Positions 1 through 64,000 of a stretch of DNA of 64,000 nucleotides are shown piece by piece (position 1 is the stretch's first letter; every line of letters starts with the position of its first letter). The stretch covers positions 14,788 to 78,787 of the forward strand of contig CAZWVU010000004.1 of assembly GCA_964637575.1 (NCBI GenBank). Reading direction: 5' to 3'. The notes beneath the pieces are model-generated. The model was given only the letters and a program-made list of their open reading frames with translations. It had not been told where the DNA came from and did not search any database. The position numbers were made by a program, and so were the translations under genes. The DNA comes from an uncultured Candidatus Saccharibacteria bacterium. GTDB lineage: Bacteria > Patescibacteriota > Minisyncoccia > UBA6257 > WO2-44-18.

Positions 1-81
1 CAGCTGATGCAGGACCTGGACTGGGTGAACCAGTATATCGAAAAAGAAGTGCGGGATATCGACCGCCTGCTCGGGGCGTAA
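1..81 (+). CDS. 3' end of an upstream gene (partial); product unknown
   Basis: Open frame from the window edge to TAA at 79-81. Only 26 codons are visible. Confidence 0.3.
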   Translation, partial: QLMQDLDWVNQYIEKEVRDIDRLLGA

Positions 82-82
82 C

Positions 83-2446
83 ATGCCAAAACGAGAAACA
101 GCCCTGAAATACATCATCCGGGGGATCATCTTCCTCGCGGTGTATTTCGCCGCGGGAAAATTCGGGCTGTCGCTCGCCGTCGCGACCAAGCAGGTGACGA
201 CGGTGTGGCCGCCGACGGGGATCGCCCTCGCATTCCTCCTGCTGTTCGGCGAATGGCACTGGCCGGCGGTTTTTATCGGGGCGTTTCTGGTGAATATCAC
301 CGCGCACGAGCCGGCGCTCGCGGCGCTCGGCATCGCCATCGGCAACACGCTGGAAGCGCTGCTCGGCGCCTATCTCGCGCGGAAGGTGGCCGGGTTGGAA
401 AAATCGATCCGGCGGCTGAAGGACGCGGTGGGATTCACGGCATTCGGCGTGCTCTTCGGGCCGGCGGTGAGTGCCACCTTCGGGGCACTGACGCTGGCAT
501 GGGCAGGGCTGGCGGACTGGCAGGCGCTCGGCTCAGTCTGGATTACCTGGCTGGTCGGGGACGCGATGGGCGCCCTCGTGGTGGCACCGCTGATCCTTTC
601 GTTCGCGGACGAGAAGAATCAGAATCTCTTCCGGAAAAAGCCGGTGGAAACCTTCGCGCTGTTCGGCCTGCTGGTGCTCGCCAGCCTGTTTGTGTTCACC
701 ACGCGGACGGGCGATTCGCTGATCACCGGCCAGCTGAAATTCCTCGTGTTTCCGTTTCTCCTCTGGGCGGCGCTGGCCTTCAGCCAGCTGGGGGTGTCCA
801 TCGCCCTCCTGCTGATTACCGGCATTGCGATCACCGGCACTATTTTCGGACTGGGTCCCTTTATGGGAACGGCGGCGGTGGTTGAGCAGAACCTGATCCT
901 GCTCCAGATTTTCATGTTCACGGCCGGCGTGTCCGGATTGCTGCTCGCCGCGGCGGTGGAGGAGCGTGACGCGGCGCGGGGGGAGGCGGTGGAAGGCGAA
1001 CGCCGTTACCGCCAGCTCGTGGAGCTTTCTCCGGACGCGATGTTCATTGAACGCGCCGGCCGGTTCGTGTTCGTGAACAGCGCCACGCTGAAACTGTTCG
1101 GCGCCCGGCATCAGGACGATCTGCTGGGGCAGAATGTGGCCGACTTCATCCATCCGGATTACCTCCAGCCCAAGATGGAACGGCTGCGCGCGCTGGCTGA
1201 ACGCAAAAGACCCGTGCCGCTGGTGGAGGAAAAAATTCTCCGGCTGGACGGCCTGCCGGTGGACGTGGAAACGGCCTCAACCTGGCTTATATATAAGGGA
1301 AATCCGGCGGTGCAGGTGATCATGCGGGACATCCGCGAACGGAAAGATGCGGAGCGGAGACTGCGCATTTCCATGGAGAGCGTGGAGCGGGAGCGGGCGA
1401 AAGACGAAGCGCTCCTGGAGAGTATTGCCGAAGGCGTGGTGGCGATCGATACGGTCGGCCGCGTCATTTATATCAACGATCAGGCGGAGGAACTTTTCGG
1501 TTTCACGGAGCGCGAACTGCTGGGGAAGGTGTTTAATGAAATCGTTCCCGCCGAGGATGAAAAAGGTGTCCTTATTCCGATCAGCCGGCGCGCGCTTTCG
1601 CTCGCGGTGGCGACGAAGAAGCGCTCGCCGCTCGCCGCCGATTTCATTATCCGGAAGGACCGGACGAAGGTGCCGGTTCACGCCACCGCGTCGCCAGTGA
1701 TCCTCGAGGGCCGGGTGGTGGGCGCAATCGGCACGTACCGCGATATCACCAAAGAAAAAGAAATTGAGCGGGCCAAGAGCGAGTTTGTCTCAGTCGCGTC
1801 GCACCAGCTCCGCTCGCCGCTCACCGCCTTCAAGTGGGTGATTGAACTTTTGCGCAAAGAAAAAGTGAACCGGAGCGTGCGGACGAAAATTGAGTATCTC
1901 TACAAGTCCAACGATCGCCTGATCACGCTCGTGAACGATCTTTTAAGCGTGTCCCGCATCGAGGTCGGCACGGCGATGGTGAACAAGCAGCCATCCGACG
2001 TGAAGGGGCTGATCGGAAACGTGATCGGAGTGCTCACCCCGGACGCCGAAGCCAAAAAAGTGACGGTGCGCGTCCAGGCGAAGATTGACGTGATCAAGAG
2101 CGTGATCGATCCCAACCTTTTTTCCGAAGCGTTCAAAAATATCCTGGATAACGCGATCTGGTACGGCCCGCCGTCGTCGGAAGTGAAAGTGATGATCGAC
2201 CAGCGCGGCAAGGAATATCTGATCAGCGTCCACAATGCCGGCCCGTCCATTCTGGAAAAAGACAAGCCGAAGCTGTTTACGAAATTTTACCGCGGCACGG
2301 GTGCCGCCGATCAGAAGCCGACCGGCAGCGGACTCGGGCTTTTCATTGCGAAATCAGCCATCGAATCCAACGGAGGGAAAATCTGGTTTGAATCGGCCGC
2401 CGGGCGGGGGACGACGTTTTATTTTACGGTACCGATCACCGCCTGA
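83..2446 (+). CDS. Sensor histidine kinase: N-terminal polytopic MASE1-like membrane domain, two PAS domains, HisKA, HATPase_c
   Basis: 787-aa ORF. Hydrophobic N-terminal ~290 aa. PAS-like segments. H-box SHQLRSPL. C-terminal GSGLGL ATP-lid motif. TGA stop. Confidence 0.85.
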   Translation: MPKRETALKYIIRGIIFLAVYFAAGKFGLSLAVATKQVTTVWPPTGIALAFLLLFGEWHWPAVFIGAFLVNITAHEPALAALGIAIGNTLEALLGAYLARKVAGLEKSIRRLKDAVGFTAFGVLFGPAVSATFGALTLAWAGLADWQALGSVWITWLVGDAMGALVVAPLILSFADEKNQNLFRKKPVETFALFGLLVLASLFVFTTRTGDSLITGQLKFLVFPFLLWAALAFSQLGVSIALLLITGIAITGTIFGLGPFMGTAAVVEQNLILLQIFMFTAGVSGLLLAAAVEERDAARGEAVEGERRYRQLVELSPDAMFIERAGRFVFVNSATLKLFGARHQDDLLGQNVADFIHPDYLQPKMERLRALAERKRPVPLVEEKILRLDGLPVDVETASTWLIYKGNPAVQVIMRDIRERKDAERRLRISMESVERERAKDEALLESIAEGVVAIDTVGRVIYINDQAEELFGFTERELLGKVFNEIVPAEDEKGVLIPISRRALSLAVATKKRSPLAADFIIRKDRTKVPVHATASPVILEGRVVGAIGTYRDITKEKEIERAKSEFVSVASHQLRSPLTAFKWVIELLRKEKVNRSVRTKIEYLYKSNDRLITLVNDLLSVSRIEVGTAMVNKQPSDVKGLIGNVIGVLTPDAEAKKVTVRVQAKIDVIKSVIDPNLFSEAFKNILDNAIWYGPPSSEVKVMIDQRGKEYLISVHNAGPSILEKDKPKLFTKFYRGTGAADQKPTGSGLGLFIAKSAIESNGGKIWFESAAGRGTTFYFTVPITA

Positions 2447-2464
2447 TGTGCTACTATTAAACCC

Positions 2465-2848
2465 ATGACCAAGAAACAGACAATATTTGTGGTGGAAGAC
2501 GAGGAAATTCTCGCCAATTCGATCCGGGAATATTTACAGGGCAAGGGCTATCTCGTGGAAGTGGCGAACAACGGCGCCGAGGCGATCAAAATGATGCCCT
2601 CCGTCCGCCCCGACCTGATTGTGCTCGACATCGTCCTGCCCGAAGTGAATGGGGTGACGTTTCTGAAAGAAATCCAGAAGGCGGATTCGGAATTCAAGGA
2701 TGTCCACGTGCTCGTGCTCACCAACCTGCCGGGCGATCTGGAAAGTTTCCGCGCGATGGGCGTGAATGCCGACGGGTATTTCGTGAAGGCGAATACCAAG
2801 CTGGAAGAACTCGCGAAGAATATTAAAGCGACGTTAGGTAAGAAATAG
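2465..2848 (+). CDS. Stand-alone response regulator receiver (CheY-like)
   Basis: 127 aa with VVEDEE...DLIVLDIVLPEVNG...KA receiver motifs. Immediately downstream of the kinase. Confidence 0.85.
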   Translation: MTKKQTIFVVEDEEILANSIREYLQGKGYLVEVANNGAEAIKMMPSVRPDLIVLDIVLPEVNGVTFLKEIQKADSEFKDVHVLVLTNLPGDLESFRAMGVNADGYFVKANTKLEELAKNIKATLGKK

Positions 2849-3632
2849 CGTTTCCCACGTTCCGCGGTTTTTTCCCTTCGTACTGAATCGTTTCCGCGTC
2901 CAGCATTTTTATCCTTTTCCCGCCGATGACGGTGTAGACTCCCGGCTCCGGATTGAGCGCCCGGATCTTCCGCGCCAGCGTTCCGGGATCTTCTTTGGCA
3001 ATATCCACGAATCCGTCCGCGCTTTTAAATTTTTTCGTGAAGGTGGCTTCCGCTTCGTTTTGCGTGAGGGGATCCACGCTTCCCGCGGCGAATTTCGGCA
3101 GAATCTCCGCCAGCAGGTCGCCGGACACGTCTGCCAATTTTTCCATCAGGGTTTCATAGGTATCGCGGTTCACGATCGCCGTCACGCGCTGCGCGAGGAT
3201 GGCGCCGTGATCCACCTGCTCATCCAGCAGGAAAAGCGTGGTGCCGGTCTCGGCTTCGCCGGCGAGGATCGCGCTCTGGATCGGCGTGGTACCGCGGTAT
3301 TTGGGAAGCAGGGAAGGGTGGACGCCGACCATTCCCAGCCGCGGAAGTTTCAAGATCTCATTGGGAAGGATCTTGGCGTAAGCGGCGACGACAGCGAAAT
3401 CCATTCCGGCAATTTTCAATTTAAAATTTTCAATTTTCAGGTCATCCGGCTGGAGCACTTCAATCTTGTGCTTTTCTGCGACCACTTTTGCCGGCGGGGG
3501 AGTTATCACCTGCCTGCGTCCGACCGGCTTGTCGGGATTACAGACCACCAGCGCGGGAGGCGTGCCGGCTTTGATCAACTTTCCCAGAATGATGGCGGCG
3601 AACTTGGGGGTGCCGAAGAAAGCGTAATGCAT
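2823..3632 (-). CDS. fmt: Methionyl-tRNA formyltransferase
   Basis: 269 aa with formyltransferase N-terminal and C-terminal domain motifs (FFGTP...VVCNPDKP, HPSLLPKYRG). Adjacent to def. Confidence 0.9.
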   Translation of the reverse strand: MHYAFFGTPKFAAIILGKLIKAGTPPALVVCNPDKPVGRRQVITPPPAKVVAEKHKIEVLQPDDLKIENFKLKIAGMDFAVVAAYAKILPNEILKLPRLGMVGVHPSLLPKYRGTTPIQSAILAGEAETGTTLFLLDEQVDHGAILAQRVTAIVNRDTYETLMEKLADVSGDLLAEILPKFAAGSVDPLTQNEAEATFTKKFKSADGFVDIAKEDPGTLARKIRALNPEPGVYTVIGGKRIKMLDAETIQYEGKKPRNVGNAISYLTSL

Positions 3633-3749
3633 AATTTTAAATTCTAAATTTTAAATTTGAAATGAATAACCTAATTCTTAAATGTTTTAAAAAACATTGA
3701 GTCATTTAAAATTGATTGAAAATTAAAAATTGTAAATTTCAAATTCGTT

Positions 3750-4229
3750 TTATTTAACTACTGGCACCCGCTCCACCTGCCTTGCTTTATCGATAAAAAG
3801 CTTCCCGTTCAGATGGTCGACTTCATGCTGGAAGACGCGGGCGAGCAAGCCCCAGGCTTTGATTTTCAGCGCCTTGCCGTTCTGATCCTGTCCTTTCAGC
3901 ACGAGGCGCGCGGGACGGTCGACCGCGCCGTACACGCCCGGAATGCTCAAGCAGCCTTCATCCATCGACGCGGTTTCTTTGGAAAGCTGGGTGAGTTCGG
4001 GATTGAACACCGCGTAAAATTTATTCTCCACTTTGGCGACAAACACCTTGATATTCAATCCGATTTGGTTCGCGGAGAGACCGATGCCGTCCGCCTGCTG
4101 CATCATCTGGCGCATGGTTTTCACCAGCTCGCGGATTTCTTTTTTGCCGTACGTTGAAAAATCAAAATGCGCAGTGGGCGTGCGCAGGAATTTCTCATCT
4201 TTTTTCTCCGCGGTGGTAACTATTTTCAT
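3750..4229 (-). CDS. def: Peptide deformylase
   Basis: GIGLSANQIG, EGCLS and HEVDHLNG motifs. The true start is probably the internal MKIV, because the upstream ATG lies inside the ATGTGTGGGAT repeat. Confidence 0.9.
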   Translation of the reverse strand: MKIVTTAEKKDEKFLRTPTAHFDFSTYGKKEIRELVKTMRQMMQQADGIGLSANQIGLNIKVFVAKVENKFYAVFNPELTQLSKETASMDEGCLSIPGVYGAVDRPARLVLKGQDQNGKALKIKAWGLLARVFQHEVDHLNGKLFIDKARQVERVPVVK

Positions 4230-4524
4230 CCCACACATAACTTACGCCTGAAGGCTATCGCGAAGACGTTCTTTTAATCTTCGCAATCCCTGGGCGTGAA
4301 GTTTTAATGATTTCTCTCGACTATAGGCATCGCTTTTGGAGCGATAGCCTTCAAAGTATACCAGCTTCCAAGGTAGATATTTTGAGGTGAATTCTGAATC
4401 ACCCTCATTATGTTGAGTTAACCGCTTAGGTAGATCATTGGTGCATCCAATGTAAGTAATGCCGTGCTTCACTGATTTGAGGAGATAGACGTAATGCATG
4501 ATTAGCGTAAGTTATGTGTGGGAT
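4228..4524. repeat. Perfect 20-bp inverted repeat pair (ATCCCACACATAACTTACGC at 4228-4247, GCGTAAGTTATGTGTGGGAT at 4505-4524) enclosing the GIY-YIG gene
   Basis: The sequences are exact reverse complements. The left copy contains the GIY-YIG stop codon. The right copy abuts its start codon. Confidence 0.9.
4242..4499 (-). CDS. Small GIY-YIG nuclease-family protein (YhbQ/URI-like)
   Basis: 85 aa: YVYLLKS...YIGCTNDLPKRLTQHN...YFE matches the GIY-YIG fold. The ORF is exactly bracketed by a 20-bp perfect inverted repeat. Confidence 0.8.
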   Translation of the reverse strand: MHYVYLLKSVKHGITYIGCTNDLPKRLTQHNEGDSEFTSKYLPWKLVYFEGYRSKSDAYSREKSLKLHAQGLRRLKERLRDSLQA

Positions 4525-4527
4525 TCA

Positions 4528-4821
4528 TTATTTCTTCGTTTTTTTCGTTTTGGCCTTCCGCCTGCCTTTCAGGACTCTCATAAAATAGGCGCCCTTGCGG
4601 GTGATGTCCTTTTTTTCGGCGACCGATTTGGCGATGGTCATTACCGTGTGGTCGCCGAGCTGTTTCGCGAGCTTCATATAAAGCCCCTTGTGCTCCTGGT
4701 CATCTAAAATAGAAGCAATTTCGAGCCCTGTCAATTGATACGATTTGGTGATCTTTGATTTGTTTCCCCGGCGTTTCAGTTCATCAAAGTATTCCTTACT
4801 GGATTTAGGAAGCGGACGCAT
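4528..4821 (-). CDS. Hypothetical small basic protein
   Basis: 97-aa ORF with a Lys-rich C-terminus. No recognisable motif. An alternative + strand ORF overlaps it. Confidence 0.35.
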   Translation of the reverse strand: MRPLPKSSKEYFDELKRRGNKSKITKSYQLTGLEIASILDDQEHKGLYMKLAKQLGDHTVMTIAKSVAEKKDITRKGAYFMRVLKGRRKAKTKKTKK

Positions 4822-4837
4822 ATTATCATTGTATCAA

Positions 4838-5404
4838 ATGACGAAAAAGCGCCTTTTCATCGCCATCAATCTTCCCGAACGGATCACGCGCCCGCTTCAA
4901 AAAGAAATCGAGACAATTCAGGAAACCATTGATCCGGGCATCCGGTTTTTGAGCCGGCACACCTGGCACATCACGGTAGCGTTCCTCGGGCAGCAGTCGG
5001 CGGACGATATCAATGCCATTAATAATGTGGTTGCCGACGTCGCGTCACGCTTCGAACCGCCCTCCATCCAGTTCGACAGGATTACCTACGGGCCGGTCGG
5101 ACGCACGCCCCGGATGATCTGGCTCGTAGCCGACCGCGCCACCTCGGAGCGGATTGCCGCGATGAAATCGGAACTGGAGCGCGGGCTGTTTGAAGCGGGG
5201 ATCCAATTTGAGCAGGAGCACCGGCAGTTCCATGCCCACCTGACGCTGGCGCGTTTTGCCGCATTCAACCGCGAATCGCTTGCGCCGCTGGACGTTCCGT
5301 TCCGGCACAGTTATGAGGCGCCGGCGCTTGAGGTGATGGAGTCGCATTCGCAGCGGGGAGACGCCGAGTATGAAATCCTTGCCTCGTATAATTTTTCCGA
5401 GTAA
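4838..5404 (+). CDS. thpR: RNA 2',3'-cyclic phosphodiesterase / 2'-5' RNA ligase family (LigT/ThpR)
   Basis: Two H-x-T/S-x motifs (HITVAF, HLTLAR). ~188 aa from the ATG at 4838. Confidence 0.75.
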   Translation: MTKKRLFIAINLPERITRPLQKEIETIQETIDPGIRFLSRHTWHITVAFLGQQSADDINAINNVVADVASRFEPPSIQFDRITYGPVGRTPRMIWLVADRATSERIAAMKSELERGLFEAGIQFEQEHRQFHAHLTLARFAAFNRESLAPLDVPFRHSYEAPALEVMESHSQRGDAEYEILASYNFSE

Positions 5405-5414
5405 GATTAAGAAA

Positions 5415-6650
5415 ATGTTTCTTAAGAAGCCCATTACCATATGGATCAGCGGCGCGCTTGTCTCGCTGTTGCTAATCGGCGGTTCGCTTTTCGCCGGCTA
5501 CCGGCTGGGCGAGCAGCATCCCGAGGTGGTCACGGTGAAAAACGTCACCAACACCGACGACCCGTCCGTCAGCGCGGATTTCGGTTTGTTCTGGCAGGTG
5601 TGGCACAAACTCAAGGATTATCATATCGACGGCAACAGCATTCCCGACAAGCAGATGGTCTATGGCGCGGTGGCCGGGCTGGTGGATTCGCTCAAGGATC
5701 CTTACACGGTGTTTTTCCCGCCGGCAGAAGCGAAAAAATTCGAGCAGGACGTGAAAGGAAACTTCGGCGGCATCGGCGCCGAAATCGGCATCCGCGACGA
5801 TGTGGTGACCGTGATCGCGCCGCTCAAGGATTCCCCGGCGGAAAAAGCGGGCTTGCGGGCGAAGGACAAAGTCCTCGCCATTGACGGAGCGCCGACCGAC
5901 GGGCTGGGCGTGAATGACGCGGTGGGCAGGATCCGCGGCGAGATCGGCACGAAAGTGACGCTTACCATCTTCCGCGCCGGCTGGGACAAACCGAAGGATT
6001 TTGTGATTGTCCGCGACGAGATCCGCGTGCCGACGATTGATTCGGACGTGAAGGACGGCATCCTCGACGTGAAGTTCTACGCATTTAACCAGAACGCGCC
6101 CCAGCAGTTCTATAACGCGATCGTCAACGGGGCCAACAAGGGCGCCCGGGGGATGGTGCTGGATATGCGTAACAATCCGGGCGGCTATCTGGACGTCGCG
6201 GTGTATCTCGCCGGCTGGTTCCTGCAGAAAGGCGCCACGGTGGTTACCGAGCACGTCCGCAGCGGGCAGGACACCGTCTATACCGCCGACGGCAACGCCG
6301 CGCTCAAGGATTTTCCGGTGGTGCTGCTGCTCAACGGCGGATCCGCGTCCGCGTCTGAAATTCTCGCCGGCGCGCTCCGTGACGACCGCAGCATCAAGAT
6401 CGTGGGCGAAAAATCGTTCGGAAAGGGGACGGTGCAGGAGGTCCAGGACCTCAAGGACGGCTCCACGCTGAAGATCACCATCGCCAAATGGCTGACGCCG
6501 AGCGGCCTCACGATCGACAAGAACGGCCTTGTGCCGGACTATGAAGTAAAGCTGACCGATGACGACGTGAAGAATGACCGGGATCCCCAGCTGGACCGGG
6601 CGATGCAGGTGATCCAGTCGATTGTGGCGAGCAGCACGCCTTCCCAGTAG
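5415..6650 (+). CDS. ctpA: C-terminal processing peptidase (S41) with PDZ domain
   Basis: N-terminal TM segment. PDZ-like GIGAEIG...VIAPLKDSPAEKAGL. S41 core GGSASASEILAGAL...KGTVQ. Confidence 0.85.
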   Translation: MFLKKPITIWISGALVSLLLIGGSLFAGYRLGEQHPEVVTVKNVTNTDDPSVSADFGLFWQVWHKLKDYHIDGNSIPDKQMVYGAVAGLVDSLKDPYTVFFPPAEAKKFEQDVKGNFGGIGAEIGIRDDVVTVIAPLKDSPAEKAGLRAKDKVLAIDGAPTDGLGVNDAVGRIRGEIGTKVTLTIFRAGWDKPKDFVIVRDEIRVPTIDSDVKDGILDVKFYAFNQNAPQQFYNAIVNGANKGARGMVLDMRNNPGGYLDVAVYLAGWFLQKGATVVTEHVRSGQDTVYTADGNAALKDFPVVLLLNGGSASASEILAGALRDDRSIKIVGEKSFGKGTVQEVQDLKDGSTLKITIAKWLTPSGLTIDKNGLVPDYEVKLTDDDVKNDRDPQLDRAMQVIQSIVASSTPSQ

Positions 6651-6660
6651 TCTCCTCCTT

Positions 6661-6763
6661 CGCCAGGACGTCGGGCTACAATCCTGTCTGCGGGAAGAAG
6701 GTATGCTCGTCTTCTGTTCTTCTCCTCGCCAGGACGTCGGGCTACAATCCTGTCTGCGGGAAG
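6661..6763 (+). repeat. Two copies of a 37-nt dispersed repeat (CGCCAGGACGTCGGGCTACAATCCTGTCTGCGGGAAG at 6661-6697 and 6727-6763) separated by 29 nt
   Basis: Exact 37-nt duplication. The same unit recurs at 14038-14074 and 25635-25671. A terminator hairpin follows at ~6796-6826. Confidence 0.85.
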
Positions 6764-6821
6764 AACAGAAGACTTCGCTTTTATTTTTTTTGTGTGGAAA
6801 AAACCGCCGGCATGGGCGGTT

Positions 6822-7148
6822 TTAGTTTTGGGAGGGTTTGGCAAGATCGTTGACCACGTTTTCCTTGCGCTTCTGTTCGGATTTGTACTGCAGCGCGAAG
6901 AGACGGAGCGGCCGGATTTCTTCCTCGCTTCCTTCCAGCGCATGACAATCAATCCGTCCTTCCGAATCGTCGGCGTAGGCGAGCAGAATCACTCCCGGTT
7001 TGGAAATGTCCATGAACGAGCGGCGCGCGCCGCGGTGGTCAATGCAGGCGATAATCGCGGCCCGGGCGGCATCCGCGTCCAGCGGGCGCTTTTCCAGATC
7101 CTTGGTGGTGTCGTCCTTTTCTATTGAAAACGTACGGAGAATGATCAT
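6822..7148 (-). CDS. Hypothetical acidic protein
   Basis: 108-aa ORF divergent from rpmA. Weak resemblance to small regulatory proteins. No firm motif. Confidence 0.4.
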   Translation of the reverse strand: MIILRTFSIEKDDTTKDLEKRPLDADAARAAIIACIDHRGARRSFMDISKPGVILLAYADDSEGRIDCHALEGSEEEIRPLRLFALQYKSEQKRKENVVNDLAKPSQN

Positions 7149-7161
7149 AGCAGTCCTTTCG

Positions 7162-7191
7162 TTGACAATGAGCGTATTCCTGTACTATACT
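7162..7191 (+). promoter_or_regulatory. Sigma70-like promoter upstream of rpmA
   Basis: TTGACA (7162-7167), 18-bp spacer, TATACT (7186-7191). ~25 nt before the rpmA start. Confidence 0.45.
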
Positions 7192-7214
7192 CTTTTTATT
7201 AAATTTTTTAAGCT

Positions 7215-7499
7215 ATGGCACACACTAAATCAGGCGGTTCGACCCGGTTAGGACGCGATTCGGAGTCCAAACGCCTCGGCATAAAAGTAAACGAGAAAGA
7301 AGCCGTAAAAACCGGCGAAATTATTGTCCGCCAGCGCGGCAGCCATGTCCTTCCGGGCGCCAATGTCGCCCAGGGCGGCGATGACACGCTCTACGCGATT
7401 AAAACCGGCGTAGTGAAATTCACGGACGTGAAAAAAACACGTTTTGACGGCACCCGCCGTTACGTCAAGAAAGTCCACGTCATTACTCCGCAGAAATAG
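7215..7499 (+). CDS. rpmA: 50S ribosomal protein L27
   Basis: [16 protein letters not shown]...QRG is the typical L27 N-terminus. Confidence 0.95.
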
Positions 7500-7908
7500 A
7501 AATTTTCGCGATTCCCCTCACTCCCTTCCCGAAATCAACCGGCACCTCATGCGTGCCGGTTTTTCGCAGCGGTTTTTCCAGGCCGATCCTCACTTCGCCA
7601 TATCCTTTGGCGGCCAGCGTTTTCCGGATATCTTCGGCGGTTACCGATCCGAACACTTCGCCCTTAGCACCTGCCTTCACGCGGAATTCCAGGACGTCTT
7701 TCTTGAGCTGCGCGGCGCGCTTGGCATAGCCGTCGATCAGCGCTTTCTCTCCGGCGTCGATGTGCGCTTTCATTTTCATCGCTCCCTCGTCCGCGGGCAC
7801 CGCCAGCTTCCGCGCGAAAAGAAAATTCCGCGCGTAGCCGTCGGCGACTTCCTTCACCTCATTTTTCTTTCCTATTTTTTTAACATCCTGCAATAACAGA
7901 ACTTTCAT
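7483..7908 (-). CDS. rplI: 50S ribosomal protein L9
   Basis: [30 protein letters not shown] is the L9 N-domain signature. 141 aa. Confidence 0.9.
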
Positions 7909-7920
7909 AAGAATAATTGT

Positions 7921-9183
7921 CTATCCGAGACGGTCATTTTGTATGAAGGTAAGGAGTGCCTTGAACCAGAGCCGGATTGCCCGCCAGAACGGCATGATGG
8001 AAAGCAGATAGTTGAGCTCCACCAGTCCTTTGAGCGCCCATCCGGCGAATCCGGAAATAATAAACGGCCCCAGTTTCGCCACCGCCCACTTTCCGCCCAC
8101 CGGCACCACGTAGGGATACTCCGACGCCCGGTACTCGCGGTGGCGGGGATCGCCGGTAATATCGCACCAGACATTGTGAGCCGCCACGTCCGCCTGGGAG
8201 ATGGCCGCGCGCGCCACGCCGGGGACCGGCCGGCCGGTTGTGGGATCGGTGAAACAGATCGCGTCGCCGATGCCGTAGACTTTGCCGTAAAGATTGAGAT
8301 CCGGCGTTTGGGGAAGGCAGCGCATTTGATTTTCCACCTCCACGCGCCCGCGTTTCTCCAGCCTCAACGGCAGGTTGGCCATGAGCGAAGCCGCCTTCAC
8401 GCCGCCGGTCCAGATCAGCAGGTCATACGGCAATTCGCTGCCGCCGGCGAGCAGTATTTTTTCGGGGGCGACTTTGGCAATCGCCTGATCGGTGATGATT
8501 TCCGTGCCGAGCCCTTTCAGGCGGCCCTGGATTTTTTCAACAATAAGTCCGGGAAAGCCGAGCATCAGCGACGGTCCCGCTTCCACGAGCGTGACCCTTA
8601 CCCGGCAGCCGGGAAACTGGTCCGCCAGCTCCGCGAACCATTCCTGGATCTCCCCCGCGAGCTCCACGCCGGTCGAGCCGCCGCCGCCCACCACGATCCG
8701 GACGTCTTTTTTTTGCTGGACCGCCTCCAGCACCGCGTCGCGGATTTTCAGCGAGTCGACGAAGGTTTTGAGTGTGAGCGAATGTTCTTTCAGTCCGGGA
8801 ATATCAAAATAATTCGTTTCGGAACCGAGTGCCAGAATGAGATGGTCGGGGCGGAGCACCCGGCCGTTCACTAGATTCACGTAGCCGTCCTGGAGATCGA
8901 GCGACTGCACTTCCGACTGGATAAATTCCACGCCCATCGGCGCCACAATCGTTTCCACCGGAAAGGTGACCAAGCTTTTGATGTCGGAGTAATTCGCCGT
9001 TTCCTTCGAGGTGGTGGCCGATTCGTACAGCGTCGGCGTGTAGGTGTGATAGGCGTTGCGGTCAACTAGCACCAGTTCGCAGTGTTCCATGCCGCTCCGG
9101 CGGATTTTTTTCGCGAGCACAATGGCCGCGCGGAGACCGCCGAATCCGGCGCCGAGAATGACAATGGTGTTCTTCCGGTTCAT
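7921..9183 (-). CDS. ndh: Type II NADH dehydrogenase / FAD-dependent pyridine nucleotide-disulfide oxidoreductase
   Basis: N-terminal GAGFGG Rossmann motif and a second VVGGGGSTGVE motif. 420 aa. Confidence 0.8.
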   Translation of the reverse strand: MNRKNTIVILGAGFGGLRAAIVLAKKIRRSGMEHCELVLVDRNAYHTYTPTLYESATTSKETANYSDIKSLVTFPVETIVAPMGVEFIQSEVQSLDLQDGYVNLVNGRVLRPDHLILALGSETNYFDIPGLKEHSLTLKTFVDSLKIRDAVLEAVQQKKDVRIVVGGGGSTGVELAGEIQEWFAELADQFPGCRVRVTLVEAGPSLMLGFPGLIVEKIQGRLKGLGTEIITDQAIAKVAPEKILLAGGSELPYDLLIWTGGVKAASLMANLPLRLEKRGRVEVENQMRCLPQTPDLNLYGKVYGIGDAICFTDPTTGRPVPGVARAAISQADVAAHNVWCDITGDPRHREYRASEYPYVVPVGGKWAVAKLGPFIISGFAGWALKGLVELNYLLSIMPFWRAIRLWFKALLTFIQNDRLG

Positions 9184-9249
9184 TATTCATTAGTTTATCA
9201 TCTCCGCCGGAAGTTTGCTTCACGCGGTCGGCAATGAGATAATAAGAAC

Positions 9250-10254
9250 ATGAAATTCCTCGCGGATTGCCCGAAAAAAGATCTGGCGGGAAAAACCTGT
9301 CTCCTGCGGGTGGATTTTAACGTGGAAAGCGACAAGGACGCGCTCCGGCTTGAGGCCTCCCTGCCGACGATCAAATTTCTGCTGAAGCATGGCGCGCGCG
9401 TGCTGATGCTGAGCCACCGAGGCCGGCCCAAAGGCGCGGAGAAAACACTTTCGCTCCGGCCATTCCTCCCGTTCCTCAAGAAGCATCTCAAAAAAGAAGT
9501 TCATTTTCTGGAGACGCTGCCGGCGCGTCTGCCGGAAGGCGACGTCTTTCTGATGGAAAATCTCCGGTTCTGGCCGGAAGAAGAAGCCGATGACACCGGT
9601 TTCGCGAAGCGGCTGGCGAGGCTTGGTGATCTCTACGTGAATGACGCGTTTGCCGTCTGCCACCGCGCCAACGCTTCCGTCACCCAACTGCCGAAACTTC
9701 TGCCATCCTACGCCGGACTTCTTTTGCAGAAAGAAATCGAAACATTGTCGGAAGCGATGAAGAAACCGGAAAAGCCGCTCGTGCTTATCTTCGGAGGGAG
9801 CAAGGTGGAGGATAAGGCGCCGGTGATCAAGTATCTTTTGCCGAAGGCGGCGAAGGTGCTGCTCGGAAGCAGTGCGCTCAACAATTCTTACTCTCTGCCG
9901 AAATCGCCGAAGATTGAAAAGCCGGTGGACTGGATGGCGGAGGGCAACCTGGCGATGGATATCGGTTCCATTACCGCCGAACGGTACGCGGAAGAAATCA
10001 AACACGCGAAGACAGTCATCTGGAACGGCCCGGTCGGAAAGTTTGAAGACGCGCAGTACCGCGGCGGCTCGGTGGCGCTCGCGAAGGCGGTGGCGAAGAG
10101 CGGGGCGTTTTCCATCATCGGCGGCGGTGAGACGACCCAGCTGATCCTTTCCCTTAAGCTTCGCAACAAAATCGGTTTTCTTTCCACCGGCGGCGGCGCC
10201 ATGCTGGAATTCCTCGCCGGGAAAAAACTGCCGGGCATAGAAGCGCTCCGCTAA
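9250..10254 (+). CDS. pgk: Phosphoglycerate kinase
   Basis: LLRVDFNV, MLSHRGRPKG, VNDAFAVCHRANAS, IIGGGETT. 334 aa. Confidence 0.9.
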   Translation: MKFLADCPKKDLAGKTCLLRVDFNVESDKDALRLEASLPTIKFLLKHGARVLMLSHRGRPKGAEKTLSLRPFLPFLKKHLKKEVHFLETLPARLPEGDVFLMENLRFWPEEEADDTGFAKRLARLGDLYVNDAFAVCHRANASVTQLPKLLPSYAGLLLQKEIETLSEAMKKPEKPLVLIFGGSKVEDKAPVIKYLLPKAAKVLLGSSALNNSYSLPKSPKIEKPVDWMAEGNLAMDIGSITAERYAEEIKHAKTVIWNGPVGKFEDAQYRGGSVALAKAVAKSGAFSIIGGGETTQLILSLKLRNKIGFLSTGGGAMLEFLAGKKLPGIEALR

Positions 10255-10274
10255 AAAATTTTAAATTTAAAATT

Positions 10275-11132
10275 ATGAAACCCATTGTGATCTTCCACGG
10301 TGAATGTTGGGACGGGTTCGGGGGCGGGTACGCCGCCTGGAAAAAGTTCGGCGATGACGCCGAATATGTTCCGATGAAGCATGGCTTCGCGGCGCCGGAC
10401 GTCGCCGGCCGGGACGTGTACATCATTGATTTCTCGTTTCACCATGACGTGATGGAGGAAATTATAAAAAAGGCGCGCCGCGTCGTGGCGCTGGATCATC
10501 ACGTGAGCGCCGAACAGGCAACGAAGATGGCGCATGAATTCGTCTACGAACTGGATCATTCCGGCGCAGTGATCGCCTGGAAATATTTCCATCCGGACGA
10601 AAAAGTGCCGGAATTGCTGCTTCATATCGAAGACGTGGATATCTGGAAGTGGAACCTTCCGCATACCGCGGAATTGATGGCGTATATGGGTCTGGCGGAG
10701 TACGACTTCAAACTGTGGGATCAGATCGCCGCAGATTGGGAGGATCCAAAAAAATTGGCGGCGTACGTGGAAAAAGGATCGTATCTTTTGAAATACGAGG
10801 ACGCGATGGTGAAACGGCTGATTGACGGCGCGATGCTGGTAGAGTTTGAGGGATACAACACGCTCGTCGTGAATTCGCCGGTGCTTCATTCGGAGATTGG
10901 AATGCGGCTGACCAAACTGGTGCCGCCGATTGCGATCGTCTGGAGCGAAAAGACGGGCATCCGACGCGTCTCGCTGCGTTCCGACGGCACCGTGGATACC
11001 ACGAAGCTGGCGGCGAAATACGGCGGGGGCGGACACAGGGCCGCATCCGGCTTTGCTGTTCCATTGGACAAGCCTCTGCCCTGGAAGATTATAGACAAGA
11101 ATCCATTTAAAAAAGATGGCGAGCAAAGCTAA
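10275..11132 (+). CDS. DHH/DHHA1 phosphoesterase (NrnA-like nanoRNase / pAp phosphatase)
   Basis: HGECWDGFGGGYA, LDHHV and C-terminal GGGHRAASGF (DHHA1) motifs. Confidence 0.8.
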   Translation: MKPIVIFHGECWDGFGGGYAAWKKFGDDAEYVPMKHGFAAPDVAGRDVYIIDFSFHHDVMEEIIKKARRVVALDHHVSAEQATKMAHEFVYELDHSGAVIAWKYFHPDEKVPELLLHIEDVDIWKWNLPHTAELMAYMGLAEYDFKLWDQIAADWEDPKKLAAYVEKGSYLLKYEDAMVKRLIDGAMLVEFEGYNTLVVNSPVLHSEIGMRLTKLVPPIAIVWSEKTGIRRVSLRSDGTVDTTKLAAKYGGGGHRAASGFAVPLDKPLPWKIIDKNPFKKDGEQS

Positions 11133-11760
11133 AAAGCAAAAGTATTACGCGTGCTACATTCCGGAGACGCAAAAAAAGCTGGTGACGGATATATGGGCGG
11201 AATGCGAATCCCTCGTGAAGGGTGTGCGAGGGGCGCGGTACAAGTCGTTTGATTCCAAAGAAGAAGCCGAGCGGTGGCTGAGGGCCGGTGCCAGTTACGG
11301 GCCGCCGAAAGCGCGCGTGAAAAAAGAGAAGCAAAAAGCGCTGGAGCCGGGAATTTATTTTGACGCGGGGACGGGGAGAGGCGACGGCGTGGAGATCAGC
11401 GTCACTGATGAGAAGGGCAAGAATCTGCTGGATAAAATCCTTCTGCCGGAAGAGCTGAATAAATACGGCAAGCATCTGCTGGAAAGCGAAGAGGCGACGA
11501 ATAATTTTGGCGAACTGCTGGCCTGCCGGTACGCGCTGATGATCGCGATAGACAGCGATATCAAAAAAGTTTTCGGCGACAGCAAGCTCGTCATCGATTA
11601 CTGGTCCAAAGGATTCATCAAAAAGAAGGACGTGGCGCCGGAGACGGTGAAACTGGCGGAAGAAGTGATGAAAATCCGCAACGAATTTGAACTCGCCGGC
11701 GGCTCCCTCGGCCGTGTTTCCGGGGATATTAATCCGGCTGACCTGGGGTTTCATCGCTAG
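11116..11760 (+). CDS. rnhA: Ribonuclease H1 with N-terminal hybrid-binding (caulimovirus VI-like) domain
   Basis: HBD: KYYACY...ECESLVKGVRGARYKSFDSKEEAERWL. RNase H core: YFDAGTGRGDG, TNNFGELLACRYAL, GDSKLVIDYW. Confidence 0.8.
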   Translation: MASKAKKQKYYACYIPETQKKLVTDIWAECESLVKGVRGARYKSFDSKEEAERWLRAGASYGPPKARVKKEKQKALEPGIYFDAGTGRGDGVEISVTDEKGKNLLDKILLPEELNKYGKHLLESEEATNNFGELLACRYALMIAIDSDIKKVFGDSKLVIDYWSKGFIKKKDVAPETVKLAEEVMKIRNEFELAGGSLGRVSGDINPADLGFHR

Positions 11761-11764
11761 GACT

Positions 11765-11894
11765 GTTGGAAAGTTCCCCGGGAACCGGGTGTCCGTCGCG
11801 CTCCTGCGGCGCGACGGCACCACTAAAAACTCGGCAATTTGCAGGGCGCCAAGCCAAATTGCCTCCGTTATTTTCCCTACGGGAACTTTCCAAC
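11765..11894 (+). ncRNA. Copy 1 of an unassigned structured RNA-like element (GGGAACCGGGUGUCC family)
   Basis: 14-bp closing stem (GTTGGAAAGTTCCC / GGGAACTTTCCAAC). Conserved core with two internal hairpins. Covariation with copies at 28057, 41705 and 26268 (minus). Confidence 0.6.
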
Positions 11895-12181
11895 ATCCTT
11901 TTCCATCAATCCCGAACATATTAGGTTGCTGGCGAGGAGAAAGAGGGTGGGCTTGAGCGGCGCGGTTGGAAATAAAAAACCCGGTCAACATTTCTGTTGC
12001 CGGGTTTTGGATACTAACCTTTGCAAATGGAGCTGACGCGGATGATGCTTCCGGGAGCCGGCTTTCCGACGGTTTCCCGAAGGAGCTTGAAAAGGCCGAT
12101 ACGGAGTTTGGTCTTCGCCTTCTTCTCCAGAACCTTTTCAACCCGGACTCGGACGTGCCATTTGATGTGCATGCGGTCTCC

Positions 12182-12679
12182 TCATTTCAAAACTTTCACG
12201 TCCAGCCACTTCACACCGAAGCGACGGGCTTCGGAGTGCGACGCCATACGGACATCGATGTGAGTGATGCCGCGCTTGGCGTCCTGGCGCATCGCGCCGC
12301 CGGTGTCGTCCACCTCGCGGAGGCCGACGCCGGGGATGTCCAGGCGGGTGTGATAGGGGAGCAGCTTTGGATCCGCTGCCACCCCGTCATACCGGCGCCC
12401 GTCCTTGCCGGTCGCCGTTCTCGCGAACTTCGACCAGCTGCCGCAGCAGATGTCGCAGGTGCAGTATGCCGTTACCAGCATTCTTACCGCGACATGTTCC
12501 GCGCGGTGTTCCGGAGCTTCCGGAGCAGCGATTTTTCCCGCCGCTGGAGTCGCCGATTGCGCCACCAGGCGCGGAGCCACTTCCATGCGTTGAATCTCAT
12601 GGTTCGCTTCCCTCCGTGCAACCCAGATGACCCCTGCTCCCATCATCAACACCAGGCCGATGACAGGAGAAGTCTTCAC
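12182..12679 (-). CDS. 3D-domain (MltA/YocH-like) cell-wall-associated protein
   Basis: N-terminal TM. CTCDICCGSW...TATG...VAADP...VDDTGGAM is a 3D domain. Confidence 0.7.
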   Translation of the reverse strand: MKTSPVIGLVLMMGAGVIWVARREANHEIQRMEVAPRLVAQSATPAAGKIAAPEAPEHRAEHVAVRMLVTAYCTCDICCGSWSKFARTATGKDGRRYDGVAADPKLLPYHTRLDIPGVGLREVDDTGGAMRQDAKRGITHIDVRMASHSEARRFGVKWLDVKVLK

Positions 12680-13101
12680 CGCTCATCCTCCAACACAATG
12701 ATCTGCATCTTCGTCCGCTTGAACGCCGTCACTTCCTCGTGCGTGCGCACGCGGAAGCACAACAGAAGTTCGCCGCGCTGCGCCAGCGCCTCTTGCAGGC
12801 GCCTGCCCGTGTCGTCGACGATTTTCTCGCCGATGCCGGGAAGATACACGCGCTTGCCGAAGGGGATCGCCTTCGGGTCGGCGGCGGCGCCGTCGAAGTG
12901 TTTTGCCCCGTCCTTTCCCGTGGCGGTTTTTCCGCCGGGATTGGAGTCGCCGCAGCACTTCGCGCACATGCAGTACGCGAACACCGTCGCTTCGCGGGCA
13001 TCTTCCTTCTTCTGTTTCTGCTGGGCCATTACCGTTCCGGAATAGCCGAAGCCGAACAGGAAACTCGGAACCAGAAGCACTACGAACGCAAATTTGGTCA
13101 C
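12676..13101 (-). CDS. 3D-domain protein (paralog of the preceding gene)
   Basis: Signal/TM N-terminus. CMCAKCCGDS...TATG...AAADP...VDDTG. Confidence 0.7.
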   Translation of the reverse strand: MTKFAFVVLLVPSFLFGFGYSGTVMAQQKQKKEDAREATVFAYCMCAKCCGDSNPGGKTATGKDGAKHFDGAAADPKAIPFGKRVYLPGIGEKIVDDTGRRLQEALAQRGELLLCFRVRTHEEVTAFKRTKMQIIVLEDER

Positions 13102-13199
13102 ATTCCCTCCTCTTTTCAGTTCTCAAAGACCACAAAAATACCAGTATTTTATACCATTAAATAAGCCTACTTGTCAAGTATGACGCGGTATGGTATGGT

Positions 13200-13558
13200 G
13201 CAGGTGGCTGGCAATCCAGACAACCGCGCTCCGGTCCGCAAGGATCACGGGTGAGGAAAGTCGGAGCTCCCGTCCCGGTCGCAAGACCGAAGACAAAGGT
13301 AGCAGTTAACAACTGCCGGCAGTAATGCAGAGGTGCGAACAGTGACGTCCCGAAGCGAAAGCTGAAGGAGAGCCCCATCCCAACGTAGAAGGCTCAACCC
13401 GATTATAGGGATACAAGATCGGGGTGAAACGGCTAAATTCCTTACCGGGTGCAAGGCCGTACTCCGCAAGGAGAGTGCCGCTCGAGGTCTGCCGCGAGGT
13501 AGATCCCAGATAAATGGTTGTCCACGACAAAACTCCGCTTACGGATTGCCAGCCTTCA
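13200..13558 (+). ncRNA. rnpB: RNase P RNA (bacterial type A)
   Basis: P1 pairing GGCTGGCAATCC (13206-13217) with GGATTGCCAGCC (13543-13554). GAGGAAAGTCGGAGCTCC and GGGGTGAAACGG conserved blocks. Followed by a terminator. Confidence 0.85.
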
Positions 13559-13561
13559 AAA

Positions 13562-13583
13562 CCCCCGATTCGTCGGGGTTTTT
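13562..13583 (+). terminator. Rho-independent terminator after rnpB
   Basis: CCCCGA-TTCG-TCGGGG hairpin followed by TTTTT. Confidence 0.7.
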
Positions 13584-13656
13584 GATTTCAGATGGGGGAT
13601 TGACAAATAATAATAAATTTGTCATAGTTTCAGCAGTTCATATGGGAGGAGGCGAT

Positions 13657-13992
13657 ATGGCGAAGATTCAAACCGAGGTGGGCGAGGTGAAGCGTGTATG
13701 CGCGCCGAGCTGCAAGAAGAATCTGAAGCATGAGCCGTGCGCATGCACCGAAAAAACGAAGGTGGTAACCAAGGTGGAGATTTTCGCGGTCTTCGAAGGA
13801 GTGCGGCGGTACCGGGCCTATTTCTCCCCGAATCCCAGAAATCCCGGAAGTCTGCCGAGGATTTCCAACAAGGAGCGCTTCAATGAGCAGGGCCAGCCGG
13901 AGGAAGTGAACGTCCAGATTCCGGACACCATCTACGTGGTCATGGCCCGCCGCGCCCTTGCCATCATCAACAGCGGAGCCCCTCAACTATGA
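13657..13992 (+). CDS. Hypothetical Cys-rich small protein
   Basis: GGAGGAGG RBS before the ATG at 13657. CAPSC...CAC cluster. No known domain. Confidence 0.45.
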   Translation: MAKIQTEVGEVKRVCAPSCKKNLKHEPCACTEKTKVVTKVEIFAVFEGVRRYRAYFSPNPRNPGSLPRISNKERFNEQGQPEEVNVQIPDTIYVVMARRALAIINSGAPQL

Positions 13993-14037
13993 GGGGCTTT
14001 TTCTTTCGCAACGCCCGACGCCGGCGCTCCTTCTCCT

Positions 14038-14074
14038 CGGCAGGACGTCGGGCTACAATCCTGCCTGCGGGAAG
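14038..14074 (+). repeat. Solitary copy of the 37-nt dispersed repeat (variant CGGCAGGACGTCGGGCTACAATCCTGCCTGCGGGAAG) with complementary flanks
   Basis: 35/37 identity to the 6661 unit. Flanks GCCGGCGCTCCTT / AAGGAGTGCCGGC can pair. Confidence 0.8.
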
Positions 14075-14156
14075 GAGTGCCGGCTCATTGAGAGAAAGAG
14101 GTAAGTTTGTGTGGATTAGTTTCAAGCGCAAGTGTGTTAAAATTAGACCATACGTT

Positions 14157-15434
14157 ATGCCGGCTAAAACGGTTAAAAAACCGACGGAAAATAAGGTGGA
14201 AGAAAAGCCCGCGAAGTCAGGCGGCGCTGACGCGGTAAAAGGCGAACTTTCCAAATCACCGAGCGAACTTTCCATCATCAAGCTGGTGGACAGCCTGGTG
14301 CAGGCGGCGTTTCTGGCGCGCTCTTCCGATATCCACATCGATCCCGGCGAAAAACAGATCGCGGTGCGTTTCCGGATCGACGGAGTTCTTCATGATTTTT
14401 ATGTCTTCCCGAAAGAAATTCAGTCCGAGGTAATCAGCCGCATCAAAGTCCTCTCAGGGCTTCGGACCGACGAACACCAGGCGGCCCAGGACGGACGTTT
14501 CCGGCTCACCTTCGACACGGTCAACGTGGATGTCCGCGTCTCCATCGCGCCGACCTACTATGGGGAAAATTGCGTGATGCGTCTGCTTGCCGATCAGGCG
14601 GCGTCATTCACGCTGGAGTCGCTGGGATTTGAAGGCCGCGACCTGGAAGTAGTGAAACGGAATATCAAAAAACCGTACGGCATGATTCTCGCCACCGGCC
14701 CGACCGGCTCCGGCAAGACCACCACGCTCTATACGATTTTGAAAATGCTCAACACGAAAGATGTTTCCATCATCACCATCGAAGATCCGGTGGAATATTC
14801 CATCGACGGACTGGAACAGATCCAGGTGAACTCGCGCACCGGACTGAGCTTCGCGAGCGGGCTCCGCTCCATTCTCCGCCAGGATCCGAACATCGTCATG
14901 GTGGGCGAGATCCGCGACGAGGAGACTGCCGGCATTGCGGTAAACGCGGCGCTGACCGGCCACCTGCTTCTTTCCACGCTTCACACGAACGACGCGGCAA
15001 CCACCCTGCCGCGCCTGCTGGATATGAAAATCGAGCCGTTCCTGATCGCTTCCACCGTTAACGTGGCGGTCGGCCAGCGGCTGGTAAGAAAAATCTGCCC
15101 CGACTGCAAAGTGAAAAAACCGGTCGGCCCGGATGAATTGAAGAGTCTCGCGAGCGTGATTCCCGCCAAAGTGCTGGACGCGGCGAAGACGTTTTACCAT
15201 GGCGAAGGATGCGCCAAATGCGACCACAGCGGCTACAAGGGGCGCATCGGCATCCATGAGGTGATGGAGATCGACGACGAGGTCCGGGTGGCCTTGATGA
15301 AGAGCGCCGACGCGGGAGAAATTAAAAAGATCGCTGTGAAAAACGGCATGACGACCATGGTGGAAGACGGATTCCGCAAAGCGGTGGACGGCGTTACCAC
15401 CATCGAAGAAGTATTGCGCGTCATTCATGAATAA
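14157..15434 (+). CDS. pilB: Type IV pilus assembly ATPase PilB/GspE family (short form)
   Basis: Walker A GPTGSGKTT. Asp box, His box and tetracysteine motif (CPDC...CAKC). ~425 aa. Confidence 0.85.
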   Translation: MPAKTVKKPTENKVEEKPAKSGGADAVKGELSKSPSELSIIKLVDSLVQAAFLARSSDIHIDPGEKQIAVRFRIDGVLHDFYVFPKEIQSEVISRIKVLSGLRTDEHQAAQDGRFRLTFDTVNVDVRVSIAPTYYGENCVMRLLADQAASFTLESLGFEGRDLEVVKRNIKKPYGMILATGPTGSGKTTTLYTILKMLNTKDVSIITIEDPVEYSIDGLEQIQVNSRTGLSFASGLRSILRQDPNIVMVGEIRDEETAGIAVNAALTGHLLLSTLHTNDAATTLPRLLDMKIEPFLIASTVNVAVGQRLVRKICPDCKVKKPVGPDELKSLASVIPAKVLDAAKTFYHGEGCAKCDHSGYKGRIGIHEVMEIDDEVRVALMKSADAGEIKKIAVKNGMTTMVEDGFRKAVDGVTTIEEVLRVIHE

Positions 15435-16506
15435 AACCTCGTTTCTTTCCGGCATCTTCACCCGCGTGCCGATCGAGGATCAGGTGCTTTTGGCGCGCCA
15501 CCTTGCCGTGATGGCGAAGGCCGGGCTGCCGCTCCTGGAAAGCGTGAAGATGATCCAGAAGGAGACGAAGAGCAAGAGTCTGAAAAAAATCCTTGATCAG
15601 GTGGTGGTGGACGTGAGCAACGGCCAGTTTCTTTCCGCGAGCCTGGAAAAGCATAAAAACGTGTTCGGCAATCTTTTCATCAACATTATCCGGGTGGGCG
15701 AGTCGGCGGGCATTCTCGCGGAAAACCTTAATTACCTCGCGGACGAGCTGAAAAAGAAGCGGGAACTGAAGAAAAAAGTGACCGGCGCGCTTATTTATCC
15801 GGCGGTGATTTTTGTGGCCACCTTCGGCATCACCGGATTGCTCACCGTGTTTATCTTCCCGAAAATCCTGCCGATTTTTAAAAGTCTGAACGTCGAATTA
15901 CCGATTACCACGCGGATCCTGATCTGGCTGAGCAACGCGCTCACGAATTACGGCCTGTATCTGATCCTGGGCCTACTGGCATTGCTTCTCGGAATTTATG
16001 GCATCTCGCTGATCCAGAAAGTCCGCTATTTTCTGCACTGGGTATTGCTGAAGCTTCCCATTTTCGGCAACATTTCCCGCAGCGTCAACCTGGCTAATGC
16101 CAGCCGCACGCTCGGCCTCACGCTCAAAAGCGGCGTCCGGGTGGTGGAGGCGGCGACGATCACCGCCGAGTCCCTCACCAACCTTGTCTACCAGCGGGAA
16201 TTACTGAAGGCGGCGGATCTGGTTCAGCGGGGAGAAGCGCTCGGACCGATTCTGGAAAAGCACCCCAAACTTTTTCCCTCGATTGTCACGCAGATGGTCG
16301 CGGTGGGCGAGGCGTCCGGCAATCTAAGCGAAACGCTGCTGTATCTTTCCGACTTCTACGAAGGCGAGGTGAATGAAATTACCAAAAATCTTTCCAACGT
16401 GCTTGAGCCGATTCTGATGGTAACGATGGGCATCGTGGTGGGATTTGTCGCGATTTCCATCATTACGCCGATTTATGAAATCACTTCAAGCATCAGCCCG
16501 CGCTAA
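15427..16506 (+). CDS. pilC: Type IV pilus inner-membrane platform protein PilC/GspF
   Basis: Two GspF repeats. TM segments. Overlaps the pilB stop by 8 nt. Confidence 0.85.
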   Translation: MNKTSFLSGIFTRVPIEDQVLLARHLAVMAKAGLPLLESVKMIQKETKSKSLKKILDQVVVDVSNGQFLSASLEKHKNVFGNLFINIIRVGESAGILAENLNYLADELKKKRELKKKVTGALIYPAVIFVATFGITGLLTVFIFPKILPIFKSLNVELPITTRILIWLSNALTNYGLYLILGLLALLLGIYGISLIQKVRYFLHWVLLKLPIFGNISRSVNLANASRTLGLTLKSGVRVVEAATITAESLTNLVYQRELLKAADLVQRGEALGPILEKHPKLFPSIVTQMVAVGEASGNLSETLLYLSDFYEGEVNEITKNLSNVLEPILMVTMGIVVGFVAISIITPIYEITSSISPR

Positions 16507-16939
16507 GGGGAAGGGCGCGGGGTTCACCCTGCTGGAAACGCTGCTCGTCGTGTCCATTCTGGCGCTGCTGTTCGCGATCGGGTTGCCGGTGGCGTTCAAT
16601 TTCTATCAGGCCTACCAGTTTGATTCGGAATACGAACTCCTTTTTTCCCTACTGGAACAGGCGCGCAATCAGGCGCTGACGAATTATCATGAGGCAAGCC
16701 ACGGTCTTTCCATTAACAGCGTGAACTTCGTGCTGTTTCAGGGTTCCAGTTTCGCCGCGCGCACCGCGGCGCAGGACAAAACCTTTCCCCGCAATTCCGC
16801 CATTACCATCGCCGGCCCCTCGGAAGTGGTCTTCAGCCAGCTGGACGGTACCGTGGCGTCGAGTACGTTTACGGTGAGCAACAGCTACAAAAGCCACGAT
16901 CTTTATTTGAATTCGGAGGGATCGGTGTATTCAAAATAA
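16475..16939 (+). CDS. Prepilin-type (pseudopilin/minor pilin) protein
   Basis: Class III signal KGAGFTLLETLLVVSILAL with Glu at +5. Confidence 0.7.
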   Translation: MKSLQASARAKGKGAGFTLLETLLVVSILALLFAIGLPVAFNFYQAYQFDSEYELLFSLLEQARNQALTNYHEASHGLSINSVNFVLFQGSSFAARTAAQDKTFPRNSAITIAGPSEVVFSQLDGTVASSTFTVSNSYKSHDLYLNSEGSVYSK

Positions 16940-18408
16940 TGAAAATTTTGAATTTAAAATTTACAATTTTAAAAAAAGAAGAAGGGCAGTCGCTTGTTGA
17001 GCTCCTGGTCGCGATCGGCATTTTCAGCATCGCGACGGCCGCCGGCTTCAGTTTATTTTTCGGCGGGCAGATCATCTCCACCGACAGCTCCAATATCAAT
17101 CTGGCCACGGATTACGTCCGGGAGGCGCAGGACGCGCTCCGCGCGATCCGCAACCGCAATTTTACCGAACTGCTCACCGACGGGCCGCACGGCTTTACCT
17201 TCAACGGATCGGAGTGGCTCCTGTCGTCCAGTACCTCTGACACGAAAGATGTGTTTACGCGGCAGGTGAACATCGCCAAGGGGGATTCGGATAACATCAA
17301 GATCGCCACCACCACCGTCACCTGGTCCAGCGCCGATCCCAGCCGGACCGAAAGCCTTACCTTCGTCGAGCAGTTTACCGACTGGGAAACGCCGCTCCAG
17401 AGCAGCTGCAAGTCGCAGGCGCTGACCGGCGACTGGACGAATCCGGTTACGCTTGGTTCGGCGGATATCGGTTCGGGAAATTCCGGGACGGACGTCGTCG
17501 CCAAAGGCAGTTACGCCTACGTGAGCGGTACCGCTTCTTCCGCGAGCAAGCCGGATATTTTTGTGTTTGACGTGAGCGCGCCCGCGGCGCCGGTGCAAAA
17601 GGCTTCACTCAACGTTACCAACGGAGGAATCAACGCGCTTTTCCTGAATGGCAATTACCTCTACGCGGCTTCGCCCGACAACAGCAAGGAATTTCTGGTC
17701 TTTGACGTGACTACCCCGACCAGCATCACTCTCAAGGGTTCGCTGGATTTAACCGGCAACGATGACGCGCTTTCGGTAGTGACGATCGGCACCACTGCGA
17801 TCGTCGGACGGCAAGGAAGTGCCGCCAAACAGATCTCGTTTATTGACGTGAGCGACCCGGCCAATCCGAGCGTGATCAAAGAATTCACCAGTCCCAATGG
17901 CGGCGATATTACCGATCTCGCCTACACGGACAACCGGCTCTACGCGACGAATTATCTTGCCAACGGCACCGCCGACATCCTGACATTCGATATCACCGAT
18001 CCCAGAAACCCCACCTATATCAGCAGTTACGATGTTCCCGCCACGGACAAGCCGCTTTCCGCGTACGTGGAAATCAAAGCGGGCGGCACCAATCTTCTGC
18101 TGGGCGACGGCGACAATGAACTGGTGGCGGTGGGGGCGACAACCACGAGCGGCATGTACGTCCGGAGCCGGGTGAACGTCGGGGGCAAGGTGAATGATAC
18201 CGTCTGCGTGCTGGGCAATCTCGCGTTTCTCGCCACCGATAACCAGAACGCCGAATTTACCGTGGTGAATGTGAATAATCTCAACAGCCTTTCCGTGTAC
18301 TCAACTCTGAATTACCCGAATTTCGCGACCGGAATCGATTTCGACAGCAACAAGGTCTACATGGCGGTGCGAAGCAACGACGCGCTGCGCATTATCACGT
18401 CGCAATAA
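16939..18408 (+). CDS. Large pilin-like protein: prepilin N-terminus fused to LVIVD-repeat beta-propeller (putative pilus tip adhesin)
   Basis: Leader ...EEGQSLVELLVAIGIF with E at +5. Four or more LVIVD-type repeats (IFVFDVSAPAAP, LVFDVTTPTS, ISFIDVSDPANPS, LTFDITDPRNPT). Confidence 0.65.
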   Translation: MKILNLKFTILKKEEGQSLVELLVAIGIFSIATAAGFSLFFGGQIISTDSSNINLATDYVREAQDALRAIRNRNFTELLTDGPHGFTFNGSEWLLSSSTSDTKDVFTRQVNIAKGDSDNIKIATTTVTWSSADPSRTESLTFVEQFTDWETPLQSSCKSQALTGDWTNPVTLGSADIGSGNSGTDVVAKGSYAYVSGTASSASKPDIFVFDVSAPAAPVQKASLNVTNGGINALFLNGNYLYAASPDNSKEFLVFDVTTPTSITLKGSLDLTGNDDALSVVTIGTTAIVGRQGSAAKQISFIDVSDPANPSVIKEFTSPNGGDITDLAYTDNRLYATNYLANGTADILTFDITDPRNPTYISSYDVPATDKPLSAYVEIKAGGTNLLLGDGDNELVAVGATTTSGMYVRSRVNVGGKVNDTVCVLGNLAFLATDNQNAEFTVVNVNNLNSLSVYSTLNYPNFATGIDFDSNKVYMAVRSNDALRIITSQ

Positions 18409-18413
18409 AACTT

Positions 18414-18908
18414 ATGCAGCCAAATTTAAAATTCCGGAACAGGGGGTTCACGCTTATCGAAACGCTTATCTATTCGGCGATCACCACGCTGTTCCTGACC
18501 GCCGCCCTCCTGATGATCTATCAGATGATCAGCAGTCTCCAGCGCGGGAAGAATGAACGGGAACTCGTGGAAAATCAGAAAGTGCTTGAGCAAAAAATTT
18601 ACTGGGCGCTTCAGAGCGTGTCCGCCATCAATTCGCCGGCGGCGAACGCCACTACCACCAGCCTGTCGGTCAACCGATTGAACTACGGCTCGAATCCCAT
18701 CCTGATTGACATGAACGGCGGCGTGGCGCGGATTACGAAAGGAGCGGGAGCGGCCACCCCGGTCACCAATACGTACTCGGATCTCCAGTCCATGACTTTT
18801 CACCAGTACAGCTGGGACGGCCGGCCGGCGATCCGCGTCCAGGCCACACTGGTGAACCACGTCGCGTCCACATCCGTGAGCATCGACACCACCATCATCA
18901 CCAAATGA
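18414..18908 (+). CDS. Prepilin-type minor pilin/pseudopilin
   Basis: RGFTLIETLIYSAITTLFL class III signal. Confidence 0.7.
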   Translation: MQPNLKFRNRGFTLIETLIYSAITTLFLTAALLMIYQMISSLQRGKNERELVENQKVLEQKIYWALQSVSAINSPAANATTTSLSVNRLNYGSNPILIDMNGGVARITKGAGAATPVTNTYSDLQSMTFHQYSWDGRPAIRVQATLVNHVASTSVSIDTTIITK

Positions 18909-19300
18909 CCATTTTAAATTTCCGGGGCGGCTATATCGCCATCACCACTTCCATAATATTATCCATCGTCATTTTGGCGATCGCGGCGGCGCTCGGCAGC
19001 AATCATCTGTTTACCCGGATGAACGTTTCCGATTTTGACGACAAGCAGATGAGCCTGAGTGACGCCCGGTCCTGTCTGGACGAAGCCCGCCTGAAACTTT
19101 CGGATGATTCCAGCTATGCCGGCAATGAAACATTCAGCGTCGGGAGCGACCAGTGCACGATTGTATCCGTCAGCACCTCCGGCTCCAACAAAGTAATTGA
19201 GGCGCAGGCGGCAGTAAGCGGCGCTACCACCGATCTCCAGCTTACGGTGAAGACAGTTGATTTATCCACAGTTTCCTTAGAAGAGCTTCCCAATTTTTGA
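18905..19300 (+). CDS. Putative minor pilin-like protein (no canonical GFxxxE)
   Basis: Hydrophobic N-terminal helix. Located within the pilin gene run. Confidence 0.4.
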   Translation: MTILNFRGGYIAITTSIILSIVILAIAAALGSNHLFTRMNVSDFDDKQMSLSDARSCLDEARLKLSDDSSYAGNETFSVGSDQCTIVSVSTSGSNKVIEAQAAVSGATTDLQLTVKTVDLSTVSLEELPNF

Positions 19301-19306
19301 TATAAT
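19298..19306 (+). promoter_or_regulatory. Extended -10 element (TGATATAAT) upstream of pilA
   Basis: TGnTATAAT match ~45 nt before the pilA start. Confidence 0.4.
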
Positions 19307-19349
19307 TGGATTATTCGCTATTTGAAGCGGGAAAGGTCGTGTAACAATA

Positions 19350-19826
19350 ATGAACAACAACATGAAAAAGAACTCAGGTTTTACCCTCATTGAATTGCTC
19401 GTGGTAATCGGAATTATCGCGATTTTGGCAGGTGTGGTAATCGTAGCGTTGAACCCGGCCCGGCAATTCGCCCAGGCTCGGAACACCCAGCGCTCGGCAA
19501 ACGTGAACGCCATCTTGAACGCAGTCGGTCAGCGTCTGGCTGACAACCGCGGCACATGGCCCGTAGTTGCCGGCGATTGCGCCGCCCTCCCGACCGCGAC
19601 GACGACGATCTCCAGTTCGCAGTACAACATCTACAAGTGCATTGTGCCGAACTACATGAGCAGCCTCCCCGTAGATCCTTCGAACGGTACTCTTACCGAT
19701 GCGACGGATTACGACAGCGGCTATGAGATCGTGAAGGACACGACGACCGGACGGGTTACCGTGAACGCCAAGTACGCGGAAGCCATTGCCGGACTTGCCT
19801 CCACGACGATTTCCGTTTCACGCTAA
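19350..19826 (+). CDS. pilA: Type IV major pilin (copy 1)
   Basis: SGFTLIELLVVIGIIAILAGVV prepilin signal. 158 aa. Confidence 0.85.
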   Translation: MNNNMKKNSGFTLIELLVVIGIIAILAGVVIVALNPARQFAQARNTQRSANVNAILNAVGQRLADNRGTWPVVAGDCAALPTATTTISSSQYNIYKCIVPNYMSSLPVDPSNGTLTDATDYDSGYEIVKDTTTGRVTVNAKYAEAIAGLASTTISVSR

Positions 19827-19832
19827 ATTCCC

Positions 19833-20297
19833 ATGAATAAACAATCAGGTTTTACCCTCATTGAATTGCTCGTGGTAATCGGAATTATCGCGATTTTGGC
19901 AGGTGTGGTAATCGTAGCGTTGAACCCGGCCCGGCAATTCGCCCAGGCTCGGAACACCCAGCGCTCGGCAAACGTGAACGCCATCTTGAACGCAGTCGGT
20001 CAGCGTCTGGCTGACAACCGCGGCACATGGCCCGTAGTTGCCGGCGATTGCGCCGCCCTCCCGACCGCGACGACGACGATCTCCAGTTCGCAGTACAACA
20101 TCTACAAGTGCATTGTGCCGAACTACATGAGCAGCCTCCCCGTAGATCCTTCGAACGGTACTCTTACCGATGCGACGGATTACGACAGCGGCTATGAGAT
20201 CGTGAAGGACACGACGACCGGACGGGTTACCGTGAACGCCAAGTACGCGGAAGCCATTGCCGGACTTGCCTCCACGACGATTTCCGTAAGCAGATAG
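19833..20297 (+). CDS. pilA: Type IV major pilin (copy 2, identical mature protein)
   Basis: ~440 nt identical to copy 1. Differs only in the leader and in synonymous codons of the last 3 residues. Confidence 0.85.
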   Translation: MNKQSGFTLIELLVVIGIIAILAGVVIVALNPARQFAQARNTQRSANVNAILNAVGQRLADNRGTWPVVAGDCAALPTATTTISSSQYNIYKCIVPNYMSSLPVDPSNGTLTDATDYDSGYEIVKDTTTGRVTVNAKYAEAIAGLASTTISVSR

Positions 20298-20310
20298 TCT
20301 GCGAGAAACC

Positions 20311-20336
20311 AAAAAACCGCTTAGGCGGTTTTTTGG
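20311..20336. terminator. Bidirectional Rho-independent terminator between pilA2 and the GT2 gene
   Basis: AAAAAACCGC-TTAG-GCGGTTTTTT. Confidence 0.75.
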
Positions 20337-20338
20337 TT

Positions 20339-21019
20339 TTAGGAGAAAAGTCCGTGCTTCACTATGACCCAGAGCGCCCGGAGGCCGTCAGTCCAGCGGA
20401 TTTTTTTGCCCTCTTCAAACGTGCGCCCATAGTACGAGACGCCGATTTCATAAAACCGCCAGCGTTTTTTACCGAGCTTAATCGTCACTTCCGGTTCGAA
20501 TCCAAAATCTTCTTCAACGAGCCGGACCGACCGGATTGCCTCGCGGCGGAATACTTTATAGCAGGTTTCGATATCGGTAAGGTTGAGGTTGGCAAAAAGA
20601 TTGGTGAGAAAAGTGATGAACCGGTTGGCGAGATAATGGCCGAAGAGCATCACGCGGTGCGGCGAAGACCCGACAAAGCGGGAGCCGTACACCACGTCCG
20701 CCTTTCCTTCCGCGATCGGCTGGATCAGGCGGGGATAATCCGCCGGGTCATATTCCAGATCGGCATCCTGGATAAGGATGATATCGCCGGTCGCCGCGGC
20801 GAGTCCGGTGTGAAGCGCCGCGCCCTTGCCGCGGTTCATTTCGTGACGGAGGACGGTAGCGTTGGGCGCCTGGTAGCCGCGGAGAAACCCGCGCGTGCCG
20901 TCGGTGGAGCAGTCATCCACAATAATAATTTCATCCGGTTTCTGTTCCTGCACTTTTTTCAGGATGAGGGGCAGGGTTTTTTCCTCGTTATAGACGGGAA
21001 TGATTATGGAAAGCTTCAT
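20339..21019 (-). CDS. GT2 glycosyltransferase (polyprenyl-phosphate sugar synthase, DPM1-like)
   Basis: LSIIIPVYNEE, IIIVDDCSTDGT and DADLEYDP (DxD) motifs. Confidence 0.85.
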   Translation of the reverse strand: MKLSIIIPVYNEEKTLPLILKKVQEQKPDEIIIVDDCSTDGTRGFLRGYQAPNATVLRHEMNRGKGAALHTGLAAATGDIILIQDADLEYDPADYPRLIQPIAEGKADVVYGSRFVGSSPHRVMLFGHYLANRFITFLTNLFANLNLTDIETCYKVFRREAIRSVRLVEEDFGFEPEVTIKLGKKRWRFYEIGVSYYGRTFEEGKKIRWTDGLRALWVIVKHGLFS

Positions 21020-21140
21020 CCCGCACATAACAAAGAGTGCGTTTCACGCAATCTTTGCATAAGATCATGCCGCGACTTTTCCTTGGGTTGATTTTGCATA
21101 AATGATTATAAGGTTAATTGCTCTTTGTTATGTGTGGGAT
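21018..21140. repeat. Imperfect 20-bp inverted repeat pair (ATCCCGCACATAACAAAGAG at 21018-21037 and CTCTTTGTTATGTGTGGGAT at 21121-21140) with an 83-bp non-coding spacer
   Basis: 19/20 reverse complement. Shares the core ATCCCRCACATAAC with the GIY-YIG-flanking repeat at 4228/4505. Confidence 0.85.
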
Positions 21141-21143
21141 TCA

Positions 21144-22703
21144 TTACAGTATTTTGTATACCACCGTGTCCGGATTTTCAAACACGTTCCGGAAGGCCGG
21201 CGCGGTGGAAAGGTATTTGTTGAGCGAAGGATTCCGTGATTTTTCCAGCACGATATAAGAAGCATGGAAGTCATTTTTGAGCGCCTGATAGGTGCTTTCC
21301 ACCTGGCCGGCGGTGCAGCGCACTTCGGCGCAGGTGTAGCCGGTAGCCGCGTCTATCGAGTAGAAATGGGTCTTCCAATACAGCTGGGGATTGAAGTCAT
21401 ATTCAAAGATCGGATCCATGCCGTTGATGTAGTAGTTGTTCGGATCCCAGAAAAACAGTTCGCCAAACCGGTCCCAGTGGATGTTGAAAACGATTTCGCC
21501 GGGTTTCGTGTGCTGGCCAAGCCATTCGCCGGCTGGCTGCATCAGGAGGGGATGGAAGGCGTTGGTAACATAGGTATCAAAACGGTAGATATTCTTGAAC
21601 GGCGCGATAATCAGGGCGATTATGGCGGCGAGGACCGCCAGCGTGTGGGAAGCCGAGCGGCTGTTTTTTTGCTGATAGAAAAGAGTGGCCAGCAGCGCGA
21701 TAAAGATACTACCGAATCCGACGAAGAGTTCGTTGGAACGCCGGGCGATTCCGAAGGTCATCGCCGCGAAGATCAGGGTAAGGAGTCCGCTGCTCCAGAC
21801 GGCAACCCGGATTTCCGGGCGCAATTCCCTGAACCTTCTGCTTTTAATCAAAAACAAGAGAAACCCGGCGGCCAGTATCAGAAGGATGGTAATAGGAATA
21901 AGCTGATCGACGAAATTTTCCCAGACAAAAGGCGTCAATTCCCTGCCGAAACGGAGTGGCAGCATCTGTTGTTTCACCGACATCAGCTTTACCACCTGAA
22001 TGACCGCAAGTTTCAGCGTGCCGACGGGGTTGGGACGGGCGAGCCAGCCGGCCAGTACGCCTGTGCCGGCCGCGAGCAGCGACCGCCAGCCGGCGCCGCG
22101 CCGCGAAAGAACATGAAAGAGCGCCACGGCCAACGCCACAATCCCCGCGACCCAGATAAGCGAAATATGAATCCAGGCGAAGACCGCTGAAATCGCCGCG
22201 ATTGGCCAGAGTCCGCGGAGTGAGACGGGATTTTCCACCAGGAAAGAAAAGAGCAGCAGGGTAAGTCCGAGCGACAGGGGATGCGGACGGAGCATGGCCA
22301 GCCGGTACATCAGATCGGCGGTGATGACGGCGAAGATCATTGTCCAGAACAGCGGCCAGCGGACGCGGAGGCGCTTGAATGCCCAGAAGGCGAGAAGGAG
22401 CGAGGCGATCGTCACGGCAAAGGTGCCCCAGTAGATCCCGTATATCAGAAGATGGAACAGCGTGAAGGGGATCAGGAGGATATGGAATCCATACCAGATA
22501 TCGGAAGCATAGGTTTTGATTGAAGAATCCTGCGTCCAGGGAAAGGCAGTCTGGAACGGGCCGTTGACGCGGTATTCCCAGGCGTGCCGAATATGGTAAA
22601 ACCCGTCCGTGTCGGCGATATTCGGGAAGAGCTGGGTATGAAGCAGCAGCGCGAACAGGGTGATGACGGCAAAGGCGGCGAGCCATTCATACTTTTTAAA
22701 CAT
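21144..22703 (-). CDS. Polytopic membrane protein, putative GT-C-fold glycosyltransferase (paralog A)
   Basis: 519 aa with >10 TM segments. Conserved blocks DGFYHIRHA, FPWTQ, DIWYGFHILLIPFT and C-terminal YYINGMDPIFEY, all shared with 23177..24727. Confidence 0.55.
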   Translation of the reverse strand: MFKKYEWLAAFAVITLFALLLHTQLFPNIADTDGFYHIRHAWEYRVNGPFQTAFPWTQDSSIKTYASDIWYGFHILLIPFTLFHLLIYGIYWGTFAVTIASLLLAFWAFKRLRVRWPLFWTMIFAVITADLMYRLAMLRPHPLSLGLTLLLFSFLVENPVSLRGLWPIAAISAVFAWIHISLIWVAGIVALAVALFHVLSRRGAGWRSLLAAGTGVLAGWLARPNPVGTLKLAVIQVVKLMSVKQQMLPLRFGRELTPFVWENFVDQLIPITILLILAAGFLLFLIKSRRFRELRPEIRVAVWSSGLLTLIFAAMTFGIARRSNELFVGFGSIFIALLATLFYQQKNSRSASHTLAVLAAIIALIIAPFKNIYRFDTYVTNAFHPLLMQPAGEWLGQHTKPGEIVFNIHWDRFGELFFWDPNNYYINGMDPIFEYDFNPQLYWKTHFYSIDAATGYTCAEVRCTAGQVESTYQALKNDFHASYIVLEKSRNPSLNKYLSTAPAFRNVFENPDTVVYKIL

Positions 22704-22753
22704 TTATTGATTGTAGCAAATAAAATTCCCCGACGTATATCGGGGAATTCCGG

Positions 22754-23128
22754 TCAGACTTTCGCGGCGAGATGGAACTCCACCTTGAAGGGTCCGGGAG
22801 TCTGGCGCTCTTCTTCGTAGGCGGGCAGTTCCAGCGCTTTGCCGAAGTTTTCGTACTGCACGAAGATGACGCTGCACTCTTTCTTTCCGCTGACGGCGTA
22901 CACGCGCACGGATTCGATGAGGCCGCGGGCCTGTTCCGCCCAGATGCCGAGCGCCATAGCCTGCATCGCTCCCACGGAGGCAGCCAGGATTGCCGTTCTC
23001 CAGTCGCCGAAAGCTTCCTGCTCGATCAGCTCGAGCTCCTGAAAAATCGCCGCCATTTCCCGGGAAGCCGCTTCCGCCGAAACGTCCACGGTTTTGCCAT
23101 TTTCCTTCCGCTTCACTACGCACCTCAC
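22754..23128 (-). CDS. Hypothetical soluble protein between the two membrane paralogs
   Basis: 124-aa ORF co-directional with its neighbours. Competing ORFs overlap in this GC-rich region. Confidence 0.3.
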   Translation of the reverse strand: MRCVVKRKENGKTVDVSAEAASREMAAIFQELELIEQEAFGDWRTAILAASVGAMQAMALGIWAEQARGLIESVRVYAVSGKKECSVIFVQYENFGKALELPAYEEERQTPGPFKVEFHLAAKV

Positions 23129-23176
23129 TCAAATTTCTACCATCAAATTACTAAAAAAATGGCAAAAAGTCAAATT

Positions 23177-24727
23177 TTATTTTACTCGGTACACAAGTTC
23201 ATTTTCAGTGGCGAACACTTTTTCAAAATGCGGATCGGCGGCGAGATTCGCGGCAAAACCGGCATTGCGGTCCAGCTCCACCATCACGTATTTCGCGCGA
23301 AAGTCGCCGGCGATGGCTTCATACAGCGATTTCCCGTCTTGGGGCGTACAGGGGAGCGCCGGGCAGGTGTACGGCTTGCCGCCGACGGCAAGGAAAAAAT
23401 TCTCAAAATAAAGTTTCGGATTGTAGGCGTATTCAAAGATCGGATCAGCGCCGTTGATGTAATAATCGCGATCATTCCAGAAGAAGAGCATCGGGAAGGA
23501 ATCCCAGGAAGTGTGAAATACAGTATCGCCGGGGCGGGAATGATCCTTCAGCCACAATGAAGCAGTTCTCAACTGGTCAGCGCCGCCCGCCGGCTCGGCG
23601 GCGTAGGTGGTATAGAGATAGGAATGCCAGGTCAGCATCACCAACAAAAGGCAGCCGAACACCAGCGACACCGCCGGTTTTTTAGAATGGTGCCACCATG
23701 AAAAAAGCGACGCGGCGAGTATCACCGCGAAAAGGGCGAAAAAATCGGTGGCGCGGCGGCCGAGCGTGAAGCCGAGCGCCAGAAAGACAATCGACAGGCA
23801 GGAGGCAGACCAGACAAGACGTTTCATTTCGGAAGGAGCGGCGGAGAATTTTTTGGATTTGAGCGCGAATGCCAGAATCCCGATGGCGATCAGCCAAACG
23901 GCAAGGATGGGAATGAGTTGGGTGAGGATGACGGTGCCGTTCAGCGGCCGGAGTTCGTCGCCGGAAAGAAGCGGGACGCCAGCCCGCTTCGCGGCGATCA
24001 GCTCAAAGAGCTGAATCCACAGGATCTTCGCGGCGCCGAACGGGTTGGGGCGGGAGAGCCAGCCAAGCAGCGTGCCCGCGATCACGGACGCCGGCATCTG
24101 CCAGAAATGTTTTTTCTCCACCCGCGCAGTAACGATTGCGACCACTGCGGTAACGAGCGGGGCAATCCAAAAAAAAGCGAGGTGCAGAAAAGGGATCGCG
24201 AACGCGAGCGCCGCAAGCAGGAGCCAGGATTTTTTAGTGGCCGGCTTGGCCTGAACGGAGCCGAATGGCCTGATAAGGAAAGAAAAAATCAGGGCGAGAA
24301 ACGCGATGGTCAGTGTGTTCGGCCGGAGCTGGTTCAACCGGAAGAGCAGATTCGGCGTGGCGAAATAAAAAAGAAGCGTCCAGAAAAACGGCCAGCGGAT
24401 TTCGTGGCGTTTCAGGACGAAATAAAATCCGAGCAGGGCCAGTGCCGCGAAGAGTGTCGCCGCCATTTTTACGCCAAGCGTGAGATCGGAAAAGACCGTG
24501 AAAGGGATCAGCAAAAGATGAAAGCCGTACCAGATATCGGCCTGATATGTCTTCCAGACGGAGAATTGCGTCCATGGGAAATCGGTACGGAATATCCCGT
24601 TCTGCGCGTAAACTGCCGCGTGCGTGATGTGATAAAACTGGTCCGGTTCAATCAATTGTCCCGGACCGAACACAAACACCGCGGCAAGCGCCAGGAAAAG
24701 TAAAAACACCGGCAGCCAGAATTTCAT
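23177..24727 (-). CDS. Polytopic membrane protein, putative GT-C-fold glycosyltransferase (paralog B)
   Basis: 516 aa. DQFYHITHA, FPWTQ, DIWYGFHLLLIPFT, YYINGADPIFEY. Confidence 0.55.
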   Translation of the reverse strand: MKFWLPVFLLFLALAAVFVFGPGQLIEPDQFYHITHAAVYAQNGIFRTDFPWTQFSVWKTYQADIWYGFHLLLIPFTVFSDLTLGVKMAATLFAALALLGFYFVLKRHEIRWPFFWTLLFYFATPNLLFRLNQLRPNTLTIAFLALIFSFLIRPFGSVQAKPATKKSWLLLAALAFAIPFLHLAFFWIAPLVTAVVAIVTARVEKKHFWQMPASVIAGTLLGWLSRPNPFGAAKILWIQLFELIAAKRAGVPLLSGDELRPLNGTVILTQLIPILAVWLIAIGILAFALKSKKFSAAPSEMKRLVWSASCLSIVFLALGFTLGRRATDFFALFAVILAASLFSWWHHSKKPAVSLVFGCLLLVMLTWHSYLYTTYAAEPAGGADQLRTASLWLKDHSRPGDTVFHTSWDSFPMLFFWNDRDYYINGADPIFEYAYNPKLYFENFFLAVGGKPYTCPALPCTPQDGKSLYEAIAGDFRAKYVMVELDRNAGFAANLAADPHFEKVFATENELVYRVK

Positions 24728-24819
24728 ACATAAAAGTATATATCATGTAAGGAAAAAGCGGGTCGGGCGTCTTCTACAGTGAGCCAAAGGTCGAAACCGA
24801 AGCTCATAATTACAAAATA

Positions 24820-25566
24820 ATGAACACAAATATGAAAAATCTTCTCATGGCGTTCGCGTTTAGCGTGGCGGTAACGGCGGTAGTCGCAGTCGGTTTGCCG
24901 GTGGCATTTGCCGAGGCGGACTCGGCGACGAGCACGCCGGCAACCCATCAGCTGGCGCAGATGTCGGTGAATGTCGAACGGAACGGTAATATAAAACTGG
25001 TCGGACAATTGACCGCCGTCAGCGGCACTAATCTTACGGTGCAGAGCTGGGGAGGCGCCTGGGCGGTGGATGCTTCGGCCGCGAAGATCGTCCGCCGGTT
25101 TAACGGCGAATCCAATTTTGCCGAGTATCAGGTCGGTGACACGGTGACGGTCTGGGGTGACGCTTCCGCGAGCGGCCTTACCGTCAAGGCGAAGATGGTC
25201 AAGGATGAATCCATCCAGAAGCGGGGCGCTGACTTCATCGGAGTTATTTCCGGAGTCAATGCATCCAGCACGACCAGCTTCACGCTGACTGTGAAGAACC
25301 GCGGCGCGCTGGCGATTACGGTGAATGCGGATACCAAAATCACCATCAACGGCCAGTCCGCGTCTTCTACTGCGGGTTTGACGAACGGCATGTACGCGAG
25401 CGTTACCGGAGTTTGGGATACCACCAACTCCACGGTCATCGCGGCCACGGTGAACGCCAGGACCGCGGCGAGCGTGCTTGATGACGCGAATCCGAGCTTC
25501 CTGCAAAAGATATTCCGCTTCTTCGGAGGCAGGGGCAAGGGAGAAGGCAAGGGAAATCAGGAATAG
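24820..25566 (+). CDS. Secreted repeat protein (DUF5666-like beta repeats)
   Basis: Signal peptide MKNLLMAFAFSVAVTAVVAVGLPVAFA. Repeated VGDTVTVWGD / TVKNRGALAITVNADTKITING segments. Confidence 0.55.
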   Translation: MNTNMKNLLMAFAFSVAVTAVVAVGLPVAFAEADSATSTPATHQLAQMSVNVERNGNIKLVGQLTAVSGTNLTVQSWGGAWAVDASAAKIVRRFNGESNFAEYQVGDTVTVWGDASASGLTVKAKMVKDESIQKRGADFIGVISGVNASSTTSFTLTVKNRGALAITVNADTKITINGQSASSTAGLTNGMYASVTGVWDTTNSTVIAATVNARTAASVLDDANPSFLQKIFRFFGGRGKGEGKGNQE

Positions 25567-25634
25567 TTCACGCAAAACATCCGCTTCGGCGGATGTTTTT
25601 GGTTTCTTTGGTTTCGCGAACTCCTCCTTCTCCT

Positions 25635-25671
25635 CGCCAGGACGTCGGGCTACAATCCTGTCTGCGGGAAG
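25635..25671 (+). repeat. Solitary exact copy of the 37-nt dispersed repeat with 13-bp complementary flanks
   Basis: Identical to the 6661 unit. Flanks CGAACTCCTCCTT / AAGGAGGAGTTCG are perfect reverse complements. Preceded by a terminator hairpin at ~25571-25603. Confidence 0.85.
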
Positions 25672-25753
25672 GAGGAGTTCGCTGCCGTCTCGCAGAATGG
25701 TTTTTCAAGGGAAATCATGCTAAATTAGGAATAGTTTTTTTAGGAAAAAACGT

Positions 25754-26113
25754 ATGGACAAGCAGGGCTTGCCGGCGAATGTGAACCCGTTTTGTGTCGT
25801 GGATGATCACTGCCTGTGCGACGGCTTGCATGCGTATCACTGGCCCGGATACTTCGCTGAAATTCCGCGGTCAGAACCGAACCGCAATCCGTGTGGTGTT
25901 ACCGCGCGTGCGGATGTGCAGATGCCGGCGCTTTCCCAGCAGGAGGCGGAGGCATTTGTGCGCGACGTGCATGACCACGATTGTCTGAGTCGCGTATTTG
26001 CCGTAAAGGAAGAATGGAAGCACCTTATCCCCGCTGATTTGAGGAAATCCGTGCTGGTGGCAAAGACTACCGAAGGCCACTGCCTTTCCGACGCAACGTA
26101 TTATCTGGAATAA
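25754..26113 (+). CDS. Hypothetical Cys/His-rich protein
   Basis: 119-aa ORF. No recognised domain. Confidence 0.35.
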   Translation: MDKQGLPANVNPFCVVDDHCLCDGLHAYHWPGYFAEIPRSEPNRNPCGVTARADVQMPALSQQEAEAFVRDVHDHDCLSRVFAVKEEWKHLIPADLRKSVLVAKTTEGHCLSDATYYLE

Positions 26114-26267
26114 TCCCCGCGCCCTCTCTAGGGCGCTTTTTCCTTCCGCGCTGCTCAAATTACCTAAGGCGTACTGGTAATACTTATAAAAACGGTCTTC
26201 CTACGCCAAACATCGCGGATTTTCTTCTTTTAAAAATAACTGCGAAGTCTTCCGTTCTTCTCTGTAG

Positions 26268-26432
26268 CCAGCCGGAATATTTTCGAGGGAATATCTCGGA
26301 GCCGATTCGGCTGGCCTGGCGCATGGTTGCGCCAGGGCCAAGGGTGCCTTGCGAATCGGCGAGAGCTAAGTGGTGCCGTTGCGCCGCCGGAGCGCAACGG
26401 ACACCCGGTTCCCGAGAAGATGTTCCGGCTGG
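26268..26432 (-). ncRNA. Copy 4 (minus strand) of the GGGAACCGGGUGUCC structured element, with an expanded second hairpin
   Basis: Reverse complement reads GGGAACCGGGTGTCCGTTGCGCTCCGGCGGCGCAACGGCACCAC...GCCGATTCG[insert]CGAATCGGCTCCGAG. Closing stem TTCCCGAGAAGATGTTCCGGCTGG / CCAGCCGGAATATTTTCGAGGGAA. Confidence 0.55.
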
Positions 26433-26500
26433 TTGAGGTGGCAGGAGAAGAATGGAAGACAAGCCCACCTTGTAAGAAATATGCTATTATATCGTCGTAT

Positions 26501-27031
26501 ATGAGGGACTTGGAAAAAGAATTTTTAAAATCCTATGACCAGTACGCCGACCCGATCTTCCGCCACTGCTACTTCCGGGTTTTTAACCGTGAACGGGCGA
26601 AGGACCTGATGCAGGAAACGTTCATGAAAACCTGGGAATACATGCAGAAAGGAGAGGTAAAAAATGTCCGGGCGTTTCTCTACCGGGTGGCGAATAACCT
26701 CATCATCGACAATTCCCGCCGTAAGCAGGAGCAGTCGCTCGACCGGCTGCAGGAGGAAGGATTCGATCCGGGACAAGACACGAGAGACAGGCTGACCAAT
26801 TTTCTGGAAGGAGGCGAGGTGATCAAAGTTCTCAATAAACTGAATCCGAAATACCGGGAAGTGATCCAGCTGCGGTATATCGACGATCTCTCGCCGAAAG
26901 AAATCGCGGAGACGATCGGGGAGACCGAGAACAACGTTTCCGTGCGACTTCATCGCGGTATCAAGGAGCTCCGGGATATCCTGGAGTATGCGGAAAATCC
27001 GCTTCGGGAGCGCAATCAAAAACATGGATAA
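26501..27031 (+). CDS. ECF-type RNA polymerase sigma factor (sigma-70 family regions 2 and 4)
   Basis: Region 2 YRVANNLIIDNSRRK. Region 4 LNPKYREVIQLRYIDDLSPKEIAETIGETENNVSVRLHRG. Confidence 0.8.
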   Translation: MRDLEKEFLKSYDQYADPIFRHCYFRVFNRERAKDLMQETFMKTWEYMQKGEVKNVRAFLYRVANNLIIDNSRRKQEQSLDRLQEEGFDPGQDTRDRLTNFLEGGEVIKVLNKLNPKYREVIQLRYIDDLSPKEIAETIGETENNVSVRLHRGIKELRDILEYAENPLRERNQKHG

Positions 27032-28049
27032 TCTTATCAAAAATTTAATCAAACGGGCGAAAGGAATTTCGTTGAACGGTGTTGAGAGGGCGGAAATCCG
27101 CCATCGTCTTTCTGCGTTCGCGCGCGGGCATGAGGCCCTGGGCGCCGCATCCCGGACTCCGTGGCTGATCCGCATACTGAAGCCGGCGCTGGCCGGAGTG
27201 ATTCTTGCCGGCCTGGCGGGCGGCGGAGTTTCCTTTGCGGCTGAAAATTCTTTGCCGGGCGATCCGCTCTATCCTGTGAAGATCAATGTTATCGAACCAG
27301 TACAGGGATGGTTCGCCGTTTCTTCTGAAGCCAGAGCCGATTGGGAGGCGAAGCTGGCGGAACGGCGGCTGGAAGAAGCCGAGAAGCTCGCGGCCGAGAA
27401 CCGCCTGGACGATGAGAAGCGCGCCGAAGCCGAGTCGGAGTTCCAGAAACACGCGGAAAAAGCCAAAGAGCATATCGCCGCGCTGGAAGCCGGCGCCGAT
27501 CTCAATGCTGCCTCCAATATCAGCTCGCGCATCGAGGCGTCGTTCAAGGCGCACGGAAAAATTTTGCAGAAACTGATGCGCGGCGGGGAAGTCGGCGCCA
27601 AAGCTGACGCAGAGGCGGACATTGCTTCCACCACCCGGGCGGCGATAGAAGCGAGAATTTCCGCCGAGGAAGGTCCGGACGAGCAGTCGGCCGCCGAAGG
27701 GAAGGAGGGAGCGGCGCAGAGCAAGATCCAGGAAGTGCAGCAGTTCCTGTCCGGACTGGACGCGAGTACGACCGCGCAGGCGAACGCGCGTCTGACCGAG
27801 GCGGATACCGTATTCGCGCAGGGACAGGCGGAGCTTTCGGCCGGGCATTCTGGCGCGGCCTTCGTGCTCTTCCAGCAGGCGATGCGGATCGCCCAGGAAG
27901 CGAAATTACTGATCGAAGCGCATAAAAATTTTGAGATTGAATTGAAGCTCAACGGCAATTTCCATCTCAAAGGCGACCATGAAGATCAGCGCGCATCCGA
28001 AGGGGAGGGCAGTGCCAAAACCGAGGCGGAACTTGACTTGAATTTGTAG
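27025..28049 (+). CDS. Putative anti-sigma factor with DUF5667 domain and coiled-coil C-terminus
   Basis: Overlaps the sigma gene stop. Single TM. PGDPLYPVK motif. Long Ala/Glu-rich helical region. Confidence 0.55.
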
Positions 28050-28056
28050 TGGCTCC

Positions 28057-28194
28057 GGCCACCACCCCACTTCCTCGGGAACCGGGTGTCCGTTGCGCTC
28101 CAGCGGCGCAATGGCACCACTAAACGCTCGGCGATTTGCAGGGCACCAAGCCAAATCGCCTCCGCGATTTTCCCTGTGGAGTGTGGTGGTGGCC
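28057..28194 (+). ncRNA. Copy 2 of the GGGAACCGGGUGUCC structured element
   Basis: Closing stem GGCCACCACCCCACTTCC / GTGGAGTGTGGTGGTGGCC. Core ~90% identical to copy 1, with compensatory changes in both hairpins. Confidence 0.6.
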
Positions 28195-28252
28195 TCTTAC
28201 TTATTTTAGGAATCAAAAATCCGCCTCTTCGGCGGGTTTTTGATTTAAGAAC

Positions 28253-28570
28253 CTAGCAGCAGCGGCCTTGGCTGCCATCGCAGCACTTGCACTTTCCCTT
28301 GAACATTTTCTTCAAGCCGATGAGCGCAAGCAGAACCGGCCAGGCCATATCAACAAAATCCGATCCCAAGACGCCAAGCGCTTTCAATAAAAACGCGAGA
28401 CCGATCAGAAAAATGAAGAACCCGGTCGCTTTGTGGTGCGGGCACTTGCACATCATCCCGCCCTCTTTCATCATTCCTTCTCCTTCCATAGTGTGTAGAT
28501 TTAAAAAAATTATATCGACCTTGCGAGATTTTCTAAGTATACCACACTCTTCAATCTGACGTTTGCCCAA
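28253..28570 (-). CDS. Small Cys-rich membrane protein (hypothetical)
   Basis: Hydrophobic core FFIFLIGLAFLL...WPVLLALIGL flanked by CKCPHH and CKCCDGSQGRCC. Confidence 0.4.
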   Translation of the reverse strand: MGKRQIEECGILRKSRKVDIIFLNLHTMEGEGMMKEGGMMCKCPHHKATGFFIFLIGLAFLLKALGVLGSDFVDMAWPVLLALIGLKKMFKGKCKCCDGSQGRCC

Positions 28571-28603
28571 GATAATAAAAAATCCCCCTGTTTTCAGGGG
28601 ATT

Positions 28604-28730
28604 TGGTTGGCCCGGGAGGGATTGCCTACAACTCTCGGCTCGCCGTCGCTCGCCTCGGTCGCAGGCCGCCCCTCGTCCACGATTTTCTACTGAAAATCGG
28701 GACTGCGGGCTTCAATCCCTCCGAAACGAT
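28604..28730 (-). ncRNA. tRNA-Met-linked conserved element ending in a copy of the tRNA-Met T-arm/acceptor 3' segment
   Basis: Minus-strand read GGAGGGATTGAAGCCCGCAG...GAGGGGCGGCCTGCGA...GTTGTAGGCAATCCCTCCCGGGCCAACC(A). The 3' 21 nt equal the tRNA-Met 3' end. Duplicated terminator at 28576-28603. Confidence 0.55.
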
Positions 28731-28752
28731 AAATCCCCTGAAACAGGGGATT

Positions 28753-28829
28753 TGGTTGGCCCGGGAGGGATTGAACCTCCAACCTCGCGGATTATGAGTC
28801 CGGCGCTCTACCAGTTGAGCTACGGGCCA
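28753..28829 (-). tRNA. tRNA-Met (anticodon CAT; could also be lysidine-type Ile2), CCA encoded
   Basis: Cloverleaf: acceptor TGGCCCG/CGGGCCA, D arm GCTC/GAGC, anticodon loop CTCATAA, T arm GGAGG-TTCAATC-CCTCC. 77 nt. Confidence 0.85.
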
Positions 28830-28896
28830 CCGCTCGAATTTGCTTTTCATAATATGCCATACAACCAGATGCTTGTCAATTCTTATCAACGCTGGT

Positions 28897-29457
28897 ATGA
28901 TGTTCCCAATGAAACTGATCCTGGTCCGGCACTGTGAAACCGATTGGAATGCGGCGGGGCGCATGCAAGGACAGACGGATACGAGCCTCAACGAAACGGG
29001 CCGCCAGCAGGCTCTGGATCTTTGCGATCAGCTCTCACCCCTCGGCATTTCCCGCATCTACAGCTCCGATCTGAAACGGGCGGCGCAAACCGGATATATT
29101 ATCGGCCTCCGACTTGGAATGCCGGTGCTGGCCGAGCCGCGCCTGCGCGAGTGCCGTTTCGGAATGCTTGAGGGAATGACTTTCGCGGAAGCCGTCGGCC
29201 ATTATCCGCATCCCCACCTTTATCCGTTCAATGCCCAATTTTATACCAGCGAAAAGCAGCCGTACGATTTTACCGCGTATGGCGGGGAAAGCCGCGGGCA
29301 GGTGCTGAAGCGCCATCTGGAGTTTATTGCGGAGCTCAAAAAAAATTTCCCCGACGAAACGGTGCTACTGATCGGGCACGGAACGGCGCTGAACACGCTC
29401 CTTGCCGAATTCGGACAGGAACCGAACCTGAAACGCGGCGAAATCCGTTTTCTCTAG
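28897..29457 (+). CDS. Histidine phosphatase (phosphoglycerate mutase family)
   Basis: LVRHCETDWN (RHG-type catalytic motif) and C-terminal IGHGTA. Confidence 0.75.
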   Translation: MMFPMKLILVRHCETDWNAAGRMQGQTDTSLNETGRQQALDLCDQLSPLGISRIYSSDLKRAAQTGYIIGLRLGMPVLAEPRLRECRFGMLEGMTFAEAVGHYPHPHLYPFNAQFYTSEKQPYDFTAYGGESRGQVLKRHLEFIAELKKNFPDETVLLIGHGTALNTLLAEFGQEPNLKRGEIRFL

Positions 29458-29460
29458 TGT

Positions 29461-30171
29461 TTATTTGGTAAACGGTTTGTCGAACGCGAGCACCCAGATG
29501 AAATTCATGACGTACCGGGAAATAGTCCGGACATAGCCGTGTTTGCGGAAACGGCGGGAAGAGGAATAGACCAGAAGTCCGGGAGCAAAGATTACTTTGC
29601 CGATTTTCCGGAGCTGTTTGCCGATCTTCACGTCATCGCCGAAAAATTTGTAACTCACGTCCAGACCGCCGATTTTTTCCAGCGCTTCGCGCCGAGCCGC
29701 CACATTTCCGCCGAAGACGACGCTGCCGATGCGGAGAATGTAGTGCACCAGAAAATAGGCCGGATAGGCATATACAAGGAAGCCGTAAAACGTGATGAAT
29801 TTTCCCAGCCCGTGCTGGTCGTGATAGGCATACGGGCCGCTGACCCCGACCACGCCGGGTTTGGAAAGATGGCGGATGGCGGTCTCGCTCCAGTCGGCGG
29901 CGAGCCAGTTATCGGCGTCAATAAAGGCGATGATGTCTCCCGTGGCGATTTTCCGTCCCGCTTCACGGGCAATATTGGTGCCCGGCGTCGTTTCTACGAT
30001 CACTTTTGTCTTCGGATAAGCAGCGGCGATTTCCCGTGTCCGGTCGGAGCTGCCGTTGTCGGCAATAATAATCTCTTTGACCAGTTCCGCTGGTTGTTTT
30101 AGGATATATTCTATTGTCCGACCGATGCCTTCTTCCTCATTGCGGGCCGGGATGACAAACGAAATCTGCAT
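29461..30171 (-). CDS. GT2 glycosyltransferase
   Basis: ISFVIPARNEE, IIIADNGSSDRT, IAFIDADN. Confidence 0.85.
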   Translation of the reverse strand: MQISFVIPARNEEEGIGRTIEYILKQPAELVKEIIIADNGSSDRTREIAAAYPKTKVIVETTPGTNIAREAGRKIATGDIIAFIDADNWLAADWSETAIRHLSKPGVVGVSGPYAYHDQHGLGKFITFYGFLVYAYPAYFLVHYILRIGSVVFGGNVAARREALEKIGGLDVSYKFFGDDVKIGKQLRKIGKVIFAPGLLVYSSSRRFRKHGYVRTISRYVMNFIWVLAFDKPFTK

Positions 30172-30498
30172 ATGAATTCTTTACTTGTAAAATCTGTGTT
30201 TGCGGCAAGCGCGGCGATCCTGATCCTTGCTTCTGTATTATTCTACCTGCAACTTGCGCCAATCCGCAACGTGATTGTGGTGGGTTTTGACGGTTTCCGC
30301 GACCTGAATATACTCGGCACGAGTGCCGATATTTCCGCGATTCTGGTGTCCGGAGGGCTGCTTCTTCTGATGAACATGGGTTTGGCGGCCGTCTGGGCTC
30401 CGCGGGAACGGTTTTATGCGGCGGTACTGCCGTTTGTCTCGCTTTTTATCTCGATATTGATTTTAATTTCGGTCGGTGTTACGATTGCTAGCAATTAG
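30172..30498 (+). CDS. Hypothetical small membrane protein
   Basis: 108-aa ORF with three hydrophobic segments. Divergent from the GT2 gene. Confidence 0.4.
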   Translation: MNSLLVKSVFAASAAILILASVLFYLQLAPIRNVIVVGFDGFRDLNILGTSADISAILVSGGLLLLMNMGLAAVWAPRERFYAAVLPFVSLFISILILISVGVTIASN

Positions 30499-30504
30499 TT
30501 TCAT

Positions 30505-30831
30505 ATGTTTGCAATCATCGAAACCGGCGGCAAGCAGTACAAAGTAGCCCCCGGGCAAAAACTGAAAATTGAAAAGCTGTCCGACAAAGACGGAGCGCTT
30601 ATTAAAGTCGGCGACGCGGTGTCTTTTGACAAGGTACTTTTGCTCGCCGACGGAGAGGACGTGAAAGTCGGCATGCCGAATGTGTCCGGCGCCAAGGTGG
30701 ACGCGAAGGTGCTCCGCCAAGGACACGCCAAGACTGTGATTGTCTTTAAGTATCACTCCAAGACCCGCTATCGGAAAAAGAAAGGCCACCGGCAGCTGTT
30801 TACCGAGGTGGAAATCACCAGCGTGAAATAA
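30505..30831 (+). CDS. rplU: 50S ribosomal protein L21
   Basis: MFAIIETGGKQYKV...GHRQ. Followed by a terminator. Confidence 0.95.
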   Translation: MFAIIETGGKQYKVAPGQKLKIEKLSDKDGALIKVGDAVSFDKVLLLADGEDVKVGMPNVSGAKVDAKVLRQGHAKTVIVFKYHSKTRYRKKKGHRQLFTEVEITSVK

Positions 30832-30857
30832 AAAGAGGCTCATTGAGCCTCTTTTTA
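30831..30857 (+). terminator. Rho-independent terminator after rplU
   Basis: AAAAGAGGCTC-ATT-GAGCCTCTTTTT. Confidence 0.8.
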
Positions 30858-30900
30858 TGTAACCGTAACAATCGTCCAGAGTTCCCGCAAACGGGAATAT

Positions 30901-31470
30901 CTAGCTGCGGTTGTCCAACGCGCCGGAAAGCGTTTCTTCGTCGGCGAATTCAATTTCACCACCCGTGGGGATGCCGCGGCCGAGACGAGTAATTGTTTTC
31001 GTTGAATCCTTCAGTTCCTGGGCGATGATGGTGGAGTTGAGATCGCCGTAGGTGGTCGGGCTGATGGCGAGGATGACCTCTTCGGCATTGCTGATTGTTT
31101 TCAATCGGAGTTTTTGCATTGCGTTGAGCACGCCGTCTTTTTTAAGATCACCGAGGACGAGGTAGCGCCCGTTGAATTTTTTGGTCTTCTCCAATGAGAG
31201 GAGATCGGTTTCTTTTTCCACGATCGCGATCACATCCTTGCGGCGGCCCGGATCGGAGCAGATGGCGCAGAGATCTTTGTTGGGCGTGGTGAGAAAACAC
31301 TGGCGGCAGCCGCTCAACTCGCCGAGGCCGTTGACCGACCGGGCGATTTCAAACACTTCGCCCTTGCCGAGCGAGGCTATGTAATATGCGAGCCGGGTGG
31401 CCTGACGTGGTCCAATGCCGGGAAGTTTCGCGAAATAATCCACAAATTTTTTTATGGGCTCGGGAAGCAT
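30901..31470 (-). CDS. recR: Recombination protein RecR
   Basis: HhH LPGIGPRQA. C4 zinc finger CRQC...CAIC. Toprim region. Confidence 0.9.
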   Translation of the reverse strand: MLPEPIKKFVDYFAKLPGIGPRQATRLAYYIASLGKGEVFEIARSVNGLGELSGCRQCFLTTPNKDLCAICSDPGRRKDVIAIVEKETDLLSLEKTKKFNGRYLVLGDLKKDGVLNAMQKLRLKTISNAEEVILAISPTTYGDLNSTIIAQELKDSTKTITRLGRGIPTGGEIEFADEETLSGALDNRS

Positions 31471-31471
31471 A

Positions 31472-32824
31472 TTAATGCATGGTATCCAAATCCTTGAAGC
31501 TGGCCTTTTCCGCGTCGAAGAACAGTTCGAATTCTCCGAGCGGGCCGTTGCGGTGCTTGGCGACGTTTACCATGGCGAGGTTGCGCGCCGGATCGTTCAT
31601 GTCGTTTTTGTCGCGGGGTTCCTTGCGGGACATTAAGATTACCACGTCTGCATCCTGTTCAATAGAGCCGGATTCGCGGAGATCGGAGAGCCGGGGAGCC
31701 CGGCTGTCGCGCTGTTCGACGGCGCGGGAAAGCTGGGAGAGGGCGATGACCGGGACATTGAGTTCGCGGCCCAACGCCTTCAACTGGCGGGAGATTTCCG
31801 TGATCTGCTGGACGACGTTGTCGTTATTGAGACGCGGTTGGATGAGCTGAAGGTAGTCCACCACGATCGCGCTCAGGCCGTGTTCGGCCTGGAGACGGCG
31901 CGCCATGGAGCGCATCTGGATGATATTGGGCGACGGCGTGTCGTCCACGAAGATCGGCGCCGTGGAGAGCCGATCATAGGCGACCTGAAGCAGAGGCATA
32001 TGCTCCTCCTCATTCAGGCGGCCGCTGCGGAGCTGCCAGAGCGGCACGCCCGCTTCCGCCGACACGAGGCGGTCCAGAATCTGATCCTTGCTCATTTCCA
32101 GCGAGAAGACGCCGACGGGCTGTTTCTCGCGGACGCCGATGTGGCGGGCAATGTCCAGCGCGAAGGAAGTCTTACCGACAGAAGGACGGGCGCCGATGAC
32201 GATGAAGTCGGAGGGCCGGAGGCCGGAGAGAATGGCGTCCAGTTTCTTGAATCCGGTCGGCAGACCGCCGGGGCCGAGCTCGCCGCGCTGGAGCTTGTCG
32301 ATGCGCTCGATGGTTTTCGGAAGTTCGTCGCGCACGAGTGTGAACTTCTGGGATACGGAACGCTGGGAGATGGAAAAAATCCGCTGCTCGATTTCGTCGA
32401 GCGCCGCTTCGAGGTCGCCGCCGACGTTGAAGGCTTTTTCAGTGATCTCCGCCGAGGCGGTGATCAGATCGCGGAGCACTTTTTTCTCCTTGACGATCTT
32501 CGCGTAGTTGGCGACATGGGACGCGGTCGGCACGGCGTCCATCAGCTGGCTTAAATAGGTGGAGCCGCCGATATCTTTGAGGATGCCGCGCTCTTTCAGC
32601 TCGTTGGAAACCGTCACCAGGTCCACCGGTTGGTGTTTGGTGAAAATTTTTAAAATGGAGTCGTAAATTTCGCCGTTCTGCGGATGATAAAAATCCTGCG
32701 GCTGCAAAATATCCGCGACCTGGATGATGGCGTTCTTATCGATCAGCAGCGCGCCGAGCACGGAGTTCTCGGCTTCCAGATTCTGCGGCGGAAGTTTCAA
32801 TCCTGTTTTCTTCATGCCTGCCAT
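31472..32824 (-). CDS. dnaB: Replicative DNA helicase DnaB
   Basis: N-terminal DnaB domain. Walker A GARPSVGKTSF. RecA-like core. 450 aa. Confidence 0.9.
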   Translation of the reverse strand: MAGMKKTGLKLPPQNLEAENSVLGALLIDKNAIIQVADILQPQDFYHPQNGEIYDSILKIFTKHQPVDLVTVSNELKERGILKDIGGSTYLSQLMDAVPTASHVANYAKIVKEKKVLRDLITASAEITEKAFNVGGDLEAALDEIEQRIFSISQRSVSQKFTLVRDELPKTIERIDKLQRGELGPGGLPTGFKKLDAILSGLRPSDFIVIGARPSVGKTSFALDIARHIGVREKQPVGVFSLEMSKDQILDRLVSAEAGVPLWQLRSGRLNEEEHMPLLQVAYDRLSTAPIFVDDTPSPNIIQMRSMARRLQAEHGLSAIVVDYLQLIQPRLNNDNVVQQITEISRQLKALGRELNVPVIALSQLSRAVEQRDSRAPRLSDLRESGSIEQDADVVILMSRKEPRDKNDMNDPARNLAMVNVAKHRNGPLGEFELFFDAEKASFKDLDTMH

Positions 32825-32882
32825 TACCCTTCATACTACCCGCTTCGGAAGACCGAAAACAATAGGAAAGGGGGAGAACTTG

Positions 32883-34268
32883 TTAAGAAGTTTTTTTCGG
32901 CCAGAGAAACGGGCCGGCGGGCGTGTCTTCGAGGATGTATCCGAGCGTTTCAATCTCTTTCCGGAGCCGGTCGGAGTCGGCAAACTGCCTGGCGGCTCTG
33001 AATTTTTCCCGTGCGTTCGCCAGCTTTTCAGCTTTGGAGGGAATTTCCGGCATGTCCGGCGTGATGCCAAACAAATCCAGCTTCGCTATCAGCCATTTCC
33101 GGATTACTCCGGCTGTTTTTTTATCGAAATTCCAGATCTTCGGGTTGGCGGCGGCGATCAGCCCGAACAGCCCGGCCAGGGCGCCCGGCGTATTGAAGTC
33201 GTCTTCCAATGCCTCACGGAACTTCGTTTCGTAATTTTCAATTTCCAATTTAGGGTCTTCAATCCCGGAAGATTTTTTAGGAAACGCTAATTTAGCGAGA
33301 AACTGGGCGATGCCGTCCAGCGCCGCGGCCGACTGGCGCACCAGTTCGTCGGAGTAATCGAGCGGGGAACGGTAGTGATGGCTCAAGGTGACAAACCGGA
33401 GCAATGCCGCGGAATGATCTTTGAGAAAATCGCGGATGGTAATAAAATTGCCGAGACTTTTGGACATTTTCTGGCCGTTCACGAGGAGGTGGCCGGCGTG
33501 CATCCAGATCGCGGCCAGCGGCGCTTTTCCCGAGGCGGCTTCCTGCTGGGCGATTTCGGCTTCGTGGTGGGGGAACTTCAGGTCGATGCCGCCGCCATGG
33601 ATATCGTATTGCGGGCCGAAAAATTTTTCGGTGATGGCGGTATCCTCGATGTGCCAGCCGGGCCGGCCTTCTCCGAGCGGCGTGTTCCAGGACGGTTCTC
33701 CCGGTTTGGAGAATTTCCAAAGCGCGAAGTCGCCCTTATTTTTTTTGCCTATGCTCTCATCGATGCGCGTTACCGAGTCTTCCGCCTGTTGGACGGTGCG
33801 TTTGGCGAGTTTCCCGTATTCGGGAAAAGTGGCGATATCGAAATACCAGCCGTCGTCCTCTATTTTATAGGCATGGCCTTTGTCGATAAGCGTCTGAATC
33901 TGGGCGGTGATTTCCTTTATGTATTTGGTCGCCGGCGCGTATTTCGTGACGGAATCTATGCCGAGCGCCTTCTCGTCTTCGTGGTAGGCTTTTTCGAATT
34001 TCTTGGCGACGTCCGCGGCGCGCACCCCCTCTTCGCGGGCGCGGCGGATAATTTTATCGTCGACGTCGGTGACGTTCTGGAGATAAAACACTTTCAGGCC
34101 GCGGGAGCGGAGATAGGTTGCGAATGCGTCAAAGACAATATAGGTGCGGGCGTTGCCGATATGGGCGTAATCATATGGCGTGAGGCCGCAGACGAAAAGT
34201 TTAAGAGGGCCGCGCGCAGGCGGTACAAGAGGTTCTTTATGGCCGGAGAGAGTGTTATAGATAAACAT
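32883..34268 (-). CDS. cysS: Cysteinyl-tRNA synthetase
   Basis: HIGNART (HIGH) and KMSKSLGN motifs. 461 aa. Confidence 0.9.
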   Translation of the reverse strand: MFIYNTLSGHKEPLVPPARGPLKLFVCGLTPYDYAHIGNARTYIVFDAFATYLRSRGLKVFYLQNVTDVDDKIIRRAREEGVRAADVAKKFEKAYHEDEKALGIDSVTKYAPATKYIKEITAQIQTLIDKGHAYKIEDDGWYFDIATFPEYGKLAKRTVQQAEDSVTRIDESIGKKNKGDFALWKFSKPGEPSWNTPLGEGRPGWHIEDTAITEKFFGPQYDIHGGGIDLKFPHHEAEIAQQEAASGKAPLAAIWMHAGHLLVNGQKMSKSLGNFITIRDFLKDHSAALLRFVTLSHHYRSPLDYSDELVRQSAAALDGIAQFLAKLAFPKKSSGIEDPKLEIENYETKFREALEDDFNTPGALAGLFGLIAAANPKIWNFDKKTAGVIRKWLIAKLDLFGITPDMPEIPSKAEKLANAREKFRAARQFADSDRLRKEIETLGYILEDTPAGPFLWPKKTS

Positions 34269-34302
34269 TCAATAATTTTAAATTTCAAATTTAAAATTTG
34301 GG

Positions 34303-35211
34303 TTACAGCCACTTTTTCTTTTTGAAGAAAATGATCAGGCCGATCACGGTGATGCCGAGCACAATAAAGATCGTCCAGAACCGGAGCGGCGTCGCGGTAA
34401 TGAAGTTTCCGATAAAGCTGACGGAGAGGAGCGACGTGAACAGCCCGAGGGGAATGGCGAGAAACGCGAGGATGGTAAATCTTTGCATGACCTTGTTGGT
34501 TTTGGCACTCAAGAGCTGGCCGTTGGTCTCCTCGAGGGCCTCGATCGTGGCCTGGTAGTTTTCCACGTGCTGGGTGACTTTGGAATAATCGCCGGCGAGA
34601 TCGGAAAGATAAATCTGATTATTCTCCCCCCAGAACTTTCTTCCTGTTTCCACAAGCGATTCCAGGAGAATTTCCTGGGGCGCGCTGATGACGCTGAAGT
34701 CCAGGACGTCGCGTTTTGCGTAGGAAATCTTTTCCAGCATCTCGTCCTCCTTACCCTTGAAAATTTCCTCGGAGATGGTGCGGATGTTGTCTTCCACGTG
34801 GCGAAGCTGGCGGAGGGAAAAATGGATGATCTCCTGGATCAGGAAATAGACGCACTGGGCGGTGTCATCCAGCGCTTTGGTTTTGAAATGAACATTGTTG
34901 TTGAGCGAACGCATGAAGGCGTCGATCGGTTCGAGGTCTTCGTAGTGCACGGTGATTACCTGCTTCTTCGTGATCAGAAAATCTATTTCCGCCCGCCGGG
35001 AAGTTTTCAGGGTCTTGTCGTAGACGGGCAGATGGTAGGTGAGGAAAAGGTAGGTGGGATAAAATTCGACGCGGGAGCGGTTGGAAAGATGAAGAAGCTC
35101 GTCGAGAATGATCGGGTGGAACTTATGCTGTTTTTTTAAAAAATCAATGTCCGACTTGGTCGGTTTGAGAATATCAATCCAGGCGGCGTTGTCAGATTTG
35201 GTTATCCACAT
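34303..35211 (-). CDS. corA: CorA-family divalent cation transporter
   Basis: Cytoplasmic alpha/beta domain and two C-terminal TM helices with a GNF (GMN-like) loop. 302 aa. Confidence 0.7.
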   Translation of the reverse strand: MWITKSDNAAWIDILKPTKSDIDFLKKQHKFHPIILDELLHLSNRSRVEFYPTYLFLTYHLPVYDKTLKTSRRAEIDFLITKKQVITVHYEDLEPIDAFMRSLNNNVHFKTKALDDTAQCVYFLIQEIIHFSLRQLRHVEDNIRTISEEIFKGKEDEMLEKISYAKRDVLDFSVISAPQEILLESLVETGRKFWGENNQIYLSDLAGDYSKVTQHVENYQATIEALEETNGQLLSAKTNKVMQRFTILAFLAIPLGLFTSLLSVSFIGNFITATPLRFWTIFIVLGITVIGLIIFFKKKKWL

Positions 35212-35231
35212 CTATGTCATGATTATAATAT

Positions 35232-35882
35232 ATGAAGGAAATATTACGAAAACCGCTGGTCTGGCTGAATATTATTTCCCTTACATTTGTGGGCATTTTG
35301 ATCGCGGGTCTGGCGTTCGGCTGGAATAATCCGGTCGCGGCGCCGGCGGGGGGAAGCGGGGCGATCAGTGTAAGTCCGGCCGGAAACGTGGGCATCGGCA
35401 ACAGTGTGCCGGGCGCGAAACTGGATATTGCCGGCAACGTGCAATGGAGCGGCACGCTTCTGAACGGAGCGGTGCCATGGGCAAGGCTGTCGGCGTTTCC
35501 GGCCGCCTGTCCCGCCGGGCAGTTTGTCAGTCAGATCGGAGCCGGCCTTGTCTGCGGGGTGCCGCCATCTTCGAGCGGCGTCACCGGCAGCGGCACCATA
35601 GGAAATATTGCTGCGTGGACGGGAGTGTCATCGCTCGGGAATCTGACTGGAACCGTCACGTTTCCCGGAGATATCAATGTCCCCGGTCTTATCACGGGAT
35701 CCCAGACCACCGTTTCCGGACCTCAAGCCTTCAATTCTTCCGGCTACTGGGGAGGCGCGGCCTTTGGCACTACCGGCGGAGCCTGGTCCAAAGTCTGCCC
35801 GGCCGGGCAAATTATGGTGGGCATAGGCCAGGCAACCAACGGAAGTCTCCCGACGCCGTACATCATTTGCGCGCCTCTGTAA
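35232..35882 (+). CDS. Membrane-anchored surface protein, tail-fibre-like N-terminal motif (paralog 1)
   Basis: N-terminal TM followed by GWNNP...APAGGSGAI...GNVGIG...KLDIAGN. Gly/Thr-rich C-terminus. Confidence 0.55.
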   Translation: MKEILRKPLVWLNIISLTFVGILIAGLAFGWNNPVAAPAGGSGAISVSPAGNVGIGNSVPGAKLDIAGNVQWSGTLLNGAVPWARLSAFPAACPAGQFVSQIGAGLVCGVPPSSSGVTGSGTIGNIAAWTGVSSLGNLTGTVTFPGDINVPGLITGSQTTVSGPQAFNSSGYWGGAAFGTTGGAWSKVCPAGQIMVGIGQATNGSLPTPYIICAPL

Positions 35883-35909
35883 TACTCGATTTGCTATAAT
35901 AAAAAGCAA

Positions 35910-36539
35910 ATGAACAATCTATTGAAAAAGCCGTTATTTTGGACCAACGTCGCTGCAGTAACGTTAACCGGACTGGTAATCGCCGGGGTGGCGTTCGGGT
36001 GGAACAGTCCTCTGGCGGCTCCGACGGGCGGAAGCGGGGCGATTGTGACGGACCTATCCGGTAACGTGGGAATCGGTATTGCGGCGCCAACTCAGAAGCT
36101 GGATGTCGCGGGCAATGTCAAAGGAACCGGGCTGTGCATCGGATCCGACTGCCGCGCAGCGTGGCCGACATTTTCCGGCATCACCGGCCTGGGGACGGCA
36201 AATTATCTTCCAAAGTTTACCAGCGGCAATGCAATTGGCAATTCGCAGGTATTTGATAATGGTACGAACGTTGGTATCGGTAATGCCGCTCCAACGCAGA
36301 AGCTGGACGTGACCGGTAATGCCAACATTAGTGGCACGATCCGCGGTGCCACATACGGCTTTGGCGGAATCTACGTGAACCACGTCGGCGTTGGTGGATT
36401 TACCACGTGCTCGGTGGCCAATCCGTTCACGAATGCCTGTAACTGTCCGACAGGTTTTACGGCGAAGCTTTTTTCCTATACGGGTAGCGCTTTGAACGGC
36501 AGCATTAACGATAATCCTACTTACTTTTGCTGGAAATAA
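35910..36539 (+). CDS. Membrane-anchored surface protein (paralog 2)
   Basis: Same N-terminus (KKPLFWTNVAAVTLTGLVIAGVAFGW...GGSGAI...GNVGIG...KLDVAGN). Second NVGIGNAAPTQKLDVTGN repeat. Different C-terminus. Confidence 0.55.
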   Translation: MNNLLKKPLFWTNVAAVTLTGLVIAGVAFGWNSPLAAPTGGSGAIVTDLSGNVGIGIAAPTQKLDVAGNVKGTGLCIGSDCRAAWPTFSGITGLGTANYLPKFTSGNAIGNSQVFDNGTNVGIGNAAPTQKLDVTGNANISGTIRGATYGFGGIYVNHVGVGGFTTCSVANPFTNACNCPTGFTAKLFSYTGSALNGSINDNPTYFCWK

Positions 36540-36543
36540 TTTA

Positions 36544-37263
36544 ATGAACAATCTTTTTAAGAAACCTTTATTTTGGACCAACGTCGCCGCGGTAACCTTG
36601 ACCGGGCTGGTGATCGCCGGGGTAGCGTTCGGGTGGACCAATCCGAATGTGACGCCCGCCGGCGGCGGGGGAGCGATAACTGTTGATGCCAGTGGCAACG
36701 TGGGAATTGGCGGCCTGCCGAACGCGCTGGCCAAGCTTCGTGTGGCCGGCAACCTGCTGGTTGATAGCGGTTTTGGAATCACGCTTGGCGGAATAACCAG
36801 GACGACCTGGCCTTACGGCGGCTCGGGAGTCTTCTGTTCCACTGCGACAGGTTATCTGGATTGCTATATCGCGGGAGTGGACAAGGTCTACACCTTGACC
36901 GCCACTGCCAGTGGCGGTCCCATCACCCCATCGGTCACCTCGGTCAGCACTCCCGGCGTCATGCCGTATTCCAATATGGGTTGCAGTACTTCTACCGGAT
37001 ACCTCGACTGCTACGTTAACGCGACAGACAAGGTATACACCTTAACTGCCATTACCAGCGGCGGCCCGACCACTCCGTCAGTCACTTCTGTCAGCACCGT
37101 GGGCGTGCGACCGCTCTCCGGAAGTAAATGCACCTCCGCCACATACCTTGCGTGTTACATTACCGCCCCCGATAAAGTGTACACGTTGTCCGCTACCAGC
37201 AGCGGCGGCCCGATCACTCCGTCAGTTACTTCCGTCAGCACGGTGGGCGTGATGGTTTATTAG
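36544..37263 (+). CDS. Membrane-anchored surface protein (paralog 3) with three ~45-aa tandem repeats
   Basis: N-terminus nearly identical to paralog 2. C-terminus holds 3x repeats (TGYLDCY...DKVYTLTA..SGGP.TPSVTSVST.GV). Confidence 0.55.
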   Translation: MNNLFKKPLFWTNVAAVTLTGLVIAGVAFGWTNPNVTPAGGGGAITVDASGNVGIGGLPNALAKLRVAGNLLVDSGFGITLGGITRTTWPYGGSGVFCSTATGYLDCYIAGVDKVYTLTATASGGPITPSVTSVSTPGVMPYSNMGCSTSTGYLDCYVNATDKVYTLTAITSGGPTTPSVTSVSTVGVRPLSGSKCTSATYLACYITAPDKVYTLSATSSGGPITPSVTSVSTVGVMVY

Positions 37264-37278
37264 GTGGGCGATCGGCAG

Positions 37279-37307
37279 TTGACTCCCGGGCTTTTATTAA
37301 TTAAAAT
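37279..37307 (+). promoter_or_regulatory. Sigma70-like promoter of the grpE-dnaK-dnaJ operon
   Basis: TTGACT (37279-37284), 17-bp spacer, TAAAAT (37302-37307). ~10 nt before the grpE ATG. Confidence 0.5.
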
Positions 37308-37316
37308 TTCCCTGCA

Positions 37317-37778
37317 ATGGATGAATCACCTGTAGGAGAACTCGAACAACTGAAAAAGGAACGTGACGAATACCTCAACGGCTGGAAACGCGCCAAGGCC
37401 GATCTGATAAATTATCAGAAGGAAGAAGCGGCCCGGCTGGAAGATGTTATCCGGTATGCCAAAGCGGGAATGGTAAAAGATCTGATCGCCGTGCTGGATA
37501 GTTTTGAACTCGCGCTGTCCGTAATGGAAAAAGATGGCAGGAGTGAAAAAGGAATATTTATGATAAAGGGACAGCTGGAGGAGGCGCTCAAGCGGGCGGG
37601 AGTGGAGAAGATATCCGTCGCGGTCGGCAATCCGTTCGACGCTAATTTCCAGGAAACAGTTGCCGAGAGGGAATCCGACCAGCCGGCAGGCACTATAATG
37701 GAAGTGGCGGAACAGGGATACATGCTTCAGGGTCGCGTCATTCGTCCGGCGCGGGTAATATTAAGCAAAGAAAAATAA
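37317..37778 (+). CDS. grpE: Nucleotide exchange factor GrpE
   Basis: Coiled-coil N-terminus and GrpE C-terminal beta domain. 153 aa. Upstream of dnaK. Confidence 0.9.
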   Translation: MDESPVGELEQLKKERDEYLNGWKRAKADLINYQKEEAARLEDVIRYAKAGMVKDLIAVLDSFELALSVMEKDGRSEKGIFMIKGQLEEALKRAGVEKISVAVGNPFDANFQETVAERESDQPAGTIMEVAEQGYMLQGRVIRPARVILSKEK

Positions 37779-37790
37779 TATAATTACATC

Positions 37791-39668
37791 ATGGCAAAAA
37801 TAATCGGTATTGATCTCGGCACCACCTATTCGGAGGTCGCAGTCATGGATACGGCCGGTCCGCGCATTCTGGAAAACGCCGAAGGCATGCGGATCACGCC
37901 GTCCATGGCGGCGATCAGCAAGTCCGGCGAGCGGCTGGTCGGCCTTTTGGCGAAGCGCCAGGCGGTGACCAACCCCAAGAACACGATCTTTTCCGTGAAG
38001 CGGCTGATCGGCCGGAAATTTACCGATGCCGAGGTTCAGCGCGACAAGCAATGGCTGCCGTACGACATCCGCCAGTCCGAGAGCGGCGGCTGCGAAGTGA
38101 AAATGGGCGACCGGTGGTACAAGCCGGAGGAAATTTCGGCGATGGTGCTCGCAAAACTGAAAGCCGATGCCGAAGCGAAGCTTGGCGAGAAAGTAACGGA
38201 AGCGGTAATCACCGTGCCGGCGTATTTTGACGACAGCCAGCGCCAGGCAACCAAAAATGCCGGCGAGATCGCAGGCCTGAACGTGCGCCGCATTCTCAAC
38301 GAGCCGACCGCCGCGGCGCTCGCGTATGGTTTGAATAAACAAAAGAACGAAAAGATCGTTGTCTACGATTTCGGCGGCGGCACCTTCGACGTTTCCGTGC
38401 TGGAGGTAGGGGACGATACGGTGGAAGTGAAGGCGACCGGCGGCGACACCCATCTCGGCGGCGATGATCTGGACAAGCGGATCATTGAATATCTGGTCAA
38501 CGAATATAAAAAACTGGAGGGCGTGGACCTTTCCAAGGATGCGCTCGCGATCCAGCGTCTAAAGGAGGCCGCGGAGCGCGCCAAGCATGAGCTTTCCACC
38601 GCGTTTGAAACGGAGATCAATCTTCCCTATGTCACTTCCGACGCGTCCGGCCCCCGCCATTTCCTGATGAAACTTTCCCGGAGCAAACTGGAGGAGCTGG
38701 TCCGCGATCTGATCGACAAATCGGTGCAGATCCTTGACGCGACCATCAAAGAAGCCGGGTTCGCCACGGCGACTATCAACGAGATCGTCCTGGTCGGCGG
38801 CCAGACGCGCATGCCGGCGATGCAGGAGGCGGTCAAAAAATATTTCGGCCGCGAACCGCACAAAGATTTGAACCCCGACGAGGTAGTAGCGCTTGGCGCG
38901 GCGGTGCAGGCGGAAATTCTCGCGGCGAAAGACGAGGGCCGCAAGCCGGAGGGCGACGTGAAGGATATTCTTTTGCTCGACGTCACTCCGCTCTCCCTCG
39001 GTATTGAGACCCTGGGCGGCGTCTTCACGAAATTGATTGAGAAGAACACGACCATTCCGACCGCGAAATCACAGGTATTTTCCACCGCGGCCGACAACCA
39101 GACGTCCGTGGAAATCCATGTGTTGCAGGGAGAGCGGCCGATGTCCGCCGACAACAAAACGCTCGCCCGGTTCATTCTGGACGGCATCCCGCCGGCGGCG
39201 CGCGGCACTCCGCAGGTGGAAGTAACCTTCGATATCGACGCCAACGGTATTTTAAGTGTGTCGGCCAAGGACAAAGGCAGCGGCAAGACTCAGTCCGTGC
39301 GCATTGAAGCAAACACCAGTCTTTCCAAGGATCAGATTGAGAAGTTGAAGAACGAGGCGGCGCAGTATGCCGAACAGGACCGGCAGAAACAGTCGCTGGC
39401 GGAAGCCCGGAACAATGCCGAAAATCTCGTCTACGTCTCCGAAAAAGCGGTGAAGGACGCGGGCGACAAGATTTCCGCGGAGATAAAGGATGCCATTAAT
39501 AAAAAAATAGAAGCGCTCAAAGCGGTGAAGGACGGACAGGATGCCGGCGCGATTAAGAATGCGGCGAATGATCTTTCCTCCGAGATCCAGAAGATCGGCG
39601 CCCAGATGTACGGGAATCCTCCGGCGGGTTCGGGAAATGCCGGCGAACCGCCGAAGCAAGAACAGTAA
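37791..39668 (+). CDS. dnaK: Chaperone DnaK (Hsp70)
   Basis: [20 protein letters not shown] and full NBD plus SBD. 625 aa. Confidence 0.95.
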
Positions 39669-40594
39669 TGACCAGAGTTTCCAGTAAGAAAATCGCGCTG
39701 GGTATCGCCGGAGTATGCGCGGCGCTGCTTTTCGGATACTGCTTCAGCGGATTCATCGCCGCGGCGACCGCGGTGAGTTTCCTCGGCGTGTGCGCGAGCG
39801 CGGCGCTGTTTCTCTCCCTTTTCCTGATTCAGGTGATGGTGGCCGCGGACGTGAAAACCACCATGCTCTTTGTCGTGCTGGAAATCGCCGCGATAAGCGT
39901 GTTTCAGATCGGGAATTTTTCCCCGGTGCTGGGCGCCGGAATTCTCGCAGGTGCCGGATTCCTGATCATGGCCTACTACGGCGGAGTCTCAGAAATTAAA
40001 AGCCGCCTGGATATTGAATTCACGAAAACCTCCCGCGTCATTATGGGATCGGCCACGCTCGCGCTTGCCCTGTTTGCCAGCTTTGCCTACGTCAATTCAT
40101 TCGATCTGAAGAATCCCGCCGCGGCGCGGAAGAATCTTGAGGTGATCATCAAGCCCGCTGAGCCGATCGTGAGCCGGTACATCCCGAATTTTTCCACGCA
40201 GAACACGCTCCGCGAGATCGCGGCAAAAATGCTGCCCGCGAGCGAGCGCCTCTCCTCTCCCGCCGACCAGGCCAACACCATCTCGCAGATTTCCGTCAAT
40301 CTCACCGACGCGCTCGCCAAACTCACCGGGGCCAGAATTGCGCCGACGGACCGGGTTATTGATGTCGTGTACAAAGCCACCCTTGGGAAGGTCGTATCCC
40401 TGCCGCCGTTGACGCAGACAATCGTCCTGATTGCCTTCGGGGTGATCTTTTTCTTTTTTATCAAATTCATCCTGTTCTTCGTGGACTGGGCGGCCGTGGG
40501 GATAGGCTACGGCTGGTACCGGCTTCTGAAAGCCGCCGGCTTTTTTGCCATCGAGATGCAGAACGTTCCGAAGCGTGTTATAGTAATTCAATAG
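39668..40594 (+). CDS. Hypothetical polytopic membrane protein inside the dnaK operon
   Basis: 308 aa with several TM segments. Lies between dnaK and dnaJ. Confidence 0.5.
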
Positions 40595-40598
40595 AATC

Positions 40599-41684
40599 TT
40601 GATGAAGGACTATTACAAGATTTTGGGAGTGGAAAAAAGCGCTTCCGAGGAAGATATCAAAAAGGCCTACCGGAAGCTCGCGCACCAGTACCATCCGGAT
40701 AAATCGGGCGGCAGTACCGAGAAGTTTAAGGAAATCAGCGAGGCGTACCAGATCTTGTCGAACAAGGACAAGCGTGCCCAGTACGACCGTTTCGGCCGCG
40801 TATTCGAGGGAGGACAGCCGGGCGGGACACCGTTCGGGAACGGGTTTGAATTTGGGTTCGGATTCGATCCGAACAACCTCGATGATCTCGGGAACATCAG
40901 CGATATTTTCGAAACCTTTTTTGAAGGAATGGGAGTCAAGAAACGGAAAAGCTACCATCGCGGTTCCGACGTGGAATATATCCAAGCTATCACCCTCGAA
41001 GAAGCGTTCCGCGGCATTGAGAAAAAATTAAAGGTGAAGCTCCACATCCAGTGTGCCGCCTGCAAATCGCTCGGTTATTTTGCCGATGCGGGATTGACCG
41101 AGTGCGCGACCTGCAGCGGCCGGGGAGAAATAAAAGAGTCCCGCAGCACATTCTTCGGAAGCTTTTCCCAGGTGCGGGCGTGCCCGAAGTGCCAGGGTGT
41201 CGGCCAGATTCCCAATAAAACCTGCGGCGACTGCAAGGGCAGCGGACGCACCGCGGCGAGCAAGGAAATCGTCATCCAGATCGCGCCGGGCGTAAGCAAC
41301 GACCAGTTGATCAAACTGGTGGGCGCGGGGGAAGCGGGAGAGCGGGGAGCGGAACCGGGAGATCTTTATATCCGCGTGAAAATCGAACCGCACAAAATAT
41401 TCGAACGGCACGGCGACGACCTGCTGGTGAAAAAAGAAGTGCAGATGGTGGACGTTCTGCTGGGAACTAAAATTGAAGTGCCGACGATCGGCGGCAATGT
41501 TCTGCGGGTGGAGATTCCTTCCAATTTCAATCTGAAGGATAAATTAAGGATTCCCGGCGAGGGTATGACGAAGTTTGGCGGGTACGGCCGCGGCGATTTA
41601 TACGTCGATTGGGATGTAAAAACCCCGAAACGCGTCAGCTCCAAAGCCAAAAAGATATTGGACGACCTTAAAAAAGAATTTTAG
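40599..41684 (+). CDS. dnaJ: Chaperone DnaJ
   Basis: J domain DYYKILGV...HPDK. G/F-rich linker. Cys-rich zinc-finger region. C-terminal domains. Confidence 0.9.
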
Positions 41685-41704
41685 GAATTATTCGGGTCCC
41701 TCTT

Positions 41705-41868
41705 GGGCGATTGCTTTCGGGAACCAGCGTCCGTCTGCTCCAGCGGCAGGCGGCGCTTCAGCTCTCGGCGGTTTGCTCCGCCTTCGGCGGAGACCCAGGG
41801 GCTCTCGCCCGGTAATGGGCGAGGCAAGCCAAACCGCCTCCGAGATGTTCCCGAGAAGCAATGCGCCC
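41705..41868 (+). ncRNA. Copy 3 of the GGGAACCGGGUGUCC structured element, with a ~50-nt insertion in hairpin 2
   Basis: Closing stem GGGCGATTGCTTTCGGGAAC / GTTCCCGAGAAGCAATGCGCCC. Hairpin 2 stem GGCGGTTTG / CAAACCGCC. Confidence 0.55.
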
Positions 41869-42124
41869 TACGATCCCGAATTATTTATAGAGGAGCAACC
41901 TCCTTCTTTGAGCCAGTATTTAGCGGAGGTAACAGTTACAAATTAAGGAGCCGGGACGACAGGAAAGCCGGAACTGGTGTCTTTGAGGAATTCCGGAAGG
42001 ACTTCCGGAGTCCGGGCGACTATAATTTGTCTGAACCGCAGCGTACTGGCGAGGAGAAGGAGGTTACTCGGAGAAGACAAACCGCGGCCGTGGAGTTGCT
42101 GAAGGTTTTTGTTATAATGAATGA

Positions 42125-42487
42125 GTGTTTAAGATCATAGTTGCGCTGGTTTCTAACTTTGCCGCGATACTGGTGACGGAATACTTTGTTACCGGCTTTC
42201 ATGTGACTCATGATCCGGTCGGCCTGGCCACGGTGGTGGTGCTTTTTGCGCTGGCGAACTCGGTAGTCCTCCCGGTCCTCCGGGTTATTCTGAAGCCGTT
42301 TATCTGGCTTACCGCCGGTATTTTGGGGGTGGTGCTCAATGGCATCCTGCTCTATGTCGTTGACAAATTATCCGATGGGCTTACAATAAATGGACTCAAG
42401 GCGCTTCTGATTTCCACGCTGATTATCGGAATGGTGAACGCGACCATTTCTTACGGAGCGAAGGTGTTCAGGACCGGCCAAGGCTAA
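42125..42487 (+). CDS. Small 4-TM membrane protein (holin-like; hypothetical)
   Basis: 120 aa with four hydrophobic helices. Confidence 0.45.
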   Translation: MFKIIVALVSNFAAILVTEYFVTGFHVTHDPVGLATVVVLFALANSVVLPVLRVILKPFIWLTAGILGVVLNGILLYVVDKLSDGLTINGLKALLISTLIIGMVNATISYGAKVFRTGQG

Positions 42488-42489
42488 TT

Positions 42490-42720
42490 ATGACGCATAA
42501 CCTTATTTCCATTATTCAGGCAGTCGTTTCAATTTTGATCATCGCCCTGATTCTAATGCAGGAGCGTTCTTCCGCCGGCGGTTTGGGCGGCCTTCTTGGC
42601 GGTGGCGGTGACAGCGGTTTTTACCAGACCCGCCGCGGCCTCGAAAAGTTTTTGTTTATCGCCACTATTCTTTTGATCGTGGTATTTGCCGGGCTGGCGC
42701 TGTTGAACCTGGTAGTCTAG
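42490..42720 (+). CDS. secG: Preprotein translocase subunit SecG
   Basis: Two TM helices flanking a Gly-rich GGLGGLLGGGGD loop. 76 aa. Confidence 0.8.
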   Translation: MTHNLISIIQAVVSILIIALILMQERSSAGGLGGLLGGGGDSGFYQTRRGLEKFLFIATILLIVVFAGLALLNLVV

Positions 42721-42766
42721 CGGGTTGTCCTTTGTCCGCGCGTGAGAAAACGCTATAATTAACTAC

Positions 42767-44425
42767 ATGCTTTTTAAATTTCTCCAGCTGTTAAAAAGCC
42801 TGACCAAAAAAGAGCGCTATGTATTAGCCGGCTCCGCGTTAATCTTCCTTATTTCCGGAATCTTCTTCGGTTTACGGACGTTTTATGACCAGACGGTGCC
42901 GCAGCCGGTGGAGGGCGGCAGTTATGTGGAGGGCGTGGTCGGTCAGCCGATCGCCATCAATCCGTTGATCGCGGGCGACAACGATCCGGACCGGGATCTG
43001 ATCCAGCTTCTTTTCGCGAGCCTTTCCGATATCAGCTCTTCGATTAAGTCCGACGATTCGCAAAAGGTCTGGACCGTCACTATCAAACCCGACCTCCAAT
43101 GGACCGACGGCCAGCCGCTTACCAGCGATGATGTGCTCTTTACTATCAGTGTCATTCAGGACCCGGACGCGCATTCGCCGTTTTTTGCCACCTGGCAGGG
43201 AGTAGTCGCGGAGAAAAGCACCGAGCACGAACTGAAACTCACGCTGAAAGACCCTTATGCTTTTTTTGAGGAAAATATTAAAAATCTGAAAATAGCGCCC
43301 CAGCATATTTTTGACAATATTCCGCCGCAAAATTTCCGCCTTTCCGACTACAACCTCAAGCCGGTGGGCAGCGGCCCGTATCAATTCATGGGATACACGA
43401 AGCGCCCGGACGGATTTATCGAGCAATATGAATTGCTGGCCAACCCGAAGTATGCGGCGCAAAAAGCGTACATCCGGAATTTCACTGTCCGGTTCTTCGC
43501 GAATAAAAATGACGCGATTGCCGCCTTCAATAATAAGGAAATTGACGGGGTTGGTGGACTGGAAAAGACCGATCTGGATGCGATCACTATCAATCATCAT
43601 GTTATGAATGTAAGCCGTCCCCGGTATTACGCTATCTTTCTTAATCAGAGTACCAGTCTGCCGCTCAAGGAGCAGGCGGTGCGGCTTGCGCTCAGCTACG
43701 CGACCAACCGTGACGGTCTGCTCGCCGGCGTGCTCAACGGACAGGGTTCCGTGGAAAAAGGGCCGATCCCGCCGTCGGTGGCCGGGTATGACGATTCGGT
43801 ATTTGCCGACAGCAAGTTTGATCTGGCACTTGCCTCCACCACGCTCGACAAAGCCGGCTGGAAGATCGATGCGGACGGTATCCGTTTCAAAATGATCCAA
43901 AAAAATAAAATAAAACTGGAATTCGACCTGATTGTTCCCGAAGTCCGTTTTCTTGTGGATACCGCGAAACAGCTCCAGCAGGACTGGCATACGGCCGGCA
44001 TCAGCCTGAACCCCGTCGTGGTAAAGCCTTCGGACGTCATCACCAGCGCCATCAAGCCCCGTAATTACCAGATGGTGCTGTTCGGCAATACGCTCAACAG
44101 CAATCCCGATATTTTTTCCTTCTGGCATTCTTCCCAGCGTTTCGATCCCGGACTGAACCTTTCCCTCTTCAGCGATAAAACAGTTGACGGACTTCTGGAA
44201 TCGGTCCGGCAGGATACCAAGGAGGACAGTCGCGATCAGTCCCTTTCCAAAATCCAGAAGCTGATCAACGATCAGAAACCGGCGGTCTTTCTCTATTCGC
44301 CGGATTATCTGTACGTTACTTCCAAGAATCTTGGCGGTTTTGCCGCCACGTCCATCGCCATTTCCGCGAACCGTTTTGACGGTGTCGCCGGATGGTACCT
44401 CAAGACTGCCCGCGTATTTAAGTAA
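42767..44425 (+). CDS. ABC transporter substrate-binding protein, family 5 (OppA/DppA-like)
   Basis: N-terminal anchor and SBP_bac_5-type core. 552 aa. Confidence 0.75.
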   Translation: MLFKFLQLLKSLTKKERYVLAGSALIFLISGIFFGLRTFYDQTVPQPVEGGSYVEGVVGQPIAINPLIAGDNDPDRDLIQLLFASLSDISSSIKSDDSQKVWTVTIKPDLQWTDGQPLTSDDVLFTISVIQDPDAHSPFFATWQGVVAEKSTEHELKLTLKDPYAFFEENIKNLKIAPQHIFDNIPPQNFRLSDYNLKPVGSGPYQFMGYTKRPDGFIEQYELLANPKYAAQKAYIRNFTVRFFANKNDAIAAFNNKEIDGVGGLEKTDLDAITINHHVMNVSRPRYYAIFLNQSTSLPLKEQAVRLALSYATNRDGLLAGVLNGQGSVEKGPIPPSVAGYDDSVFADSKFDLALASTTLDKAGWKIDADGIRFKMIQKNKIKLEFDLIVPEVRFLVDTAKQLQQDWHTAGISLNPVVVKPSDVITSAIKPRNYQMVLFGNTLNSNPDIFSFWHSSQRFDPGLNLSLFSDKTVDGLLESVRQDTKEDSRDQSLSKIQKLINDQKPAVFLYSPDYLYVTSKNLGGFAATSIAISANRFDGVAGWYLKTARVFK

Positions 44426-44486
44426 GCTTGCCGGCCGGCCGGTAGTGTGATATTTTCCCCGTAGAACATTACAGAGAGGAGTAACG

Positions 44487-44840
44487 ATGGCAATCACCCT
44501 GTTTTCGGGAGTGCTCTGCGTGTATCTGGTCGCACTGGTTATCCTGATGGTGGTTCTGAATCATGCCCTGAACCGCGAAGTGCCACCGGCGGAAACGATC
44601 GCGGTCACGCTTCCCACGCGGCACTTCCGCGTCGCATTTCACGCCTTTTCCAACGGCCACGTAGAGGCGGTGTTTGTCGAGGCAGCCGCCAAAGAAGACG
44701 CGGTTCAGGCGGTCCAGTTAGTATTGGGAGATGCAGCTAAAAACTATTCTGACTTTTCTGCGGTTGAGATCTGCCGCCACTGCCACAATATGCTCGAAAA
44801 AGAAGAGATCCATCCCAGCCCCCGTGCTTCGGAAGTATAA
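44487..44840 (+). CDS. Hypothetical protein with N-terminal TM
   Basis: 117-aa ORF. No motif. Confidence 0.35.
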   Translation: MAITLFSGVLCVYLVALVILMVVLNHALNREVPPAETIAVTLPTRHFRVAFHAFSNGHVEAVFVEAAAKEDAVQAVQLVLGDAAKNYSDFSAVEICRHCHNMLEKEEIHPSPRASEV

Positions 44841-44872
44841 AACGGCCCGTCCCGCATCCAACGCGGGACTTT

Positions 44873-46120
44873 TTATTCCGCGGGAATAAACGCGCGGTTG
44901 CGGACCTGGCGGTGATAGCGGATGACGAAATTATGCGTCTGATAAATGGCGCGCTCGATCACTTCCTGCAGTTCTTTTGGAAGTTCGAGGAATGGCGTGG
45001 AGATATCGTTCGGCCGGAGTCCGTAGACCAGTTTGTGCGGTTTCGCGAATGAGATCAGGCGCACTTTTTTCGCTTCGGAAAAGCCGTCCAGCATTTTTTT
45101 GGCGGCCCGATATTGCGTAATGCCGCCGTCGATGATAATCAGGTCCGGATACGGCCATTCGGGATGATTCAGGCGGCGGGCGATCAACTCGCCGATCATG
45201 CGCGGATCATCGCGGGTCGGCGTCCAGCGGATGCGGAACTTCCGGTATCGATTCTTATCCGATTCCCAGCCGGTTTCCGTTTTGACGAGCGCGGTCATTG
45301 CGCCTACTGCCTCCTTCCCCGCGAAGTTCGAATTATCGTAGCACTCCACCCGCATGCCTGCCGGCAGCTGTTCGGCGGTGTATGCGGTAGGGACAAGCGC
45401 ATAGTTTTTCCGTTCCAGAGTTTCCGTATAGACATACGGTTTATGGGCGAAGATGGATTCCAGCGCCATCCGCTGATCCTTGTCCTGTATCGAGTTCAGT
45501 AATTTCTGGCTCTGGCCCTTCAGAATCATTTTGATCCTCCGGATTACGTTCCGGTATTCGCTGATCTTCGCAGCGTCATCGGAGAAATTTTTATTGCAGC
45601 AAAAACCGGCGCATTTTCCGATTTGCGCGTTGAGGCAGTCGCGGAGATGTTTTATGGCGCAGCTGCAGTAGGGGAGCTGGCGCCGGATCAGTTTCATTGC
45701 CGTGTACAGCGCGCCGCTGTCCGTGAAGGGCCCGATCATTTCCCGTTTCATTTTCATATCTTTCACCTTCGGTTTCTTGTGCCCAATAAAGACCCGCGGG
45801 TAATTCTCCTTGGTGAATGACACATATAAATAGCTTGTATCATCCCGGAGAACGACGTTGTAGCGCGGCCGCAGAGATTTGATCAGCTTTGCTTCCTCGA
45901 TTAGCGCTTCGATGTCCGAGCGGAGCGGAATATATTCGAGCCGGTCAGCCTCTTCGTGGAGCGACTGCGTCTTGATATCGGTGATCTTCAGATACGACTT
46001 CAGTCGCGCACGCAAATCCACCGCTTTGCCGACGTACAATACTTTTTCGCCGTTGCGGAATATGTACACGCCCGGTTCTTTCGGCGCCGTTTTTATTTTT
46101 TGGATCAGGTCCGCATTCAT
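44873..46120 (-). CDS. uvrC: UvrC-like excinuclease (GIY-YIG N-domain, Cys-rich, truncated C-terminus)
   Basis: GVYIFRNGEKVLYVGKAVDLRARL (GIY-YIG) and Cys cluster CSC...C...CAGFCC. 415 aa, lacking the HhH tail. Confidence 0.7.
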   Translation of the reverse strand: MNADLIQKIKTAPKEPGVYIFRNGEKVLYVGKAVDLRARLKSYLKITDIKTQSLHEEADRLEYIPLRSDIEALIEEAKLIKSLRPRYNVVLRDDTSYLYVSFTKENYPRVFIGHKKPKVKDMKMKREMIGPFTDSGALYTAMKLIRRQLPYCSCAIKHLRDCLNAQIGKCAGFCCNKNFSDDAAKISEYRNVIRRIKMILKGQSQKLLNSIQDKDQRMALESIFAHKPYVYTETLERKNYALVPTAYTAEQLPAGMRVECYDNSNFAGKEAVGAMTALVKTETGWESDKNRYRKFRIRWTPTRDDPRMIGELIARRLNHPEWPYPDLIIIDGGITQYRAAKKMLDGFSEAKKVRLISFAKPHKLVYGLRPNDISTPFLELPKELQEVIERAIYQTHNFVIRYHRQVRNRAFIPAE

Positions 46121-46227
46121 GCGCCAATAGTATATTGCACGAACGGGTAATTCGCAAGGAAAGGCGGCTTCCTCGGAAAAATTACTGTGAATACGATATA
46201 AGATTGAAGTGTATTATACTGTATTGT

Positions 46228-47907
46228 ATGAAATGGAAGGTTCTCTTTGTAAGCATTGCGGCGCTGAATATGGCATTATTTGCGGCCCCGGCCGAAGCGG
46301 CTGGCGCGAAGCGACTTTTGTATCATGGGTTTTTCACCGGCCCGACGCCAACACCTTCCTATATTGCCGCCAACAAGGCCTACATAGACACCCTGCCCTT
46401 TGACGGACTGGCCGTGTATATGCGGAATCCGGATCTTACCTGGAATATTTCCGATCTGACGATGAAAAGCGGCAGTATTACTTACAGTAATATCTACAGC
46501 GTCCTTCAGCCGCTTGCCGGCCTGACCTTCGCGACGGTGAAGAATAATTACGCCCTGGTGTTCGCCCACAAGCCGGGAGATTTCTTTGATGACGCGCCCT
46601 GGACGACGGTTGCCCAGAATTTTGCCAACCTTGCCAAAGCCGTGATGGACGCGGGGTTGAAAGGTATCATATTTGATAATGAGCAGTATGACAGCTGGGG
46701 CAACTATCCCGATTCAGTCAATTACGCGAATCTTTACACGTTGAGCCAGTATCAGGATAAGGCCCGACAGCGTGGCCAGCAGGTAATGGCCGCCATGGTC
46801 ACCCAATTTCCGGATATTTCCGTGATCACCTTACACGGTCCGTATGTTTCTGTGGGCAGCTCGCCCAGTCCCTGGTTCAACGGCGGCCTCGCCGCCTACA
46901 ATGAATTGCTCGGCCCGTTTTTCACCGGCTTCGTACTCGGCCGCGGCTCATCCGCGCTGGTGGAAGATGGTGGGGAATTGTACACGCTCCGGACGGCAAA
47001 TGATTTTTCCTCCGCCTACCAGTGGCAAAAATATAACATCGCCAACGCTACCGATGCCACCTTTATTCCTTCCACGCTTAAGCCCGTCTGGTCTTCCAAT
47101 GTGAGCGTAGGCTATGGCGTCTACGACAAAGATTCTCTGAACAACTATGCCGTGGATTCTCCCGCGCTCATGCAATCCAACATCACGAACGCGCTCACCC
47201 GCGCCGACGACAACGCCTGGCTTTATACGGAAAGCATGAGCTTCCTCGCCCAACCGGGACAGCCCTACTATCCGGGAGACACGTATATCGCCGCGGTCAG
47301 GAACGGCCGGGCCGCCGCTCTGCCGGCTACCGATATCCTGCCACCTTCGGCGCCCGCGAATCTTTCCGCGGCGGCGGTTTCGCCAAGCCAGATTAATCTT
47401 TCATGGACGGCGTCCACCGATAACGTGGGTGTCACGGGCTACCGCGTCTTCCGCGGCGGCGTCCAGATCGCTGTCGTGACAGCGACTTCTTATCAGGACG
47501 CGGGACTTACCTCCGCCACTTCCTATACCTATACCGTGAACGCGTTTGACGCGGCAGGAAACGTGTCACCATCCGCCGGTCCGGTAACGGCAGCAACTCT
47601 CAACGCCGCGTTTGCCCGCGGCCAGCGGGTGCAGACGGCCACCCCCCTTAATGTCCGCTCAAAACCCAACGTAAAGGGAAAAATACTCTGTGTTCAGCCA
47701 GCGGGCGCGCTCGGCACAATTACCGGCGGCCCATCCAATAGCGGCGGCTATACCTGGTGGAGCATCAATTACGACACGGGTTGCGACGGCTGGAGCGCGC
47801 AGAATTATCTGGTTCTCATAGTGTCGCAGACTGCTGACCTGGAAATGCAAATACAGCGCCTTCAGCAGGAGCTAAGCGATTTACTGGAACAGCTCCATAA
47901 AAAATAA
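46228..47907 (+). CDS. Secreted multi-domain protein with FN3 and SH3b-like domains and C-terminal coiled coil
   Basis: Signal peptide. FN3 (PSAPANLSAAAVSPSQINLSWTASTDNVGVTGYRVFRGG). SH3b-like (NVRSKPNVKGKILCVQPAG...WWSINYD). Confidence 0.55.
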   Translation: MKWKVLFVSIAALNMALFAAPAEAAGAKRLLYHGFFTGPTPTPSYIAANKAYIDTLPFDGLAVYMRNPDLTWNISDLTMKSGSITYSNIYSVLQPLAGLTFATVKNNYALVFAHKPGDFFDDAPWTTVAQNFANLAKAVMDAGLKGIIFDNEQYDSWGNYPDSVNYANLYTLSQYQDKARQRGQQVMAAMVTQFPDISVITLHGPYVSVGSSPSPWFNGGLAAYNELLGPFFTGFVLGRGSSALVEDGGELYTLRTANDFSSAYQWQKYNIANATDATFIPSTLKPVWSSNVSVGYGVYDKDSLNNYAVDSPALMQSNITNALTRADDNAWLYTESMSFLAQPGQPYYPGDTYIAAVRNGRAAALPATDILPPSAPANLSAAAVSPSQINLSWTASTDNVGVTGYRVFRGGVQIAVVTATSYQDAGLTSATSYTYTVNAFDAAGNVSPSAGPVTAATLNAAFARGQRVQTATPLNVRSKPNVKGKILCVQPAGALGTITGGPSNSGGYTWWSINYDTGCDGWSAQNYLVLIVSQTADLEMQIQRLQQELSDLLEQLHKK

Positions 47908-47940
47908 CGCCCCGGTTCTTTCGGTCATTTTGCCCCGAAC

Positions 47941-47969
47941 TTGTCAAATGGTCGCCCATGTTCTATTAT
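47941..47969 (+). promoter_or_regulatory. Sigma70-like promoter of the methyltransferase-like gene
   Basis: TTGTCA (47941-47946), 17-bp spacer, TATTAT (47964-47969). RBS AAAGGAG before the ATG at 47999. Confidence 0.55.
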
Positions 47970-47998
47970 GACCGCAGTTATTTTGAGAAAGGAGCTTT

Positions 47999-48604
47999 AT
48001 GCCCTATGACAAAAAGTTTTTCGAAAGTTATCGAAGGTATCTTGCGGAGGAATCTGTCCGGCAGAGTCACGATCTGGTGTTCAGGAATTTCGCCAGATTT
48101 GTAAAAGAGCATCAAAACAATTCCGAGATGCTCTGGGTGGTCGATCTTGGCTGCGGCCTTTGCGAGTATGATGTCTACGACCGTTGTCATTGGGGGTACG
48201 TCGGAATCGATAGGGAGCCAAGGACCCGCGCCACCAACGTGCTGAAGGCAGACTACACCGCATTTGAATTCATGGATCGCCTTCCATTCGAAGCGAATGC
48301 GTTTACCAGCCTGTTCTCGATCGAGTGTTGTTATCCGCCCGCCCGGCGCTACGAGCTTTATCATCAGATCTTCAAAAAGATCCCCTCGATCAGGTTCGGG
48401 CTTTCCGGCGGCTTCTACTACGAATCAAGACGGCATCAGCAAACCGTGAGAGAGGCCGGAGGTAATATCAGTCATCAGACGATTGAAAATCCCACGCAGT
48501 GGGTATCGAGATATTTTTCCGAAGAACGCTTCAAGATCCACACCCCCTCGAAAATGTTTGGCCCGGATGTCGTGGAGATCTGGAAATTCTTCGCGAGAAA
48601 GTAA
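47999..48604 (+). CDS. Putative class I SAM-dependent methyltransferase
   Basis: VVDLGCGLCEY glycine-rich motif I. 201 aa. Confidence 0.5.
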   Translation: MPYDKKFFESYRRYLAEESVRQSHDLVFRNFARFVKEHQNNSEMLWVVDLGCGLCEYDVYDRCHWGYVGIDREPRTRATNVLKADYTAFEFMDRLPFEANAFTSLFSIECCYPPARRYELYHQIFKKIPSIRFGLSGGFYYESRRHQQTVREAGGNISHQTIENPTQWVSRYFSEERFKIHTPSKMFGPDVVEIWKFFARK

Positions 48605-48607
48605 CAA

Positions 48608-48636
48608 CGCCGCCATCAGGCATGATGGCGGTTTTT
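48608..48636 (+). terminator. Rho-independent terminator
   Basis: CGCCGCCATCAGGCATGATGGCGGTTTTT. Confidence 0.75.
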
Positions 48637-48811
48637 ATTTCTGGTGCTTGAAAAACTGGATCTGCCGTTCGCGCTTCAGCGCTTCGGCTTTTGTCTTATA
48701 CGTACCCAGATTTTTTCCGGTCGTTTTCGAAAGCAATCGGTATCCTCCTTTTATTTTCCGGATCGTCATCTCTTATCAGTATAAAATAAATTAATCCCGT
48801 TGATTTCATGA

Positions 48812-49159
48812 TCACAATCGTTTTTTGGATAGTCTGCCAAGCACAAATCTTTGCGAAGGACTTATAGCCTTATCGGTGCGATGCGTGCAGCCATACCAGC
48901 AGCACGGGCGGCGCATTCCCTCCTTGAGCTCCGAAACGACTCTGTCGATATGTTCTTTCCTCTTCCCGGGCGTCTTAACGGAGATAGCCCAACAGATCCA
49001 TTCATTGCGGGCGAGCGGCGTGATATCTTCCCATGCCGCCCGTGCTTTAGGGCTGGACGTAAGAGCTTTTCGCAAATCTGCCGGCAGCTCATGAGTGGTG
49101 CCACCGGAAATCTTTTTTGCCATATGTTCACAGTATACAAATTTGTCGCACTCTAACAA
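48812..49159 (-). CDS. YdeI/OmpD-associated family protein (DUF1801-like)
   Basis: ITPLARNEWICWAISVKTPGKRKEHIDRV matches this small family. Confidence 0.5.
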   Translation of the reverse strand: MLECDKFVYCEHMAKKISGGTTHELPADLRKALTSSPKARAAWEDITPLARNEWICWAISVKTPGKRKEHIDRVVSELKEGMRRPCCWYGCTHRTDKAISPSQRFVLGRLSKKRL

Positions 49160-49195
49160 ATTAAAATACCCGCTTGGGATATTTTATTTCTGATG

Positions 49196-49330
49196 CGGAG
49201 GCGAAGGATTCGGCTACAAGTCCGGCCGCCGCAGCGGCCGGCTCGCAGCCCGCCCCTCGCTCATTCGCCTGCTGGCGAATTTCGCTGCGGGCTTCTCACC
49301 TTCCCCGAAATCCGTAAGCCGAAAAGCAAA
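49196..49330 (-). ncRNA. tRNA-Ser-linked conserved element ending in a copy of the tRNA-Ser T-arm/acceptor 3' segment
   Basis: Minus-strand read GGAAGGTGAGAAGCCCGCAG...GAGGGGCGGGCTGCGA...CTTGTAGCCGAATCCTTCGCCTCCGCA. Homologous blocks with the tRNA-Met-linked element. Confidence 0.55.
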
Positions 49331-49362
49331 AGCCGCCGCAAGGGCGGTTTTGTTTTCTGTTG

Positions 49363-49449
49363 CGGAGGCGGAAGGATTCGAACCTTCGGACCGGTTTCCC
49401 GGTCAACAACTTAGCAGGTTGCTGCTTTAGGCCACTCAGCCACGCCTCC
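49363..49449 (-). tRNA. tRNA-Ser (anticodon GCT), long variable arm, no encoded CCA
   Basis: GGAGGCG acceptor. Anticodon loop CTGCTAA. Variable arm TGACCGGGAAACCGGTC. T arm GAAGG-TTCGAAT-CCTTC. 87 nt. Confidence 0.85.
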
Positions 49450-49555
49450 AGAATTTAAACTTCTCGGCAGAGCCTCGATCAAAAAACTCTTATTTACTTC
49501 TCACACAATATCACTGATTAGTTTTTTTGCATATATACTGTAAAGAGAGGCATAT

Positions 49556-49909
49556 ATGAATAAAACTGCATACATAATTCTAAGAGTCGGGTTGGCGGTG
49601 ACCTTTATTTGGATAGGCATACTGATTCTGATGAACCCGGAAGCGTGGGGAAGTAATATCCAACCGTGGGCCGCCAATCTTTTGCCGGTACCGTTGATCC
49701 AAATAATGACCGTGACGGCGATTCTGGATATCGCGGTGGGCGTTGGTTTTCTTATCAATCCGCTGGTCTGGCTCGCCGCATTGCTGGGCGCACTCCACGT
49801 TGCGAGCGTGCTTCTGGTGAGCGGCGTGACTGACATTACCGTGCGGGACATCGCTATTCTCGCGGCGACTGTCGCCTTGACGATTGAAAGGTGGCCGGGA
49901 AGACGGTAA
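49556..49909 (+). CDS. Hypothetical 4-TM membrane protein
   Basis: 117 aa, hydrophobic throughout. Confidence 0.45.
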   Translation: MNKTAYIILRVGLAVTFIWIGILILMNPEAWGSNIQPWAANLLPVPLIQIMTVTAILDIAVGVGFLINPLVWLAALLGALHVASVLLVSGVTDITVRDIAILAATVALTIERWPGRR

Positions 49910-49925
49910 AAGCATGGCACGGCTA

Positions 49926-50942
49926 TCAGGAATCCTGCTGGTGCTCCTCTTCCTGATAATCTGCGCGTTGCTAGTGTATGCCGGCACGTCCCCGATCCTT
50001 CGTCCGGTTGCCGACGGCGTTTCCGACAGCGCGTCGTGGACAAGCAGCAACGGCAAGAAGTGCAACAAGACCGACTGCTCTGCTGCGGTGAAGGAGGCCC
50101 GCGGAAGTTTCTGTGATGGCAGTGATGGCGATGCTTCTTATATAGAAAGCAGGACGAAGAACGCGCGGCAGACGTTCAAATTGAATCTCTCCACGATTCC
50201 CGCCACTTCGACCATCACCAAAGTGGCCGTGACGGTCTGCGCGAAGAAGCGCGGCGCCAAGGATGCCGTCAACGCATTCCGGACATCGCTGTGCGTCAAT
50301 GGCACATGCGCCAACGGGGGAGCGGACCTTATGGCTACGACTACGTACGCGTCTTTTACGCAGGTGTTTAATGTGAGTGTGGCGAAAACCGCGACCACCA
50401 CTATCGAAATTGGCGCCGCGATCACCGGCACGAAAAACACCTTCATCCGCATCAGCAAGTTTGCCGCGCTCGCTACGTTCGGCGCTACCACCCCCGTCAT
50501 TCCGCCATCGGGAACCACCTCGCCGCCGACCGGAACCACTACGCCCCCCATGGGTACGAGCACTCCGCCGACCGGGACCACGACGCCTCCCGTCGCCACC
50601 ACCATGTCCGCTCCGGTCCGCGTTTCGTTCGGAGGAGCCGTCATCCCGACGCAGGCGTTATTTTCCGGACAGGCGTATCCCGGCGGAATAATTGAGGCGA
50701 CCTGGGCAAGTCCGGTCGCGGAACAGTACGGGATCGTGCCGGAAGAAAGAACGGACATCGCGCCGGACGGTTCATTCCGGCTGCTGCTGAAAAATTTACT
50801 GCAAGCGCCCTATACGTTTATCCTGCGGGCGTTCGATTCTGACGGACGGCCGAGCGGCCCGGTTGTATTTACGGCGGACTTTGAATCGCAGGGCCTTTTC
50901 ATGCGGGATGGATTGGTGTTTCCGCCGCGCGAAGCAGATTGA
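49926..50942 (+). CDS. Secreted/anchored protein with Thr/Pro-rich linker
   Basis: N-terminal hydrophobic segment. Cys-containing domain. PSGTTSPPTGTTTPPMGTSTPPTGTTTPP linker. Confidence 0.5.
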   Translation, partial: SGILLVLLFLIICALLVYAGTSPILRPVADGVSDSASWTSSNGKKCNKTDCSAAVKEARGSFCDGSDGDASYIESRTKNARQTFKLNLSTIPATSTITKVAVTVCAKKRGAKDAVNAFRTSLCVNGTCANGGADLMATTTYASFTQVFNVSVAKTATTTIEIGAAITGTKNTFIRISKFAALATFGATTPVIPPSGTTSPPTGTTTPPMGTSTPPTGTTTPPVATTMSAPVRVSFGGAVIPTQALFSGQAYPGGIIEATWASPVAEQYGIVPEERTDIAPDGSFRLLLKNLLQAPYTFILRAFDSDGRPSGPVVFTADFESQGLFMRDGLVFPPREAD

Positions 50943-50995
50943 CAATCGCTTCTTTCTATTTTATAATCTCGTTAGTTTTTTGAGAAAGGGTGAGC

Positions 50996-51583
50996 ATGAT
51001 CGAGGAGCTTGCGTACGAAGCGCTGCGGACACTGCCGAAGCGGCCGATTGTCCATCCCAACGGATTTATCCAGCTGTATCTGAATGAACGGCGCCGTCTG
51101 CACGTTTGGCCGGCAGCACCGATGAAAACCTCCGAGCCGATGCTCAACATCCATGATCACGTCTACGGTTTTACGAGCCGGATTCTGATCGGCCGCCTCC
51201 GGAATATCACGTACGAAGCGGTGGAGCACAGTGCGGGCAGCAATTATCTCTACAGCGTGCTGTCCTATGCCGCGACGGGTACCGAAACTCCCTTCGAGCG
51301 GTTGGATGGACGGTACAAGATGAAATACCTGGGGTGTCAGACACTGGCGGCCGGCGGTTCTTATCGGATGGAGCCGTTCGTGCTGCACGACACGGTGGCC
51401 TCCGGGCTGACCGCGACGCTGGTCGAAATCAACGATTTCGACACGAGTCTGCGCGCCCGGGTAGTCTGTCCCGTCGGGCAGGAGCCGGACGCCGGATTCC
51501 GCCGGGACGCGGAAGATCCGGAGGCGCTTTGGGGTATTATCCAGGAAGCGGTGGCCAGGATTTGTGGACAGGAGGAAGCGTGA
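50996..51583 (+). CDS. Hypothetical protein
   Basis: ~196-aa ORF. No motif recognised. Confidence 0.35.
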   Translation: MIEELAYEALRTLPKRPIVHPNGFIQLYLNERRRLHVWPAAPMKTSEPMLNIHDHVYGFTSRILIGRLRNITYEAVEHSAGSNYLYSVLSYAATGTETPFERLDGRYKMKYLGCQTLAAGGSYRMEPFVLHDTVASGLTATLVEINDFDTSLRARVVCPVGQEPDAGFRRDAEDPEALWGIIQEAVARICGQEEA

Positions 51584-51591
51584 TTCATAAG

Positions 51592-51957
51592 ATGCTCGCG
51601 GATTCGGAAACCGAATGTCGGAACATCCAGAGAGGCGAGGTGACGGCGCGGATTTTTCTCGCGAACTTCTGTCCGAAGGAATTCCAGGCGGGCGACAAGA
51701 TCATCATCTGCTTTCCGGCGCTTGACGATCCGGTCGGCGTGGTGGAAATCAGCGAGGTTCACACCTGCGATTTCCTCGGACTGGATTTTCCGCGGGACGC
51801 GGCGCCGGCCGGATTTTCCGGATTCGGCGATCTGTCCCAGCATTTCCGGGGGATATATTCCGGGGTGCAGCTGACCGACATGCTCATCGTCGTGAAGTGG
51901 AGGCAGTTCGAACCGGCGCGGCCCTGCACGGAATGCGATGACCGCGATCAGACCTGA
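51592..51957 (+). CDS. Hypothetical small protein
   Basis: GGAGG RBS before the ATG at 51592. GTG at 51580 is an alternative start overlapping the upstream stop. Confidence 0.35.
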   Translation: MLADSETECRNIQRGEVTARIFLANFCPKEFQAGDKIIICFPALDDPVGVVEISEVHTCDFLGLDFPRDAAPAGFSGFGDLSQHFRGIYSGVQLTDMLIVVKWRQFEPARPCTECDDRDQT

Positions 51958-51974
51958 CACTCAATCCTCCTTGA

Positions 51975-52092
51975 GCCCCATGCCAAACTGTTTTGGCGTG
52001 GGGCTTTTTAATTAAGACCGTTATGCTCGCACCCGGATTCCTGTCCGCGGAATCCGGGTGGGCTTTTTAATTAGGACTTTTATGACGGGCTT
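51975..52092 (+). terminator. Two tandem terminator-like hairpin modules
   Basis: GCCCCATGCC..GGCGTGGGGCTTTTTAATTAAGAC, then CACCCGGATTCC..GGAATCCGGGTGGGCTTTTTAATTAGGAC. Confidence 0.55.
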
Positions 52093-52146
52093 TTTCTTTT
52101 TCCGGGACGTGGTATAGTGGGGGCAGAAATTTGAAAGGACGAAACT

Positions 52147-52596
52147 GTGCTTGAATATCACAGAAAGATTCTCAAACGTTGCCGCGACTACGAGATCGTG
52201 GAAATCACCTGGCCGCCGGGCGCCAAAAGCCGTCCGCACGATCATGGCGACTCATTCGGATCGATTATTGTGGTGCAGGGCGTGATTTACCAGGAAGTAT
52301 TTGAAAAAACCAGCAAGCGATTCAATTTTTTTTCAACATACGGCGCGCAGAAGGTCGTTGAGGAAACCCCCGACGTGATCCACGTGATGGGCAATTACTC
52401 CCGGGAGGCGCCGGCAGTTTCCATCCACACCTATGTGCCGCGTCTGAAAATGACGTATTACGACCGGGCGATTTTCCTGCAAGCGTGCCGGCGCTGTTGC
52501 GGAACCGGCCGGGCTTTCCGGGAGCTTGAAGGCATTGAATCAAACTGCATCTATTGTCTGGGCCATGGCGAAGTCAAATACTACGCTCCGATGTAA
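52147..52596 (+). CDS. Cupin-domain protein with C-terminal Cys4 cluster
   Basis: Cupin motif PHDHGDSFGSIIVVQG. CRRCCGTG...CIYCLGHG. Confidence 0.55.
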   Translation: MLEYHRKILKRCRDYEIVEITWPPGAKSRPHDHGDSFGSIIVVQGVIYQEVFEKTSKRFNFFSTYGAQKVVEETPDVIHVMGNYSREAPAVSIHTYVPRLKMTYYDRAIFLQACRRCCGTGRAFRELEGIESNCIYCLGHGEVKYYAPM

Positions 52597-52617
52597 TTCG
52601 GAGCGTTTTATTTTATA

Positions 52618-53562
52618 ATGAATCCAACGTTACTTATGAGACAGAACAGCAAGATCCGGGTCGCGGTGCTGATGGGCGGCCCTTCTTCGGAGCATGACAT
52701 TTCCCTCAAAAGCGGCCGGATGGTCCTGGCACATCTGGACCGGAAGCAATACGCGCCGAAAGCCGTGCGCATTTCCAGAAAAGGGAAGTGGCCGATTATT
52801 CCGAGCGAACTGAAAAAGAAATTTGATGTCGTGTTTGTGGCGATGCACGGGGAATACGGGGAAGACGGCACCGTCCAGCGGATTTTGAGCAAATATAATA
52901 TTCCTTTCACCGGTTCCGGCACGAAGGCGAGCCAGATCGGCATCGATAAAGTGCGGTCTTCCGTGCTGTTTGAGGAAAGGGGACTGGCCGTACCGGATTT
53001 CGCGGTAATGGGCGGCGCCAAAAAATTCATGTTTGATTTCCCCATCGTGGTGAAGCCGGCTGACCGCGGCTCCAGCGTCGGCGTGAGCATTGTCCGCGAT
53101 ATCCGGGAACTGCCCGCGGCGCTCAAGGAAGCCGAGAAATTTTCCACGCGGGTCATGGTACAGAAATTTATCAGAGGCCGGGAACTGACCTGCGGCGTCC
53201 TGGAAATCAACGGCAAACCGCAGGCGCTTCCGCCCACGGAGATCATCACGAAAGGGAGCGCCTTTTTTGATTACCGGGCGAAATACACCGCCGGCGCCAC
53301 CCACGAAATTACTCCCGCGCGGCTTACCGGGGATGAGGTCCGCAACGTCCAGGAGCAGGCGGTGAAAGCGCATAAAATTATCGGCGCCCGGGGCATGTCG
53401 CGCAGCGATTTCATACTGGGCGATGACGGCCGGGTCTATATCCTGGAAATAAACACGATCCCGGGAATGACGAAGACCAGTCTTTTGCCCCAGCAGGCGA
53501 AAGCCGAAGGGATCAGTTTCCCGGAGCTGCTGGATCGTATTATCCAGGCGGCGTTACGGTAG
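52618..53562 (+). CDS. ddl: D-alanine--D-alanine ligase
   Basis: VLMGGPSSEHDISL, FVAMHGEYGEDGT and ATP-grasp C-terminus with EINTIPGMT. Confidence 0.9.
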   Translation: MNPTLLMRQNSKIRVAVLMGGPSSEHDISLKSGRMVLAHLDRKQYAPKAVRISRKGKWPIIPSELKKKFDVVFVAMHGEYGEDGTVQRILSKYNIPFTGSGTKASQIGIDKVRSSVLFEERGLAVPDFAVMGGAKKFMFDFPIVVKPADRGSSVGVSIVRDIRELPAALKEAEKFSTRVMVQKFIRGRELTCGVLEINGKPQALPPTEIITKGSAFFDYRAKYTAGATHEITPARLTGDEVRNVQEQAVKAHKIIGARGMSRSDFILGDDGRVYILEINTIPGMTKTSLLPQQAKAEGISFPELLDRIIQAALR

Positions 53563-53580
53563 TTTTGGTACACTAAAACA

Positions 53581-54057
53581 ATGCCTTTCAATGAAATCAG
53601 CTGGACGGGGCCGGAATTTGAACATTGGCACAAGCCCCGTCTCTGGTATCTCATACTCATCCTGATAAGCCTGCTCTTGATCATCACTGCGTTGTGGCAG
53701 GGAAATTTTCTTTTCTCGGTGTTTGTCGCGATCGCCGCGGCGCTGGTCGGCGTAACCGGAGGAAGGGCTCCGCGGATGGTGGAATACCGGCTGACCGACG
53801 AATCGCTGATCGTGGATCGCATCCGCGCCTATCTGTATGAACAGCTGGCCGGTTTCGCGACGCACCGCGTCGACGCGCTCGATGACGGATTTTCCCAGCT
53901 GGTGTTTCAGCGGAAGCAGCGGCTCGGAAGTTTTATCAAAATTTTATTTCCTACCAGCCGCACCCAGGAAATCCGCCATTTTCTTAACCGGTATCTGCAT
54001 GAAATTGAATATCAGGAATCCCTGACGGACCATCTCTTCCGCTGGATCCGATTTTAA
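53581..54057 (+). CDS. Hypothetical membrane protein
   Basis: 158 aa with two TM helices after a short N-terminus. Confidence 0.4.
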   Translation: MPFNEISWTGPEFEHWHKPRLWYLILILISLLLIITALWQGNFLFSVFVAIAAALVGVTGGRAPRMVEYRLTDESLIVDRIRAYLYEQLAGFATHRVDALDDGFSQLVFQRKQRLGSFIKILFPTSRTQEIRHFLNRYLHEIEYQESLTDHLFRWIRF

Positions 54058-54076
54058 GATAGAGTATTCGGCAATT

Positions 54077-54454
54077 ATGAAATTCACCACAAAAACTATT
54101 ATTATCGGAGTAATCGGACTGGTCGTGCTCGCGGTCGGCCTCACTTTATTCGCGAAAAGCCAGCCGGGAAAATATGACGGCCTTGCAACCTTTTTGTCAG
54201 AGAAGGGCGTCAAGTTTTATGGCGCGTTCTGGTGCCCGCACTGCCAGCGCCAGAAGGAAATGTTTGGCAATTCGGCGAGACTTTTACCCTACGTGGAATG
54301 TTCCACGCCGGACGGGCAGGGTCAGACGCAGATTTGCATTGATAATAAGATTACCGGCTATCCGACCTGGGTGTTTCCCGATGGCTCGCGCATAAGCGGT
54401 GAGACTTCACCGGAAGATCTGGCGGCGAAAATTGGGTACACGTTTCCCAAATAG
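54077..54454 (+). CDS. Membrane-anchored thioredoxin-fold protein (DsbA/VKOR-partner-like)
   Basis: N-terminal TM and WCPHC active site. Confidence 0.7.
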   Translation: MKFTTKTIIIGVIGLVVLAVGLTLFAKSQPGKYDGLATFLSEKGVKFYGAFWCPHCQRQKEMFGNSARLLPYVECSTPDGQGQTQICIDNKITGYPTWVFPDGSRISGETSPEDLAAKIGYTFPK

Positions 54455-54973
54455 ATGACGCCCCTTGTCTCTCTGATCAGTGAATGCCTTTCCGCGTGCA
54501 CGGTTCTCGCGGGGTTCCTGTTCCTCGCGCTGATCTTTATTCCGGCAGTAAGGGCCTGGTTTGGCCGGCGGGCGCTCCTCGTTTCCTTTTTGCTGGCGCT
54601 GGGGGGCGTGGCCGGCAGCCTTTTTTATTCAGAGATCGCGGGGTTCGCTCCCTGTCTCCTGTGCTGGTGGCAGAGAATTTTTCTTTATCCGCAGGCGGTC
54701 ATTTTCCTGATCGGGTTTCTGAAAAAGGATTCCCGGGCGCTGCTCTACGGCGTCTGGCTTTCCGTCCTGGCATTGCCGTTCGCGCTCTACAGCGCGTATC
54801 TGCAATTCGGCGGATTGCCGCTGGGAAATTGTTCCGCTGCGGGCGTGTCCTGCTCCATCCGTTATTTCCTGGAATTCGGTTACGTCACCATCCCGACCAT
54901 GTCGCTGACGCTGTTCGCGCTTCTCATCGCGCTTTTCTTCGCAGGCCGGCGACTTGATGGAGAGATGAAATAA
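54455..54973 (+). CDS. Disulfide bond formation protein B (DsbB/BdbC family)
   Basis: Four TM helices. CLLCWWQR loop-1 pair and CSAAGVSC loop-2 pair. Confidence 0.7.
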   Translation: MTPLVSLISECLSACTVLAGFLFLALIFIPAVRAWFGRRALLVSFLLALGGVAGSLFYSEIAGFAPCLLCWWQRIFLYPQAVIFLIGFLKKDSRALLYGVWLSVLALPFALYSAYLQFGGLPLGNCSAAGVSCSIRYFLEFGYVTIPTMSLTLFALLIALFFAGRRLDGEMK

Positions 54974-54990
54974 TTGTATAAATAGTCCAC

Positions 54991-55062
54991 GCCCTCGTCG
55001 TTCAATGGACAGGACACAAGATTGCGGATCTTGTAATGTTGGTTCGATTCCAACCGAGGGCA
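54991..55062 (+). tRNA. tRNA-Arg with anticodon GCG (by my manual fold)
   Basis: Acceptor GCCCTCG/CGAGGGC. D arm GTTC/GGAC. Anticodon stem CAAGA/TCTTG with loop TTGCGGA. T arm GTTGG-TTCGATT-CCAAC. 72 nt. Confidence 0.6.
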
Positions 55063-55078
55063 CAATAAAAAGGAGCCC

Positions 55079-55942
55079 TTAGCGGGCTCCGGGGACGCCA
55101 ACAAACGGCGTTTTGAGAAGTTGCATTCCATTTTCTCGGATGAAGGAATAGGCGGCAGGAAGCGCGATCATTCCGATAATGCTCAGCAGCGTGATATAGG
55201 CTGCGCGGTCACGTTGGCGGAGCTGGCGGGATAGCTCTTCATTATATTCCCGGTCAAGCGCCAGTATTTGTGACTTGAACATTTCGGATAGTGCGCCGCC
55301 GACGTGCTCTTCATAGGCGCGGCAGATCGCCTGCCTGGAGTCGTCTTCGAGTTCAATGCCGCGCCAGATAAGCAATTTTCTGGCAGCATGGACGGGGATC
55401 TCCAGCGTTTTCTGAAGAATGCGGCATTCCTCGAATTCAGTCGCCGGTTTTTGCTCCATCCGGATCAGCGCTTTTGCAAACCAATTGATTTTATTCCGGA
55501 AGTAGCTGCAAATGTCTTCGCGGGTCTGGTCCGGATTGAGCGCAATACGCCGCAGGGGATTTTCTTTGATGAGGCCCCCCTTTTCAACCGCAGCGGCGAG
55601 GTGGAAGGCGAAGGTCGGACTGATGGTGTGAAGCGGAGTGTTCGCGGTTTCCCAATCGAGCGGAATATACGCGAGTGGCACGTTTCGTATTCGCGCTTCC
55701 ATGCATGAATTCCGGAGCCCGCGCAGAAGTTTCTCCGACGATGCATGCCGGTGAAGCACCAAACAATCGACGTCACTGCGCGGGGTATGGGTCTTTGTGG
55801 TTACGGAACCGCAGATAATGGCGCCGACGATCGCGCGGTCGGCTTCGACATCTTTTTCAATCGCGCAGAGTACTTCGGTAAAGCGTTCCAGCTTCGGGAC
55901 CTGTTCCAGGCGGATTTCATCCCAGGTGAAAATTTTTCCCAA
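55079..55942 (-). CDS. Nucleotidyltransferase-domain protein (Pol-beta superfamily) with C-terminal TM
   Basis: GAIICGSVTTKTHTPRSDVDCLVL matches the GS...DxD NTase motif. The stop is embedded in a terminator hairpin (55072-55090). Confidence 0.55.
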   Translation of the reverse strand: MGKIFTWDEIRLEQVPKLERFTEVLCAIEKDVEADRAIVGAIICGSVTTKTHTPRSDVDCLVLHRHASSEKLLRGLRNSCMEARIRNVPLAYIPLDWETANTPLHTISPTFAFHLAAAVEKGGLIKENPLRRIALNPDQTREDICSYFRNKINWFAKALIRMEQKPATEFEECRILQKTLEIPVHAARKLLIWRGIELEDDSRQAICRAYEEHVGGALSEMFKSQILALDREYNEELSRQLRQRDRAAYITLLSIIGMIALPAAYSFIRENGMQLLKTPFVGVPGAR

Positions 55943-55996
55943 GAAGCACCTCTTGTTTGTAAATTAACTACACCAATAATCCCACGAACCCATCCC

Positions 55997-56845
55997 TTAT
56001 TTCAACTGCAGGTTCTGAAGCCGCTTGATGCGCTCTTCAATCGGCGGATGAGTGGAGAAGAGCTGGAGCAGGATGGATGGCTTGAACGGATTGACGATAA
56101 AAAGATGGGCGGCCGCTTCCTGCCGCGGCTGGCCGGAGAGCGGGTACATTCTGGAATACTGACCCAGCTTCGCGAGCGCGCTCGCGAGTCCGTTGGGATC
56201 GCCGAGGGTTGTGGCGCCGGTTTCGTCGGCGAGGTATTCGCGTGAACGGGAAATCGCGAGATGGAGGAGTGTTGCGATGATCGGCGTAAGCACTACCAGC
56301 AGGATCGCGCCGATCGGGTTGCCGCGGCGATTGCGGTCACCGGAGCCGCCGAAGATCATCCCGTAGTAGGCGAAATGGGCGACATAGGAAAGCGTGCCGG
56401 CGAGGAGTGCGGCAATGCTGGAGATCAGGATATCGCGGTTTTCAATATGGGAAAGCTCATGGGCGAGCACGCCTTCGAGTTCCCGCTCATCAAGAAGCTG
56501 GAGGATGGAGGGAGACACGGCGACTGCCGCGTGCTGTTTGTTCCGGCCGGTGGCAAAGGCATTCGGCACCGGGAGATTTACTATATACAGCCTCGGCATG
56601 GGAATATTCATTTTTCCGGCAATGCGGGCGACAATCGCGCGCAGTTCCGGGTGGACTTCTTCCGGCATCGGCTGCGCCCGGTACATCGCGAGCACGAATT
56701 TGTCCGAAAACCAGTAGCTGGCAAAGTTCATAGCCGCCGAAATTACCAGCGCGTATACCACCCCCTGCTGGCCGCCGAAGTAATAGCCGATGGCGAGTAC
56801 CAGGCCGGTTAAAATTGACAAAAATAAGAAAGTCTTGAATCGCAT
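55997..56845 (-). CDS. htpX: Heat-shock protease HtpX (M48)
   Basis: HELSH zinc motif and N-terminal TM helices. 282 aa. Confidence 0.85.
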   Translation of the reverse strand: MRFKTFLFLSILTGLVLAIGYYFGGQQGVVYALVISAAMNFASYWFSDKFVLAMYRAQPMPEEVHPELRAIVARIAGKMNIPMPRLYIVNLPVPNAFATGRNKQHAAVAVSPSILQLLDERELEGVLAHELSHIENRDILISSIAALLAGTLSYVAHFAYYGMIFGGSGDRNRRGNPIGAILLVVLTPIIATLLHLAISRSREYLADETGATTLGDPNGLASALAKLGQYSRMYPLSGQPRQEAAAHLFIVNPFKPSILLQLFSTHPPIEERIKRLQNLQLK

Positions 56846-56892
56846 ATCAACCTATTATATAGTATAGCCAGAACATTGGAAATGGAGGACAG

Positions 56893-57564
56893 GTGATCAA
56901 GAGATTTCCATCATATCGCGCGACCAACAGCCGGGTGCTCTTCAATTTTTTAGCACTTCCGGATGTCGACAGAGATGACGTCGAAGATATCCTGCTGGCA
57001 CTCGGATTCAGCTGGTCGCAACGGAATCCGGACGACATTCTGGGAATATTTTCCAAGAGCCGGCTGGGCGGGAAATCGATCTATTTCCGGACCGCCAAAC
57101 CGGCCGAAGCGCCGGATCTGGTGAATTGTTCAACGTTTACCCAGTGGTGTTACGCGCGGATCGGCATCGAGCTTCCTCTGCGCGCGATCCAGCAATACCA
57201 GATGGGGGAGCCCTTGCCCGACATGAACACAATTAAGGTCGGCGATCTTCTCTTCAAGTCCGGCGAGAAAAACTATTGGGATTATCAGGAACCAAAAATC
57301 AAAATAGGGCATGTGGCGCTGGTCCGGGATGTTGCCAGCAGGGATGGCGCGGTGATCCATGCCAGCAATAACGCCGGGGGCGTGGTGGAGATACCGGTCA
57401 ACGAGTTTCTGAAGAAGAACAGTCCCTGCATTGCCGCCTGCCGGATCGTAACCGATCTGAAGCACTGGACCACGCTCAACATTCCCCCGGAACTGTCCTG
57501 GCGGATCCAGTCTTCGGACGACGTGAAATGGCTGATTTTGGAGCACATTAAGCCGGGAGGGTAG
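56893..57564 (+). CDS. NlpC/P60-family (C40) cell-wall peptidase-like protein
   Basis: VNCSTFTQWCYARIGIELP (catalytic Cys) and IGHVALV (His). Confidence 0.6.
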   Translation: MIKRFPSYRATNSRVLFNFLALPDVDRDDVEDILLALGFSWSQRNPDDILGIFSKSRLGGKSIYFRTAKPAEAPDLVNCSTFTQWCYARIGIELPLRAIQQYQMGEPLPDMNTIKVGDLLFKSGEKNYWDYQEPKIKIGHVALVRDVASRDGAVIHASNNAGGVVEIPVNEFLKKNSPCIAACRIVTDLKHWTTLNIPPELSWRIQSSDDVKWLILEHIKPGG

Positions 57565-57862
57565 GGGTTGACCCCCGCTCTGATACCCACTGTATCGGGA
57601 TAGATTTTCACTACGCAAACTGGTCATTATGCGCGGCCCTGAAGCTGCAATCAAGGTTCCAGAGCGGGGGTTGACAAAACTACATTCATATGGCATATTG
57701 TCCGTGTACCTTTGATAGCAAAGATTTTGATTGAGGGGACTCCAACTCTCCTCAATTAAATGTTTTTCGGGGTGGCCTCAGCCACCCCGCTCTAAATCAG
57801 CTCATTACATGTGTAGCGGGCTGATATCGGAGTCTTTTGAAAATGTGAAGGGGAGGATTTGT

Positions 57863-58243
57863 ATGGACGGAACCACGCTCTTCGTTCTGCTCGGAGCGCT
57901 CGCGCTCGTGACGATCGGCCTCGTGTGGTATTCCAAGAAGCGGAGGATTCTCAAGGTGAACCTGCCCCCGTACCACGCCAGCGCCGCCCGGCTCTTTCCG
58001 GAGCTGTACTCGCAGGAAGGCATCACCGATGAGGAGATGCCCAGGCAGGCGACCTGGCTGGACGGTCCGAACGGACGCGCCCGCCGGATCTTCGGAGTCA
58101 TCGTGGCGGCGACCAAAACCCGCTTCTGGCTGATGCCCTACGGCATCCAGAGGAAAGATGGCGGCGTTGCCTCGTATGGCAACCAGAACAGGCGGGACCT
58201 GGTGCGCCGGAAGCGCAGCATCGTCCGGATCATCGGCAACTAA
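57863..58243 (+). CDS. Hypothetical membrane-anchored basic protein
   Basis: GGGAGGA RBS. N-terminal TM LFVLLGALALVTIGLVWY. Confidence 0.4.
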   Translation: MDGTTLFVLLGALALVTIGLVWYSKKRRILKVNLPPYHASAARLFPELYSQEGITDEEMPRQATWLDGPNGRARRIFGVIVAATKTRFWLMPYGIQRKDGGVASYGNQNRRDLVRRKRSIVRIIGN

Positions 58244-58411
58244 CCTGACCTCCCCGTCCGTCGCAAGACGGACAAGAACCCCCAGCCCCGGCCCTGCTGC
58301 AGATCACACGATGTGCAGCAGGGCTTTTTTATTTTCGGCGGGGGAAATTCGTTGACCGGCCTGTTAGTTTCTGGTACTCTTTTTTCCAGAACTTTTGCAA
58401 AGGAGCGAGGC

Positions 58412-58993
58412 ATGAGCGACGACGTGCGTCCCGGCGGGACGGAAGACCCGGAAATCCATCTGAGCGGGCCGGTGCCGCTGGCGGATCTTTCCACGGCGAA
58501 CGCGGTGATTGACCAGGAGCGACAGAAAGTCCACTATCTTGAACAGAAGCTCGCGGAGTCCAACCGCGCCTACGGGATTTTGGAACAGGTCAATGGCAAT
58601 CTTCGGTCTGAGATCGGCAGTTGGCGCATCAGACGGAACAGCGCCTTTGGGTTGGCCGCGTTCATGGCTTTTTTGTTTGTTGTGGCTCTGGTTGGCTTGA
58701 CGCGTGTCGCTATCCAGCGCGATGAGCACAAGGACGCGGCTGGCATGCCCATGCCGGTTCAGCAGGTCTCCACTCCAGAAATGCTTCCATCCAGCCGTTG
58801 TCAGTTTGCCGGCGAGCTGGTGGTAGCAAGCGTGTGGTGCCTGCCAAACCATCCGATCAAGGCCCTGCGTCAATGGAATTGCGATTGCGGCGAAACTCAT
58901 TATCTCACGCAGTTTGAAGATGGTAGTGAAGGATATCGGATGATCACCGCGGGCATCTACCGCGAACTACTCGCAAAACGCAGCGACGAATAA
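58412..58993 (+). CDS. Hypothetical protein with central TM
   Basis: ORF from ATG at 58412. Coiled-coil segment then TM FGLAAFMAFLFVVALVGL. Confidence 0.4.
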   Translation: MSDDVRPGGTEDPEIHLSGPVPLADLSTANAVIDQERQKVHYLEQKLAESNRAYGILEQVNGNLRSEIGSWRIRRNSAFGLAAFMAFLFVVALVGLTRVAIQRDEHKDAAGMPMPVQQVSTPEMLPSSRCQFAGELVVASVWCLPNHPIKALRQWNCDCGETHYLTQFEDGSEGYRMITAGIYRELLAKRSDE

Positions 58994-58998
58994 AACTT

Positions 58999-59023
58999 CA
59001 AAACCCCGGGAATTCCGGGGTTT
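58999..59023 (+). terminator. Rho-independent terminator
   Basis: AAAACCCCGG-GAAT-TCCGGGGTTTT. Confidence 0.8.
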
Positions 59024-59060
59024 TCTATTTCATAAAATCGTGCTAACGTATACCCAGTAT

Positions 59061-59135
59061 GGTGCCTATAGTTTAGTGGTAAAACACCGCTCTGTGGCAG
59101 CGGATTCGAGGGTTCGATTCCCTCTAGGCACCCCA
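59061..59135 (+). tRNA. tRNA-His (GTG) with encoded G-1 and CCA
   Basis: G-1 pairs with C73. Acceptor GTGCCTA/TAGGCAC. Anticodon loop CTGTGGC. T arm GAGGG-TTCGATT-CCCTC. Confidence 0.85.
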
Positions 59136-60803
59136 GACGGTATCTAATATAACCGCAGAAGGTTCGTTAGATATCATCACAGGAATCTCGGCATTACGTC
59201 GGGATTTTTGTGTTTTAGGGGCGACTAAGGCTTTTGATTTACCAGCGATCACTGGTGTGAACTCCACCGCCATGTCAGTCACGATCCGTGGTTTCTGGCA
59301 CTCTTTGTATTTCTCAGTGAAGATCAGACCTTCGGCTTGCATCAAGGCTCTTATAATCGGGCTTGGTATGACCGTCACCACTTTCTTATCCGTCACCTCA
59401 AACCGTTCCCAGTAAAGGCCTAGGAATAGTCGCTTCATTTCGTCCGGAGCTTTCATGTATGCCTCGTATGCGTTTCTCACAAAGAGCAGGATGTCTTGGA
59501 GCTCATCAATCCGCATATTAAGCTTCTTATCTTGGGCGTAGAGTTCGTCCTGTATGCTCTCGACCTGTTCTTTTATTTTCACTTTGATTCGAGTGAAGTC
59601 ATCATCTGAAATCAATCCACCGAATAATTTCTCCTCGGCAGTGTCACGCTTCTTTTCAAGTATCATCTTTTGCGTATTTAGTCCTTTCTTATCTTTATTT
59701 ATGACTTCCTTCCGACCGCTGTATATTTTCTCAATCTTGGCGACCATTCGTCCCACAAATGTCGGAGTGAATTCAATCAGTTTGAAAAGGTCAGCGATCT
59801 GCTGTTCCAAATCCCAGACTTCCACATATTTGTCCGAGCATTTGATCTGATCGCCGGAACGGTTGCAATGATAGTAAGATTTATTTTTCTTTGGGTGATG
59901 TTCGGCTGTGTATCTTTGTCCGCAGACGGCGCAGTAGGTCAGACCTCGCAGTATGAAGTTAAACTTTTGCCTACGACAGGCATAGCGGTTATGTTCGGCC
60001 ATGACCAGCTGGGTGCGTTCCCATATTTCTTTTGTGATGAGTGGTTTGTGTTTACCAACACCCACCAGTCCTCGCCAACGCATCTCCCCGTAGTAAAACT
60101 GATTCTTAAGTATCTCAATCATCTTGCTGTGAGCTAGTCGCTTACCGGCATGAGTCCTGAACCCTTTCTTATACAAAGCATCACGGACTTCGTAGACTGA
60201 ATAATCTCCAGTCACATACATGTTGAATGCTTCCTGGATAAGCGGCGCACGTTCTTCGTCTACAACAATGATCCTCTTTTTCTCATCGCTTGGATCACCG
60301 GCATTCAAGTAGCCGGAAGCCACACCTGTCGGCCACCAGCCATCTCGGAATTTCTGTTCAAGGCTCTTCAAAGTTTTTCTCGATGTGATTTGCGACTGGA
60401 GTTGGTTCACGCCAGCTATCACTAAGTCCATAAAGTTTCCTTCCGGAGAGTCAGTTATGCCGGGTTGCGATACGGAAAACAATTCAACCTCATGTTTTTT
60501 GAGGATCGCTTTGATTTGCATATGGTCGAGGGCATTTCTCGCCAGTCGGTCGGTGTCTTGAATAAATACTGCGCGGATAGCTTTATCATCTTGGACTCGA
60601 AGCAACATGTCTTGGAGCCCGGGACGATTCATATTGGTGGCGGATCGTCCTGGGTCTTCGAAGACTCCTTCGTTTGCCAGTTTGTATTTGTTGCTTTCCT
60701 CGATCGCTCGTTTACAGAGTTTGAGCTGTGTGGTGAGGGAATGGTGGCCGTCCTCGGCCTGTTCTTCAGTCGAGACTCGGCAGTAGATTAATGCATGTTC
60801 CAT
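59124..60803 (-). CDS. Large serine recombinase (resolvase N-domain, recombinase domain, zinc ribbon, coiled coil)
   Basis: LIYCRVSTEEQ catalytic Ser motif. CAVCGQRY...HCNRS zinc ribbon. 559 aa. Its last 4 codons overlap the tRNA-His 3' end. Confidence 0.85.
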   Translation of the reverse strand: MEHALIYCRVSTEEQAEDGHHSLTTQLKLCKRAIEESNKYKLANEGVFEDPGRSATNMNRPGLQDMLLRVQDDKAIRAVFIQDTDRLARNALDHMQIKAILKKHEVELFSVSQPGITDSPEGNFMDLVIAGVNQLQSQITSRKTLKSLEQKFRDGWWPTGVASGYLNAGDPSDEKKRIIVVDEERAPLIQEAFNMYVTGDYSVYEVRDALYKKGFRTHAGKRLAHSKMIEILKNQFYYGEMRWRGLVGVGKHKPLITKEIWERTQLVMAEHNRYACRRQKFNFILRGLTYCAVCGQRYTAEHHPKKNKSYYHCNRSGDQIKCSDKYVEVWDLEQQIADLFKLIEFTPTFVGRMVAKIEKIYSGRKEVINKDKKGLNTQKMILEKKRDTAEEKLFGGLISDDDFTRIKVKIKEQVESIQDELYAQDKKLNMRIDELQDILLFVRNAYEAYMKAPDEMKRLFLGLYWERFEVTDKKVVTVIPSPIIRALMQAEGLIFTEKYKECQKPRIVTDMAVEFTPVIAGKSKALVAPKTQKSRRNAEIPVMISNEPSAVILDTVWGA

Positions 60804-61100
60804 AGTATTTTCATATTAATTTTGATTAAGTTTTTGTAAGAGACCTTTCACGAACACCCTATACTAATTCGCTCGACACGCTAAGCTCTGTTGCCCACAA
60901 TCGCAACATACACCGCCCCAGTCATAAATTTTTCTGGAAATTGCTGTTTTGTGCCTATTTGGTTGGGTTTTACCGGGTTTTGTTGGGTTTATCTTTTTCA
61001 TTTTTGGTGTTATTTAGTGTTAGTTAGTGTGAGTTGGTGTAAGTCATAATTTTCGCCTTTTTGCTCAAAATGTTGCCGTTAGTTGCCGATTGTTGCTGAT
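60804..61100. repeat. Iteron-like short direct repeats (GTTGGGTTTT x2; TAGTGT/TTAGTGT x3; GTTGCCG(A/T)T x3) upstream of the rep-like gene
   Basis: Direct inspection shows clustered 6-10-bp direct repeats in a non-coding AT-rich stretch. Confidence 0.6.
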
Positions 61101-61898
61101 TTAGCCACTTTCACCGGCTATTGATAGAAGGGAGTTAAAATACGCACCTTTGTTTTTGATCGTTCCGGACGGCATTTGTTTCAATTTCTCATAGGCATTT
61201 TCTATTCTGGCCAGTCCATGAGTCTTGAGAGCTGAAAGCATAAAGTTCATATCCGGCTCCTCGAGATATCGAGCAATCTCTAAACATCTTTCTTCCTCAA
61301 ATGTTTTAGGATTGAAACTTCTTACCACACAGCGATTCGATCGATTGTTTTTATTTTCTTTTTCGTTATCGTTCTTCTGACTTCTGCCGAGTGAACTATC
61401 GGAAGTGAAAGAAAACCTTGCTACCAGCTTCTTCTTCTCGCTTTCCAACTTCTGCGAAATGTCATCGACTTCTGCCGGTGCTTCTGCTGGTGTTTGCTCT
61501 GGAGTAGTATCATCACTTCTGCCAGACTTCTGTTCAAAGTGATGTTCAATGTACTTAAATGTGCCGTCAGATAAGGGATAATTGCCGATATCCACATTGA
61601 ATGAACTTCTGCGACCTTGTTGTCTAGCAAACCATACCCACCTCTTCCGCTTTAGCTCGAGCATAATTTTATTCACCCTGTTCTTGTCATATTTTTCTTT
61701 GAAATCTTTTGAGAGTCCGGCATAACTTACATGAGCTCTTCCAGATCGGGGATTGGCAGTGAGCCAAAGCCACACCAAAATGGCATATTCCTCAAACTTC
61801 AAGTGACCGTCGATAAGGGCGGTTTTAATACTCCGTGGGAGTTTTACATAATCATTATTGTCTATTTTGAATGGCAGATTTTCCATGTTCATATTCAT
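61101..61898 (-). CDS. Hypothetical element protein (possible replication initiator)
   Basis: 265 aa. Basic/aromatic N-domain, acidic linker, C-terminal helical domain. Adjacent to the iteron-like repeats. Confidence 0.35.
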   Translation of the reverse strand: MNMNMENLPFKIDNNDYVKLPRSIKTALIDGHLKFEEYAILVWLWLTANPRSGRAHVSYAGLSKDFKEKYDKNRVNKIMLELKRKRWVWFARQQGRRSSFNVDIGNYPLSDGTFKYIEHHFEQKSGRSDDTTPEQTPAEAPAEVDDISQKLESEKKKLVARFSFTSDSSLGRSQKNDNEKENKNNRSNRCVVRSFNPKTFEEERCLEIARYLEEPDMNFMLSALKTHGLARIENAYEKLKQMPSGTIKNKGAYFNSLLSIAGESG

Positions 61899-61912
61899 TC
61901 GATTTGACCGAC

Positions 61913-62176
61913 TTAATCCATTGCATCGTTATACATGAGCGATTTAAGTTCCTTGATCGCCGAGACAAATTCTTTGGCATTCACTTCGACCAAGCCCGCA
62001 AAGAAAGCGCTTACCAGTTGGGGACGATCTGGCTCATCGGGGAAAATAAAACGAAACCGGCGTGAGTCGGCTTTGTTTATACCAAGCAACCTATATCCCT
62101 TAGCCACGAGAAAGGCGGCCACGTAGAAGTCGCTTGTTATAAAATTATTGCTGTCCAGTTGATTTCTCATTTTCAT
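61913..62176 (-). CDS. Hypothetical small element protein
   Basis: 87-aa ORF. Confidence 0.35.
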   Translation of the reverse strand: MKMRNQLDSNNFITSDFYVAAFLVAKGYRLLGINKADSRRFRFIFPDEPDRPQLVSAFFAGLVEVNAKEFVSAIKELKSLMYNDAMD

Positions 62177-62401
62177 TCTTTTTAGCTTTTTCTTTTTCTA
62201 AATATTGATGATCCAAAAGACGGACGATTAAGTCGGCTAGTCTGTCCATGAAAATTTCCTCCATCTGTTCGATAGTGAGGGTAGGGATTTTCTTTGTTGG
62301 CACCGGCTTTGGCATATTGTTTGCCAGTCCGCAAATAAAAAGCAGACTGTTTGTTCCAGTCTGTGCGCTCGCCTGTGATTCACCTTTGACTCACCAAAGT
62401 C

Positions 62402-63058
62402 TCACTTTTGTTCGTAGTCAATCCGGACCCGACCGGTACGCCAGCTTATAAAATTACTGATGCCGAAAGCATCTTTGATCCTTTTGTTAACGGCAATCTT
62501 GGCGTCATAAACGCTTCGCTTCGTGTCTTTTGCCCAGTCTGCCATATCCACGATGTCAGTTTCAGTTACCGGAGTGCCAAACGGAAGTGCGAATAAGACT
62601 TTGCAGAGAAAATACTGATTAGTGTTTATTGGGACCGGGCAAACCTTACTTCCCATAGTTATATTGCCGGTTTTCTCGTTAAATCTGATCTTGGTATCGA
62701 TTGGCGCTTCTTCTTGCAGTGCCGGCCTATTTTTAAGTTTGAAATAATAATTGTTGAGCATTGACCTGCTCGGTTTGGAAATTACAAAATCGTCACCATC
62801 CAGCTTGAAGCTAGAAACAATCTTTTTCTTTTTCAGCTCGGCAAGGACGGCTTTCTGATCGGAAATATCAAAAGTAGAGACAGGGTAATTAAAGTAGACC
62901 TTGGCAGGGAGTTTATGCGTGACATCAGTTACGGACTCAATGCTCCCCAGCAACGTCTGAATAAAGGCTAGTTTTGGATACTCATTTTTCATATTCATTT
63001 GTGAAATGGAGCCAGTTTCTTCAAAAACCAGTGAATGGGAGCTATTTTCCAGCTCCAT
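62402..63058 (-). CDS. Hypothetical element protein
   Basis: 218-aa ORF in the AT-rich region. Confidence 0.35.
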   Translation of the reverse strand: MELENSSHSLVFEETGSISQMNMKNEYPKLAFIQTLLGSIESVTDVTHKLPAKVYFNYPVSTFDISDQKAVLAELKKKKIVSSFKLDGDDFVISKPSRSMLNNYYFKLKNRPALQEEAPIDTKIRFNEKTGNITMGSKVCPVPINTNQYFLCKVLFALPFGTPVTETDIVDMADWAKDTKRSVYDAKIAVNKRIKDAFGISNFISWRTGRVRIDYEQK

Positions 63059-63204
63059 TCACCACTTTTTCTTACTACACAGCGTAATTGATGTAGTAAA
63101 AGTATTCCAAACCACAAAGTCATTATGACAAAATATGCCATCTTTGACAACGAAAATCTGAAGCGGTAAAATACAAATAAGTAATTTTATCGGGTACGAC
63201 TTTT

Positions 63205-63399
63205 ATGAATTCCAACATCGAGAAACTTTTCAGTATTGAGGAAGCCGCTAAAATTCTAAGGGTCAGTGGTCGATCTGTTACTCGTTATATTGAATCCGGA
63301 AAGCTTAAAGCATCCAAGATTGGAGTATGGCGCATCAAAGAATCTGATTTAAACGCTTTCTTGGAGGAGACAAGTAATGTTAAGTCGAAGAAAAAGTAA
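63205..63399 (+). CDS. Excisionase-family / MerR-like HTH DNA-binding protein
   Basis: LFSIEEAAKILRVSGRSVTRYIESGKLKASKIG matches the Xis/AlpA-type HTH. 64 aa. Confidence 0.6.
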   Translation: MNSNIEKLFSIEEAAKILRVSGRSVTRYIESGKLKASKIGVWRIKESDLNAFLEETSNVKSKKK

Positions 63400-63407
63400 A
63401 AAAGATT

Positions 63408-64000
63408 ATGACCACAAAACAAGCAATCCAAGACATTCAAAAGACTTTCGATATTAATGCCATCTTTGCTCATAAGGTATTTTTACTGGCTGACAAAACG
63501 AATCTCCTTGAGGATGCCGCTCGGATTATTGCTGAAAAACCAAAGCCATTTGTTAAATGGGTTGGTGGTAAGCGACAGCTACTCGCACAGTTTCGAAGAT
63601 TGAATCTCTATCCACCGGAAAAATTTGATATTAGGACAGGAAGATACTTCGAGCCTTTTGTTGGAGGTGGTGCCGTATTCTTTGATCTACTCCCAGAGAA
63701 AGGTTTTCTCTCTGATTTAAATAAAGAACTCGTTACTACTTATAACGTTATAAAAAATGGCGTTGAAGGGTTGATCGCTTCTTTGAAGAAGCATAAAACA
63801 GACAAAGAATATTTTTTAAACATACGTGCAAAGGACTCCAAATCCCTTAGTGACCTTGATGTTGCATCTCGCTTTATCTTTTTGAACCGCACCTGCTTCA
63901 ATGGTTTGTACAGAGTAAATAGTAAAGGAGGTTTCAATGTACCCTATGGTAAATATGCTAACCCACTTATTTGTGATGAGAGTAATTTGAGAAAGGTATC
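63408..64000 (+). CDS. DNA adenine methyltransferase (Dam-like, partial at window end)
   Basis: KWVGGKRQL, FVGGGAVFFD (FxGxG) and NRTCFNGLYRVN motifs. No adjacent restriction gene visible. Confidence 0.75.
   Translation, partial: MTTKQAIQDIQKTFDINAIFAHKVFLLADKTNLLEDAARIIAEKPKPFVKWVGGKRQLLAQFRRLNLYPPEKFDIRTGRYFEPFVGGGAVFFDLLPEKGFLSDLNKELVTTYNVIKNGVEGLIASLKKHKTDKEYFLNIRAKDSKSLSDLDVASRFIFLNRTCFNGLYRVNSKGGFNVPYGKYANPLICDESNLRKV

Follow-up and report, generated by a model that had tools for sequence, protein, structure and literature searches.

Three tandem genes at positions 35232–37263 of the window (the whole 64,000-nucleotide stretch of DNA analysed) are paralogs, here called W_1, W_2 and W_3. 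Our best reading, with a probability of roughly 0.6, is that they encode exported cell-surface mini-fibres, a miniature, Patescibacteria-specific branch of the S74/MAT-type chimeric trimeric fibre adhesins whose tips have been reshuffled over long evolution; the export or anchoring of the proteins, their trimerisation and their role as adhesins are what we infer.

All three open reading frames lie on the forward strand: W_1 at 35232–35882 (216 aa, identical in sequence to P0033), W_2 at 35910–36539 (209 aa, identical to P0001) and W_3 at 36544–37263 (239 aa, identical to P0015), with intergenic gaps of 27 nt between W_1 and W_2 and 4 nt between W_2 and W_3. Alignment revealed a common N-terminal module of ~70 aa, which contains nearly all of the 46 invariant columns, and the DNA of this head is 65–79% identical among the three genes across 135 nt. 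When 5.8 billion proteins were searched with W_2, W_3 was recovered at E 4e-20 and W_1 at E 6e-15, far beyond chance, confirming the original prediction of three paralogs with a conserved N-terminus. Homologues among the matches of the same query carried mixed tips, including C-type lectin (PF00059), Peptidase_S74 (PF13884) and one given the name "ConA-like lectin" by its source. No Pfam family matched W_1, W_2 or W_3 at E<=10, and when W_1–W_3 plus ten homologues were scanned with Pfam and NCBIfam, no hit passed the threshold.

A single hydrophobic segment lies near the N-terminus of each protein (Kyte-Doolittle 19-residue mean 1.8–2.3). The leader of W_1, delimited by invariant columns and hydropathy (mean 2.28), covers aa 1–31 (35232–35324) and consists of a basic N-terminus and a ~22-residue hydrophobic segment reaching AFGW, with a G26xxxG30 motif. 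Cysteine counts are even (4, 6 and 6 in W_1, W_2 and W_3), and all cysteines lie downstream of the hydrophobic segment. Since the lone hydrophobic segment is combined with even cysteine counts restricted to the rest of the chain, the proteins are probably extracytoplasmic. The first 33 codons of W_2 and W_3 differ by 11 synonymous and only 3 non-synonymous changes, which argues for selection on the leader. In all three proteins the leader is strongly conserved as KKPLFWTN...GLVIAGVAFGW and is followed by a proline-rich linker, NPxxxPPxGSGAI. Such a leader may anchor the protein in the membrane, with a GxxxG motif for helix packing, or may be a long Sec signal that is cleaved off: AFG|W satisfies the -3/-1 rule, and the leaders of relatives finish in VYA|W or VFA|W. 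Cleavage would leave the retention of the fibres at the surface without an explanation. A type IV pilin or pseudopilin was also considered and rejected, as the leader MNNLLKKPLFWTN lacks the class III G-F/M...E pattern and gave no N_methyl match in Pfam.

The motif GNVGIG...KLxVxG occurs once in W_1, twice in W_2 and once in W_3. The corresponding fibre units, all on the forward strand, are GNVGIGNSVPGAKLDIAGN at 35382–35438 in W_1, a first unit at 36060–36116 and a second, NVGIGNAAPTQKLDVTGN, at 36267–36325 in W_2 (repeat family D3; the DNA of the second is 80% identical to that of the first), and GNVGIGGLPNALAKLRVAGN at 36694–36756 in W_3. Against the PDB, the N-terminal profile A3 matched Bd2133 (8ond, E 4.7e-12) and four more Bdellovibrio MAT chains (8ojn, 8ol4, 8oml and 8on4), which supports the W_1 unit. 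The motif also matched PHROG tail and tail-fibre families (phrog_3269, E 3.6e-8; phrog_9942). It had originally been called tail-fibre-like, with a failure to match tail-fibre HMMs named as evidence to the contrary; it does match them, and the solved Bdellovibrio MAT fibres as well. To judge from its sequence, the GNVGIG..P..KLxVxG unit is the same as the "capping-loop" motif published for S74-type trimeric beta-helix fibres, for which the consensus V-G-G/N-pi-x-x-P-x-x-x-L has been described on the trimeric beta-helices of MATs (Caulton et al. 2024, PMC10769870). The tips of MATs fold independently and are swappable (PMC10769870).

Beyond the shared fibre unit (E 4.7e-12), the family resembles the MATs of Bdellovibrio bacteriovorus, itself a bacterium that lives on other bacteria, in that a constant N-terminal part precedes exchangeable C-terminal tips that fold independently, that a genome has several paralogs, and that lectin and S74 tips occur among the homologues. 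However, the window proteins, at 209–239 aa, are 4–5 times shorter than MATs, which have about 600–1,100 aa, and a hydrophobic leader and proline-rich linker take the place of the ~130-aa beta-rich N-domain of MATs. Between the hydrophobic segment and the first fibre unit there are only ~19 residues (N32–A50), leaving no room for this domain. Unlike MATs, W_1–W_3 have just one or two fibre units, so few that a stable trimeric beta-helix need not form. The Patescibacteria genes also differ in being clustered in a single conserved slot, and their tips (A, B and C below) are absent from the tips described for MATs. Cultivated members of the Patescibacteria are reported to be monoderm. With phage S74-type fibres and spikes, such as the L-shaped fibre pb1 of T5 and the K1F endosialidase, the family shares the capping-loop motif and presumably a trimeric beta-helix, and some homologues terminate in PF13884; W_1–W_3, in contrast, have no S74 chaperone domain (PF13884; Pfam, E<=10), lie outside a phage context and bear an N-terminal export segment.

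Downstream of the leader and its single fibre unit, W_1 continues with a VPWxRL..CPxGQF..C module, a GSGT unit and tip A. The first of these, a Cys-bridged insert (VPWARLSAFPAACPAGQFVSQIGAGLVC, 35472–35555, forward strand), is also present in P0008, P0010, P0027 and P0035. W_2 is built from the leader, a fibre unit, a CIGSDC hairpin, a GxGT..KFT unit, the second fibre unit and tip B, and W_3 from the leader, one fibre unit, a linker and tip C. Comparison of the W_1 and W_2 tips by BLASTP gave no significant match, and hhalign gave a probability of <=0.5% for tip B against either tip A or tip C. At the level of sequences and profiles, the C-termini are thus mutually unrelated, as had been proposed. 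A homology between the W_1 and W_2 tips, suspected by eye from CPxG...C near the C-terminus of both, was unsupported by either method. Tip A, at the C-terminus of W_1 (35697–35879, forward strand), follows the pattern W...CPxGQ[IFY]MxGIxQ...G...C-A-[KP]-L in a seven-member alignment (A5) and had no match in the PDB or Pfam.

The three genes occupy a slot bordered on the left by corA (34303–35211, reverse strand; assigned by Pfam CorA on an identical contig and by synteny), whose start codon is 20 nt from that of W_1, and on the right by grpE (37317–37778, forward strand), with dnaK next at 37791–39668. Both in the window and in syntenic assemblies the flanks are cysS, corA, grpE and dnaK. The same corA/grpE slot was found in at least nine other, distantly related Patescibacteria assemblies, where it holds one to three family genes with differing tips; L019 shows no more than one family gene ahead of grpE. 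The notion of a constant anchor with swapped distal domains therefore holds across genomes as well as among the three paralogs. Tip A is the most frequent tip in the slot. It recurs in several genomes, as a core structural role would predict, and the slot itself is conserved beside housekeeping genes in each of the related genomes, so the proteins could alternatively be structural parts of the envelope, such as surface-layer spacers or struts, or type IV pilus or cell-wall accessories, with tips touching the cell's own envelope polymers. Their short, Gly/Ser/Thr-rich chains and the type IV pilus genes in the same window would suit such a role. We nevertheless regard it as unlikely, because the remaining genes of the slot vary in tip type and number among genomes, as a core part would rarely do, lectin-type tips occur in homologues, and the closest relatives that have been characterised are adhesive fibres (PMC10769870).

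Tip B (36333–36536, forward strand) is a single module of ~68 aa with the pattern GTIRGATYGFGGxY...NPxTxxCxCPxGFT...YFCWK. Its relatives, 218 cluster representatives at E<=1e-3, are fibre proteins 64–1,675 aa long that mostly carry it at the very C-terminal end, making it a widespread fibre cap, generic across many bacteria. When the tip B profile (A4) was run against the PDB with hmmsearch, it matched MPEG1/perforin-2 (E 1e-10) at sites starting at 358, 466 and 511, the third match being weak alone. These three sites coincide with the pseudo-threefold repeats of the MPEG1 P2 domain (Ni et al., PMC6989145). The AlphaFold2 model of tip B is a four-stranded sheet (pLDDT 83), and Foldseek, run with this model on the PDB and BFVD, returned no significant structural hit, so the link to P2 is one of sequence profiles. 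Tip B and the P2/MABP domain (PDB 6sb1, 6sb3 and 6u2j; PMC6989145, PMC6753088) share the motif FGGxY...NPxTGxxSCPxG[FY], including its cysteines. They differ in that a tip B chain has one module and P2 three, that tip B caps a fibre whereas P2 comes after a MACPF domain, and that the extended basic lipid-binding hairpin of P2 (Y427–V452) has no counterpart in tip B. P2 had been described as a new topology, related to MABP in a way that sequence analysis was said not to detect; it would now have a bacterial relative that is detectable by sequence and caps presumably trimeric fibres, suggesting an origin for its pseudo-threefold symmetry.

The P2 domain binds acidic bacterial lipids (PMC6989145, PMC6753088). 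This resemblance, together with a leader that could be a cleaved signal, raises the possibility that the proteins are secreted or contact-dependent effectors, with tip B targeting host membranes to damage or permeabilise them. We consider that improbable: no MACPF or other lytic domain and no immunity-like gene is present in the cluster, tip B is a generic cap found on fibre proteins across many bacteria, and, because the lipid-binding hairpin is missing from it, the ligand of P2 is not transferable to tip B.

Tip C of W_3 consists of three tandem repeats on the forward strand, at 36835–36981 (49 aa), 36982–37128 (49 aa) and 37129–37260 (44 aa, extending to the C-terminus), which share the pattern C-x8-C...DKVYTLTA..SGGP.TPSVTSVST.GV and thus a cysteine pair in each. 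Three repeats had been predicted and three were found, but with lengths of 49, 49 and 44 aa and spacings of 147 and 144 nt rather than ~45 aa and ~135 bp. Among themselves they are 68–77% identical in protein and 69–76% in DNA. Tip C is rare. Besides W_3 we found it in two homologues (P0005 and P0043, the latter recovered among the matches of the W_2-query protein search), and all three proteins have exactly three repeats. A word-indexed search with the domain and a two-sequence-profile search returned the query only, the tip C profile had no match in the PDB, and no relative turned up when JGI metagenome contigs were scanned by pattern; the AlphaFold2 model from the three sequences was unusable (pLDDT 49).

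It had been proposed that these repeats are prone to slippage or recombination. Such a contingency locus, varying through W_3 repeats, gene conversion between paralogs, or a diversity-generating retroelement (DGR) located elsewhere in the genome, would be in keeping with tandem paralogs that share a 5' module and with internal repeats whose identity is higher within a tip C protein (68–77%) than between proteins (30–43%), a pattern that concerted evolution in the past, or independent triplications, could have produced. However, the longest exact DNA run common to the repeats is 8–14 nt, of the 49 codons of repeats 1 and 2, 21 differ synonymously and 14 non-synonymously, and Tandem Repeats Finder reported no array, so that the proposed instability was not borne out. 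Nor did the suggested check for copy-number variation reveal any: the count is three in all of the tip C proteins, and contigs from two other sequencing runs, of other samples, match the window at 100% identity over 5.5–6.4 kb. The 11 synonymous differences in 33 codons of the W_2 and W_3 leaders exclude recent gene conversion. No reverse transcriptase was found among the 20 ORFs scanned, and within the window the region has no second copy that could act as a template, in agreement with the original view that a DGR is not supported. The contingency-locus explanation is thus largely refuted, and we assign it very little weight. Because the repeats have diverged, their number is constant and the contigs of other runs are identical, the term "diversifying" applies at genus or family depth (CorA 67–76% identical) but not within populations. 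DGR-diversified surface proteins of CPR bacteria and phages, such as the C-lectin targets of the Mtd type, likewise combine a constant scaffold with a variable distal part and occur in the same phylum; in contrast to them, our locus has no reverse transcriptase in the 20 ORFs, no template/variable pair in the window and no C-lectin variable region, and the tip diversity appears to come from replacement of whole modules.

That the genes are phage tail-fibre genes left in the chromosome as a prophage remnant or cargo is hardly credible, despite the PHROG matches and the presence of a serine recombinase and a low-GC segment elsewhere in the window, given that phage genes lie on neither side, the recombinase is 22 kb from the locus, the housekeeping slot holds family genes in at least nine other divergent assemblies, the GC content resembles the surroundings, the proteins carry an N-terminal export segment, and pattern scans of IMG/VR viral contigs for relatives of the leader and tip B gave no hits.

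In the preferred reading, as mini-fibres, each protein would be exported or anchored by its leader, followed by the proline-rich linker, one or two capping-loop units and a disulfide-containing tip that differs between paralogs. In solved relatives such units decorate an intertwined trimeric beta-helix; here the stalk would likewise trimerise and display three alternative tips on a single cell, serving as ligand-binding heads that attach it to a host cell or substrate. Tip B would correspond to one copy of the module present three times in P2, and a homotrimer would restore the domain with true threefold symmetry. Tip C instead holds three repeats within one chain; as their count is always three in the known members, structure most likely demands this number, and the repeats do not form a variable array. 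Over long evolutionary time, duplication, module exchange and loss would have reshuffled the number of genes in the slot and their tip types. On this reading the locus is not one of programmed hypermutation or phase variation. We assume from its phylum that the source organism is episymbiotic. A more tentative extension, which we would not favour as it stands, sees the slot as a host-range or attachment cassette of one Patescibacteria lineage, with a minimal fibre system that rests on a membrane anchor or conserved leader and has exchangeable tips, tip B as the free-living ancestor-type of P2, a homotrimeric bacterial fibre cap that was triplicated in one chain into the pseudo-threefold, membrane-binding domain of the animal immune pore-former, and tip C as an independent move from trimer to three repeats.

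Host recognition and binding by the ultra-small, episymbiotic Patescibacteria are described as largely unknown in a 2025 study of Saccharibacteria pili (PMC12206443). Work on host binding in this phylum has so far centred on type IV pili, and our literature search found no paper linking Patescibacteria to MAT-type fibres. W_1–W_3, none of whose modules is covered by Pfam or NCBIfam, are candidate determinants of host or surface binding and are small enough for expression and crystallisation. Thanks to their fixed address upstream of grpE-dnaK, they can be compared between genomes and correlated with host range. No CIRCE operator was found in the window; ahead of grpE, at 37279–37307, lies a promoter-like site, TTGACT-17-TAAAAT.

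Three forward-strand genes, W_1 (35232–35882, 216 aa), W_2 (35910–36539, 209 aa) and W_3 (36544–37263, 239 aa), encode paralogous fibre proteins in the gene order dnaB, cysS, corA, W_1, W_2, W_3, grpE, dnaK, a 308-aa ORF and dnaJ. The gaps between them are 27 and 4 nt, W_1 starts 20 nt from the start of the divergent corA, and grpE, preceded by a promoter-like site, begins 53 nt downstream of W_3. About 70 N-terminal residues are alignable with many invariant positions, the head DNA is 65–79% identical, and a search of 5.8 billion proteins with W_2 recovered W_3 at E 4e-20 and W_1 at E 6e-15. The GC content of the region equals that of its surroundings; no second copy of the region was found within the window, nor any extra copy of the genes' motifs in any frame over the whole 64 kb. 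Perfect TATAAT boxes at 35224–35229 and 35895–35900 end 2 nt before the start codon of W_1 and 9 nt before that of W_2, respectively, and no Shine–Dalgarno sequence is visible for either gene; judged from the sequence, the two may have separate promoters and leaderless or near-leaderless mRNAs. In many bacteria, hrcA holds the position taken here by the fibre genes; it is absent from its usual place upstream of grpE (37264–37316), and the whole window lacks a CIRCE operator.

The fibre-protein family is real and coherent, and apparently undescribed. It is best classified as a miniature variant, specific to Patescibacteria, of the chimeric mosaic adhesive trimer (MAT)/S74-type fibre proteins, with interchangeable tips and a conserved chromosomal slot between corA and grpE–dnaK. 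The fibre unit, GNVGIGxxxPxxKLxVxG, occurs once in W_1, once in W_3 and twice in W_2. A profile of the N-terminal module (15 sequences) matched the Bdellovibrio MAT fibre structure 8ond (E 4.7e-12) and also 8ojn, 8ol4, 8oml and 8on4, with the match falling exactly on the GNVGIG...KLxVxG unit. "Capping loops" with the consensus V-G-G/N-pi-x-x-P-x-x-x-L have been described on intertwined trimeric beta-helices; the consensus is also present in MyRF, and phage T5 pb1 and K1F endosialidase have beta-helical structures like those of MAT (PMC10769870). W_1 and W_2 further matched PHROG tail or tail-fibre families, and W_3 matched none of these. Together, the structure matches, the PHROG matches and the published consensus confirm the original prediction of a tail-fibre-like motif. 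Although the window proteins share the fibre motif and design principle of the MAT superfamily, the lack of the N-domain and their size place them outside the superfamily proper.

Each protein has a single N-terminal hydrophobic segment; its cysteines are even in number and all lie beyond this segment, a pattern that fits predicted export and disulfide bonding. The leader, KKPLFWTN..GLVIAGVAFGW, is conserved as strongly as housekeeping proteins encoded in the genomes that carry it: identity across paralogs and genomes is 45–74% over the first 70 aa, versus 49–58% for GrpE. The first 33 codons of W_2 and W_3 show 11 synonymous differences and only 3 non-synonymous ones, indicating purifying selection rather than recent gene conversion. 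The hydrophobic segment has G26xxxG30 and a length sufficient for a membrane span, while the residues preceding the leader tryptophan satisfy the signal-peptidase -3/-1 rule (VYA-W and VFA-W in homologues, AFG-W in the window proteins), so that a membrane anchor and a cleaved signal are both compatible with the sequence. A prepilin signal was rejected as the identity of the leader. A generalised form, in which the hydrophobic helix ends with [A/G]W[T/N/Q]xP[S/T]xxPPxG(N), is present in 41 of the 120 best homologues (carriers within P0021–P0117); the conservation of this mature-protein start suggests a dedicated signal by which fibre-like proteins of Patescibacteria would be processed, sorted or docked.

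The C-terminal tips A, B and C of W_1, W_2 and W_3, respectively, showed no relatedness to each other by BLASTP or profile–profile comparison. Tip A (W..CPxGQ..G..C-A-K/P-L) also occurs in the homologues P0003, P0004, P0006, P0007 and P0010 and in the sole slot gene of locus L014, and PDB and Pfam searches with it gave no match. Tip B (GTIRGATYGFGGxY..NPxTGxCxCPxGFT..YFCWK) retrieved 218 cluster representatives at E<=1e-3 in an exhaustive HMMER scan, and full-length matches mostly lie at the extreme end of proteins that range from 64 to 1,675 aa, many of which contain several fibre units. The tip B profile (18 sequences) matched MPEG1/perforin-2 (E 1e-10) three times, with starts at 358, 466 and 511, the third match being weak alone. 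The P2 domain of perforin-2 is pseudo-threefold, with three repeats of three strands and a conserved disulfide; repeat 1 carries the lipid-binding hairpin Y427–V452, and a C-terminal tail runs from A577 (Ni et al., PMC6989145). The three matches thus correspond to the three P2 repeats. AF2 models tip B as four strands in one sheet (pLDDT 83), and one module per chain on a trimeric stalk would yield a threefold P2-like cap.

Tip C consists of three forward-strand repeats (36835–36981, 36982–37128 and 37129–37260), each with a C-x7-8-C pair; AF2 gave no usable model. It is homologous to the C-termini of P0005 (34% identity, pairwise E 8e-14) and P0043, beyond which no relatives were found. Both homologues also have exactly three repeats, and all three known tip-C genes sit last before grpE. 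The repeats had been considered prone to slippage or recombination, which we reject: they are only 69–76% identical at the DNA level, their longest exact runs in common are 8–14 nt, and the window is matched at 100% identity over 5.5 and 6.4 kb by contigs of two further sequencing runs. Tandem Repeats Finder reported nothing, and of the 49 codons compared between repeats 1 and 2, 21 show synonymous and 14 non-synonymous differences. For W_3 and P0005 alike, repeats are more similar within the protein than between proteins, implying that triplication was independent or that the repeats were homogenised long ago.

The slot recurs in nine other assemblies, with proteins of 150/321/271 aa (L003, GCA_964503795), 325/297 aa plus an unrelated 262-aa ORF (L006, GCA_016182295, "Harrisonbacteria"), 154/389/277 aa (L010, GCA_030646995), 140/200/202 aa (L015, Parcubacteria GW2011_GWA2_47_8b), 192/305 aa and 236 aa only (MAGs L013 and L014), and 195/262, 394/358 and 148/311 aa (metagenome contigs L009, which ends short of corA, L017 and L018). 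A tenth, metagenome contig L019, has a tip-C gene (234 aa) upstream of grpE, and its upstream neighbour ORF is unrelated to the family. Protein identities to the window show these genomes to be distant from it (CorA 67–76%, CysRS 57–72%, DnaK 81–85%). Slot tips include A, C, glycine-rich, Cys-rich "TGPG..C..C" and other types, and homologues outside the slot bear C-type lectin or S74 domains. Since tips differ in the slot and elsewhere, the proposed swapping of distal domains holds across slot genomes, where the documented cases all span deep divergence.

The glycine-rich tip (P0016, L003 6999–7964; also P0038 and P0024) starts FVVPAGVTQLxVEVYGGGGGGG and presumably resembles glycine-rich domains of phage minor tail proteins. 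The unrelated 262-aa protein of L006 (9954–10742), encoded by the third gene of its slot, has a signal peptide and looks by sequence like an outer-membrane beta-barrel, an unexpected feature given that the phylum is regarded as monoderm. In run SRR8931230, two related populations occur together (L005 and L001, of the window and GCA_964503795 types); their CorA proteins are 70% identical and their slot contents differ (tips A/B/C versus Cys-rich/Gly-rich/A). In the window (39668–40594), L003 (11259–12188), L006 (13125–14048) and L010 (11264–12193), dnaK and dnaJ are separated by an ORF of 307–309 aa, an insert in the chaperone operon that has no Pfam match; on visual inspection, the window sequence seems hydrophobic.

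Considering their relatives and the lifestyle of the phylum, the window fibres may act in adhesion or host recognition; we found no link in the literature between the phylum and such fibres. IMG/VR scans with the leader and tip B patterns gave no matches, and no reverse transcriptase was present among 20 ORFs scanned (282–787 aa). Type IV pili form the phylum's other known class of attachment apparatus, and genes for a PilB-like T2SSE ATPase (13989–15434) and a PilC-like T2SSF protein (15427–16506), and after these for a 489-aa protein containing an LVIVD repeat (16939–18408), lie ~17 kb from the fibre genes. A large serine recombinase gene (59124–60803; Resolvase, Recombinase and Zn_ribbon_recom domains) adjoins a tRNA gene (59062–59132), and GC falls from ~0.55 to 0.40–0.43 from 60 kb on; the segment 59062–64000 probably represents an integrated element. 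A MASE1-PAS-HisKA-HATPase sensor kinase (83–2446), encoded where the window is richest in GC (0.61), is large for a reduced genome at 787 aa.

Follow-up and report, generated by a model that had tools for sequence, protein, structure and literature searches.

One of the questions raised by this locus relates to why the gene for a large serine recombinase (LSR) should end inside a tRNA-His gene, and what the AT-rich DNA behind it represents. Is this DNA a mobile element, of what kind, and what does the recombinase gain or lose by sharing its last codons with its target? The DNA that was analysed, referred to here as the window, is a stretch of 64,000 nucleotides from an uncultured Candidatus Saccharibacteria bacterium, in which ARAGORN calls a tRNA-His(gtg) at 59062-59135 (+), with 59061 providing an encoded G-1. 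The abrupt compositional shift right after this gene, described in the initial annotation, is seen as a fall in GC from 0.55 (1-59061) to 0.42 (59136-64000) and then to 0.33 in an Avs4 gene beyond the window. From 59134 onwards the window very probably holds the left-hand portion of an integrative defence island, some 12-13 kb in size, that the LSR inserted at the end of the tRNA-His gene of a Patescibacteria-like host (Table 1).

Table 1. Features of the tRNA-His locus and of the adjoining element, in window coordinates.
Feature	Position	Strand	Remarks
tRNA-His(GTG) including G-1	59061..59135	+	host target gene, B' half of attL; ARAGORN and sequence
LSR (integrase), 559 aa	59124..60803	-	stop and last 3 codons antisense to tRNA; Pfam, PHROG
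att core ACCC, tRNA positions A71-C74	59130..59133	+	sole bases common to attB and attP
P arm of attL, putative right-end recombinase-binding half-site of the element, CAGACGGTATCTAATATAACCGCA	59134..59157	+	also last codons of LSR gene
Control region, non-coding, upstream of LSR gene	60804..61100		TRF; alignment with 8 relatives
p265, conserved backbone protein, 265 aa	61101..61898	-	in 37/43 relatives
DUF5659 backbone protein, 87 aa	61913..62176	-	Pfam PF18903 5e-12; 37/43 relatives
p56, small backbone protein	62145..62315	-	34/43 relatives, 77-98% identity
p218, backbone protein	62402..63058	-	in 33/43 relatives
HTH_17 / excisionase-family DNA-binding protein, 64 aa	63205..63399	+	first gene of cargo operon
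D12-class (Dam/DpnM-like) N6-adenine methyltransferase, cut by window edge	63408..64000	+	Pfam MethyltransfD12 1.5e-34 in window

That the element is an insertion is seen from an allele that is without it. In a different sample, a Logan contig (L142, SRR8931202) matches the window with 0 mismatches over 3893 nt and on through the tRNA-His gene to 59133, and on this identity it is the empty-site allele of the same organism. It departs from the window at 59134, where it reads AATAAAATTG... and then runs into a GC-rich (0.557) host gene; because the match holds to 59133 and fails from 59134, the element is a polymorphic insertion. The Logan unitigs L141, L001 and L011/L012 fork at exactly the base where the empty allele and the window part, and a single study series is mixed, with SRR8931202 empty, SRR8931233/4 occupied and SRR8931230 (L141) showing the fork at 59133. 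Such a polymorphism, with the element present or absent while the locus is otherwise the same, is the behaviour of a genomic island, and it contradicts the idea that relatives hold the same genes here as core content. With dozens of relatives also placed at tRNA-His, the empty allele bears out the initial annotation in its central claim of an element integrated at this tRNA by an LSR.

The 559-aa recombinase, with its YCRVSTEEQ motif and zinc ribbon as first described, is confirmed by Pfam matches to Resolvase (PF00239, 1.3e-25, residues 4-155), Recombinase (PF07508, 9.6e-15, 183-270) and Zn_ribbon_recom (PF13408, 8.3e-10, 284-339), and it matches the integrase family PHROG 95 (8e-81). Residues 340-470 appear charged and helix-like by eye. 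The protein thus has the resolvase, recombinase and zinc-ribbon architecture and the Ser nucleophile of phage and island LSRs (Bxb1, phiC31, A118, TP901-1; CcrB/CcrC of SCCmec; XisF), with which it also shares a gene position at the element edge and a very short identity between attP and attB (4 bp), which fits a 2-bp crossover. Unlike them, it targets a tRNA gene, has attP inside its own coding 3' end, carries at its C-terminus a tail of some 75 aa that is specific to the family and resides in Patescibacteria; no LSR in phage or plasmid collections exceeds 28% identity to it, and its scores against the NCBIfam CcrB/CcrC/XisF models are weak and far below the cut-offs. Filamentous phages of the phiRSM type reportedly integrate at a tRNA-Ser gene through a small resolvase-like serine recombinase. 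That system too would pair a serine-family recombinase with a tRNA 3' end as attB, whereas phiRSM is an inovirus with a small serine recombinase and the window holds a large one in a non-viral defence island.

The tRNA and LSR genes overlap by 12 nt (59124-59135), the reverse complement of which, TGG GGT GCC TAG, encodes W-G-A and a stop; the overlap had been recognised from the outset, with three codons before the stop where four had been counted. It is not a matter of chance, as it recurs among relatives. Junctions carrying TTAGATACCGTyTGGGGT were collected from metagenomes and genomes, and 51 of the 65 abut a convergent tRNA-His gene, in 44 distinct tRNA sequences. Targeting of tRNA-His is family-wide and not absolute, since in one relative (L052) a tRNA-His site 1 kb away appears to be unoccupied. 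The family is widespread and apparently undescribed, and in it the gene for the recombinase extends across the site at which the element attaches.

Within the window only attL is seen; a pair of attL and attR is seen in a sister element (L091), which is complete at 12.9 kb, has the same gene order as the window element and is 88% identical to it in the LSR and 84% in Avs4. Its attL lies at tRNA-His, and its attR, ...GACAGTGCCTG-ACCC-AAAAATAAAAATCCCC..., lies 12.9 kb away with GC rising beyond. When attB (L142), attL (window), attR (L091, L052) and the P-P' junctions are compared, only ACCC/GGGT is common to all, an identity block of 4 bp with no long direct repeats, as expected for a serine recombinase. 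Position 71 of the tRNA, at the edge of this block, tracks the compensated 2:71 pair of the host in one relative (L059). The crossover is predicted to fall within C72-C74, most likely at the CC of positions 72-73, although the exact dinucleotide is one that we infer. A reconstructed attP would consist of the P' arm, ACCC and CAGACGGTATCTAATATAACC, with a possible symmetry of the form CTG-ACCC-CAG, and the far junction of the window's own element would be expected to read ...ACCC followed by AATAAAATTGTAAATCACC. No obvious dyad symmetry is present in attB, the outer half of which falls in the variable, A/T-rich trailer. The P arm is strongly conserved, also at wobble positions: with the core counted, the last 24 nt show 97% identity in a set of 53 unique junctions, third codon positions reach 93% where those upstream reach 81%, and identity drops to 65% past the junction. 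Neither an excised circle nor recombination activity was seen, the P-P' junctions being found only inside chromosomal tandem arrays.

What then happens to the tRNA? Insertion would occur within tRNA positions 72-74, leaving the tRNA body intact and exchanging the trailer only. The trailer passes from a native ...CACCC/AA to ...CACCC/CA, which yields an encoded CCA, incidentally supplied by the element. The proposal that the element rebuilt the tRNA 3' end was overstated, in that the change is confined to the trailer and does not reach the mature tRNA body.

The content of the island is followed beyond the window on a further Logan contig (L005). This contig overlaps the window by 2146 nt at 100% identity and runs on for 7.1 kb past the edge, through the D12 methyltransferase, a DpnII endonuclease, an N6_N4 methyltransferase, a 1607-aa Avs4 and a 79-aa ORF. 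As had been supposed, the other end lies outside the window; the contig holds restriction-modification (R-M) and Avs4 cargo past the edge and stops 297 nt after Avs4, with no att-like sequence. The complete D12 methyltransferase has 318 aa (PF02086, 1.7e-62) and lies contiguous with the genes for the endonuclease (PF04556, 7e-94) and the second methyltransferase (PF01555, 3e-21), so that endonuclease, DpnM-like D12 and DpnA-like N6_N4 enzymes are all present; the methyltransferase first described as an orphan belongs to a DpnII-type type II R-M system, assigned by profile match, for which the family suggests GATC specificity. Avs4, a STAND NTPase by profile match, aligns over its full length (residues 1-1607) with positions 1-1570 of the PADLOC profile PDLC02169 at 2260.6 bits, with only weak AAA matches (207-288) in Pfam. 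By these assignments the island carries two anti-phage systems. The HTH_17 gene (Pfam HTH_17, 7e-16; TIGR01764 excise, 5e-10; PHROG excisionase families) is indeed of excisionase type; because only 7 of the 43 relatives have it, it does not count as an excision factor of the core, and its product might serve as a recombination directionality factor or regulate the R-M genes.

By contrast with the cargo, which varies, p218, p56, DUF5659 and p265 are kept in 33-37 of the 43 loci. No family or structure match explains most of them: p265, with 337 cluster representatives in a library of 1.84 billion proteins, has no significant Pfam, NCBIfam or PDB match, only weak winged-helix hints (HTH_36/HTH_46 in 2-3 members) and a poor AF2 model (pLDDT 48), which leaves its earlier description as rep-like unsupported. 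For p218, which probably starts near 62998 to give about 198 aa, as alignment with relatives beginning MNMKNE... suggests, neither a family (Pfam, NCBIfam) nor a PDB match was found and the AF2 model is likewise poor (pLDDT 39), and p56 matches no family in Pfam, PADLOC, PHROGs or NCBIfam. The control region contains three sets of short repeats phased at 10 bp (CGGCAAC x3, AACAC x5, AAACCC x3; TRF), a promoter-like TTGTCG...TAGTATAGG and 87% column identity across the alignment. The repeats previously called iteron-like thus exist and are conserved, while their identity as iterons is unsupported; p265 matches no Rep family or structure. The region may provide operators or an origin. Between the p265 and LSR genes 18 of the 43 relatives have an ORF of roughly 131 aa that resembles sigma70_r4, where the window and its closest relatives have only a non-coding stretch of some 300 nt.

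The island is built of a backbone (p218, p56, DUF5659, p265, control region and LSR) and a swappable cargo, the latter comprising in the window's element HTH_17, a DpnII-type, putatively GATC-specific R-M system with two methylases and an endonuclease, Avs4 and a small 2-TM protein. The cargo of relatives is also defensive, for instance a DrmD-like helicase with a type III methyltransferase and PDC-S13, AbiEi/AbiEii with a DpnI-like enzyme, or a HinfI R-M system. A conserved mobility backbone with exchangeable R-M, Avs and Abi cargo is likewise a feature of defence islands borne by mobile elements that have integrated into a chromosome (for instance PMC10201445) and of pipolins (PMC11551731), from which the present family differs in the make-up of its backbone, in its host phylum and in its fixed tRNA-His target.

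How such an island passes from cell to cell is something that we infer. It is conceivable, if rather unlikely, that it is a phage satellite or hitch-hiker, PICI-like or IME-like, in which the backbone, the sigma-like protein and the repeats would form a regulation or replication module answering a helper phage or conjugative element, with defence genes in an accessory slot, an arrangement compatible with integration by the LSR. The small size (about 13 kb), the integrase at one end, the divergent regulatory region with phased repeats, a conserved backbone of unassigned function and variable defensive cargo such as known satellites and islands have would all suit a satellite, as would the occurrence of one LSR family across 44 different tRNA-His hosts, a spread implying that horizontal transfer is efficient. 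Set against this, Pfam, PHROGs and NCBIfam gave no homologue of a capsid, small terminase, primase, relaxase or packaging-redirection protein, no member was found in IMG/VR and no helper is known. The relaxase, oriT and type IV secretion or coupling proteins of ICEs and IMEs were also not found (Pfam, NCBIfam; all ORFs seen), and their presence at the far end is ruled out because the few hundred unseen bases are too short.

A prophage with its structural genes beyond the window, as initially considered, would also account for an integrase, an excisionase-type HTH gene and AT-rich DNA beside a tRNA, and is very improbable. No capsid, portal, terminase, tail or lysis gene was found by Pfam, PHROGs or PADLOC in any ORF of the window part or of its 7.1-kb continuation, which holds only the R-M genes, Avs4 and the 79-aa ORF; PHROGs matches are limited to integrase and excisionase families, IMG/VR viral contigs gave no match, and the complete 12.9-kb sister element has neither structural genes nor room for any. 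Since no phage structural genes were found, the element is classed as a defence island.

Tyrosine integrases are known to mobilise genomic islands at tRNA genes, such as P4-like islands, PICIs and many 'Islander' IGEs (PMC7192596), and these typically sit, as the present island does, at the 3' end of a tRNA. Like them, the present island inserts without inactivating the tRNA, places its integrase beside the tRNA-proximal junction, differs in composition from its host and carries accessory or defence cargo. That it should be a classical island of this type, with a long tRNA 3' copy in attP, direct repeats that span tens of bases and an LSR that is a mere passenger, is nevertheless hardly plausible: no tyrosine integrase (Phage_integrase domain) is found in the element, the identity block is 4 bp (ACCC) with only the bases after C74 replaced and no displaced tRNA fragment, the direct repeat of the tRNA-His 3' end that had been anticipated downstream occurs neither in L005 nor in the 10-kb flanks of relatives, and the LSR end lies physically within the junction in every relative. 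Least credible of all is that the region is fixed, non-mobile lineage content, or the overlap a gene-calling coincidence, a view with nothing in its favour beyond inspection of the single window and contrary both to the mixed series (SRR8931202 versus SRR8931233/4) and to the 51 recurrent overlaps.

The LSR-inserted defence island has one further property, which follows from the position of attP: because this site lies within the LSR reading frame, integration alters the C-terminus of the recombinase. In the excised configuration the frame runs on into the other end of the element, giving a 42-aa extension (L091/L069 type), and here codon differences are 9 synonymous to 3 non-synonymous in the LSR frame, as opposed to 1:11 and 1:9 in the other two, a pattern that, at the level of sequence comparison, shows coding-type conservation and purifying selection. 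Integration would cut the frame off from this element-encoded extension and make it end on an antisense-tRNA stop codon, as ...VILDTVWG-A* in the window. With SSV1-type integrases the gene itself is split by integration. In the integration-dependent immunity of mycobacteriophage BPs, attP lies inside the repressor gene (PMC4557955). As in both of these systems, integrated and excised forms would encode different C-termini; the differences are that the gene affected here is that of the serine integrase and that only the extreme tail is swapped while catalytic and DNA-binding domains stay intact. It is possible, as a tentative suggestion, that there are two recombinase isoforms and that the exchange of C-termini acts as a built-in switch, for instance of stability, directionality or expression. 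In the searched literature no such switch was described for serine integrases. If true, it would render the LSR integration-proficient on arrival and quiescent once integrated, and would parallel, at the level of the integrase, the integration-dependent immunity of BPs.

The initial annotation read the AT-rich region that follows tRNA-His as an element integrated there by a large serine recombinase (LSR), and this reading is borne out by an empty allele of the site and by more than 50 junctions in relatives. Base composition changes sharply at the boundary, with GC at 0.550 over bases 1-59061 as against 0.422 over 59136-64000, and 0.326 in the Avs4 gene beyond the window. The reverse complement of 59124-59135 reads TGG GGT GCC TAG, so that the last W-G-A codons and the stop of the LSR gene are read from the antisense of the tRNA acceptor stem, discriminator and CCA; the overlap described at the outset thus stands, with three codons plus the stop in place of the four codons first counted. 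The other genes listed at that stage are all present, namely the 265-aa (p265), DUF5659, 56-aa (p56) and 218-aa (p218) ORFs, the HTH_17/excisionase-family protein and the edge-cut D12 methyltransferase. The LSR shows the tested defining features of a large serine integrase, is no more than 28% identical to any LSR in phage and plasmid collections, and falls well short of the cut-offs for CcrB/CcrC/XisF.

The host HtpX-like protease gene (55997-56845) served as the lead to the empty site and gave three Logan contigs of the same organism. One of these, L142 (SRR8931202), has 0 mismatches to the window over 3893 nt plus tRNA-His up to 59133 and differs from 59134. It reads ...CTAGGC ACCC AATAAAATTGTAAATCACC..., with a GC-rich (0.557) host gene beginning 72 nt later, where the window reads ...CTAGGC ACCC CAGACGGTATCTAATATAACC..., and is the unoccupied attB. 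For the partial host ORF that follows the empty site, no homologues were found. The ends of de Bruijn unitigs fall at the same point, as the host unitig L141 terminates at 59133, while the LSR-bearing unitigs L001/L002 begin at a point precisely 30 nt upstream of 59134, as L011/L012 do in another host; together with L142, these ends mean that occupied and empty alleles coexist in the sampled populations. A second fork lies 40 nt upstream of the att fork, within the tRNA-His body, where the unitig L140 (SRR8931233) ends at window position 59093, and probably reflects another tRNA-His variant of the community with a shared 5' half. The idea that these genes are fixed core content is rejected by the empty allele, and that of a chance overlap with the tRNA by the 51 tRNA-His junctions in relatives.

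The native tRNA-His gene has no encoded CCA (CACCC-AA) and reads CACCC-CA once the element is inserted, and the body of the mature tRNA stays intact throughout. Integration need not yield an encoded CCA, since a locus with a variant P arm, the element end within the LSR 3' end (L017:11657-11690; GTACTGGGT in place of GTCTGGGGT, V-L-G instead of V-W-G), leaves the tRNA gene as ...CACCCAG. The stop of the LSR is set by the antisense tRNA, with an immediate TAG in the window, a TAA eight codons on in L008/L010, and read-through of up to 35 codons in the homologue P0001. The long proteins P0001 (593 aa) and P0016 (577 aa) were considered as products of attP forms and rejected, as they are integrated forms reading through the tRNA antisense.

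How general is this arrangement? Homologues of the LSR number 624 at E<=1e-30, the named ones mostly in Patescibacteria/CPR, and the best named relatives of the window HtpX (~69% identity) are also in Patescibacteria. Junctions were collected from the contexts of close LSR homologues, 77 metagenome loci and one genome locus (L091), and the sequence common to the recovered loci is TTAGATACCGT(C/T)TGGGGT. A convergent tRNA-His(GTG) follows 51 of 65 such junctions; in three cases the contig ends within tRNA-like sequence and in 11 something else follows. The 51 tRNAs comprise 44 distinct sequences (median pairwise identity 0.61), with acceptor and T-arm sequences that follow the host and not the LSR. 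Over 53 unique junctions the closing 24 nt of the LSR gene show 97% identity, with third codon positions 93% identical there as against 81% upstream, and overall identity is 65% just past the junction. Such conservation is the signature of coding sequence that would double as a recombinase-binding site, the P arm. The element belongs to a family of Patescibacteria defence islands that is widespread and apparently undescribed, the members being mobilised by their LSR and inserted at the tRNA-His discriminator/CCA boundary; literature searches found no description of this LSR/tRNA-His island family.

The far end is seen in the sister element L091, complete with both junctions, which has the same gene order as the window element, with an LSR 88% identical and an Avs4 84% identical. 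The L091 element is 12.9 kb long, and GC returns to host level past its far junction. Its record (CAZEKG010000003.1) is titled 'uncultured Gammaproteobacteria', yet its element is of CPR type and its tRNA-Arg(tct)-tRNA-His pair is one found in Patescibacteria loci; the discrepancy could stem from wrong binning or labelling, or from cross-phylum transfer between episymbiont and host. In the window itself a tRNA-Arg with anticodon GCG lies at 54991-55063; this anticodon is uncommon for tRNA-Arg in bacteria, where ACG/ICG is usual, and may be a Patescibacteria trait.

Where within the tRNA gene does the exchange take place? The L052 element has the opposite element end of L091 type (P' arm) at its left end as well, and in tandem arrays, L069/L043 among them, this arm is fused directly to LSR 3' ends as P-P' junctions; further P' types occur in L064/L088, L071 and L031. 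A left-junction search across 77 loci gave L052 and L091 only, most elements being longer than the 10-kb flank. The sole sequence common to attB, attP, attL and attR in all comparisons is ACCC (A71-C74), and the alternative of a tyrosine-type tRNA island is rejected because the att sites share nothing more. The tRNA of L059 has C-G as its 2:71 pair, and attL position 71 there matches the host, which places the exchange 3' of position 71; the divergence of attB from attL after C74 then confines the crossover to C72-C74. From the CTG-ACCC-CAG symmetry of attP we infer that CC 72-73 would be the favoured point. The outer arms of the attB sites recovered are A/T-rich trailers (AATAAAATTG, AAAAATAAAA, ATAAAAAAAA).

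Tandem or nested arrays are found in L088/L089 with L064/L016 (one contig, junctions 14.7 kb apart), L069 with L043 (one contig, ~20.6 kb apart) and L076/L077. In these, truncated LSR 3' fragments and then an attP-like P-P' junction stand upstream of a full element, which suggests repeated accretion or decay at one site. In L052 (337-351 and 11453-12561) the tRNA-His retains an unoccupied-looking attB (TTTTTTTTAT|GGGT|GCC...), and the element lies ~1 kb from tRNA-His between the look-alikes GAGTATTTTTTTAT|GGGT|P' and P|GGGT|GAGAGTCAAAATG..., a placement that may represent a secondary site or a later rearrangement. At L031/L047 the P'-like post-junction sequence is duplicated 1.85 kb apart (11671-11753 and 13515-13597; 88% identity), with no tRNA within 10 kb.

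In the P-P' configuration the LSR frame runs on into the P' side, for 42 codons in the L091/L052/L069 type (QALSGLITVLEDKEYMVTLREKMNNIKKVAKFYNYDLLLAKK*), 14 in L064/L088 and 11-32 in other types, the extension differing between subfamilies. Codon differences between L091 and L069 are synonymous in 9 cases and non-synonymous in 3 when read in the LSR frame, the ratio being 1:11 and 1:9 in the other two frames. Upstream of the first internal ATG of the extension, where the codons are translatable only as an LSR fusion, 8 of the 10 differences are synonymous, and with such a bias in fusion-only codons the recombinase made by the excised form is very probably longer.

The 218-aa and HTH proteins led beyond the window edge, being found on a 9268-nt Logan contig (L003/L005; SRR8931234) that is 100% identical to the window over a 2146-nt overlap and extends to the equivalent of position 71122. 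From its gene content (table below) the cargo of the window element is a predicted DpnII-type R-M system together with Avs4; the methyltransferase, initially called an orphan, is not one, as L005 adds a DpnII-family endonuclease and an N6_N4 methylase and so makes it part of the R-M system. GATC is over-represented in the host DNA of window bases 1-59061 (394 observed, ~226 expected from base composition) despite the DpnII-type (GATC) system on the element, with 39 observed and 41 expected within the element. PHROGs recognises only the integrase and excisionase families among the element ORFs, and a scan of IMG/VR with the LSR found no relatives; of the two original options, prophage or integrative mobile element, the first falls away and a mobile defence island is retained.

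Features of the window element, its extension and its relatives
Feature	Location	Strand	Remarks
tRNA-His(GTG)	59062-59135	+	ARAGORN; encoded G-1 at 59061
LSR, 559 aa	59124-60803	-	longest ORF after tRNA-His; Pfam Resolvase, Recombinase, Zn_ribbon_recom; motif YCRVSTEEQ
D12 methylase	on L005		full length 318 aa
DpnII-family endonuclease	on L005		Pfam 7e-94
N6_N4 methylase	on L005		
1607-aa protein	on L005		PADLOC Avs4 profile end to end, 2260 bits
79-aa ORF	on L005		two-TM-like
tRNA-His of L091	L091:2473-2547		
L091 far junction	L091:15469-15472		...CACTGTTATAAGACCCGACAGTGCCTG ACCC AAAAATAAAAATCCCCTCTCAACGGGGATTTTT
Cargo of relative	L008		DrmD-like SNF2 helicase, type III methylase, PDC-S13
Cargo of relative	L009		AbiEi/AbiEii, DpnI-like methyl-directed enzyme, HEPN_AbiV
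Cargo of relative	L010		HinfI R-M
Cargo of relative	L013		ars genes, HTH/M78 pair

The attR of the window element itself was not reached in any sequence retrieved through LSR, p218, HTH, Avs4 or host-ORF searches. Its LSR, p218 and HTH proteins are present on short Logan contigs only; the best match in the metagenome scan with the LSR is 98% identical and in a different host, and the best matches in the genome scan with Avs4 reach 84-85%, the contig of the window being in neither scan. An AACCC at the end of L005 was rejected as the far junction, as it does not fit the attR pattern. In L091 attR lies 663 nt past Avs4, and by this spacing the window element should end a few hundred bases past L005, with a total of roughly 12-13 kb. 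The cargo of relatives is likewise defensive or adaptive. Genomes of Vogelbacteria, Magasanikbacteria, Staskawiczbacteria and other Patescibacteria (L108, L093, L095 and L122) carry Avs4 genes 73-85% identical to that of the window element. Unrelated LSRs, 25-28% identical to the window LSR, lie no more than 10 kb from these genes, so that several different LSR platforms may carry Avs4.

Of the 43 loci with enough upstream sequence, 33-37 carry the backbone of p218, p56, DUF5659, p265 and LSR, and just 7 carry HTH_17. A sigma70_r4-like ORF (~131 aa; 112-146 aa) stands between the p265 and LSR genes in 18 of the 43, and the window subfamily has in its place a 300-nt non-coding region, 87% conserved, with phased 10-bp repeats (60958-61101) and a promoter-like element. 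A 45-aa ORF (window:60864-61001, minus strand) overlaps this conserved repeat region, where other subfamilies have the sigma70_r4-like ORF. The p265 family has 337 cluster representatives. Searches of p265 and p218 against Pfam, NCBIfam, PHROGs, PADLOC and PDB, with single sequences and the profiles A2, A3 and A4, gave no significant match and no recognisable domain, and single-sequence AlphaFold models (pLDDT 48 and 39, respectively) were too poor for fold searches.

An attP within a gene has parallels elsewhere. SSV1-type integrases have a comparable arrangement, and in the present family it is the serine integrase's tail alone that is exchanged. In mycobacteriophage BPs attP also lies within a gene, that of the repressor, giving integration-dependent immunity (PMC4557955); BPs affects the repressor, whereas here the serine integrase itself is affected, by a tail swap only. 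Placing attP inside the integrase gene suggests a directly testable way in which a serine integrase could tell whether its element is integrated. Genes for tRNAs are the classical targets of tyrosine integrases (PMC7192596), to which the literature assigns this niche, and the LSR clade departs from that, its aim at a tRNA gene being documented by the unoccupied allele together with over 50 independent junctions. The att sequences would further show how an enzyme with a 2-bp crossover uses a tRNA without a tRNA copy, with the cut at the discriminator/CCA boundary. With its near-invariant 24-bp P arm and the universally conserved end of tRNA-His, the LSR/att pair is a candidate genetic tool for CPR bacteria. 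Little is known of the mobilome and immunity of Patescibacteria, which are ultrasmall episymbionts, and the family represents a mobile platform moving defence systems (R-M, Avs4, AbiE and DISARM-like genes) among them.
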